Shown here: piece after piece, positions 1 through 4,429 of the stretch
Position numbering within the stretch: position 1 is the stretch's first letter
How the letters are laid out: the number at the start of each line of letters is the position of its first letter
Source: a virus
Taxonomy: Duplodnaviria > Heunggongvirae > Uroviricota > Caudoviricetes
IMG/VR virus record: IMGVR_UViG_2660238209_000015
DNA: 4,429 nucleotides
Direction: 5' to 3' (one strand)
Notes under the pieces: model-generated
Told to the model about the DNA's origin: nothing
The model's database searches: none
What the model saw: only the letters and a program-made list of their open reading frames with translations
Made by a program: the position numbers and the translations under genes

Positions 1-890
1 GTGTTGTACTGGGTGCCGTAGGTATTTTTCCAGTAATACGTCGTGTCACCACAAATCCACGGCACATCTGCAGCACTGCCACCATGGCACTGCGCGTTAA
101 ACACGGAGAGGTCAGCACGAAACTGTGTCAGCATGGCTGTAAACAGCGCAGGTTGCTGTGCGTGGGTGGCGGCGCTCATGTCAAACTCTCCCTGCATCCA
201 GCACACCGCCAGCAACACATTTTTCGGGTTCTTCTGTAATGCAGCTTTGGTGCGCGCAATCAGGTCCTGATATAACGGTTTACCCACACCCCAGCGCGCC
301 GAATCCTGGCTGGCCCCCGTGTCCGCACTGAATGTCCCCTCCGCGCCCTGGGTAAATGCCGAACCACCACGACAGCATGGTACCAGCAGGATCCCCGCGT
401 TATTCGGGATATACGGGAGCAGTTTTTTGGCAATATGTAACCCCTGGCCGACACAGCCGTACTGCCCTTTGCTCAGGTCTGCCTTCGGATGATTCAGCGT
501 ACTCATATCCTGCACATCATGCAGGCAGTGGTCGGCCGGAATAATATCGTTATATCTGCAGGCAGCCCCACCCGGCGTAACTGTACTGCGGCGCGCCAGC
601 TGTTTAATGCGCGGATCCGGAGCATCGTATGAATCCGGAAGCGGAAGCCCTTCCCCGTAAGCCATTGCATTGGACTGCCCGGCCAGTACGATGACGTAGT
701 ACCAATCCGGCTCAGTTGCACCACTGACCACCACATCACCTTCTGCTGCAATCGCCTGCATCAGGGTATAAGGGGTTATGGCCACCGGACTACCAAACGG
801 CTGCCAGCCCTCTTTCAGTTTGTGTGTCAGCTTTTCCGCAAGGTCTGACGGCGACGCCGCCCTGACCACGTCATAGTGTTTAAATGCCAT
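1..890 (-). CDS. nanS: Prophage-type sialate (9-O-acetyl-Neu5Ac) O-acetylesterase, NanS-p-like; N-terminal 296 codons only, gene continues past the left edge of the window
   Basis: Manual minus-strand translation from ATG at 890..888 is open for 296 codons to position 1 (MAFKHYDVVRAASPSDLAEKLTHKLKEGWQPFGSPVAITPYTLMQAIAAEGDVVVSGATEPDWYYVIVLAGQSNAMAYGEG...). It is missing from the supplied ORF track, presumably because it has no in-window stop. A GQSN motif (catalytic-serine block of the SASA/SGNH esterase family) sits ~70 aa from the start, after a short N-terminal domain as in prophage NanS-p proteins. Strong SD GGGGAGGAA lies 4 nt upstream of the ATG. Position downstream of the tRNA cluster matches Stx-phage/lambdoid late-region synteny. 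Family assignment is from recalled motifs, not a search. Confidence 0.8.
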   Translation of the reverse strand, partial: MAFKHYDVVRAASPSDLAEKLTHKLKEGWQPFGSPVAITPYTLMQAIAAEGDVVVSGATEPDWYYVIVLAGQSNAMAYGEGLPLPDSYDAPDPRIKQLARRSTVTPGGAACRYNDIIPADHCLHDVQDMSTLNHPKADLSKGQYGCVGQGLHIAKKLLPYIPNNAGILLVPCCRGGSAFTQGAEGTFSADTGASQDSARWGVGKPLYQDLIARTKAALQKNPKNVLLAVCWMQGEFDMSAATHAQQPALFTAMLTQFRADLSVFNAQCHGGSAADVPWICGDTTYYWKNTYGTQYN

Positions 891-893
891 TAT

Positions 894-901
894 TCCTCCC
901 C
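894..901 (-). promoter_or_regulatory. Shine-Dalgarno site of the nanS-p-like gene
   Basis: Minus-strand sequence GGGGAGGAATA immediately precedes the ATG at 890; GGAGG core with ~4-nt spacer. Confidence 0.6.
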
Positions 902-1069
902 TTTCCGGGATTTTCCTCAACAGTTGCGGGCCACGGTCCGGCCACAAGGAGAATCAAAAGAGGAGAACCGCAGCCCGCAAAACGAAAAAGGCCGCGCAGT
1001 TGCGCAGCCTTATAAACCCTGGTTAAAATCCACACGATAAAAATGACAATGCAAGTATCTCATGCTGTT

Positions 1070-1095
1070 GCCCGAACCCACTCGGGCTTTTTTTT
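1070..1095 (+). terminator. Rho-independent terminator oriented on the plus strand, opposite to the surrounding phage genes
   Basis: Stem gcccga (1070-1075) / tcgggc (1082-1087), 6 bp with 5 G:C, loop acccac, followed directly by T8 (1088-1095). In the minus-strand reading the hairpin is followed by AACAGCAUG, not a U-tract, so it is unidirectional. Confidence 0.55.
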
Positions 1096-1413
1096 GCATG
1101 TAAAAAGGCTCCTGCGATGAGAAGCCTGGATATATGCCTAATCTCTGTATACAGCATGATGCCGGGTGCCTCCCGGTGAATTCTGCAATGACCAGACAGA
1201 ATCCGCAACTTGCCTATACAATACGCAACCAAACATCTGTCATTATGCCCCGCCGCTCAGGGGGATTCATCATGCAGGATTTTTTTAACAAACGCTCAGC
1301 ATGTCAGGCAACAGTCAACTGCCTGAATTGTGAGGCATTTAACATTTCACTGTCCGGTGTCTTTCCTGTAATAAAAAGCCCGCAAAAGAGAGTCAGGGCA
1401 GATAAGTGTGGTG

Positions 1414-1490
1414 TGGTGCGTTGTACTGGATTCGAACCAGTGACCGATTGCTTAGAAGGCAATTGCTCTGTCCGGCTGAGCTAACAACGC
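1414..1490 (-). tRNA. argO: tRNA-Arg (anticodon UCU), argO-like, as carried by lambdoid/Stx prophages
   Basis: Minus-strand sequence GCGTTGT-TA-GCTC-AGCCGGACA-GAGC-A-ATTGC-CTTCTAA-GCAAT-CGGTC-ACTGG-TTCGAAT-CCAGT-ACAACGC-A-CCA folds as a canonical cloverleaf: 7-bp acceptor stem, GGTTCGAATCC T-arm, anticodon loop with TCT at 34-36, encoded CCA. Confidence 0.9.
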
Positions 1491-1503
1491 AGAATACCGA
1501 TAA

Positions 1504-1569
1504 TGGACCGCCACCGGGGACTCCGAATCTCGCACAGGGTGACGTTCTTTCCTGATGAGCTAGTGGCGG
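1504..1569 (-). pseudogene. Degenerate tRNA-like element (possible argN-type remnant) between the two intact tRNAs
   Basis: Minus strand CCGCCAC-TA-GCTC-ATCAGGAAA-GAAC...GAGATTCGGAGTCCCC-GGTGGCGG-T-CCA. It has a perfect 7-bp acceptor stem (CCGCCAC/GTGGCGG), discriminator plus CCA, and a recognisable TAGCTCA D-arm. It is only 66 nt, with a truncated anticodon arm and a non-canonical T-loop (TTCGGAG). It sits 1 nt from the tRNA-Ile2 3' end and 13 nt from the tRNA-Arg 5' end. Confidence 0.3.
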
Positions 1570-1570
1570 T

Positions 1571-1646
1571 TGGTGGCCCTTGCTGGATTTGAACCAGCGA
1601 CCTGGCGATTATGAGTCGCTCGCTCTCACCACTGAGCTAAAGGGCC
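1571..1646 (-). tRNA. ileZ: tRNA with CAU anticodon, most similar in architecture to minor tRNA-Ile2 (ileX/ileZ type, lysidine-modified); reads as Met by anticodon alone
   Basis: Minus strand GGCCCTT-TA-GCTC-AGTGGTGA-GAGC-G-AGCGA-CTCATAA-TCGCC-AGGTC-GCTGG-TTCAAAT-CCAGC-AAGGGCC-A-CCA, 76 nt, canonical cloverleaf, anticodon CAT. The acceptor stem and TTCAAAT T-loop resemble E. coli ileX as I recall it, more than elongator tRNA-Met. Confidence 0.88.
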
Positions 1647-1686
1647 GATTGCTGAATAATAACGACGCATGATTAACTCCGCAATC

Positions 1687-2745
1687 TCATCCGTTACGAA
1701 TGATTAAATCCTGTACTTCCCGCACCGTCTGCTCAAAACGTTCAGTCTCCAGTTCAACGCCAGTTGCACGACGTCCCAGCGCCATCGCTGCTTTCACTGT
1801 CGACCCCGACCCCATGAAGAAATCTGCAACCAGGTCTCCCGGACGACTGCTTGCGCTGATTATCTGCTGCAACATTTCTGCCGTTTTTTCGCACGGATGT
1901 TTCCCTGGATAGTACTGCACCGGTTTATACGTCCACACATCGGTGTACGGCACCTGCACCGTCACACCGAAATACCGCCGCAGATGCTTATATTCACTCT
2001 GCAGCTCCGCATACTGTCGGTTCAGAGAGGCATACGTATCCACCAGCTGGTGGTGGGGCTTTTCCAGTTCACCCCGCTGATGCTTCTCTTCTGCCACCCG
2101 GGCAAACAGTGCCTGTAATTTCAGATAATCGCTTTCGTTCGGCAGCAGCCACTGACCGGCACTGAACCAGTGCGACACCATGTTTTTCTTTCCTGTGGCA
2201 TCTGCAATCTGTTTTGCCGTTATCCCCAGGACAGCGCGCGCATCACGAAAGTAAGCAATCAGCGGGGCCATCACATGCTGTTTCAGTGCCCTACCCTTCG
2301 CCTCATACCCGGCATCTTTCGGACGATACGGCCCCTGATAATGCTCTGCGAACAGAATGCGCTCTGTGGCGGGGAAATACGCCCGCAGGCTTTCCTTGTT
2401 GCACCCGTTCCAGCGTCCGGACGGCTTTGCCCAGATGATATGGTTCAGCACGTTAAACCGCTCACGCATCATGATTTCGGTGTCAGATGCCAGACGATGG
2501 CCACAGAACAGGTAAAGACTTCCGGCAGGTTTCAGCACCCGCCAGAACTGCGCAAGACACTGGTCCAGCCACTTCAGGTAATCTTCATCACCCGCCCACT
2601 GGTTATCCCAGCCCTCGGGTTTCACTTTGAAGTACGGCGGGTCCGTGACTATCAGGTCAACAGAATTTTCGGGTAACGACCGCATAAATTCCAGGCAGTC
2701 GGCGTTGATTAACTCACAACTGGATATTTTTACAGTATTAAGCAT
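1687..2745 (-). CDS. Orphan DNA methyltransferase, beta-class amino-MTase (N6-adenine likely; N6_N4_Mtase family)
   Basis: 352-aa ORF. Motif IV DPPY (…SVDLIVTDPPYF…) is near the N-terminus and motif I FxGxG (…DFFMGSGSTVKAAMALGRRATGVE…) near the C-terminus; this IV-then-I order defines the beta group. DPPY rather than SPPY favours N6-adenine. No restriction endonuclease partner is present in the window. Stop TGA at 1689..1687, 40 nt upstream of the tRNA cluster. Confidence 0.9.
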   Translation of the reverse strand: MLNTVKISSCELINADCLEFMRSLPENSVDLIVTDPPYFKVKPEGWDNQWAGDEDYLKWLDQCLAQFWRVLKPAGSLYLFCGHRLASDTEIMMRERFNVLNHIIWAKPSGRWNGCNKESLRAYFPATERILFAEHYQGPYRPKDAGYEAKGRALKQHVMAPLIAYFRDARAVLGITAKQIADATGKKNMVSHWFSAGQWLLPNESDYLKLQALFARVAEEKHQRGELEKPHHQLVDTYASLNRQYAELQSEYKHLRRYFGVTVQVPYTDVWTYKPVQYYPGKHPCEKTAEMLQQIISASSRPGDLVADFFMGSGSTVKAAMALGRRATGVELETERFEQTVREVQDLIIRNG

Positions 2746-2777
2746 GGATCATTAAGCCTGTCTCTGATAGGCTCATT

Positions 2778-2796
2778 CTGCTTTTGCGCAAAGCAG
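2778..2796. promoter_or_regulatory. Near-perfect 19-bp palindrome 33-51 bp upstream of the methyltransferase start (candidate operator or 5'-leader hairpin)
   Basis: ctgcttt-tgcgc-aaagcag: 7-bp arms (ctgcttt / aaagcag) are exact reverse complements around a 5-nt centre. Confidence 0.35.
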
Positions 2797-2837
2797 TGGG
2801 CCTGAGGTTTGCTTGTGAACCCAACGCATGAGCAGAT

Positions 2838-2868
2838 GGCTGGTGGGTGCCCCTTACACCCACCAGCC
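2838..2868. repeat. 12-bp perfect GC-rich inverted repeat (stable hairpin) in the methyltransferase upstream region
   Basis: ggctggtgggtg (2838-2849) and cacccaccagcc (2857-2868) are exact reverse complements, separated by a 7-nt loop cccctta. No adjacent U-tract on either strand, so it is not a canonical intrinsic terminator. Confidence 0.5.
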
Positions 2869-2881
2869 GCCCATTTACCAC

Positions 2882-2909
2882 AAATAAAAAAGCCTTCAGG
2901 ACTGAAGGC
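2882..2909 (-). terminator. Rho-independent terminator (minus strand) at the 3' end of the small ORF
   Basis: Plus-strand gccttcag-ga-ctgaaggc (2892-2909) is a perfect 8-bp inverted repeat (7 bp effective with a 4-nt loop), preceded on the plus strand by aaataaaaaa (2882-2891), which is a U-rich tract 3' of the hairpin on the minus strand. It overlaps the stop codon of the small ORF. Confidence 0.6.
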
Positions 2910-3093
2910 GTCTGTAACAACCAAACTGATAGTCTGCCAGACCCGCCATAACCAGCTGGGTCAGTATTAACTGGCAGCGTTCGCGTGAAAGGTAAGTATT
3001 CTGCGCAATCTCCCCGACTGTCGCCGGGTCGGTAACGCTTAATTCATTAAACACCACTCTGGCGGTTTCTGTCATATCCTGCTGTTTCAGCAT
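2896..3093 (-). CDS. Small hypothetical protein (65 aa), possibly a winged-helix/HTH DNA-binding protein
   Basis: ATG at 3093..3091 preceded by AAAAGGGAAAAAGAC (GGG-type SD, ~8-nt spacer). Product MLKQQDMTETARVVFNELSVTDPATVGEIAQNTYLSRERCQLILTQLVMAGLADYQFGCYRRLQS has a helix-turn-helix-like pattern reminiscent of small PapI/FaeA-type regulators (from memory, unverified). The ORF track extends this frame to 3216 (GTG start, 106 aa), but that extension runs through AT-rich sequence and abuts terminator T1, so the shorter form is preferred. Confidence 0.4.
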   Translation of the reverse strand: MLKQQDMTETARVVFNELSVTDPATVGEIAQNTYLSRERCQLILTQLVMAGLADYQFGCYRRLQS

Positions 3094-3216
3094 GTCTTTT
3101 TCCCTTTTCCGGTTAACGTGACACACCAATAACTCTTGTCGAAAAAGCCAGCAACCTGAAAGAACGGTATTAATAACCACCAGCGAATTTATTGCGCTGC
3201 TGTATATTACGGACAC

Positions 3217-3238
3217 AAAAAAACCACCTTCCGGTGGC
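3217..3238 (-). terminator. Rho-independent terminator (minus strand) ~95 nt downstream of the Q-like gene; tR'-like candidate
   Basis: Minus strand GCCACC-GGAA-GGTGG followed by TTTTTTT: 5-6 bp G:C-rich stem, GNRA-type tetraloop, then U7 (plus-strand a7 at 3217-3223, stem 3224-3237). Confidence 0.6.
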
Positions 3239-3334
3239 TTCCTTGTGCGAAAAAACTTGCATTTCGCCTCGCGATACAGCTTTGCGAAGCTTACAGGAAT
3301 TCAAGCTGTTTCTGCGTAAAAAAGCAAGCTTTTT

Positions 3335-3877
3335 TTATCGAAATGAATCGTGCATAGGTACATAAAGCATGTGTTCAGCCACGGCTAACCAACCTGCAAT
3401 ACGTTTCTCACATGTGCTGAAACACCATTCCGGGTGAGTACGATTTAAACATTCTGCCATTTTTCTCTTACTCATTCCCCGTCCTTCGTACCTTTGCCGG
3501 AGAATATTGATTAGCCCGGGATATTCCCCAAGCACCTCACTGATAACGCGATCAATAATCAACGCCTCTGTGTCTGTACAATGTGACAACCAGCTCTTCT
3601 GCTTCCCTCTGGTCATATCCCGAAAAAATGCCTCAAGTTCCGGTTTTTCCAGCCCGGATTTCTTCATGCTGCGTAAAACCTCATTAACTGCTGTTTTCGT
3701 CAGCTTTTTCGAAACCAGTAACCGGTTAAACATATTTCCGGATTTACCCCCACCGATATACGACCACCGCCCCCACATCCGTAATTTCCCCTGGATCCAG
3801 ACTGCTTCCAGCGTGTTCAGGCGTAAATGTTCGCCGCTTTTGCCTGTAATTTCCGGATATATCATATTTACGCTCAC
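3335..3877 (-). CDS. Putative late-gene antiterminator (Q-like) by synteny; function not confirmed
   Basis: 180-aa ORF with GTG start at 3877 (the first ATG is at 3865, giving 176 aa); stop TAA at 3337..3335. It lies immediately downstream of the rusA 3' fragment with a GTGA stop/start overlap, and is followed within ~100 nt by an intrinsic terminator, then the methyltransferase, tRNAs and nanS-p. This is the position Q occupies in lambdoid phages of the 82/DLP12 type (rusA-Q-pR'-tR'-late genes). An LRMWGRW segment loosely recalls a W-G-x-W segment in Q proteins as I remember them. No search was performed. Confidence 0.5.
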   Translation of the reverse strand: MSVNMIYPEITGKSGEHLRLNTLEAVWIQGKLRMWGRWSYIGGGKSGNMFNRLLVSKKLTKTAVNEVLRSMKKSGLEKPELEAFFRDMTRGKQKSWLSHCTDTEALIIDRVISEVLGEYPGLINILRQRYEGRGMSKRKMAECLNRTHPEWCFSTCEKRIAGWLAVAEHMLYVPMHDSFR

Positions 3878-4017
3878 TCACTCTCAATTTTGTAAATCTT
3901 CACGCCCAGCCGTCCCCCAGGAACGCGCTGACCGCGCACAATATTGATTTCATCAAACTGCTCGTCGTCTATGAGAAGTCCGGCATGCGTCAGCGCATCC
4001 AGTGGTGCTTTCAGGAT
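3874..4017 (-). pseudogene. rusA: 3' fragment (47 codons plus stop) of rusA, Holliday-junction resolvase, truncated at its 5' side by the IS insertion
   Basis: The minus-strand frame is open from the IS boundary (4017) to TGA at 3876..3874: ILKAPLDALTHAGLLIDDEQFDEINIVRGQRVPGGRLGVKIYKIESE*. This aligns with the C-terminus of E. coli RusA as recalled (…FDALTKAGFWLDDAQVVDY…KGGRLELTITEMGNE), with conserved DALT.AG, LDD.Q and GGRL. No start codon or N-terminal portion on this side of the IS. Confidence 0.65.
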
Positions 4018-4071
4018 TGAACCGCCCCGGAAATCCTGGAGACTAAACTCCCTGAGAAAGAGGTAAACAGG

Positions 4072-4398
4072 ATGACTAAAAATACTCGTTTTTCCCCCGA
4101 AGTCCGTCAGCGGGCGATTCGTATGGTTCTGGAAAGTCAGGATGAATATGACTCACAGTGGGCGGCAATTTGTTCCATTGCCCCAAAGATTGGCTGTACG
4201 CCGGAGACTCTGCGTGTCTGGGTTCGCCAGCATGAGCGGGATACCGGGGGCGGTGATGGTGGGCTCACCAGCGCTGAACGTCAGCGTCTGAAAGAGCTGG
4301 AACGTGAAAATCGTGAACTGCGCCGCAGTAACGATATCCTTCGCCAGGCTTCCGCTTATTTTGCGAAGGCGGAGTTCGACCGCCTCTGGAAAAAATGA
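4072..4398 (+). CDS. IS3-family transposase OrfA (HTH DNA-binding subunit), IS629-like
   Basis: 108-aa [111 protein letters not shown]; N-terminal HTH plus leucine-zipper-like C-terminus typical of IS3 OrfA. SD GAGGTAAACAGG upstream of the ATG at 4072. Confidence 0.9.
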
Positions 4399-4429
4399 TG
4401 CCACTGCTGGATAAGCTGCGTGAGCAGTA
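4395..4429 (+). CDS. IS3-family transposase OrfB (DDE catalytic subunit), first 11 codons only; -1 frame relative to orfA
   Basis: ATGATGCCACTGCTGGATAAGCTGCGTGAGCAG gives [11 protein letters not shown], overlapping the orfA stop. The A6 run (4390-4395) at the overlap is a plausible -1 frameshift site for an OrfAB fusion. Confidence 0.7.

Follow-up and report, generated by a model that had tools for sequence, protein, structure and literature searches.

A convergent small-RNA pair between tRNA-Arg and nanS-p at the stx-less cargo slot of a lambdoid prophage from Escherichia coli O111

Stx-converting phages carry stxAB between a tRNA cluster and nanS-p, and the 4,429-nucleotide stretch of DNA analysed here (the window) raises the question of what stands at this position when the toxin genes are absent. 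A preliminary description had placed 523 bp (891-1413) between the start of nanS-p and tRNA-Arg, coordinates that agree with ARAGORN and RefSeq, and had regarded this interval as a version of the slot that lacks stx and any convincing gene, whether ancestral or left by a deletion. We hold with high confidence that the interval is instead the right-hand border module of a lambdoid moron slot, in which a convergent dyad of Hfq-binding sRNAs adjoins a slot that is unoccupied.

Genomic setting of the interval

Taken along its minus strand, the window corresponds to the late-regulatory region of a lambdoid prophage, and it is 100 % identical to prophages in E. coli O111 strains such as FWSEC0005 and 11128. 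The gene order on that strand is IS1203 end, truncated rusA-like gene, DUF1133 Q-like antiterminator, small ORF, methyltransferase, CAU tRNA, tRNA-Arg, interval and nanS-p, and the features that flank the interval are as follows.

1-890, minus strand: nanS-p, a SASA-family carbohydrate esterase, 5' part; start codon at 890-888, the gene running off the window
1414-1490, minus strand: tRNA-Arg, anticodon UCU, argO type (ARAGORN; Rfam tRNA, 71.4 bits); argO3 in Sakai
1491-1570, minus strand: degenerate argN remnant, argN being the central tRNA of the ileZ-argN-argO cluster (aligned globally to 933W argN)
1571-1646, minus strand: tRNA, anticodon CAU, ileZ type (tRNA-Ile2; ARAGORN; Rfam, 72.5 bits), tRNA-Ile in RefSeq
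2745-1687, minus strand: DNA methyltransferase
3865-3335, minus strand: DUF1133 Q-like antiterminator
4018-4429, plus strand: end of IS1203 (IS3 family), with an ALIL frameshift pseudoknot at 4353-4429

The esterase is the RefSeq CDS WP_000874287.1 (L003 5040-6890) and is homologous to the esterases of phages 933W and 75/02. RefSeq has no annotation of any kind in 891-1413, and the same is true among the matches listed in complete-genome records. In the 80-nt spacer between the two tRNAs, the acceptor, D and T arms of argN can be aligned and the anticodon arm has lost about 11 nt; ARAGORN and Rfam report no tRNA at this remnant. At the other end of the window, IS1203 has inserted into the rusA-like gene that precedes the Q-like antiterminator, and the leftover CDS (3874-4020) is a partial pseudogene in RefSeq. 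The small ORF at 2896-3216 (minus strand) is a 106-aa GTG-initiated frame in the ORF list, as against a 65-aa hypothetical protein (2896-3093) in RefSeq.

The two convergent small RNA genes

Within and at the edges of the interval we recognise the following features, given in order of position.

988-1011, minus strand: intrinsic-terminator-like hairpin with a 10-bp stem (7 GC pairs), then TTTCGTTTTG; a presumed terminator
1000-1029, plus strand: putative anti-sRNA promoter read from the sequence, TTGCGC - 18 nt - TAAAAT
1035-1095, plus strand: anti-sRNA EcOnc03 of the AgvB/AsxR family, antisense to the late operon (Rfam, published sequence and terminator scan)
1096-1304, minus strand: STnc100-family sRNA, the EcOnc28 locus of Sakai Sp9 (Rfam RF02076; terminator at 1127-1106)
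1279-1307, minus strand: promoter-like site, CTGACA - 17 nt - AAAAAT (consensus scan, 9/12), a candidate promoter
1305-1347, minus strand: conserved 5' flank of the dyad and right-hand border of the cargo slot, shared with Stx2 phage from 1333 down and with Stx1 phage from 1347 down
1348-1370, minus strand: junction segment, TACAGGAAAGACACCGGACAGTG on the late strand, which has no counterpart in 933W or 75/02 in local alignments
1371-1411, minus strand: homologue of the post-argO hairpin, aligned to 933W (L004) 2370-2411

The anti-sRNA (1035-1094, plus strand) and the STnc100-family RNA (1304-1096, minus strand) are convergent, are flanked by tRNA-Arg and nanS-p, and have terminators that abut in the terminator scan, at 1070-1087 on the plus strand and 1127-1106 on the minus strand. 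The earlier statement that the interval holds no convincing gene is thus correct for protein genes, as the ORFs are not credible, and fails overall, as Rfam finds two sRNA genes. Homology to an unrelated conserved gene, which the preliminary description had set against its own reading, was found in the segment for RNA genes (STnc100 and the AgvB family) and for no protein gene.

In at least eight Sakai prophages (Sp3, 4, 5, 9, 10, 11, 15 and 17), Tree et al. (2014, PMC4104026) described convergent pairs of Hfq-binding sRNAs between the moron CDS that follows pR' and a conserved ORF further downstream; the anti-sRNAs EcOnc01 (AgvB), EcOnc02 (AsxR) and EcOnc03 have in common a conserved 3' part of ~42 nt and vary at their 5' ends. 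A 2021 review named these pairs 'dyads' and described stxAB as bookended by them. The interval is identical at 523 of 523 positions to the spacer between argO3 and ECs_1781 in Sakai Sp9, and because such dyads are published and this base-for-base identical region has been studied, the content of the gap is already known and the 523-bp stretch is an ordinary one. The Sp9 locus with its EcOnc03/EcOnc28 dyad has the same neighbours, namely the DUF1133 Q-like antiterminator, DNA methylase, ileZ, argO and nanS-p; the window differs in its host, which is O111 and not O157, in the IS1203 copy in the rusA-like gene, and in that homology stops at 4017, whereas the interval is without differences.

On the late strand, the match to STnc100 (RF02076) reaches 175.2 bits (gathering score, 47; E = 5.4e-41) and covers model positions 1-206 of 206, a full-length match far over the threshold. 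Alignments of this RNA across loci reveal conserved helices with variable segments between them, and these segments differ between the window and the Stx-phage copies, including a 12-nt insertion in the window, so that any targets may differ as well. The RNA is the counterpart of EcOnc27/sRNA103 of Stx2 phages, and the Northern probe for EcOnc27 matches 1124-1157 at 31 of 34 positions. An STnc100 RNA downstream of stx2B, overlapping EcOnc27/sRNA103, was reported earlier, and EcOnc28 was placed in Sp9 on the strand opposite EcOnc03 (Tree et al. 2014, PMC4104026). The tabulated EcOnc28 peak would fall at approximately 1155-1201 of the window, inside the STnc100 match, if we assume a shift of about +134 nt between Sakai record versions as estimated from EcOnc03. 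The promoter-like site could drive a transcript of ~175 nt, a size like the ~177 nt reported for EcOnc06. Its homologue in Stx2 phages, at ~235/247 nt, exceeds the ~175 nt predicted here, and the RNA may therefore be processed from a longer transcript. The PasD sRNAs of EPEC, which lie just upstream of an esterase gene, are kin to STnc100 (Zhu, Shabalina and Storz 2026, bioRxiv 10.64898/2026.05.13.724894). Weak Rfam matches in the gap (Leu and Phe leaders, MicA, SorY, suhB and P6) scored far under their gathering scores and sat on terminator hairpins, and we took them as chance.

On the plus strand, the published EcOnc03 sequence corresponds exactly to 1041-1091. Its 5' region (1035/1041-1054) is variable, whereas the 3' two-thirds are conserved and consist of a small hairpin and the Rho-independent terminator, with its stem at 1070-1087 and U-run at 1088-1095. 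The conserved region of ~42 nt, AGUAUCUCAUGCUGUUGCCCGAACCCACUCGGGCUUUUUUUU, aligns to both of the relevant Rfam models, ends in a Rho-independent terminator and is kept in 120 loci. Upstream, the promoter block GGCCGCGCAGTTGCGCAGCCT.ATAAACCCTGGTTAAAAT is near-invariant across EcOnc03, AsxR and AgvB loci and is followed by ~20 nt that are variable. The hairpin at 988-1011, which lies just upstream of the nanS-p leader and overlaps the -35 region of this opposite-strand promoter, is kept in all dyad variants. In Sakai Sp9, EcOnc03 was detected by Hfq crosslinking (CRAC), 5' RACE and Northern blotting (56, ~54 and 51 nt), was destabilised without hfq, and gave the third-largest AUC in Table S2, which covers orphan Hfq-binding sites (Tree et al. 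2014, PMC4104026). By identity with that copy, expression and Hfq binding would be expected of the O111 copy too. The dyad may therefore be pictured as an STnc100-family sRNA (1304-1096) facing a 51-56 nt EcOnc03 (~1041-1095), with back-to-back terminators, downstream of the Q-dependent late promoter.

The family models place the anti-sRNA between its characterised relatives. AgvB (RF02702) matches 1035-1094 at 56.6 bits (E = 4e-9), barely above its gathering score of 56 because the 5' region of EcOnc03 differs from that of AgvB, and AsxR (RF02703) scores 46.8 bits, below its gathering score of 63. Alignment to the Rfam models reveals that the 5' region, (CGAUAA)AAAUGACAAUGCA, is neither AgvB-like (CACAACA) nor AsxR-like. 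We did not file the RNA as AgvB, although this is the best-scoring model, given that the CACAACA GcvB-R1 consensus is replaced by AAAUGACAAUGCA; nor did we file it as AsxR, given the sub-threshold score and the absence of both the AsxR 5' region and stx2AB.

Comparison of whole dyads gives the same picture. The AgvB (EcOnc01)/EcOnc06 dyad of Sakai Sp10 and Sp17 has the same 3' domain, promoter and position, and is the top Rfam family for the window; the window, however, lacks CACAACA, the GcvB-target motif by which AgvB function is defined, and AgvB loci mostly have a terB-like gene in the slot. The AsxR (EcOnc02)/EcOnc27 (sRNA103) dyad of Sp5 and 933W occupies the same position, with abutting terminators between cargo and nanS-p. 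Its anti-sRNA promoter and 3' domain are conserved in the window and its STnc100-type partner is ~78 % identical, but the seed is CGAUUAUUAAAAC in AsxR and (CGAUAA)AAAUGACAAUGCA in the window, and stx2AB lies immediately upstream in Stx2 phages where the window has nothing.

By analogy with these paralogues, of which AgvB sponges GcvB and AsxR destabilises FnrS, EcOnc03 is most likely an Hfq-dependent sponge of a host RNA in the lysogen, acting through its 5' ~15-20 nt. We compared this 5' region with 19 sRNAs of MG1655 (K-12) using ViennaRNA duplexfold and shuffled-seed controls. The best predicted partners were GcvB R1 (-11.0 kcal/mol), MicC (-10.5 kcal/mol) and SgrS (-12.3 kcal/mol), energies equalled by 44-77 % of shuffles in a test that has low power for short seeds. 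The AgvB-GcvB control was recovered at -19.5 kcal/mol, equalled by 3 % of shuffles, in contrast to the GcvB R1 pairing of the window seed, which is no better than shuffles. The AsxR-FnrS pairing took top rank and yet was not above shuffles, and FnrS is not predicted by duplexfold as a target of the window seed.

The toxin slot in Stx phages and in other prophages

The location of the toxin cassette can be read from the order of features in 933W, which is ileZ-argN-argO, hairpin, stx2A, stx2B, a 486-bp spacer and the esterase. Window 1414-1797 corresponds to 933W (L004) 2372-1970 at 83 %, and window 789-1333 corresponds to 933W 4291-3749, homology resuming 46 nt past the stx2B stop. Homology with the Stx1 phage 75/02 begins at window 1347, ~40 nt past the stx1B stop. 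Both flanks of the cargo are adjacent in the window, 1411-1371 matching 933W 2370-2411 and 1333 downward matching 933W 3749 onward, so that the ~1.34-kb cassette of 933W corresponds to a point. The toxin position is a junction of ~23-37 nt (1348-1370, at most 1334-1370, the 37-nt value being that from 933W alone).

The window is therefore, as first proposed, the stx-less counterpart of the Stx-phage slot: its tRNA side aligns to the 933W ileZ-argN-argO cluster and its esterase side to post-stx2B and post-stx1B sequence. The idea that the 520 bp are themselves an empty slot does not survive, since window 891-1333 has its homologue in the 486 bp that separate stxB from nanS-p in 933W; apart from the post-tRNA hairpin, nearly all of the gap is conserved spacer that Stx phages also carry, encoding the convergent sRNA pair. 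Nor did the suggestion that toxin promoter or coding remnants might be found there lead anywhere. Searches of 891-1413 with the 933W stx2 cassette and the 75/02 Q-to-stx1B region (blastn-short and tblastn) gave none, the matches being chance ones of 9-14 nt with E at least 0.38. The hairpin that follows the tRNA, which the 933W annotation gives as a possible terminator upstream of stx, has a predicted stability of -6.0 kcal/mol in the window versus -15.8 kcal/mol in 933W, so that transcription begun at the tRNA promoter may continue into the STnc100-type sRNA.

Scanning IMG/VR for the pattern of the conserved anti-sRNA 3' domain gave 120 loci (L005-L124). Across 124 loci, the anti-sRNA 5' regions fall into three discrete types, AgvB, EcOnc03 and AsxR, the window being of the EcOnc03 type. 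The slot holds stx2AB in all 19 AsxR-type loci (19/19). In EcOnc03-type loci it is empty like that of the window (n = 17) or holds stx1AB (n = 7), and in AgvB-type loci it holds a terB-like gene (n = 53; Pfam TerB, E = 1.4e-16) or is empty (n = 14). These counts are descriptive only because the loci stem from many related isolates, and it is in this redundant sample that seed type correlates strictly with cargo type. In four loci (L007, L013, L081 and L101) a junction 99 % identical to that of the window adjoins an AgvB-type dyad, which indicates recombination within the dyad. In addition, the allele is present at an identity of at least 99 % in 356 complete-genome records.

The gene that occupies the slot in AgvB-type loci is a 143-aa TerB-domain frame on the late strand that is sometimes frameshifted (L014 and L059, at offsets of 417-899 from the anti-sRNA; L006 has a broken copy). 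Some AgvB-type loci have two more small ORFs, of 69 and 70 aa, ahead of tRNA-Arg.

Alternative readings and possible roles

Three other explanations of the interval can be weighed against a border module with an sRNA dyad. The gap might encode a small protein, either in the 116-aa frame at 1134-1484 (plus strand) or in the 69-aa frame at 1232-1023 (minus strand), both of which are present as the preliminary description had listed them. The two frames have zero Pfam matches, and there is no RefSeq CDS among the records listed; PHROG matches of ORFs over 1023-1484 exist but are limited to tiny families of unknown function, phrog_27294 (1.3e-18), phrog_24488 (2e-11) and phrog_23494 (5e-14), together with phrog_4647. 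These families are probably over-called ORFs on the same sRNA and tRNA DNA in deposited phage genomes. Moreover, the 116-aa frame is antisense over tRNA-Arg and is split between two separate PHROGs, and it shrinks to 55 aa in 933W and is absent in 75/02; homologous loci that are 77-83 % identical have interrupted frames or none, with indels that are not multiples of three. With Pfam silent, the PHROG families tiny and the frames not conserved, we rejected the protein-coding reading of these ORFs, and a small protein is extremely improbable. It also seems very improbable that the interval is a regulatory spacer alone, consisting of terminators and the nanS-p leader, with Rfam matches to non-expressed relics. 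The presence of three terminator-like hairpins inside 140 bp and the degenerate post-tRNA hairpin would suit such a spacer, but the Sakai Sp9 copy, in which Hfq crosslinking, Northern blotting and 5' RACE revealed EcOnc03, has the identical sequence, and the conservation of the promoter block and 3' domain of the anti-sRNA, with seeds in discrete types, is a pattern of selection on an RNA.

The third explanation is that of a deletion scar, in which stxAB once stood between tRNA-Arg and the dyad and was then lost. Both flanks of the 933W stx2 cassette are present and adjacent in the window, an EcOnc03-type anti-sRNA is the type that adjoins stx1AB in Stx1 phages (the seven loci above and 75/02), and the argN remnant and weakened post-tRNA hairpin suggest a decaying neighbourhood. 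Against this stand the lack of any stx promoter or coding remnant among the chance matches described above and the mosaic nature of the flanks: the tRNA side is Stx2-like at 83-85 % and the dyad is of the Stx1-phage type, while Stx1 phages have no tRNAs within 4.5 kb, so that no simple deletion starting from one of the two known phage types gives the window sequence. Furthermore, the identical junction is also fused to AgvB-type dyads, and the number of complete-genome records with at least 99 % identity fits a stable allele. The scar that the preliminary description had named as one option is left unsupported, with no toxin-derived sequence remaining and no sign of a recent deletion, and we regard a past loss of stxAB as unlikely.

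A border module with an sRNA dyad has little import beyond annotation, where it is of use for prophage annotation and for mapping where toxin cassettes enter and leave. Two regulatory RNAs that have been described experimentally lie in a stretch that is blank in RefSeq in the E. coli records examined, and the Shiga-toxin slot proves to be a junction with sharp limits and not a 0.5-kb void. The biological question that is touched is what the abundant, Hfq-bound EcOnc03 regulates. The tracking of seed and cargo could be taken to reflect functional coupling, each sponge retuning host sRNA networks for the neighbouring cargo, and EcOnc03 would then be a Stx1-associated sponge for some core sRNA. 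We think this quite unlikely; the plainer reading is physical linkage of neighbouring DNA in a sample rich in related isolates.

The late-strand hairpins probably serve in insulation. As long as Q has not modified them, polymerases that start at tRNA or sRNA promoters would be stopped at three of these hairpins, after tRNA-Arg, at the 3' end of the STnc100-type RNA and at 1011-988, and would thus probably be kept from entering nanS-p and the lysis genes. This idea is modelled on the established control of lambda late genes.

Just 3' of the Q-like gene, within 3217-3334, the late strand also has a strong terminator-like hairpin at ~3244-3218 (GCCACCGGAAGGTGG then T7) that has no Rfam family match. 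At the corresponding place Stx phages have the short pR'-tR' transcript from which the sRNA StxS arises.

Follow-up and report, generated by a model that had tools for sequence, protein, structure and literature searches.

The small RNAs EcOnc01a/b (AgvB), EcOnc02 (AsxR) and EcOnc03 constitute a class of 51–60-nt 'anti-sRNAs' with a conserved 3′ region of approximately 42 nt and a variable 5′ region of 14–18 nt or more; at least eight Sakai prophages encode them 3′ of PR′ as part of convergent sRNA pairs (Tree et al. 2014, PMC4104026). AgvB occludes the R1 seed of GcvB and AsxR opens the terminator of FnrS, in both cases with compensatory mutations as proof, and AsxR sits 282 bp 3′ of stx2AB (Tree et al. 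2014, PMC4104026). AgvB binds Hfq on its distal and proximal faces, in the manner of a class II sRNA.

EcOnc03 was published as AAATGACAATGCAAGTATCTCATGCTGTTGCCCGAACCCACTCGGGCTTTT (Tree et al. 2014, Supplementary Figure S4, PMC4104026), and A-R-N motifs were reported within it (Tree et al. 2014, Fig. S4, PMC4104026). The RNA ranks in the top three by abundance of the unannotated RNAs crosslinked to Hfq and gives northern bands of 56, approximately 54 and 51 nt; its 5′ ends, mapped by RLM-RACE, are heterogeneous and triphosphorylated (Tree et al. 2014, PMC4104026). It is crosslinked to Hfq in CRAC experiments and destabilized in a Δhfq strain (Tree et al. 2014, PMC4104026).

The stretch analysed here, referred to as the window, comprises 4,429 nt of a Caudoviricetes record (IMG/VR IMGVR_UViG_2660238209_000015). 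Positions 1036–1095 of its plus strand very probably constitute the EcOnc03 gene, encoding a 51–60-nt, Hfq-dependent and trans-acting member of the anti-sRNA family. EcOnc03 is already known experimentally from E. coli O157 prophages; the locus is a rediscovery rather than a new element, and a published sRNA brings no new kind of biology. What the initial annotation, read from the sequence alone, recovered is a real 60-nt gene left unannotated by RefSeq.

Identity of the small RNA gene

The elements of the gene are as follows.

1000–1005, plus strand: −35-like hexamer TTGCGC of the EcOnc03 promoter, read from the sequence
1006–1023, plus strand: promoter spacer of 18 bp between TTGCGC and TAAAAT
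1024–1029, plus strand: −10 hexamer TAAAAT, part of the conserved CTGGTTAAAAT
1036–1095, plus strand: EcOnc03 small RNA gene, longest form (published sequence, Rfam AgvB model, Sakai Sp9)
1036–1054, plus strand: allele-specific 5′ variable region GAUAAAAAUGACAAUGCAA (alignment of four alleles)
1055–1065, plus strand: conserved family core GUAUCUCAUGC, complementary to eptB −2 to +9 and engaged in CLASH mRNA hybrids
1070–1087, plus strand: terminator stem-loop GCCCGA/ACCCAC/UCGGGC (terminator scan, fold, allele alignment)
1088–1095, plus strand: U8 tract (T8 in DNA), EcOnc03 3′ end

Window positions 1041–1091 are identical to the published EcOnc03 (51 of 51 nt), and the 61 nt at 1035–1095 recur exactly in prophage Sp9 of E. 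coli O157:H7 Sakai and in the Stx1 phage BP-4795. In Sp9 the copy is flanked by argO3 and ECs_1781 (the nanS-p homologue), and the same methylase and ileZ3 precede it. A 56-nt form with four terminal U's places the start at G1036, and the EcOnc3 portion of a CLASH chimera, beginning GATAAAAATGACA, likewise starts at window position 1036. The shorter forms begin approximately 2 and 5 nt inside the longest one, the published 51-nt form corresponding to 1041–1091. A plus-strand promoter and terminator of its own, giving an RNA of approximately 60 nt (approximately 1036–1095), had been proposed in the initial annotation, and this proposal agrees with the mapped EcOnc03 (56, approximately 54 and 51 nt; start at 1036).

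The RNA itself shows no difference from EcOnc03 of Sakai Sp9 (Tree et al. 2014), named 'EcOnc3' in Waters et al. 2017. The flanks in Sp9 are alike in carrying the methylase, ileZ, argO, an STnc100-type partner and a nanS-p homologue, whereas the surrounding 541 nt differ from Sp9, and O111 and other O157 strains match the window at 100%. A further difference from the Sp9 locus is the IS3-family element beside the Q-like gene. We infer transcription of EcOnc03 at this window from the identical sequence in another strain.

A promoter of its own, of constitutive type (TTGCGC, 18 bp, TAAAAT), is the best explanation for the transcript, and is held jointly with the gene assignment at the same high confidence. 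The longest mapped 5′ end is located 7 nt 3′ of the −10 hexamer. The TTGCGC hexamer is the same in AgvB, AsxR, EcOnc03 and type-4 loci, and in the window it falls within a late-strand hairpin (988–1011). The initial coordinates of both hexamers, of the 18-bp spacer and of the stem with its T8 to 1095 were all exact, and the distance of approximately 180 nt between the terminator and the nanS-p start was also borne out (ATG at 893, minus strand).

On the plus strand a G+C-rich stem-loop directly precedes the U8 tract, as in a Rho-independent terminator; the terminator scan returned six pairs (five G–C), a loop of 6 and the tail TTTTTTTTGC. On the minus strand the hairpin at 1070–1087 is trailed by AACAGCAUG and would therefore not terminate the late strand there. 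The terminator is the only consensus structure across four alleles. Conservation of the hairpin and U-tract in homologous regions, which the initial annotation had named as a check, was found in all four, with an invariant stem and a U-tract of 6 to 9 across loci. No covariation in the stem was detected in the four-allele alignment, and an invariant stem makes covariation uninformative either way. The U8 tract is presumed to be the Hfq proximal-face site, and the 5′ variable region (1036–1054) is presumed to combine the 'anti-sRNA' seed with an A-R-N Hfq distal-face site.

The initial annotation had also considered the terminator to be a possible relic, and a relic or chance hairpin without its own transcript would fit several of the scores obtained here. 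Terminator-like sites in the window number 7 versus 5.1 ± 2.5 in shuffled sequences, a class without enrichment; the fold of 1030–1098 is unexceptional against shuffles (z = −1.43); and the promoter, with 8 of 12 consensus positions, falls under the threshold of the promoter scan. As the motif, fold and promoter scores are all weak, pattern statistics alone are insufficient to establish an RNA gene. Homology and published experiments do establish the gene: the identical sequence yields abundant Hfq-bound RNAs with triphosphate 5′ ends, and promoter and terminator are kept in four alleles and in hundreds of genomes. Expression of the identical sequence and conservation of its signals refute the relic, the probability of which is negligible.

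Genomic context and the convergent partner

The neighbouring features in the window are as follows.

4072–4429, plus strand: IS3-family orfA (HTH_Tnp_1) with an ALIL frameshift pseudoknot, at the right end
3877..3335, minus strand: Q-like antiterminator (Pfam DUF1133, Phage_antitermQ)
2896–3216, minus strand: 106-aa ORF between the candidate tR′ and the methylase
2745..1687, minus strand: N6/N4 DNA methylase
1646..1571, minus strand: tRNA (tRNA-Met (CAT) according to ARAGORN)
1490..1414, minus strand: second tRNA
1304..1096, minus strand: STnc100-family sRNA, the convergent dyad partner (Rfam RF02076, 175.2 bits)
978..1011, minus strand: late-strand terminator-like hairpin of 10 pairs (7 G–C), then UUUUUCGUUUUG (terminator scan), just upstream of nanS-p
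893..3, minus strand: nanS-p, DUF1737–SASA esterase, N-terminal 297 aa, ATG at 893

The phage protein genes of the late region are all on the minus strand, and the late-strand order is Q, DNA methylase, ileZ–argO tRNAs, sRNA dyad, nanS-p and lysis, at the moron site of a lambdoid prophage. EcOnc03 thus occupies the location typical of the family, between Q/PR′ and the lysis genes and with a convergent second sRNA. The first tRNA gene, tRNA-Met according to ARAGORN, is identical to the gene annotated as ileZ3 (tRNA-Ile, CAU) in Sakai. The IS3-family orfA adjoins the Q-like gene and interrupts whatever stood upstream. A candidate tR′, from which a short StxS-like PR′–tR′ RNA might arise, is the minus-strand hairpin CCACCGGAAGGUGG with its U7 tail at 3215–3240, approximately 100 nt past the Q-like gene on the late strand. 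The 106-aa ORF at 2896–3216 had no Pfam match and is followed by a terminator-like hairpin (2909..2892).

The STnc100-family partner, the Sakai counterpart of which is EcOnc28, has its terminator hairpin at 1127..1106 (terminator scan). EcOnc03 and this partner are arranged tail to tail, with 3′ ends approximately 6 nt apart (ACAUGC), and the central region of the partner varies among dyad alleles. BP-4795 and an ExPEC prophage have the same dyad. According to a 2026 preprint, PasD is related to the STnc100 family. PasA and PasC of EPEC were rejected as the RNAs encoded here, PasA lying on the far side of the esterase gene and only PasD matching the STnc100-type partner.

The late-strand hairpin at 978..1011 is kept in the four alleles, where one-sided changes from G–C to G–U preserve pairing, and it is probably a second terminator that insulates nanS-p in the lysogen.

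A minus-strand reading frame (1232..1023, 69 aa, TTG start) could in principle encode a late-strand small protein and make the plus-strand hairpin incidental, and BP-4795 ORF42 and a 'conserved hypothetical protein' of YYZ-2008 overlap the homologous stretch. However, the frame covers two independently detected sRNAs, an internal T-run of 7, 8 or 9 among near-identical loci shifts it, and RefSeq/PGAP annotates nothing at the locus in E. coli genomes. On these three grounds a genuine protein product is exceedingly improbable.

Four alleles on a common scaffold

Among 120 IMG/VR loci exactly three alleles were found, AgvB (73 loci), EcOnc03 (28) and AsxR (19). Their shared scaffold consists of the −35 hexamer, an 18-bp spacer, CTGGTTAAAAT, a start at CGAT, GTATCTCATGC as the core, and the terminator.

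A fourth allele, CGAUUAUAAAAAUGU-AUAUCUCAUGCUGUUGCCCGAACCCACUCGGGC-U8, is present in ExPEC/UPEC prophages and shares the promoter and the esterase/tRNA context. It was reached through partial megablast hits in ExPEC genomes, one copy being located at 2485–2540 of the prophage stretch inspected. In approximately 175 complete E. coli genomes the EcOnc03 query matched only in part, and both of those inspected carry the fourth allele; in IMG/VR it was counted in 34 loci with a pattern in which the first core base was relaxed. IMG/VR patterns excluding the three known seeds at positions −3 and −4, or altering the last base of the core, returned no further alleles.

The four alleles differ only in an A-rich 5′ segment of 15–22 nt, the −35, spacer, −10, CGAT start, core and terminator being conserved. 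In this alignment, and by its published identity, EcOnc03 has the conserved 3′ part and variable 5′ part that characterize the family.

Relation to AgvB and AsxR

AgvB (EcOnc01a/b), the anti-GcvB sponge, has in common with EcOnc03 the promoter, CGAU start, core GUAUCUCAUGC, terminator, dyad position and size class, and differs in the terminator loop (U where EcOnc03 has C). AsxR (EcOnc02; RF02703), the anti-FnrS RNA, has the same architecture and an identical terminator with a different 5′ segment; it adjoins stx2AB, whereas the EcOnc03 window is without stx genes.

The Rfam scan suggested in the initial annotation returned a match to the AgvB model (RF02702) at 1035–1094 on the plus strand, with 56.6 bits against a gathering score of 56 (E = 4e-9), a marginal pass. 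The AsxR model (RF02703) gave 46.8 bits over 1035–1094, below its gathering score of 63. Both scores derive from the shared 3′ 42 nt. The label would make EcOnc03 simply AgvB, a sponge of the GcvB R1 seed, and besides the gathering score 12 contiguous pairs with GcvB R1 are possible, four of them G–U (−11.5 kcal/mol). Against it stand the 5′ segment, which lacks the CACAACA mimic of the GcvB target (R1) present in AgvB, and the predicted duplex with GcvB, which at z = +0.24 versus shuffles is at chance level, while AgvB itself reaches −19.9 to −20.3 kcal/mol and ranks GcvB first in the same screen. The score stems from the part that all members share, and EcOnc03 was treated as a separate RNA when it was described (Tree et al. 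2014, PMC4104026). There was no notable complementarity to FnrS either (−10.2 kcal/mol, z = −0.22); AsxR ranks FnrS first, at −10.4 kcal/mol. Since CACAACA is missing and pairing with GcvB and FnrS equals that of shuffles, EcOnc03 is regarded as a separate third member, and its being AgvB is very unlikely.

Rfam labels the fourth allele AsxR exactly at the cut-off (63 versus 63). Pipelines built on Rfam will call EcOnc03 'AgvB' and this allele 'AsxR', with a borderline score in both cases, and neither has the seed that defines the function in question.

Candidate sRNA partners of the 5′ segment

The 5′ region of EcOnc03 was compared with 26 K-12 sRNAs (GcvB, FnrS, MicC, MicF, RyhB, RseX, SgrS and others), among which no partner stands out; the best duplexes were with SgrS (−13.2), RseX (−13.1) and McaS (−12.6 kcal/mol), with z about −1. 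A match to MicC seen by eye failed in the duplex screen. The EHEC sRNAs Esr41, StxS and HnrS gave no signal in that screen. Pairing of the variable region with its own convergent STnc100-type partner was likewise rejected, cognate pairs giving z of +0.7 to +1.5.

With Esr41, StxS, HnrS and two STnc100-type RNAs added to the K-12 set, the screen covered 31 sRNAs. The best of the 31 was EcOnc27/sRNA103, an STnc100-family sRNA located just downstream of stx2 in Sp5 (Stx2 phages), with a duplex of −15.3 kcal/mol (z about −3) equalled by 5 of 500 shuffles. EcOnc03 1036–1056 would form 17 Watson–Crick pairs over 21 nt with nt 70–91 of EcOnc27, in its variable part (Sp5-type loci), a site predicted to be approximately 60% paired within EcOnc27 itself. 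The family-wise shuffle fraction is 0.115 over 31 targets, in a screen of low power in which the validated AgvB–GcvB and AsxR–FnrS pairs ranked first and yet also missed family-wise significance. Sponging of EcOnc27/sRNA103 by the 5′ segment, as modelled here, is therefore put forward as an unlikely candidate. If true, it would constitute sRNA cross-talk between co-resident prophages and would link an allele of Stx1 phages to an RNA of Stx2 phages that is tied to HUS-predictive SNPs.

Predicted pairing of the conserved core with eptB

Chimeras of 'EcOnc3' were recorded by RNase E-CLASH (Table EV7, Waters et al. 2017, PMC5286369), among them EcOnc3–ompC with seven reads from both replicates and EcOnc3–ECs4425 with four reads. 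The ompC hybrid pairs via CUGUUGCCC, which is specific to the EcOnc03 allele. ECs4425 is eptB, and the hybrid site UUUGC-AUG-AGA-UAC covers eptB −2 to +9 and includes the start codon. The core (1055–1065) is a perfect 11-nt complement of eptB −2 to +9. The same eptB site was also captured in chimeras with AgvB1 (4 reads) and AsxR (5 reads) (Waters et al. 2017, PMC5286369). The predicted duplexes with eptB have energies of −18.8 (EcOnc03 and AgvB), −21.9 (AsxR) and −17.4 kcal/mol (fourth allele), with shuffle fractions of 0.000–0.024. Other EcOnc3 chimeras likewise set GCAUGAGA-like partner motifs against the core.

By a rough estimate, a few 11-nt matches are expected by chance between a 60-nt RNA and the start regions of a 5000-gene genome, and the case for eptB therefore rests on the three independent chimera sets together with the invariance of the core. 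Most EcOnc3 CLASH hybrids are single reads. Enrichment of cation and iron transport GO terms among the EcOnc3 CLASH targets was given little weight, the mntH hybrid retrieved being a single read in the terminator region.

The literature search found no paper linking eptB to the AgvB/AsxR/EcOnc03 family. The gene is a classical target of MgrR and ArcZ, and MgrR is reportedly a core Hfq class II sRNA that represses it. MgrR resembles EcOnc03 in its mode of working only, through complementarity to the eptB start, and the two have no sequence homology. By complementarity, the family core may repress eptB at its start codon and so change LPS Kdo modification, which we consider a tentative proposal with the odds somewhat against it. 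The match of core and eptB, together with the hybrids of three members, suggests that the family has an mRNA target in common, besides the allele-specific sponging.

Probable trans action and the late transcript

In lysogens carrying the identical sequence, a short transcript that Hfq binds and stabilizes has been demonstrated. The mechanism proposed for EcOnc03 follows that of its relatives. The RNA would be made in the lysogen and bound by Hfq via its U-tail and the A-R-N-rich 5′ part, and would act in trans by Hfq-assisted base pairing through the A-rich 5′ segment. By analogy with AgvB and AsxR, this variable segment may sequester a partner RNA, and the conserved core may pair with mRNAs such as those of eptB and ompC.

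The initial annotation had instead suggested a small antisense regulator complementary to the nanS-p leader. In that reading, the 60-nt RNA pairs with the Q-antiterminated late read-through transcript towards nanS-p and the lysis genes; in its variants, pairing triggers processing, or the late transcript titrates EcOnc03 during induction. The EcOnc03 gene is enclosed entirely by the late transcription unit and runs antisense to it, with perfect complementarity over 60 nt, so that Q-modified read-through RNA would be fully complementary to EcOnc03. Late-strand terminators at 1127..1106 and 1011..988 flank the antisense stretch, and Tree et al. (2014, PMC4104026) note that AsxR, too, is antisense to the stx2 transcript. 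However, the literature examined on AgvB, AsxR and EcOnc03 shows no cis effect experimentally, compensatory mutations establish trans action for AgvB (on GcvB) and AsxR (on FnrS), and the EcOnc03 hybrids recovered in vivo are with trans-encoded mRNAs. Moreover, the 5′ segment varies among alleles while its flanks are constant; a purely cis-acting RNA needs no allele-specific seeds, and such seeds, set in an unchanging scaffold, point to selection for a function in trans. Cis-antisense regulation of the nanS-p leader differs from the known trans action of the AgvB/AsxR family, and as the main function of EcOnc03 it is improbable. Judged from the arrangement of the genes, EcOnc03 might also act secondarily in cis during induction, beside the preferred trans action. 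The initial interpretation is thus partly supported, being right about the structure and partly right about the function.

Distribution and linkage to stx1

A 72-nt query (1024–1095) used with megablast is specific for the EcOnc03 allele. Of 5426 complete E. coli genomes, 532 contain full-length copies, which RefSeq leaves without annotation. The same query matched 57 phage records, which include 46 named 'Stx1a-converting' and phi-O153 (named Stx1-converting); phage H30 (a 1905-nt record), the Shigella phages 7888 and 75/02 Stx, and Lys8385Vzw are among the others. H-19B, BP-4795 and YYZ-2008, which also bear EcOnc03, are Stx1 phages. By their names or by what is known of the phages, 56 of the 57 records are Stx1 phages, Lys8385Vzw standing outside this count.

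In BP-4795 the exact 61-nt gene (3551–3611 of the stretch examined) lies 293 nt 3′ of stxB1, antisense to stxB1 and before yjhS/nanS-p. The position of AsxR beside stx2 is thus mirrored by that of EcOnc03 beside stx1 in Stx1 phages, a parallel of possible interest for EHEC riboregulation, as are the borderline Rfam labels and the eptB match of the family core. The Stx-phage sRNA table of a review does not list EcOnc03. Both the window and Sakai Sp9 are stx-less relatives, and in them the dyad comes immediately after the tRNAs.

In a scan of one genome per species, only NZ_JPLE01000080.1, an 888-nt contig assigned to 'Xanthomonas pisi', matched. It contains an exact AsxR-type gene with E. coli phage flanks and is most likely an assembly contamination.

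Follow-up and report, generated by a model that had tools for sequence, protein, structure and literature searches.

A gene for a DNA methyltransferase with no restriction gene beside it, located in the late region of a phage, raises the questions of which bases the enzyme would methylate, when it would be produced and whether this particular copy is active. The window analyzed here is a stretch of 4,429 nucleotides from a virus of the Caudoviricetes (IMG/VR record IMGVR_UViG_2660238209_000015). A preliminary description, made from the sequence alone, had placed an orphan beta-class N6-adenine-type methyltransferase gene in the late operon, between terminators and tRNA genes, and had proposed that methylation is timed to lytic replication and that the specificity of the enzyme cannot be deduced. 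The features on which the analysis is based all lie on the minus strand and are given below in the order of that strand.

3335..3877 (-), gene for a candidate Q-like late-gene antiterminator of the DUF1133 family, 180 aa (PF06576, E 1.1e-110)
3299..3327 (-), candidate late promoter pR', inferred from a -35 box TTGCTT (3327-3322), a 17-nt spacer and a -10 box TTGAAT (3304-3299)
3217..3238 (-), intrinsic terminator of the tR' type, GCCACC-GGAA-GGTGG followed by T7
2896..3093 (-), small ORF of 65 aa, probably winged-helix, named "TrmB family transcriptional regulator" by NCBI (phrog_331, E 2e-44)
2882..2909 (-), second intrinsic terminator, GCCTTCA-GTCC-TGAAGGC followed by TTTTTTATTT (terminator scan), overlapping the stop codon of the 65-aa ORF
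2838..2868 (-), GC-rich hairpin of 13 bp without a U-run, in the conserved spacer 5' of the methyltransferase gene (RNA fold)
1687..2745 (-), methyltransferase gene, very probably of the M.EcoGII type (non-specific, N6-adenine), 352 aa with an ATG start (RefSeq WP_000935544.1)
1571..1646 (-), tRNA gene with anticodon CAU, tRNA-Ile in RefSeq (ileZ type) (ARAGORN; Rfam tRNA, 72.5 bits)
1414..1490 (-), tRNA-Arg (UCU) gene (ARAGORN; Rfam tRNA, 71.4 bits)

At the level of sequence, the presence of a genuine and intact DNA adenine methyltransferase gene at 1687-2745 was confirmed. The ORF occupied exactly these coordinates, as had been described, and its product matched the PF01555 (N6_N4_Mtase) profile over residues 29-340 (E 1.5e-41, 143.3 bits, cut-off 26.7), the DNA-methyltransferase families of PHROG (E 7e-107) and a Type II methyltransferase model of PADLOC (E 1.7e-159). 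In the translation, motif IV (VTDPPY, residues 33-38, with DPPY at 35-38) was found near the N-terminus and motif I (FFMGSGST, residues 309-316, with FxGxG as FMGSG at 310-314) near the C-terminus, and the reading frame was unbroken across its 352 codons, with DPPY and FxGxG untouched. The beta class is defined by motif IV (D/N/S-P-P-Y/F/W), a variable region and then motif I (FxGxG) (PMC7544214). The order of the motifs, established here together with the identity of the gene, therefore assigns the enzyme to this class, and the earlier designation as an orphan beta-class N6-adenine-type enzyme was upheld by the motif order and by the family match. A sequence search of the PDB returned only distant beta-class relatives, of which the best were 9c3u and 8urk (entries named "Methyltransferase", E about 1e-22), followed by RsrI and CcrM; no structure of M.EcoGII was retrieved from the PDB by this search.

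The closest characterized relative was M.EcoGII of E. coli O104:H4 C227-11 (WP_000935520.1), to which the protein was identical at 328 of 349 residues (94%), full length and gap-free. The reference sequence of M.EcoGII was machine-read from the supplement of PMC11551740 and verified against the O104:H4 chromosome, and WP_000935520.1 is the published sequence, machine-reading errors of the supplement aside. Both enzymes are solitary and prophage-borne and have the same N-terminus and the same motifs, whereas 21 substitutions and a C-terminus three residues longer distinguish the protein of the window. Synteny was also observed in this analysis, since the order Q, small ORF, methyltransferase, tRNA-Ile, tRNA-Arg, esterase and holin is the same at both loci; here, the complete order is Q-type antiterminator, terminator, small winged-helix-like ORF, methyltransferase, tRNA-Ile2, tRNA-Arg, nanS-p esterase and lysis genes. 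The loci differ in the type of the upstream antiterminator (DUF1133 here, "antiterminator Q family" in O104:H4) and in the number of tRNA-Arg copies (one here, two in O104:H4). The gene is very likely an orthologue of M.EcoGII/M.EcoGI carried by a prophage, and would encode a solitary, SAM-dependent enzyme of the beta class that methylates adenine at N6 in any context. Because it is a copy of M.EcoGII with 94% identity and occupies the late-operon position that the gene has in many E. coli prophages, this methyltransferase is already known, as an ordinary prophage copy of a well-studied enzyme.

The non-specific m6A activity, the silence in lysogens and the toxicity attributed to this family are taken from the literature. 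M.EcoGII has non-specific m6A activity, methylates RNA besides DNA, and is fully active and non-specific when cloned alone; M.EcoGI, which differs from it at 16 of 349 positions, is non-specific too, and both enzymes are off during normal growth, their constitutive expression being harmful (Murray et al., 2018; PMC5778455). The M.EcoGII enzyme is likewise described as silent in lysogens and toxic in a review (PMC12707154). Two homologues of M.EcoGI/GII with 92-94% similarity, M.Eco95JB1I and M.Eco95JB1II, were described in O111:H- outbreak strains (Forde et al., 2019; PMC6602927); their predicted specificity is given there as "nonspecific", and no methylation assignable to them was detected in the lysogen methylomes. 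The serogroup is common to the host of the prophage studied here, and the protein of the window is very probably M.Eco95JB1I or M.Eco95JB1II.

Regarding specificity, adenine methylation in any context is expected of the enzyme of the window because of its 94% identity to M.EcoGII. The claim that specificity could not be read from the sequence was consequently abandoned, as homology predicts any adenine, and a sequence-reading role of the region between motifs IV and I, where a target-recognition domain had been placed, found no support in this family (PMC7544214). A sequence-specific orphan enzyme with its target set by that region seems very improbable to us. Several of the 21 residues that differ from M.EcoGII are located between the motifs, and RefSeq names some copies "site-specific DNA-methyltransferase", but this label is a generic family name; moreover, the 16 positions at which M.EcoGI departs from M.EcoGII go with non-specific activity as well, and non-specific activity is also the prediction for the O111:H- homologues, whose similarity is about 93% (PMC6602927). 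Methylome tests should seek context-free m6A and not a new motif. The absence of a new methylated motif on induction, which had been proposed as a refutation, would mislead, because a non-specific enzyme yields no motif.

Practically no credence is given to the gene being the modification half of a restriction-modification system with a distant endonuclease, or an N4-cytosine methyltransferase. Although PF01555 spans both N6A and N4C enzymes and the PADLOC models matched were those of Type II methyltransferases, the protein carries the DPPY motif and shares 94% identity with an enzyme whose m6A activity is biochemically proven, and the methyltransferase was in a phage late-operon context in every relative inspected. 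An adjacent cognate endonuclease, as in Type II systems, was not found: there is no restriction gene in the window, in agreement with the preliminary description, and the annotation of the 34 kb around the identical locus of E. coli O111:NM FWSEC0005, which extend from the tail genes as far as the integrase and the adjoining potC, contains no restriction endonuclease; the only nuclease listed there is an HNH gene adjoining the terminase genes.

The Stx-phage rRNA methyltransferase (PMC10810198) was also considered as an identity and rejected, as it is an MT-A70 enzyme with DPPW and has a different position in the prophage; neither the MT-A70 fold nor DPPW was found here, where the motif is DPPY and the family PF01555.

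The time of expression was considered from the position of the gene, which lies 3' of the Q-like gene and the terminators and 5' of the tRNA genes. In the identical locus of O111:NM, the same strand carries the genes for holin, lysozyme, Rz-type lysis protein, terminase, capsid, portal and tail. An antiterminator gene, a candidate promoter and a nearby terminator were thus found on one side, and lysis and morphogenesis genes of the same strand on the other, so that the late-operon position stands as originally described, including the two upstream U-run hairpins (about 3238-3217 and 2909-2882) and the two downstream tRNA genes. The product of the Q-like gene matched phrog_753 ("anti-termination protein Q-like", E 3.8e-74) and, less strongly, PF06530 (Phage_antitermQ, E 1.4e-8). 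The latter homology weakly suggests a Q function for DUF1133 proteins; no experimental test of antitermination by these proteins was found in the published literature.

The candidate pR' occupies the position at which, in the Xenorhabdus and Providencia loci L122 and L153, clear TTGACT-17-TAATAT / TATAGT promoters lie 3' of DUF1133 Q-like genes; there as well as here, the promoter is followed by a conserved GTA(T)AAGCTTCGC-like segment and by a terminator. Counterparts of the tR'-type terminator, consisting of a hairpin plus T7-8, were present in L112, L122 and L153, and the RNA of positions 3200-3300 (-) was predicted to fold with -37.6 kcal/mol (z -4.84). The unit of promoter and terminator after DUF1133 Q-like genes is conserved across four genera, the promoter of the window being a weak candidate. 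On the coding strand, no promoter was called by the consensus scan from the Q-like gene to the methyltransferase gene, and no sigma-70-like site in the 150 nt upstream of the latter; the scan is unable to exclude weak promoters, because the candidate pR', with its poor -10 box TTGAAT, was also missed. The spacer 5' of the methyltransferase gene was conserved in 81 of 83 viral or reference loci, and positions 2746-2895 (-) gave a predicted fold of -61.9 kcal/mol (z -3.70).

In the arrangement that these features suggest, the small winged-helix-like ORF and the methyltransferase gene would open the late operon of a lambdoid E. coli O111 prophage as its first cassette, directly 3' of Q, the promoter and tR'. 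In the lysogen, transcripts should halt at both upstream terminators and the toxic methyltransferase would be kept off; the silence of the gene of the window is deduced from these two terminators, and silence in lysogens has been reported for the O104:H4 and O111:H- homologues. Upon induction, Q-modified RNA polymerase would pass the terminators, the methyltransferase would then be co-produced with the products of the lysis and head genes, and the replicating phage DNA would be heavily methylated before packaging. The progeny DNA would be protected in the next host from many restriction systems sensitive to adenine methylation. Both the Q dependence and this anti-restriction benefit are what we infer for the locus, and we know of no direct demonstration to date of virion-DNA protection by M.EcoGII-type enzymes. 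The lytic timing proposed in the preliminary description agrees with the accepted view for the M.EcoGI/GII family (PMC5778455 and PMC6602927).

Relatives of the M.EcoGII-type gene were found in 1989 of 5426 complete E. coli genomes, that is, in over one third of them, and the family is characterized and a common research tool. The literature already describes the family as silent in lysogens and presumes an anti-restriction role for it. The finding carries little weight as a discovery, and its useful outcome is the correction of the earlier reading.

Two observations had been absent from that reading, namely the private change P288T, which hits a near-invariant residue, and the damage to the host prophage. 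The sequence of the window was found, with 100% identity, in a lambdoid prophage integrated at potC in E. coli O111:NM (FWSEC0005). About 140 bp upstream of its Q-like gene, this prophage carries IS1203 and, next to it, a deletion; its portal gene has a frameshift and its rusA is truncated. Late transcription and virion production may never happen in this strain, the gene copy may be weak or never expressed, and its activity in the O111 strain is doubtful because of the damage to the prophage. In the protein, two of the changes with respect to M.EcoGII are private and affect conserved positions, Q200L (codon 2146-2148) and P288T (codon 1882-1884). The latter is private to its lineage and hits the near-invariant HPxxKP motif 21 residues before FxGxG; DPPY, FxGxG, H283 and K287 are intact, and residue 288 is T. 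Proline 288 was kept in 80 of 81 diverse representatives of the family, in all 80 Enterobacterales loci and in 81 of 83 viral or reference loci, whereas the exact 61-nt stretch with the T288 codon was present in 48 of the 669 E. coli genomes matching that stretch, with O111 strains among those listed. The SUPREM paper was searched for mutational data on E286, K287 and P288 and none were found. Since P288T is located at a near-invariant proline, the enzyme of the window could be weak or dead.

These observations give a tentative place to the possibility, which we hold to be unlikely but not negligible, that the allele is a decaying copy, weakly active or inactive through P288T, Q200L and the defective prophage, and that it persists only by linkage. 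This explanation agrees with the family assignment and departs from the main reading on present-day function alone; P288T may mark a natural loss-of-function allele of the O111 lineage. The near-invariance of P288 within HPxxKP, the limitation of the 61-nt T288 stretch to 48 genomes and the frameshifted portal, IS1203 insertion and truncated rusA all point to decay, and loss of the methyltransferase is common in relatives: Sakai-type Stx2a phages retain only 111 nt of the gene, and the full gene was missing from 13 of 75 loci selected by the small ORF. By contrast, the frame of 352 codons is intact with DPPY and FxGxG unaltered, just two positions depart from the conserved state, and the identical protein is retained in many O111 genomes, which argues against decay. 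P288T and the prophage damage make this O111 allele and its prophage a poor choice for a methylome test.

The 65-aa ORF was analyzed as a possible companion of the enzyme. It showed a weak match to Pfam TrmB (E 0.004), and a homologue matched DprA_WH with 26.4 bits (cut-off 22.9). Its AlphaFold2 model contained four helices with a mean pLDDT of 68 and gave no Foldseek match in the PDB at E <= 0.001, so no fold was assigned. A small ORF was found upstream of the methyltransferase gene in 58 of 75 Enterobacterales loci and in 78 of 83 viral or reference loci. It is conceivable, though we think it improbable, that this winged-helix-like protein partners or controls the methyltransferase, directing or restraining it toward phage DNA or an RNA target, or regulating its expression. 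The model for this idea is the Stx-phage MT-A70 methyltransferase, which needs the winged-helix PNB-2 to prefer 16S rRNA. In the 58 Enterobacterales loci the small ORF lies about 55-195 nt 5' of the methyltransferase gene, even at 37-50% small-ORF identity, and the methyltransferase gene is directly 3' in 62 of the 75 loci selected by the small ORF; the activity of M.EcoGII on RNA (PMC5778455) fits a partner, and a winged-helix partner that alters the substrate choice of a methyltransferase has a precedent in the Stx phage (PMC10810198). However, cloned M.EcoGII is fully active and non-specific without any partner (PMC5778455), the two genes are separated here by a terminator, and the precedent enzyme belongs to another family (MT-A70, DPPW). 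Furthermore, the small ORF is kept without the methyltransferase in 9 of 75 small-ORF loci and is absent from 17 of 75 methyltransferase loci, the pairing may merely reflect a shared spot at the head of the late operon, and the winged-helix assignment is itself weak, given the Pfam E-value, the pLDDT and the Foldseek result. If the idea were true, an indiscriminate, toxic methylase would be gated or focused during late phage development, and the non-specific behaviour of the enzyme cloned alone would not be its natural mode. The recurrent pairing is a modest lead on how phages may restrain a toxic enzyme.

Beyond the M.EcoGII locus, the same cassette of a small ORF followed by a methyltransferase gene is present in Shigella phage SfV (orf47-orf48) and in mEp460 (mEp460_052-053), directly after Q and a terminator or spacer. 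There, holin, lysin and Rz come immediately after the cassette, whereas here the methyltransferase gene is separated from the lysis genes by the tRNA genes, by the small RNAs STnc100 and AgvB and by the gene for the nanS-p esterase. M.EcoPA8orf6770P of the Stx phage PA8, with PNB-2, is also an adenine methyltransferase of a Stx-type prophage with a small winged-helix gene immediately upstream, but it is an MT-A70 enzyme with DPPW, not homologous to the PF01555 enzyme, encoded near the integrase end of the phage and expressed in the lysogen, and its holoenzyme prefers 16S rRNA (Gong et al., 2023; PMC10810198). Mom of phage Mu resembles the M.EcoGII system in that it, too, serves a temperate phage by modifying DNA, stays silent in the lysogen, is toxic when expressed, is produced late and is taken to shield the progeny from restriction (PMC12707154). 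The two are unrelated in chemistry and in protein family. Mom is controlled by Dam methylation, OxyR and Com, and not by Q antitermination.

The methyltransferase proposed in the preliminary description at 1687-2745 was found as an open reading frame at exactly these coordinates, on the minus strand. Its 352-aa product (RefSeq WP_000935544.1) matched the Pfam family PF01555 (N6_N4_Mtase) with an E-value of 1.5e-41 and 143.3 bits (curated cut-off 26.7), and also matched PHROG DNA-methyltransferase families and the Type II methyltransferase model of PADLOC (E 1.7e-159). The beta class is defined by the location of motif IV before motif I (PMC7544214). Since VTDPPY (residues 33-38 of the translation) precedes FFMGSGST (residues 309-316), the beta-class assignment was borne out.

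Features of the methyltransferase region (window positions)
1414-1490, minus: tRNA gene, anticodon UCU, downstream of the methyltransferase gene on the same strand
1571-1646, minus: tRNA gene, anticodon CAU (tRNA-Ile in RefSeq)
1656-1684, minus: conserved promoter-like element (TTGCGG, 17 nt, TATTAT), starting 3 nt past the methyltransferase stop codon
1687-2745, minus: methyltransferase gene, 352 aa, ATG start
1882-1884, minus: codon of P288T (CCG to ACG), private to the lineage of this allele
2146-2148, minus: codon of Q200L (CAG to CTG), private to the same lineage
2868-2838, minus: 13-bp GC-rich hairpin with no U-run, within the conserved spacer that separates the second terminator from the start of the methyltransferase
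2909-2882, minus: second terminator (terminator scan), GCCTTCA-GTCC-TGAAGGC then TTTTTTATTT, overlapping the 65-aa ORF at its stop codon
2896-3093, minus: winged-helix-like small ORF, 65 aa, found just 5' of methyltransferase genes of the M.EcoGII type in numerous Enterobacterales genera (loci L084-L248)
3238-3217, minus: first terminator, GCCACC-GGAA-GGTGG-TTTTTTT (hairpin and T7), ~100 nt past the Q-like stop codon
3327-3322 and 3304-3299, minus: candidate pR' promoter (TTGCTT, 17 nt, TTGAAT), by homology of position only
3335-3877, minus: Q-like gene, a DUF1133-family antiterminator candidate
3874-4020: rusA remnant of 147 nt, directly upstream of the Q-like gene
~4018: left end of IS1203, with orfA at 4072-4398 and an ALIL frameshift pseudoknot from 4353

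M.EcoGII from E. coli O104:H4 is a non-specific adenine methyltransferase (PMC5778455). Its sequence was taken from the machine-read supplement of PMC11551740, and the authentic gene was located on an O104:H4 chromosome (protein WP_000935520.1, 349 aa). Both versions agreed at 345 of 350 aligned positions, and the mismatches look like text-recognition errors. The methyltransferase studied here was identical to WP_000935520.1 at 328 of 349 residues (94%), without gaps; from this homology it is predicted to methylate adenine in any context, and the earlier statement that its specificity could not be read from the sequence was wrong in practice. M.EcoGI, with 16 of 349 residues different from M.EcoGII, is non-specific too, and phage 1720a-02 encodes a very similar enzyme (PMC5778455). 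The DNA identity between the phage 1720a-02 gene and that of the window was 93.5%. Under normal growth both M.EcoGI and M.EcoGII are unexpressed, and constitutive expression harms the cell (PMC5778455). Two homologues with the predicted specificity "nonspecific" have been described in O111:H- outbreak strains, and methylation attributable to them was not detected in the lysogen methylomes of these strains (Forde et al., PMC6602927). The enzyme has also been placed among the modifying enzymes expressed by temperate phages on induction (PMC12707154). The refutation suggested previously, the absence of a new methylated motif on induction, would mislead, since methylation by a non-specific enzyme leaves no motif.

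The whole window aligned in a single piece, at 100% identity, with the E. coli O111:NM FWSEC0005 chromosome, and many other O111 genomes were nearly identical to it. The FWSEC0005 copy lies inside a lambdoid prophage adjoining potC. Along the methyltransferase coding strand, the order in the annotation is IS1203 (opposite strand), a truncated ORF, the DUF1133 protein, a 65-aa hypothetical protein, the methyltransferase, tRNA-Ile, tRNA-Arg, a SASA-family esterase (nanS-p type), holin, YdfR, lysozyme, an antirepressor-like protein and a lysis protein, followed by the genes for terminase, capsid, portal and tail. The 34-kb stretch from the tail genes to the integrase has no annotated restriction endonuclease, its sole annotated nuclease being an HNH gene beside the terminase genes; this supports the orphan status attributed to the methyltransferase.

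The 180-aa Q-like protein matched DUF1133 (E 1.1e-110), more weakly Phage_antitermQ (E 1.4e-8), and strongly a PHROG annotated as anti-termination protein Q-like. The 101 nt around the first terminator folded far better than shuffled sequences (z -4.84). A consensus promoter scan gave no call at the candidate pR' (3327-3299), and the same interval was compared in Rosenbergiella, Xenorhabdus and Providencia loci with a DUF1133 gene upstream of the cassette. Clear promoters were present there just 3' of the DUF1133 gene (TTGACT, 16-17 nt, TAATAT or TATAGT); a conserved GTATAAGCTTCGC-like segment came next, and after it a hairpin plus T7-8. The arrangement of Q-like gene, promoter and terminator is the classical Q/pR'/tR' layout, the promoter being a candidate by positional homology. 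The 150-nt spacer before the methyltransferase also folded better than shuffles (z -3.7) and contained no promoter-like site at the threshold of the scan.

The small ORF, the spacer and the methyltransferase co-travel in 78-83 of 83 viral and reference loci. The antiterminator gene is variable (DUF1133 in only 16 of the 83), and sequence similarity among the loci begins about at, or just downstream of, the first terminator. Therefore, the promoter-terminator unit seems to be part of the antiterminator module, as would be expected. The viable phages SfV and mEp460 have a comparable order: Q, terminator or spacer, small ORF, methyltransferase, holin, lysin and Rz. With two terminators and a Q-like gene upstream, and tRNA and lysis genes downstream on the same strand, the proposed late-operon placement was upheld. 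As to the Q-dependent timing also proposed, dependence of expression on antitermination is a strong inference rather than a demonstration, and the timing is probable.

The promoter-like element after the methyltransferase stop codon aligned with a "putative tRNA promoter" annotated in phage VT2-Sakai (2114-2142 of its locus, L166), and therefore the tRNA genes may be transcribed independently of the late promoter. Further downstream, the small RNA STnc100 (Rfam) was matched at full length at 1096-1304 on the minus strand (175 bits, gathering score 47), in the interval that separates the tRNA genes from the esterase gene and holds stx in Stx phages. On the plus strand, 1035-1094 matched the prophage anti-sRNA AgvB (anti-GcvB) barely at threshold (56.6, gathering score 56) and AsxR below threshold, with a terminator-like hairpin at 1070-1087. 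The minus-strand segment 1-890 encodes the N-terminal 296 aa of a DUF1737 and SASA esterase (nanS-p type, 9-O-acetyl-sialic-acid esterase family), cut by the window edge; the full gene in the identical FWSEC0005 locus measures 1851 nt.

Homologues of the small ORF are mostly named "TrmB family transcriptional regulator" at NCBI. Its product gave a weak TrmB match in Pfam (E 0.004), and one homologue a weak DprA_WH match (26.4 bits, cut-off 22.9). AlphaFold2 returned a low-confidence four-helix model, for which Foldseek found no significant match. Of 75 Enterobacterales loci, 58 had the small ORF upstream of the methyltransferase, with identities of the ORF as low as 37-50%. When 75 loci were chosen by the small ORF alone, the methyltransferase was directly downstream in 62, partial in 4 and absent in 9, so that the linkage is strong, not absolute. 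It could simply be due to both genes occupying the head of the late operon, where SfV orf47-orf48 form a similar two-gene cassette. A role as partner or controller of the methyltransferase seems improbable. The precedent, a Stx-phage MT-A70 methyltransferase whose preference for 16S rRNA depends on a winged-helix partner encoded upstream (PMC10810198), is an analogy only, because that enzyme (DPPW) is unrelated to the one described here (DPPY, PF01555).

Both private substitutions concern conserved positions. P288 belongs to the near-invariant HPxxKP motif (HPCEKP), 21 residues before FxGxG; in the usual nomenclature this segment would be motif X, part of the cofactor pocket. Proline occupies position 288 in 81 of the 83 viral or reference loci (the other two carry the same allele as the window), in all 80 Enterobacterales loci and in 80 of 81 diverse representatives with 30-66% identity. 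Q200 is invariant in Enterobacterales and variable in the wider family. The exact 61-nt stretch with the T288 codon was present in 48 of the 669 E. coli genomes matching that stretch; O111 strains were among the listed genomes with the exact stretch, and the near-identical O157:H7 copies listed were each one base off. The host prophage itself is damaged. Its portal gene is annotated as frameshifted (2686-5270 of the FWSEC0005 locus, L001), so virions are probably not made. Relative to O111:H- strain 11128, a deletion of ~1.8 kb next to IS1203 has removed hok/gef, DUF968 genes and most of rusA, leaving IS1203 ~140 bp upstream of the Q-like gene. Therefore, this copy of the methyltransferase may be impaired, and may never be expressed within a productive lytic cycle.

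Megablast detected relatives of the gene in 1989 of the 5426 complete E. coli genomes (as many as 7 copies in a single genome) and in 157 phage records, mostly named Stx2-converting phages. At the protein level, relatives with 57-95% identity are spread over the Enterobacterales (Escherichia albertii, Kosakonia, Enterobacter, Klebsiella, Citrobacter, Erwinia, Xenorhabdus, Photorhabdus, Providencia, Proteus and Morganella), and an exhaustive profile search yielded 284 cluster representatives at E <= 1e-30. In Sakai-type Stx2a phages no more than the final 111 nt of the gene are left, flanked by the tR' terminators and the tRNA genes (VT2-Sakai, L166 2001-2111; many Stx2a records), a remnant that looks like the scar of a gene loss.

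According to the literature, M.EcoGII uses AdoMet to methylate adenine at N6 in any context, RNA included, and is toxic and silent in lysogens. Alongside the observed identity, motifs, synteny, terminators and lack of an annotated partner endonuclease, a course of events can be proposed. The two terminators would hold the toxic methyltransferase off in the lysogen; on induction, antiterminated late transcripts would allow its production while phage DNA replicates, and the packaged genomes, densely methylated, would withstand many of the restriction systems met in the next host.

The preliminary observation is thus confirmed, being right on class, orphan status and position, with the timing probable. 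The methyltransferase is a known enzyme in a context that has been described before, and a large share of E. coli genomes carries it. M.EcoGII itself lies in the same neighbourhood, formed by an antiterminator Q family protein, a 67-aa hypothetical protein, the methyltransferase, tRNA-Ile, two tRNA-Arg, a SASA esterase and a holin.

Follow-up and report, generated by a model that had tools for sequence, protein, structure and literature searches.

In the 4,429-nt stretch of DNA analysed here (IMG/VR record IMGVR_UViG_2660238209_000015, class Caudoviricetes; hereafter the window), a 65-aa ORF is bracketed by two intrinsic terminators, T1 and T2, downstream of a Q-like antiterminator gene. The locus raises the question of whether this ORF is a gene, to which module it belongs and how it relates to the methyltransferase gene that follows. 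A sequence-only reading had offered two possibilities, either a small regulator inserted into the Q-pR'-tR' module or a spurious ORF within a structured leader with two successive termination points. Comparison among related loci, profile searches, structure prediction and covariation analysis were used here to address the question.

Layout and prevalence of the locus

The gene order on the minus strand is the Q-like gene, the ORF region, the methyltransferase, two tRNAs, an sRNA region and a nanS-p-like esterase. The coordinates of the main features are given in Table 1.

Table 1. Features of the window, with the basis for each assignment
Feature	Position	Strand	Basis or remark
IS3-family orfA	4072-4398	+	interrupts rusA-like gene
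Q-like antiterminator gene, DUF1133 type	3335..3877	-	Pfam DUF1133 1e-110, Phage_antitermQ 1.4e-8, PHROG 753
Conserved block between Q and T1	3262..3326	-	presumed pR'/qut site
T1 intrinsic terminator	3217..3245	-	inferred tR' of the Q module
Leader of the 65-aa ORF	3094..3216	-	alignment of 31 loci
Gene for 65-aa stand-alone winged-helix protein	2896..3093	-	PHROG 331; RefSeq WP_000917750.1
T2 hairpin and U6 tract, overlapping the ORF stop	2886..2909	-	also first element of the methyltransferase leader
Structured leader RNA of the methyltransferase	2746..2885	-	conservation and covariation
M.EcoGII-family beta-class N6-adenine DNA methyltransferase, 352 aa	1687..2745	-	Pfam N6_N4_Mtase 1.5e-41

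The same 1.2 kb, covering Q to the ORF, was found at 100% identity in Escherichia coli O157:H7 chromosomes, and parts of this 1.2-kb query match 2541 of 5426 complete E. coli genomes. The ORF is also present upstream of stx in many Stx phages, in which stx lies just past the tRNAs. The arrangement of ORF and terminators is an ordinary and very common prophage feature, which the sequence-only reading described correctly, and the interest of the locus lies in its link to an M.EcoGII methyltransferase cassette.

The comparison set consisted of 33 loci with a homologue of the ORF, taken from phages, E. coli chromosomes and one genome per other species. The annotated phages in the set were phiP27, phiSTEC1575-Stx2k, Stx2_EH1910 and PhiR5_1, and the other genera included Salmonella, Kluyvera, Citrobacter, Klebsiella, Buttiauxella, Enterobacter, Mixta, Mangrovibacter, Scandinavium and others.

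Coding status and start codon of the ORF

The ORF runs from an ATG at 3093-3091 to a TGA stop at 2898-2896 and encodes 65 aa, with a Shine-Dalgarno (SD) sequence AAGGGA (3106-3101) located 7 nt upstream. Both the ATG and a purine-rich SD are kept in 30/33 loci from many Enterobacteriaceae, with a product of 63-67 aa. The comparative alignment of the 33 loci showed a conserved reading frame with synonymous-biased substitution; the median dN/dS was 0.115 over 192 pairs, and between genera synonymous sites are saturated while protein identity is 53-86%. This indicates that the ORF is under purifying selection. The 65-aa ORF is a genuine protein-coding gene, as one branch of the earlier proposal had it, with its own SD.

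Two other accounts of this segment were considered. If the ORF were spurious, all of 3238-2882 would be a non-coding structured leader with two termination points, and it is true that the methylase has a structured leader behind tandem hairpins even in loci that lack the ORF. Such a leader would not be expected to show the dN/dS value, the saturated synonymous change and the start codon, SD and product length conserved across genera described above, nor the PHROG 331 match and the confident predicted fold (AlphaFold pLDDT 92) described below, and the ORF leader itself has hardly any conserved structure by RNAalifold; the account is scarcely tenable. The other account concerns the start. It had been suggested that the real product is 106 aa long and begins at GTG 3216, directly after the T1 U-tract, with its translation coupled to terminator read-through. 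The frame is open in the window from 3216, and PHROG 331 aligns better with the long form than with the short form (150.7 vs 128.3 bits), probably owing to the long starts with which many deposited members were annotated. However, the GTG is not a conserved start. In-frame stops are found 2-6 codons before the ATG in phiP27 and in loci L008, L012, L013, L015, L016, L022, L023 and L028, stops or frameshifts interrupt the extension in L001-L004, L008, L010 and L011, and the upstream frame is likewise broken in phiSTEC1575-Stx2k, Stx2_EH1910 and many others. Most RefSeq/GenBank annotations examined use the 198-nt gene. A 106-aa product coupled to read-through of T1 was consequently rejected as exceedingly improbable.

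Fold and family of the encoded protein

The 65-aa protein matched PHROG 331, a family catalogued without a function, at 1.9e-37. In RefSeq it is named either 'hypothetical' or 'TrmB family regulator', so that the gene is already catalogued and annotated, without an assigned function. An AlphaFold model based on a 26-sequence alignment (pLDDT 92.4) has three helices followed by a beta-hairpin wing, the H1-H2-H3-wing order of a minimal winged helix, and the predicted fold resembles MarR/ArsR/BlaI-type DNA-binding domains. The confident model and the fold matches bear out the winged-helix-like character that had been suggested from the sequence.

Assignment to a known regulator family was not obtained. 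In the Pfam scan of the protein, TrmB (PF01978) scored 17.4 bits against a gathering cut-off of 25.6 and MarR_2 14.3 against 27; HTH_24 and DprA_WH were also under their cut-offs, and HTH_3 (XRE) gave no match. The NCBIfam scan of the protein gave no match. A sequence search against solved structures returned nothing significant, the best meaningful hit being 2obp at E = 0.08, and a PADLOC match to SWIM_XIII (E = 0.0056, 13 bits) was marginal and was disregarded. A HMMER scan of 1.84 billion representative proteins recovered only 62 relatives, indicating that the protein family is narrow.

With a net charge of about -1, the protein is slightly acidic; it has no dimerisation module, and its third ('recognition') helix is largely hydrophobic with an invariant LTQ. 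These properties, together with the TrmB and MarR scores under cut-off, make 'transcriptional regulator' a label rather than a finding, and the label is unproven. A slightly acidic protein with a largely hydrophobic third helix is atypical of a DNA-binding regulator, an observation that also counts against the overall explanation favoured below. A literature search by protein accession found no mention of the 65-aa protein. Two CDSs between an antiterminator gene and stx2e have been noted elsewhere (PMC9729726).

Antiterminator gene, first terminator and candidate late promoter

The Q-like gene matched PHROG 753, an anti-termination protein Q-like family. In the identical O157:H7 locus its RefSeq start is an ATG 12 nt downstream of GTG 3877. 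This Q-family gene lies directly upstream of T1, as in a lambdoid module.

T1 has a CCACC/GGTGG stem with a GGAA loop and A/U pairs extending the stem, followed by T7 at 3223-3217; its sequence is CAAGGAAGCCACC-GGAA-GGUGGUUUUUUUG. The 5-bp GC core is extended to 13-16 pairs, and this stem-loop with its U7 tract has the form of an intrinsic terminator. Its folding energy was -17.6 kcal/mol (z = -5.4), with 0/200 shuffles as stable. A terminator is located 77-130 nt before the ORF ATG in 30/33 loci, with stem sequences that are unrelated among loci. A loose terminator pattern applied across the window was not enriched (7 found vs 5.1 +/- 2.5 expected), so that the weight of evidence comes from comparison among loci. 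The two tandem terminators recognized by the sequence-only reading both hold up as predicted intrinsic terminators on the basis of their folding energies (that of T2 is given below) and their conserved positions among relatives.

In Stx phages, pR' is constitutive and its transcript ends at tR', as mapped by Term-seq for the Q933 type only (PMC7547250). It is established that Q proteins are specific for their own sites (restated in PMC6266700). Because Q proteins act on their own sites and the ORF follows different Q types, as described below, the late promoter must be upstream of T1. The block 3326-3262 is conserved among four DUF1133-type loci (about 81-100% identical) and holds TTGCTT, 17 nt and TTGAAT, together with two small dyads. 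A consensus scan called no promoter upstream of T1, this block included. The block is presumed to be the candidate pR'/qut location for the DUF1133-type Q, and we infer that T1 is the tR' of the Q module.

Synteny and presence of the ORF

The ORF was found to follow at least four unrelated antiterminator families, namely the DUF1133 type, a 273-aa quuQ type, a 131-aa Q933-like type and a 230-260-aa type, and at some loci inserted genes stand upstream of the terminator in place of an antiterminator. In megablast comparisons, homology with phages of other Q types begins at window positions 3225-3144, at or just after T1. The unrelated Q families upstream and the start of homology at T1 place the ORF outside the Q-specific module. 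The idea of a small gene inserted into the Q-pR'-tR' module was therefore not upheld; the ORF instead travels with the downstream methyltransferase cassette, and it is the first gene after the terminator presumed to be tR'.

A methyltransferase of 347-355 aa is located downstream of the ORF at a fixed distance of 147-154 nt in 25/31 loci, while five loci have the ORF without a methyltransferase. Conversely, among the 105 methylase loci for which 420 nt or more of upstream sequence is available, 48 have the ORF and 57 do not. The methylase thus accompanies the ORF at about 85% of ORF loci, whereas only about 46% of methylase loci have the ORF, an asymmetry that suits an accessory role for the winged-helix protein. 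The absence of the ORF from about half of the methyltransferase loci is at the same time an observation that counts against the overall explanation favoured below. In deletion variants such as L125, a remnant of the ORF 3' end is fused to the hairpin, and in L150 tR' and the T2-like hairpin are about 10 nt apart. Judged from these comparisons, the ORF is an optional insert between tR' and the methylase leader.

The second terminator

T2 consists of a GCCTTCA/TGAAGGC stem (2909-2892) with a GTCC loop, followed by T6 (2891-2886). The stem has 7 bp, including 4 GC pairs, and the U6 tract is followed by A and UUU, which is the form of an intrinsic terminator. Its folding energy was about -10.5 kcal/mol (z = -2.4), with 2/200 shuffles as stable. 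The ORF stop codon TGA forms the start of the T2 3' arm, and the hairpin over this stop codon is kept by compensatory changes in 31/31 loci examined. Outside the E. coli group the hairpin is retained with a weak U-tract (2-5 T in 8), suggesting that the conserved feature may be the hairpin rather than termination.

A T2-like hairpin is found within 44 nt of the leader anchor in 93/105 methyltransferase loci, whether the ORF is present or absent. This indicates that T2 belongs to the methylase leader. One part of the earlier alternative, a structured leader with two successive termination points, was accordingly close to the mark, since tR', a T2-like hairpin and a structured leader precede the methyltransferase in phages without the ORF; the other part failed, since the ORF is not spurious.

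The leader RNA of the methyltransferase

Conservation is higher in the spacer that separates the ORF from the methylase than in either gene. The elements of this spacer, within a leader of about 135 nt, are AAAUGGGCGG (2876-2867), a P1 hairpin (2868-2838) and a core of CAGGCCCA...GAGCCUAUCA (2804-2765). With nhmmer, the spacer was also detected in Klebsiella phage Kpn74 and Vibrio phage MAR, where it precedes methylase homologues; both phages lack the ORF. A search of viral contigs by methylase alignment returned close relatives only, and a DNA-pattern scan was needed for diversity. The pattern for the spacer core, CAAGGCCCA-N12-30-GAGCCTAHCA, gave 120 matches in IMG/VR, of which 116 were located exactly 20 nt before a methylase homologue (50-81% identity).

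Covariation was determined in an alignment of 44 diverse leader sequences. The P1 hairpin showed many compensatory changes. Chi is found on both strands in the P1 arms of the E. coli type; other clades have unrelated, fully compensated stems in place of P1. Chi as the cause of the invariant leader 5' arm was rejected, as these other clades swap the Chi-bearing stem for unrelated ones. For the invariant AUGGGC, pairing with GCYYRU is kept in 97% of cells by G-C/G-U and U-A/U-G changes, and covariation is seen as well in an alternative helix, GCYYRU:AYRRGC, where UA becomes CG in 19 sequences. Across the leader helices, 90-96% of cells were paired, compared with 28-43% when the partners were slid by 1-3 columns, and 62-88 cells were changed on both sides compared with 12-26 in shuffles, with 0/500 shuffles reaching the observed value. 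Support for a long-range helix over the bases just before the methylase AUG comes mostly from the E. coli clade.

A conserved upstream ORF starting from the AUG of AAAUGGGCGG was also considered and rejected, its length varying from 3 to more than 40 codons and its peptide being unconserved past MGG. Rfam 15 gave no match at E <= 1 over the leader in the window and four divergent loci, and neither the terminator pair nor the leader RNA was found to be described in the literature searched.

The methyltransferase

The methyltransferase of the window has TDPPYF at residues 34-39 and FMGSGS at 310-315, in the motif order of the beta class (DPPY, TRD, FxGxG). It is 94% identical to the methyltransferase of phage 1720a-02, an enzyme that has been named as very similar to M.EcoGII (PMC5778455), and through this named homologue it was assigned to the M.EcoGII family. 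M.EcoGII methylates adenine in any sequence context, is deleterious on expression and is silent in its prophage; it is active alone in vitro (PMC5778455), which indicates that the winged-helix protein is not needed for catalysis. The same study noted the prophage copies as silent and left the mechanism of silence unexplained (PMC5778455). M.EcoGIX was ruled out as the identity of the methylase, as it is plasmid-borne, and M.EcoGII is the relevant relative.

The leader of the ORF

The ORF leader of about 124 nt (3094..3216) contains a Chi site at 3184-3177 and a two-block motif, TTGCTG (3154-3149) followed by AGAGTTATTGGTGTGTCA (3136-3119). In the window the motif reads TTGCTG, 11 variable bases of fixed length and then ACAAGAGTTATTGGTGTGTCA; elsewhere the second block is ACCAGAGTTATCTGTRTGTCA. 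It lies about 45 nt before the ATG, is near-invariant from E. coli to Mangrovibacter in the 31-locus alignment and persists in homologues with just 41-44% protein identity.

The motif resembles a -35 element, a 17-nt spacer and TAT..G, with a poor -10, and the consensus promoter scan did not call it. Q-independent expression from this promoter-like motif is an eventuality that counts against the overall explanation given below. A role as the late promoter pR' was rejected on two grounds: unrelated Q families are followed by one identical motif, and phages from which the ORF has been deleted lack the motif too, although they keep Q, the terminators and the methylase. A conserved fold of the ORF leader RNA, such as one pairing CTTGCTG with codons 4-6, was also rejected, since the sole helix given by RNAalifold is weak (6 bp, -2 kcal/mol) and covers the AUG. 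No conserved palindrome was present in the ORF leader across the 31-locus alignment.

Proposed regulation of the cassette and alternatives

The explanation that we favour, with a probability of roughly 60% for the whole, is that the segment is the start of the Q-dependent late transcription unit of a lambdoid prophage, in which serial terminators and a leader RNA silence the methylase until Q antitermination, with the ORF product as an accessory. In the lysogen, a short late-promoter transcript would halt at T1, as for Stx phages of another Q type (PMC7547250). Transcripts that pass T1, or that begin in the ORF leader, would then meet T2, and the leader would pair the region just before the methylase AUG and so limit methylase translation. 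T1 and T2 in series together with the leader would in this way keep a toxic methylase off in the lysogen. After induction, Q-modified RNA polymerase would ignore T1 and T2, and the ORF, methylase, tRNAs and late genes would be expressed; in Stx phages the late genes reached by Q read-through would include stx. The winged-helix protein would be an optional accessory of the methylase cassette, most likely a late-stage modulator that binds nucleic acid or the methylase. This terminator-guarded layout matches the lysogen silence reported for M.EcoGII (PMC5778455). Besides the observations named above as counting against it, this explanation has against it the lack of a consensus promoter upstream of T1, the weak T2 U-tract outside the E. 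coli group, the five ORF loci without a methyltransferase and the activity of M.EcoGII alone in vitro.

A more specific proposition joins two parts: that the approximately 135-nt leader from T2 is a structured cis-regulatory RNA of a new class, in which the helices AUGGGC:GCYYRU and GCYYRU:AYRRGC exclude each other and gate translation of a toxic enzyme in enterobacterial and Vibrio phages, and that the winged helix is a dedicated partner of the M.EcoGII-type enzyme, a targeting, restraining or anti-toxicity subunit following a PNB-2-like logic with unrelated sequence. Taken jointly, the two parts are put forward tentatively, as a pairing that is rather doubtful.

Two further explanations give the protein a role at the DNA. 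The region may be a moron-like unit, in which the leader motif is a weak or regulated sigma-70 promoter, the ORF is transcribed in the lysogen without Q, T2 serves both as the ORF's own terminator and as a shield for the methylase, and the product binds DNA as a regulator and possibly controls its own gene at the invariant AGAGTTATCTGTRTGTCA box. Such a unit would account for two conserved blocks at fixed spacing before the ATG, retained in the 41-44% identical homologues with no convincing RNA structure, for the loss of the motif along with the ORF in deletion variants such as L125, for T2 abutting the ORF stop codon and for the presence and absence of the ORF among loci, which is typical of morons. 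However, the -35 fits the consensus at only 3/6 positions, the -10 is without the near-universal T at -7 and the scan calls no promoter, the literature search found no report of ORF expression, and the slightly acidic protein has no dimerisation module. We consider this explanation unlikely; the poor -10 and the lack of a convincing RNA helix leave the conservation of the motif unexplained, which keeps it alive. Alternatively, the protein may be a controller-type transcription factor that times or limits the methylase by binding near its own gene or the methylase leader, as might be supposed of a small protein of helix-turn-helix type whose gene directly precedes that of a methyltransferase with constant spacing (25/31 loci), with a fold like MarR/ArsR/BlaI-type DNA-binding domains. 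In many non-E. coli loci the two leaders, that of the ORF and that of the methylase, share an octamer, CAGAGTTA, but this repeat is absent from the E. coli group and no conserved palindromic operator was found. The protein is not of the XRE/HTH_3 type and belongs to no Pfam or NCBIfam family at cut-off, and the methylase cassette is common without the ORF. In addition, between the ORF and the methylase lie a terminator and a structured RNA of about 135 nt, so that methylase control looks RNA-based, and a controller is improbable.

Comparison with known systems

The locus shares with the pR'-tR' modules of lambdoid and Stx phages (lambda 6S RNA; StxS in Sp5/Sp15, PMC7547250) a Q gene followed by a strong intrinsic terminator, and in both cases Q-modified polymerase is expected to pass tR' and later terminators. 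It differs in its DUF1133-type Q and in a promoter-terminator RNA that would be only about 75 nt long if pR' lies in 3326-3262. In Sp5, tR' is directly followed by tRNAs and stx2, whereas here the ORF, a second terminator and the methylase lie between.

A small winged-helix gene directly upstream of a methyltransferase, with a Rho-independent terminator nearby, is likewise found for PNB-2 and M.EcoPA8orf6770P of Stx2 phages (PMC10810198). PNB-2 is a 1:1 specificity subunit that forms a holoenzyme with the adjacent methyltransferase and is not a transcription factor (PMC10810198). The PNB-2 locus is early-left, near int, and its enzyme is of the MT-A70 type, whereas the enzyme here is beta-class N6_N4; no homology to the 65-aa protein was detected for PNB-1 or PNB-2 (hhalign probability <1% for both), and the link of the 65-aa protein to its methyltransferase is known from synteny (25/31 loci). 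With the M.EcoGII and M.EcoGI prophage enzymes (PMC5778455), the methyltransferase shares DPPY and FxGxG in beta-class order, the 94% identity being to the 1720a-02 enzyme. The upstream ORF, terminators and leader RNA are not described in that study.

The C proteins of restriction-modification systems are likewise small HTH-type proteins encoded before a modification enzyme that is harmful if expressed at the wrong time. They are XRE/HTH_3 proteins with palindromic C-boxes in their own promoter, in contrast to the winged helix found here, which has neither character. Phage morons are similarly small accessory genes, present in some relatives, located between conserved modules and directly followed by a terminator. 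Both the terminator, T2 at the stop codon, and presence/absence polymorphism, with visible deletion scars, are found here; the terminator, however, is shared with the methylase leader and conserved as part of it, and the ORF's own promoter is only a candidate motif. TrmB, MarR and ArsR factors differ from the protein in that it has only 65 aa, no dimerisation helices, a slightly acidic character and Pfam scores under thresholds. Its nearest counterparts in size are stand-alone wH domains, among them Z-alpha, Sul7s and RPA32C.

The locus offers a concrete layout for the silence of M.EcoGII-type enzymes, consisting of a presumed tR', a second terminator and a leader that may occlude the methylase start, with release through Q antitermination. 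It also points to a very widespread small protein as the most obvious candidate modulator of an M.EcoGII-type enzyme. In Stx phages the cassette is located between Q and stx, which places the terminators and the leader in the path of every toxin transcript.

A structured leader RNA upstream of the methylase

The sequence preceding the start of the M.EcoGII-type methylase gene was more conserved than the genes on either side of it and is a structured RNA, rich in covariation, which may contain two mutually exclusive helices. No Rfam family matched this leader. Among the 120 IMG/VR matches to the leader-core pattern, which included Klebsiella and Vibrio phages, the distance from the leader to the methylase start was 20 nt in 116.

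An AUG within the invariant leader element AAAUGGGCGG opens a mini-ORF, encoding MGGWWV* in the window. Compared across 44 leaders, it had as few as 3 and as many as 40-plus codons, with only MGG conserved in the peptide. The mini-ORF is probably a by-product of the RNA motif.

The Chi octamer GCTGGTGG occurs five times inside 1.2 kb of the window, and hairpin P1 of the leader has one of these copies in each of its arms. A mosaic junction lies directly after the Chi-bearing arm in two related loci (L004 and L007), with a different downstream module (DUF3927 peptide) beyond it. The P1 stem of other clades is made up of replacement sequences without Chi.

Features annotated in the window and in related loci
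Feature	Position	Strand	Remark
AgvB (anti-GcvB) anti-sRNA match	1035-1094	+	56.6 bits, just at gathering score 56
STnc100 sRNA homologue	1096-1304	-	full-length, 175 bits
tRNA-Arg(TCT) and CAT-anticodon tRNA (pair)	1414-1490, 1571-1646	-
Methylase leader, ~135 nt	2746-2885	-	conservation, covariation
Mini-ORF opened by the AUG of invariant AAAUGGGCGG	2874-2854	-	MGGWWV*
Two-block motif, winged-helix ORF leader	3118-3154	-	nearly invariant among relatives
Region 3' of Q gene	3262-3334	-	contains a conserved block with two small dyads
IS3-family orfA	4072-4398	+	inside the 3878-4429 region
ALIL frameshift pseudoknot of orfA	4353-4429		cut by window end
Chi octamers	3184-3177, 2867-2860, 2047-2040	-
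Chi octamers	2839-2846, 2046-2053	+
Methylase leader in other loci	L035 1637-1800; L036 1600-1761; L119-L238	
Methyltransferase remnant	AP000422.1 (VT2-Sakai) 21007-21117; also NC_028660.1		examples of Q933-type Stx2a phages

Sequences from the Q gene to the winged-helix ORF

The rusA-like gene just upstream of Q is interrupted by the IS3-family orfA; in O157:H7 loci otherwise identical to the window, the RusA gene is intact at this site. The block between the DUF1133-type Q gene and T1, the presumed tR', carries the dyads AGCTT-CGCA-AAGCT and TCGC-GAG-GCGA, and no consensus match to a late promoter or qut for this type of Q was recognisable in it. Likewise, pR' and qut were not found in a published comparison for a prophage of the same gene arrangement (PMC9729726).

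The leader of the winged-helix ORF contains TTGCTG, 11 nt, then AGAGTTAT..GT.TGTCA, a two-block motif that could not be clearly assigned to a promoter, an operator or a signal in the RNA. In the ORF-less variants the motif is deleted along with the ORF.

Downstream genes and methylase remnants

The CAT-anticodon tRNA downstream of the methylase was called Met by ARAGORN, and its homologue is annotated in RefSeq as tRNA-Ile. Several related phages carry a tRNA-Arg(TCG) between the two tRNAs, which the window lacks. The STnc100 and AgvB matches occupy the site of the stx genes in Stx phages. In Sp5 of Sakai, tR' is followed directly by tRNAs and stx2. It was found that in Q933-type Stx2a phages the methyltransferase is reduced to an unannotated remnant of codons 316-352 upstream of the tRNAs, which looks like the deletion scar of the ORF-plus-methylase cassette.

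Follow-up and report, generated by a model that had tools for sequence, protein, structure and literature searches.

On the minus strand of the window analysed here (the whole stretch of 4,429 nucleotides of the virus record IMGVR_UViG_2660238209_000015), positions 3336-3217 most probably constitute the late regulatory cassette (pR'-qut-tR') of a lambdoid E. coli O157:H7/O111 prophage, the DUF1133 protein that acts on it being the product of the gene immediately upstream. The cassette is a further member of the known Q21-type kind, real but fairly ordinary. Comparisons were based on about 150 related loci and on the annotated record of phage 21. The features referred to below are as follows.

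3335..3865, minus strand: Q-like antiterminator gene (ORF list, Pfam, hhalign, PDB profile search and fold search)
3328..3336, minus strand: A-tract AAAAAAAGC, about -44 to -36 (from sequence)
3322..3327, minus strand: predicted -35 element TTGCTT (TTG position across relatives; matches the position of TTGACA in phage 21 pR')
3314..3321, minus strand: predicted Q-binding element (QBE), specificity subsite TTTTACGC, 8 bp, with the core TTACGC at 3319-3314
3305..3313, minus strand: constant block AGAAACAGC, ending in the three bases at the extended -10 'TGn' position
3299..3304, minus strand: predicted -10 element TTGAAT, non-canonical (T, not A, at -11), 17 bp from the -35
3288..3293, minus strand: putative sigma-dependent pause element (SDPE) TAAGCT, -10-like, about -1 to +5, identical to the phage 21 SDPE
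3266..3290, minus strand: 5' RNA hairpin, +3 to +27 (GCUUCGC / GCGAGGC, 7 bp, 11-nt loop; folds)
3246..3265, minus strand: variable linker GAAAUGCAAGUUUUUUCGCA, with a U6 run inside, unpaired in the centroid fold
3217..3245, minus strand: intrinsic terminator tR', 13-bp stem, GGAA loop, then U7

As judged from its sequence and its modelled fold, the protein is clearly, though remotely, homologous to phage 21 Q and is a diverged member of the Q21 family. The stop codon TAA lies at 3337-3335 on the minus strand, and the product has 176 amino acids from the ATG chosen by PGAP in an identical prophage (L003), or 180 when the GTG at 3877 of the mechanically called ORF is taken as start. The match to Pfam DUF1133 (PF06576) was full length (E = 1.1e-110; residues 5-180 against all 176 profile positions) and Phage_antitermQ (PF06530) was also found (E = 1.4e-8; 35.1 bits vs. 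a cut-off of 26); no other Pfam family matched at E <= 0.01, lambda-type Q (PF03589) and phage 82-type Q included. BLASTP against Q21 gave a value of 1e-5, and hhalign aligned the full length of the protein with residues 6-151 of Q21 (96% probability, E = 4e-9). Q21 entries (6p18, 6jnx) came top when PDB sequences were searched with the family profile (E = 1.3e-6). The best 12 matches of a Foldseek PDB search were all Q21 chains (TM 0.55-0.70, E from 1e-4; next match, E > 1.7), the query being an AlphaFold model with a mean pLDDT of 64 that was confident at residues ~100-176 of the C-terminal half and of low confidence in the N-terminal half. The fold of Q21 combines a helix-turn-helix core of the sigma-R4 type with an N-terminal helix. 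Positions 3418-3398 encode the predicted DNA-recognition helix, S-T-C-E-K-R-I, which aligned to Q21 A124-V130. Gene order in L003 (rusA, Q, ..., holin, lysozyme) places the gene at the end of the early-right (nin/rusA) region and upstream of the lysis genes; in the window itself, rusA is split by an IS element. The identical protein is named 'DUF1133 family protein' by PGAP, and a full-text literature search with 'DUF1133' found no paper. The earlier note on this DNA had doubted its own assignment of the protein (called 180 aa there) to Q and had proposed profile searches; Pfam, with PF06530 above its cut-off, hhalign, the PDB profile search and Foldseek indicated that the assignment was right.

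The arrangement of elements downstream of Q was conserved. The composite pattern TTG-N20-T[TG]NA[AC]T-N5-TAN[GC]CT occurred once in the window (3327-3288) and in none of 200 shuffles. Of 31 loci whose selection rested solely on protein similarity (211 kb, searched on both strands), 24 contained it a single time, downstream of Q and on the same strand as Q; L018 and L022 carried one-base variants and the other loci were truncated or interrupted by an IS element. The layout was kept in all intact homologous loci. Linkage to Q was strict, with a DUF1133 gene upstream in 147 of 149 module instances, including loci found solely through a 26-mer of the transcribed part, and the module was intact even where 580-1400 bp had been inserted between it and Q. 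Of 5,426 complete E. coli genomes, 2,539 gave a match to the queried region, some with as many as eight copies. A DNA search of a phage collection with the module returned seven records, no Gifsy phage among them. In the independent locus Rac-SA53, pertussis-like toxin genes stand right behind the same cassette.

TTGCTT and TTGAAT, separated by 17 bp, would form a weak sigma-70 late promoter just downstream of Q. Their agreement with the consensus in the window was poor (3/6 and 4/6, respectively), and a consensus promoter scanner, which demands A at the second position of the -10, found no promoter in 3217-3334. In 27/27 loci aligned solely on the downstream TAnGCT hexamer, the TTG preceded the -10-position hexamer at a distance of exactly 17 bp, wherever it fell: in the coding end of Q, between genes, or at 580-1400 bp from Q. 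All class A and class B modules had T at -11; Rac-SA53 presented TATCTT, with A at -11, in the same place. The constant block did not vary across Q specificity classes. At the extended -10 position the window carries AGC (A at -15, thus half of the TG motif) and most relatives TGC; in unique modules, G at -14 was found in 87/87, T at -15 in 79/87 and C at -13 in 80/87, none of these bases being forced by the search pattern. Positions -45 to -40 were A-rich in the 87 unique modules, a sample that was mostly class A, and class B modules were devoid of the A-tract, which is possibly a proximal subsite resembling an UP element. The A-tract and the T-run after the -35 together make up an A/T palindrome, AAAAAAGC-TT-GCTTTTTT, at 3336-3319.

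These results bear on several points raised beforehand from the letters alone. The absence of an obvious canonical sigma-70 promoter was correctly noted, and the suggestion of a non-canonical one, of extended -10 or QBE type, was borne out across the family by the bases at -14 and -15. The A/T-rich hairpin described there is present at 3336-3319, and it harbours the -35 TTGCTT. Both hexamers offered as weak candidates exist, TTGAAT at 3304-3299 and TGTATC at 3277-3272, but their roles did not stand: TTGAAT sits at the -10 and TGTATC is within the transcribed region. The combination of TTGAAT as -35 with TGTATC as -10 was rejected, the spacing being 20 bp and TGTATC lying within the conserved transcribed hairpin.

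Transcription is predicted to start at A3292, taken as the seventh base after the -10 and a purine following a pyrimidine. TAAGCT, which would act as a sigma-dependent pause element, presented T, A, and T at positions 1, 2, and 6 in every module; the 5-bp gap separating it from the -10 was highly variable among modules. The start of the subsite core lies 26 bp upstream of this hexamer, the same distance as in phage 21, where the upstream QBE subsite reads TGAGCA. The subsite core and the recognition helix co-varied almost one to one across 96 unique protein/module pairs. The normalised mutual information between them (0.90 and 0.80) was the highest among the DNA segments tested, part of which simple co-inheritance could give, as most loci have no more than 60-100 bp between helix and subsite. 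At least nine different helix/site combinations occurred. TCRRR helices go with TGAGC[AC], and Q21 itself combines the helix ATCRRE with the site TGAGCA (PMC6606751); Rac-SA53 joins STCEKR to TTACGC, the same pairing as in the window. The predicted QBE, between the -35 and the -10, would be read by the recognition helix of the helix-turn-helix (HTH). At the position shifted by 8 bp, inspected by eye for a second subsite, 2/6 bases matched the first one and no direct repeat was recognisable; this second block of 8-9 bp was constant (AnAAAC/GTGC), independently of the helix type.

Downstream of the predicted start there is a strong intrinsic terminator, whose core consists of GCCACC (3238-3233), the loop GGAA, GGTGG (3228-3224), and seven T (3223-3217). 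When the predicted transcript was folded, the stem extended to 13 bp (3245-3217), at -28.7 kcal/mol (z = -3.6; 0/200 shuffles as good), and the fold of the 136-nt region reached z = -5.1. A consensus scanner listed the terminator stem on the plus strand only; the T-run belongs to the minus strand. The RNA 3' end is predicted at 3221-3217, giving a transcript of about 72-76 nt. An intrinsic terminator was present in 83 of 85 unique related modules, ending at +60 to +89, with differing sequences. The terminator lies about 90 nt past the stop of the Q-like gene, which confirms the distance of about 95 nt proposed earlier.

The segment of the 5' hairpin folds at -10.6 kcal/mol, and the pause hexamer, as copied into RNA, is part of its paired stem. 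Class B modules and Rac-SA53 have a hairpin of unrelated sequence at the same place, and in five minor variants it was weak or absent; this comparison relied on per-sequence folds, since MAFFT misaligned both arms between class A and class B. Homology to relatives on the Q side stops at 3263 and homology to late regions of Stx2 phages begins at about 3225, and the mosaic recombination joint falls within the linker or the terminator. No Rfam family was assigned to the predicted short RNA (E <= 1 for the whole window and E <= 10 for 3190-3350). A faint match to STnc50 (17.7 bits, E = 0.93) was not relied on. Rfam also placed the sRNAs STnc100 and AgvB within the same window.

The closest known system is phage 21 (structures 6P18, 6P19, and 6JNX), whose annotated record reads, in order, TTGACA, QBEu ATTGAGCA, QBEd AATGAGCA, -10 AACACT, +1, SDPE TAAGCTG, and terminator. 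The window shares with it a protein homologous over the full length with the recognition motif x-T-C-x-x-R in the same place, the order of the elements (-35, QBE, -10, SDPE, and terminator), an identical TAAGCT, the 26 bp from the core of the upstream subsite to the SDPE, and the base pairing of the RNA copy of the SDPE in a hairpin; moreover, relatives of the window with a TCRRR helix use the TGAGC site of Q21. The earlier proposal of a lambdoid late promoter followed by a short terminated transcript is supported by this homology of layout to phage 21 pR'. In contrast, protein identity is about 20%, and the window protein has an insertion of around 30 residues after WGxWxY and no counterpart of the 13-residue minor-groove loop (R113 in Q21); both the insertion and the missing loop mean that details of loading may differ. 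The QBE of phage 21 consists of two direct-repeat subsites 8 bp apart, whereas the window has no recognisable second repeat and shows in its stead the constant block with the extended -10 TG. The -35 and -10 of the window are 2 bp nearer to the SDPE, which therefore spans -1 to +5 vs. +2 to +7 in phage 21, the -10 is TTnAAT in the window family vs. AACACT, and the window has a separate 5' hairpin ahead of the terminator whereas the terminator stem of phage 21 starts at +4.

Lambda is more distant: its Q belongs to an unrelated family (PF03589), it needs an additional -35-like element, and its 6S RNA is about 194 nt long, vs. about 75 nt predicted in the window. The logic would be that of the lambda Q/pR'/6S RNA system, comprising a constitutive late promoter with the QBE between -35 and -10, a short terminated RNA, Q-dependent read-through, and a -10-like pause element, at +1 to +6 in lambda and -1 to +5 in the window (textbook accounts; PMC6606751).

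A DUF1133 homologue from Salmonella, 76% identical to the window protein, was located directly upstream of isrK, the position given for AntQ of Gifsy-1 (PMC4825925). Within this subfamily, anti-termination has experimental support for AntQ alone: when overexpressed it interferes with termination in vivo, and its toxicity is rescued by Rho (PMC4825925). IsrJ is a 74-nt RNA expressed also from a plasmid under its own promoter, and its 5' end is 837 nt after that of isrK (PMC2330248). In isrK-carrying loci, the predicted +1 of the module was 841-842 nt after the isrK match, with the U-tract 74-78 nt further on. From the published coordinates, we infer that IsrJ is the short pR' transcript of the module in these loci; the Rfam isrJ family had no match in any search, isrK-carrying loci included. 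These loci differ from the window in the roughly 840 bp of a c4/isrK-orf45-anrP antirepressor module that lie between Q and the promoter, which are adjacent in the window, and in their specificities (RTCCSR with TTGCAC or ATCRNR with TTAGCC vs. STCEKR with TTACGC). StxS of Stx phages is short and constitutively produced in lysogens from an antiterminated late promoter, as the predicted RNA would be, and it provides a precedent for tR'-terminated by-products that are Hfq-dependent sRNAs; the Q allele and the sequence differ, and StxS is processed from a 258-nt transcript (PMC7547250).

Taken as a Q21-type cassette, the region would function as follows. Sigma-70 polymerase would start at the weak promoter TTGCTT-17 bp-TTGAAT, around A3292, and about 11-12 nt further on sigma region 2 would bind again, now to TAAGCT on the non-template strand, with a pause probably at around +15/+16. 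Without Q, transcription would terminate at tR' (3245-3217) and yield an RNA of 72-76 nt with the 5' hairpin and the U-rich linker. After translation of Q from the early rightward transcript, TTACGC, which precedes the pause hexamer by 26 bp, would be bound by the HTH helix STCEKRI, and Q would be loaded on the paused polymerase, rendering it resistant to the terminator. Read-through would then reach a small ORF, a DNA methylase, tRNAs, nanS-p, and the lysis genes.

The roles of the two hexamers could be assigned otherwise, with TAAGCT (3293-3288) as the true -10 of the late promoter, a start at about A3281, the TTG...TTGAAT stretch as a protein-binding region, and the pause further downstream (e.g., at AAAGCT/TATCGC). 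TAnGCT does have A2 and T6 in every module, A2 being lacking in TTnAAT, and in many class B modules TGn directly precedes TAGGCT (e.g., TGaTAGGCT); however, the window and several relatives lack this TGn, no -35-like hexamer exists 16-18 bp upstream (CGCAGA in the window, GCAAGA/GCAGCG in class B), and class A and class B share no -10-like element at a common position downstream of TAnGCT. The invariant -35 TTG, the 17-bp spacing and the conserved TGn point instead to TTnAAT, TAAGCT is an experimentally defined pause element in phage 21 at an equal distance from the QBE, and the published IsrJ 5' end would be missed by about 15 nt, as compared with about 4 nt for the upstream start. We consider this assignment unlikely.

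The function of the protein and the existence of the promoter may also be questioned. The weak core promoter, the binding subsite abutting the -35 and the resemblance of the Q21 fold to sigma region 4 (bioRxiv 10.1101/651190) would suit a protein acting mainly as a promoter-bound activator, sigma region 4-like beside the weak -35, the terminator merely ending a small RNA gene. Yet a terminator stands between promoter and late genes in 83 of the 85 unique modules, so that an activator alone would not express the late genes; such an activator would not need a -10-like pause hexamer fixed, as in phage 21, at 26 bp from the subsite, and the AntQ homologue interferes with termination and shows Rho-rescued toxicity (PMC4825925). 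This makes a mainly activating role very unlikely. It could further be argued, given that no canonical promoter was detected and that such prophage regions are rich in sRNAs (STnc100 and AgvB in the window), that there is no promoter at all, the terminator ending the early rightward (Q) transcript and the conserved block being a 3'-UTR-derived or independent sRNA unrelated to Q. Against this, the geometry of TTG, 17 bp, TGn, and hexamer is kept 580-1400 bp away from Q and behind other terminators, the variable 8-mer tracks the recognition helix of Q, the match with phage 21 pR' extends element by element, and plasmid-borne IsrJ is expressed from its own promoter (PMC2330248); we regard a promoterless region as extremely improbable.

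Three further readings go beyond the Q21-type cassette, and jointly we hold them to be possible but rather doubtful. The single variable subsite and the recognition helix may make up a simple readable 'code'; the transcript of about 75 nt may not be a by-product but work in trans as an sRNA like IsrJ or StxS; and its synthesis may be biased toward stationary phase or stress by the odd promoter (T at -11, C at -13, TG).

The accepted picture of Q-dependent antitermination is left unchanged by the cassette. The protein is very common, yet its RefSeq name is still 'DUF1133 family protein', and its recognition as a Q21-type antiterminator with predicted promoter, binding site, pause site, and terminator would allow proper annotation of such prophages. 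A concrete explanation is offered for the Salmonella sRNA IsrJ, and the natural variants are available for testing how proteins of the Q family read DNA. The cassette predicts which late operons would be switched on by each Q allele: nanS-p here and the pertussis-like toxin genes in Rac-SA53. If the code were true, it would decide which co-resident prophages (EHEC, Salmonella, and toxin phages such as Rac-SA53) trans-activate the late and toxin operons of one another.

The stretch downstream of the Q-like gene is most likely a late regulatory cassette of the phage 21 type belonging to a diverged Q subfamily, with start, pause and antitermination predicted from the sequence. The earlier note had read it as a pR'/Q-utilisation module, and this was essentially right: the layout is that of phage 21 and the preceding gene encodes a homologue of the phage 21 Q protein (Q21). 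The profile search proposed for the Q assignment of the gene ending at 3335 upheld it, since the product matched DUF1133 (1e-110) and, over the curated cut-off, Phage_antitermQ (PF06530, 1.4e-8). A profile of 22 homologues aligned with Q21 over its whole length (hhalign, 96% probability, E = 4e-9) and ranked Q21 entries first against all PDB sequences (1.3e-6). The AlphaFold model presented a mean pLDDT of 64 (70-94 in the C-terminal half), and its best 12 Foldseek matches were Q21 chains, the next having E > 1.7. As compared to Q21, the window protein has about 30 extra residues inserted behind the conserved WGxWxY and lacks the 13-residue loop that Q21 puts into the minor groove.

The window takes in the last part of the early-right region and the first part of the late region, the place expected for a Q gene and its target, and all relevant genes of the window lie on the minus strand. 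Positions 2880-3900 were 100% identical to lambdoid prophages of E. coli O157:H7 and O111:H8, and 1-4017 matched them at 99.1%. Gene order in the intact prophage is rusA, "DUF1133 family protein", small ORF, DNA methyltransferase, tRNA-Ile, tRNA-Arg, nanS-p-type esterase, holin and lysozyme; in the window, rusA is truncated by an IS3-family element starting at 4018, and homology to the intact prophage stops at 4017. Other features are as follows.

4353-4429: ALIL frameshift pseudoknot (Rfam match), in the IS3-family element region
4072-4398, plus strand: orfA of the IS3-family element (HTH_Tnp_1)
3093-2896: small TrmB-like ORF, late region
2892-2909, minus strand: second intrinsic terminator, GCCTTCAGTCCTGAAGGC plus T6, right after the small ORF
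2745-1687: DNA methylase, late region
1414-1646, minus strand: two tRNA genes, a CAU tRNA and tRNA-Arg(UCU)
1304-1096, minus strand: STnc100 sRNA gene (175 bits)
1127-1106 and 1011-988: further terminators
1035-1094, plus strand: AgvB-like anti-GcvB sponge (56.6 bits, just over the gathering score)
890-1: nanS-p esterase, late region

The late region (1-3216) showed Stx-phage gene order without toxin genes, and the tRNA pair is typical of Stx-phage late regions; its CAU tRNA was called Met by ARAGORN and Ile by PGAP in the identical prophage. The STnc100 and AgvB-like genes stand back to back (1035-1304). A mosaic joint between a Q-side lineage and a Stx2-phage-like late region lies at 3263-3225, in the linker or terminator: as far as 3263 the block of Q and promoter has a common origin with one phage set, and from about 3225 downward identity to Stx2-converting phages was 92-97%.

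For 31 loci picked on protein similarity alone, the downstream DNA was aligned on the hexamer TAnGCT only. Every intact locus displayed a common frame (TTGnnn, 17 bp, TTnAAT, 5 bp, TAnGCT, then a terminator), intergenic in class A relatives, window included, and overlapping the end of the Q gene in class B. The strict pattern occurred once in the window and never in shuffles. Of the 31 loci, 24 had it in a single copy, on the correct strand, the others being one-base variants, truncated or IS-interrupted. At least 120 viral contigs were retrieved with a 26-mer taken from the transcribed part. Among all loci gathered, 147 of 149 module instances were preceded by a same-strand DUF1133 gene no more than 2.5 kb away, the remaining two lying at contig starts. 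In many relatives the Q stop and the -35 are separated by a moron (L010 2055-2890, L088 8398-9237, L002 1238-2485, L014 2055-2635), most commonly one of the P1-like c4/isrK-orf45-antirepressor type (836-890 bp). The frame was kept despite displacement by inserts of 580-1400 bp (L002, L010, L014), and the promoter module and its pairing with the Q recognition helix (see below) were intact in moron-bearing relatives. Rac-SA53 (L156, 1746-2200) has the same cassette with variant hexamers (TTGATT-17-TATCTT-5-TAAGAT); its pertussis-like toxin genes eplB and eplA begin about 350 bp past the cassette terminator, so that the toxin is probably under the control of this Q type.

The absence of an obvious canonical sigma-70 promoter was confirmed, a consensus scanner giving no match in 3217-3334, and the A/T palindrome (3336-3319), TTGAAT (3304-3299) and TGTATC (3277-3272) pointed out in the earlier note were all found. 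The promoter -10 is probably TTGAAT or, much less probably, TAAGCT, with a start near A3281. The window's own match to the former (TTGCTT / AGC / TTGAAT) is poor; a -10 with T as its second base can be active, an example being TTAACT of the trp promoter in E. coli. We read TTGAAT as the predicted -10 and TAAGCT as the predicted sigma-dependent pause element (SDPE), because TTnAAT is preceded at exactly 17 bp by an invariant TTG and, in most modules, directly by TGC, the 5 bp separating the hexamers are freely variable and discriminator-like, Rac-SA53 has the canonical A at -11, and no -35-like sequence was found upstream of TAAGCT. The TGC is a putative extended -10 motif: among 87 unique modules, G occupied -14 in all, T -15 in 79 and C -13 in 80, bases not imposed by the module search pattern, in agreement with the non-canonical, extended -10 type previously suggested. 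With TTGAAT as -10, the predicted +1 is A3292, the seventh base past it and a purine following a pyrimidine. The pause hexamer would span -1 to +5, overlapping this start, whereas it lies one base later in lambda and three in phage 21, whose pause element is identical to TAAGCT. The phage 21 genome record annotates pR' as -35 TTGACA, upstream Q-binding subsite (QBEu) ATTGAGCA, downstream subsite (QBEd) AATGAGCA, -10 AACACT, +1, SDPE TAAGCTG and terminator.

In class B, the 8 bp following the -35 (A[AGT]TGAGC[AC]) are the phage 21 subsite motif, with the core beginning 26 bp before the pause hexamer, the same distance as QBEu in phage 21; the window has TTTTACGC at this position. Across 96 unique protein/module pairs, this core corresponded almost one-to-one (a single exception) with the seven residues aligned to the Q21 recognition helix (A124-V130).

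Recognition helix type and subsite core
xTCRRR: TGAGC[AC], TGATCA or TGAACC
STCEKR (window): TTACG[CT]
RTCCSR: TTGCAC
ATCRNR: TTAGCC
RTCESR: TTGCGC
RTCKNR: TTGCCC
PTCRNR: TTATCC
KTCRNR: TT[AG]CCA
RTCERR: TGACGT

Proteins with the same preceding helix and different recognition helices had different subsites. The pairing was kept with Q and module more than 800 bp apart, and was obeyed by Rac-SA53, outside the derivation set, and by phage 21 itself (PMC6606751). Physical linkage surely contributes to this pattern; despite it, the depth of the agreement with Q21 favours the co-varying subsite as the predicted Q-binding element. The next 9 bp (AnAAAC/GTGC) were constant across helix types and contained no subsite repeat, so that the two-subsite architecture of phage 21 gives way here to a single co-varying subsite. 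Class B loci (L012, L015-L031) have a second TGAGCA at +24 to +29 of the predicted transcript, as the 3' arm of its 5' hairpin; this copy stays the same where the upstream subsite reads TTGCGC.

As noted earlier, the Q-like ORF stop (TAA, 3337-3335) is followed by an intrinsic terminator (GCCACC-GGAA-GGTGG plus T7, 3238-3217), whose stem extends to 13 bp; the transcript, which would be 72-76 nt long, had a predicted fold of -28.7 kcal/mol, equalled by 0 of 200 shuffles. Terminators of diverse sequence ended at +60 to +89 in 83 of 85 unique modules. The Salmonella locus L010 is one of the two without a detectable one; there, the post-module terminator (2950-3000) looks disrupted, ACCCGCCATCGTG leading into unrelated sequence without a T-run. 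The first 27 nt of the predicted transcript fold into a 7-bp hairpin, in which the transcribed pause hexamer is base-paired. Hairpins unrelated in sequence occupy this place in class B and Rac-SA53, and no stable one forms in five minor variants; such a hairpin is therefore common but not universal. In phage 21 these bases are, by eye, the foot of the terminator stem, whereas the window has a separate extra hairpin, at best guess a stabilising 5' stem-loop. The particular features of the cassette are its predicted promoter, non-canonical and of the extended -10 type, its single co-varying subsite, a putative pause element over +1 and the extra 5' hairpin, with no departure from the known Q mechanism.

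A Salmonella homologue (76% identical) immediately precedes isrK, the position described for the antiterminator AntQ of Gifsy-1 (PMC4825925); from this synteny we infer that AntQ is a DUF1133 protein. AntQ overexpression interferes with termination, its toxicity being rescued by Rho (PMC4825925). In LT2, Padalon-Brauch et al. placed isrK at 2762867-2762791 and isrJ at 2762030-2761957, so that the 74-nt IsrJ has its 5' end 837 nt after that of isrK; plasmid-borne IsrJ was also expressed, from its own promoter (PMC2330248). The predicted +1 lay 841-842 nt past the start of the Rfam isrK match in four viral contigs that carry isrK (866 nt in a fifth, L059); no Rfam isrJ match was found in isrK-carrying loci. 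The U-tract of the moron-bearing L088 extends from about 70 nt past the predicted +1 to about +81, and an RNA of 74-78 nt would therefore end inside it. Since position and length agree with the module, IsrJ very probably represents the terminated pR' RNA made by cassettes of this type, as judged from the published coordinates. Beyond the cassette, Q-modified polymerase would also need to pass the terminators at 2892-2909, 1127-1106 and 1011-988. If IsrJ is the pR' RNA, it would be indirect experimental support for promoter activity in lysogens, and for the upstream start rather than that near A3281.

Follow-up and report, generated by a model that had tools for sequence, protein, structure and literature searches.

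The junction between rusA and IS629 in a Qin-like lambdoid prophage of Escherichia coli O111:NM strain FWSEC0005 is very probably one edge of a two-sided, IS629-associated deletion and not the site of a fresh insertion. The rusA reading frame runs open into the end of the insertion sequence, which at first sight has the look of an interrupted gene; taken together with the comparison of sister genomes, however, this open frame leads to a deletion edge around an IS that was already resident in the prophage. The window, by which we mean the whole 4,429-nucleotide stretch that was analyzed (positions 1-4429), is 100% identical to positions 3,696,257-3,700,685 of the FWSEC0005 chromosome (NZ_CP031912.1). 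The strain is a human clinical isolate obtained in 2000 in Saskatchewan, Canada, and is positive for stx1a and stx2a; it serves routinely as a laboratory control strain (PMC6787312). The window covers part of the late-regulatory region of the prophage, with the phage genes all on the minus strand. Positions outside it are given in the coordinates of the FWSEC0005 locus (L001) or of the corresponding locus in O111:H- strain 11128 (L002), a window position being equal to the L001 position minus 5,701. The features of the window are as follows.

1-891, minus strand: 5' part of the SASA/NanS-p esterase gene
1414-1490 and 1571-1646, minus strand: two tRNA genes
1687-2745, minus strand: DNA methyltransferase gene
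2896-3093, minus strand: open reading frame of 65 aa
3217-3237, minus strand: GC-rich hairpin CCACCGGAAGGTGG followed by TTTTTTT, about 100 bp downstream of the Q-like gene, by direct reading
3335-3865, minus strand: intact Q-like late-gene antiterminator, 176 aa (Pfam DUF1133, PF06530; PHROG 753)
3874-4017, minus strand: rusA remnant, codons 75-121 and the stop of a 121-codon RusA gene, from translation and DNA identity to the intact allele
4018-4429, plus strand: left 412 bp of the 1310-bp IS629 (IS1203), its ends located in the source genome
4018-4042, plus strand: left terminal inverted repeat (IRL) of IS629, matching the reverse complement of the right end at 22 of 25 bases
4072-4398, plus strand: IS629 orfA, 108 aa, helix-turn-helix N-terminal part of the transposase (Pfam HTH_Tnp_1, E 2.4e-12)
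From near 4353 (L001 10054-10170): frameshift region into orfB, annotated in RefSeq as 'AL1L pseudoknot' and 'programmed frameshift'

What is left of rusA is the 3' end of the gene. Read from 4017 to the stop at 3876-3874, the remnant frame holds 47 residues with no internal stop, ILKAPLDALTHAGLLIDDEQFDEINIVRGQRVPGGRLGVKIYKIESE, a peptide that begins ILKAPLDALTHAGLLIDDEQ and ends KIYKIESE. Its DNA is 100% identical to the 3' end of the intact 366-nt gene (WP_000140024.1) in other O111 genomes, and the identity of FWSEC0005 to the genomes with an intact rusA breaks off exactly at window position 4017. The intact RusA of 11128 matches PF05866 (E 4.9e-16) and PDB 1Q8R (E 7e-22). In the alignment to 1Q8R, residues D71 and D73 fall on the catalytic D70 and D72 of E. 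coli K-12 RusA and the break point lies directly after the DLDN motif. The catalytic aspartates of RusA are D70, D72 and D91 in K-12 numbering, and PDB 2H8C is a D70N mutant. A full RusA domain (PF05866) comprises about 120 aa with all three of these aspartates; the window copy consists of residues 75-121 only, having lost the first 74 codons with the D71/D73 pair and keeping the D91 equivalent as its sole catalytic aspartate. The remnant also lacks a start codon, as the list of open reading frames for the window contains none of at least 30 aa that ends at 3874, and the 45 further open codons that precede a stop upstream of the junction, inside the IS, include no ATG, GTG or TTG. Because the equivalents of D70 and D72 (two of the three catalytic aspartates) are lost and no start codon is present, rusA is dead in FWSEC0005; RefSeq labels the remnant a partial pseudogene.

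The element that begins at 4018, with TGAACCGCCCCGG as its first bases, extends past the window end to window-equivalent position 5327 (L001 9719-11028). It has the approximately 1310-bp length, the imperfect terminal inverted repeats and the orfA/orfB arrangement with a programmed -1 frameshift that characterize IS629, the orfB part being taken from the RefSeq annotation, where the element is named 'IS3-like element IS1203 family' (IS3 family, IS51 group). Over 1310 bp it is 100% identical to the 'insertion sequence:IS629' of phage CP-1639 and to the sequence carrying 'IS629 transposase orfA' in VT2phi_272, and the copies in four other O111 strains are identical to it. As orfA lies on the strand opposite to the phage genes, the left end of IS629 faces Q. 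The preliminary description of this DNA was thus right about what meets at position 4018, namely a rusA frame open up to the IS terminus, which is borne out by the translation and by an identity ending at 4017, and an IS629-like element antiparallel to the phage genes with its left end toward Q, which is shown by the orfA strand and the 100% identity. Chance resemblance accounts for none of these matches.

The same description held that the IS had split rusA by inserting into it, and this part did not survive an extension of the window to the right in the source genome. The right end of the IS was found there, but beyond it came neither a target duplication nor any 5' sequence of rusA, and the same IS is resident elsewhere in the prophage of related strains. 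Directly past the right inverted repeat lies CTGGCATTTTGATTCACTC, the start of a small ORF, with the stop codon of DUF977 following 18 bp on and then, past DUF977, an O-like replication gene, a ydaT-like gene and a cro-like gene. The flanks of the element read ...AGGAT on the rusA side and CTGGC... on the DUF977 side, with no duplication of 3-4 bp (GAT versus CTG).

The arrangement in strain 11128 provides the reference against which both edges can be read. Its gene order is Q, intact rusA, DUF968 (ydfU-like), a small ORF, hok, IS629, a beta-family gene, a sce7726-family gene, two small ORFs and DUF977, and the genes after DUF977 in this ancestral arrangement are an O-like replication gene, ydaT and a cro-like gene. 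Outside the affected segment the two loci are 100% identical on both sides, L001 1-9718 corresponding to L002 1-9718 and L001 11029-13804 to L002 15943-18718, with the right flank of FWSEC0005 matching L002 from position 15943 onward. The two IS629 copies (L001 9719-11028 and L002 11562-12871) are base-for-base identical and in the same orientation, that of 11128 lying 1.84 kb further from Q than that of FWSEC0005. To the left of the IS, FWSEC0005 is without L002 9719-11561 (1,843 bp), which carries the first 74 codons of rusA, DUF968, the small ORF and hok; to the right it is without L002 12872-15942 (3,071 bp), which carries the beta-family and sce7726 genes and two small ORFs.

The 11128 arrangement, the ancestral one in this reading, is preserved in many other strains. 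At least 37 complete genomes have an intact rusA together with the hok/IS junction at 100% identity; almost all of them bear an O111 label or match O111 strains that are known. FWSEC0005 has no IS copy at the hok site. The rusA/IS junction, by comparison, is present in one of 5,426 complete E. coli genomes, FWSEC0005 itself, and the right junction of this strain is likewise unique, the other genomes that cover the query joining the IS 26 bp further into DUF977. In the three strains for which the flanks were read, 11128 included, the hok-site IS629 is bordered by a 3-bp duplication, ATC, and because of this duplication in 11128 the hok-site copy is best regarded as a simple insertion. An empty hok site was not obtained from the non-O111 strain 97-3250, which has the beta/sce7726 segment in a different, Qin-type arrangement. 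Intermediates of the FWSEC0005 lineage, either an IS in rusA with a duplication or a deletion on one side only, were absent among the complete genomes.

Other strains carry further variants of the same prophage segment. TW05614 has a second direct IS629 inside a small ORF with the duplication TAT, and RM9322 has a second direct IS629 at the 3' end of DUF977 with the duplication CAC. In E2855 and many others there is a single IS629 with a left flank of the 11128 type (hok) and a right flank of the RM9322 type (DUF977), everything between having gone, which is what recombination between two direct IS629 copies would be expected to leave. FWSEC0005 did not descend from a product of the E2855 type, because the RM9322 target site is uninterrupted in FWSEC0005; judged from these flanks, its right-hand deletion is independent and its left-hand deletion unique.

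We therefore favor a scheme in which an ancestor carried IS629 as a resident at the hok site, between the early genes and Q, with DNA then being lost on both sides while the element was kept complete and in unchanged orientation. Two routes could lead to this end state. Extra direct copies of IS629 may have inserted nearby, with homologous recombination between copies removing the intervening DNA, or the DNA adjacent to the IS may have been deleted in a process dependent on the transposase or on IEE. Both routes fit the end state equally well and are given roughly equal weight, the order and the mechanism of the two deletions not being readable from one end-state genome.

In its specific form the first route, to which we assign an even chance, calls for one direct IS629 insertion in rusA and another 18 bp past the DUF977 stop, with RecA-dependent recombination between copies then taking out the DNA in between. 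The neighboring site, 26 bp away, offers the full series that such a route would generate, with one copy in 11128, two direct copies in RM9322 and a recombined copy with mixed flanks in E2855, while TW05614 has another direct copy nearby and all copies are 100% identical and hence good substrates for recombination. Against this, two more insertions would be needed in the FWSEC0005 lineage, neither of which is present in any of the 5,426 genomes, and the end product would be indistinguishable from that of adjacent deletion.

The second route, which we place slightly short of even, would consist of two transposase-dependent and possibly IEE-enhanced adjacent deletions, one at each IS629 end, that join an IS end to a new site close by and leave no target duplication. 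The two exact IS ends and the missing duplication agree with this, as does the observation that an IS3 transposase together with IEE gave adjacent deletions experimentally (PMC8860574). IEE-dependent deletions adjacent to IS629, some of only a few bases and others exceeding 40 kb, are moreover reported in a passage of PMC9943667 that cites Kusumoto 2011. However, in a study that discusses the model of IS629/IEE adjacent deletion, copy-out-paste-in transposition is not expected to yield IS-retaining deletions easily (bioRxiv 10.1101/2023.06.07.543989).

That several direct IS629 copies were collapsed during assembly, with the intervening DNA dropped, is very unlikely. IS629 occurs at about 39 places in the FWSEC0005 chromosome, repeats are the usual cause of collapse, and a collapse of direct IS repeats would look the same as what we see; however, the chromosome was closed from 252x MinION coverage and Illumina 8-kb mate pairs with Canu and Unicycler (PMC6787312), by which a 1.3-kb repeat is easily spanned, the beta/sce7726 segment is found nowhere in the assembly at an identity of at least 99.6%, and the rusA/IRL junction must be real even under collapse. 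Refuted as a full account is a simple transposition of IS629 into an intact rusA, with the halves of the gene on either side and a target duplication of 3-4 bp, which would account for the open frame and the complete IS end and would resemble the insertions that IS629 makes in the same prophage of sister strains (ATC, TAT and CAC), but which is at odds with a right flank formed by the 3' region of DUF977 and not by rusA, with GAT and CTG flanks that form no duplication, and with an identical IS at the hok site of at least 37 related genomes where FWSEC0005 has none. An insertion into rusA as the first step, followed by recombination with the resident copy, is possible.

The Q-like gene is intact and now lies 152 bp from the left end of IS629. 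Its family assignment was based on Pfam and PHROGs rather than on the PDB search: DUF1133 is the best family at 367 bits, PF06530 (Phage_antitermQ) reaches 35.2 bits where the cutoff is 26, and the protein matches PHROG 753, 'anti-termination protein Q-like', with an E value of 3.5e-74. With PF06530 above threshold and the match to PHROG 753, the proposal that the gene next to rusA encodes a Q-like antiterminator stands. The PDB sequence search gave a weak match to the phage 21 Q structures 6P18 and 6JNX (E 0.14), and the protein appears to be distantly related to phage 21 Q. The gene and its protein (WP_000640048.1) are unchanged across FWSEC0005 and the sister strains. The Q start codon lies 8 bp past the rusA stop, with the ribosome-binding region inside the rusA remnant. 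Antiterminators of the Q type act at a late promoter and terminator downstream (pR', qut, tR') and so permit read-through. On the other side of Q, the hairpin at 3217-3237 sits where late-gene control in lambda and phage 21 would lead one to expect tR', the terminator of the late operon that Q overrides, and it is a putative terminator of this kind; the same stem was also picked up on the plus strand by the terminator scan. A query of Q and rusA matches three further places in the FWSEC0005 chromosome, and Q might be supplied in trans from there.

Transcription from the early region has to pass through 1,310 nt of antisense IS629 and the untranslated rusA remnant before it reaches Q. The antisense IS629 RNA contains 393 C and 314 G, individual 100-nt windows having for example 36 C and 18 G, and it can be read for at most 159 codons without meeting a stop; this excess of C over G together with the lack of a long translated frame makes for a composition that favors Rho-dependent termination. 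Such termination, combined with a loss of translational coupling, may plausibly lower Q expression. Polarity from the antisense IS, if there is any, would nonetheless predate the rusA event and would not be specific to it, because in at least 37 relatives the early genes are already separated from Q by the same IS, oriented in the same way. The ancestral arrangement also had, between the IS and Q, a good terminator-like hairpin where hok ends (AACCCGCTTCGGCGGGTT and then a run of T; L002 11369-11352, minus strand), which the FWSEC0005 deletion took out, so that the net effect on Q could go either way and the net effect on the late genes is not predictable from sequence. A scan of the stretch from IRL to Q and of the IS antisense strand recovered no consensus sigma-70 promoter, its promoter and terminator counts being at or below shuffle expectation, a level at which weak promoters are neither established nor excluded. 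The right inverted repeat holds a weak hairpin with a T-rich tail (L001 11019-11007, minus strand), which is within chance expectation. Our literature search returned no report of this rusA/IS629 junction or of IS629 polarity on Q.

The locus invites comparison with the insertion-deletion-excision model for IS3-family elements (Kanai et al. 2022, PMC8860574), in that an insertion and the ensuing deletion of adjacent DNA place genes that were once far apart, the DUF977/replication module and Q, on the two sides of a single IS. In contrast to the model, there is no excision at the FWSEC0005 locus, and a selective benefit or a fused transcript would be hypothetical here. The loss on both sides of the IS has removed 4.9 kb of accessory genes and the hok hairpin and has left only the IS between the early replication module (the O-like gene and DUF977) and Q. 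We consider it very unlikely that the locus is a natural intermediate of this route to new operons. If it were, an unrecognized antisense IS629 promoter or a later IEE-driven excision would put Q, and with it late-gene expression, under new control.

Other rearrangements beside rusA or around IS629 provide further points of reference. Mahdi et al. reportedly found in 1996 that in the K-12 alleles rus-1 and rus-2 the rusA of prophage DLP12 is switched on by an IS2 or IS10 element inserted upstream of it, with suppression of ruv mutations. The parallel is superficial. The FWSEC0005 locus shares with these alleles an IS beside the rusA of a cryptic prophage in the nin-Q region, but the outcome is the opposite, as the K-12 gene is intact and expressed and the FWSEC0005 gene is, from its sequence, dead. 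The recombination between direct IS copies that leads from RM9322 to E2855 yields, as at the FWSEC0005 locus, a single hybrid IS with non-matching flanks, no duplication and a loss of genes, although two-copy intermediates are hypothetical in the case of FWSEC0005.

That IS629/IS1203 generates structural polymorphism in EHEC prophages was reportedly described by Ooka in 2009 and by Kusumoto in 2011. In O157, IS629 is regarded as a main driver of prophage diversity (Yin 2015, PMC4587872), and in prophages of enterohaemorrhagic E. coli as a main driver of structural variation (PMC4587872; PMC9943667). Prophages of O157 Sakai and O157 Stx2a prophages share with the locus described here the IS629 element itself, the host and the kind of target (a lambdoid prophage in EHEC) as well as the outcomes, which are truncated genes, missing DNA next to the IS and divergence among closely related strains. 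What sets FWSEC0005 apart is its junction, rusA codon 74/75 to IRL, found in one of 5,426 genomes, and one resident copy that has lost both of its flanks. The kind of event is thus already known, being ordinary IS629-driven prophage decay in enterohaemorrhagic E. coli, and a change in Q or late-gene output would have no obvious wider consequence, because the examined part of the prophage is free of stx genes. For readings made from sequence alone it holds a caution, in that a frame open into an IS end is no proof of an insertion there. The event leaves the FWSEC0005 prophage without rusA, the DUF968 gene, hok and a two-gene module resembling a candidate defence system, and across its relatives a single prophage of the O111 lineage displays a simple insertion, second IS copies nearby, recombination of one copy with another and a two-sided deletion.

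Downstream of the Q-like gene of the FWSEC0005 prophage, the phage-gene strand carries a promoter-like stretch followed by a hairpin, and further on lies a pair of tRNA genes.

Window 3217-3330, minus strand: TTGAAT ... TGTATC stretch, then hairpin CCACCGGAAGGTGG and T7, 3' of Q
Window 1571-1646, minus strand: tRNA gene (ARAGORN, tRNA-Met with anticodon CAT; RefSeq, tRNA-Ile)

In its sequence, the first of these resembles a late promoter followed by tR', the scan tool having reported the CCACCGGAAGGTGG hairpin stem on the plus strand only. The CAU anticodon of ileZ-type tRNAs is decoded as Ile once lysidine-modified, and the tRNA at 1571-1646, which is adjoined by tRNA-Arg(TCT) at 1414-1490, is of this type, as is usual in Stx-like phages. 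The stretch from the tRNAs to the nanS-p-like esterase contains no stx genes.

The immunity and replication region of the same prophage (L001, the FWSEC0005 locus) harbors several further genes.

L001 13316-14179 and 11046-13218: prophage immunity and replication region

Besides a toxin-antitoxin pair (relBE), it contains a 'toxin' gene of the YdaT family, and the PHROG matched by the DUF977 gene bears the name 'Ren-like exclusion protein'. The prophage may be replication-defective irrespective of the IS, because the annotation shows no helicase loader gene of DnaC or P type adjoining the O-like gene in L001.

At 5.13 Mb, the FWSEC0005 assembly is the smallest among the O111 genomes listed, the others measuring 5.2-5.8 Mb. 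No plasmid was detected in this strain (PMC6787312), and the combination fits extensive DNA loss in a long-kept laboratory control strain. Its chromosome has about 39 sites that match an IS629 query.

The corresponding locus of O111:H- 11128 (L002) holds further features around its resident IS629.

L002 11438-11578: hok/gef gene of 11128-type strains, with IS629 at its 5' end
L002 11352-11369, phage-gene strand: strong terminator-like hairpin after hok
L002 13464-15099: divergent beta-family and sce7726-family gene pair, products matching PADLOC models

The IS629 copy resident in 11128-type strains sits at the 5' end of hok/gef, a gene that was probably already disrupted, as the start of the annotated CDS falls within the element. 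The divergent pair is missing from FWSEC0005, where its expected place is right of the IS, and is likewise missing from E2855-type strains. Its beta-family protein matched PD-Lambda-2_C (E 1e-40) and its sce7726-family protein matched 'cll' (E 2e-28), both models of candidate anti-phage defence proteins, indicating that the pair is a probable defence module. Given its loss from both FWSEC0005 and E2855-type strains, IS629 activity leads this prophage both to gain and to lose the probable module.
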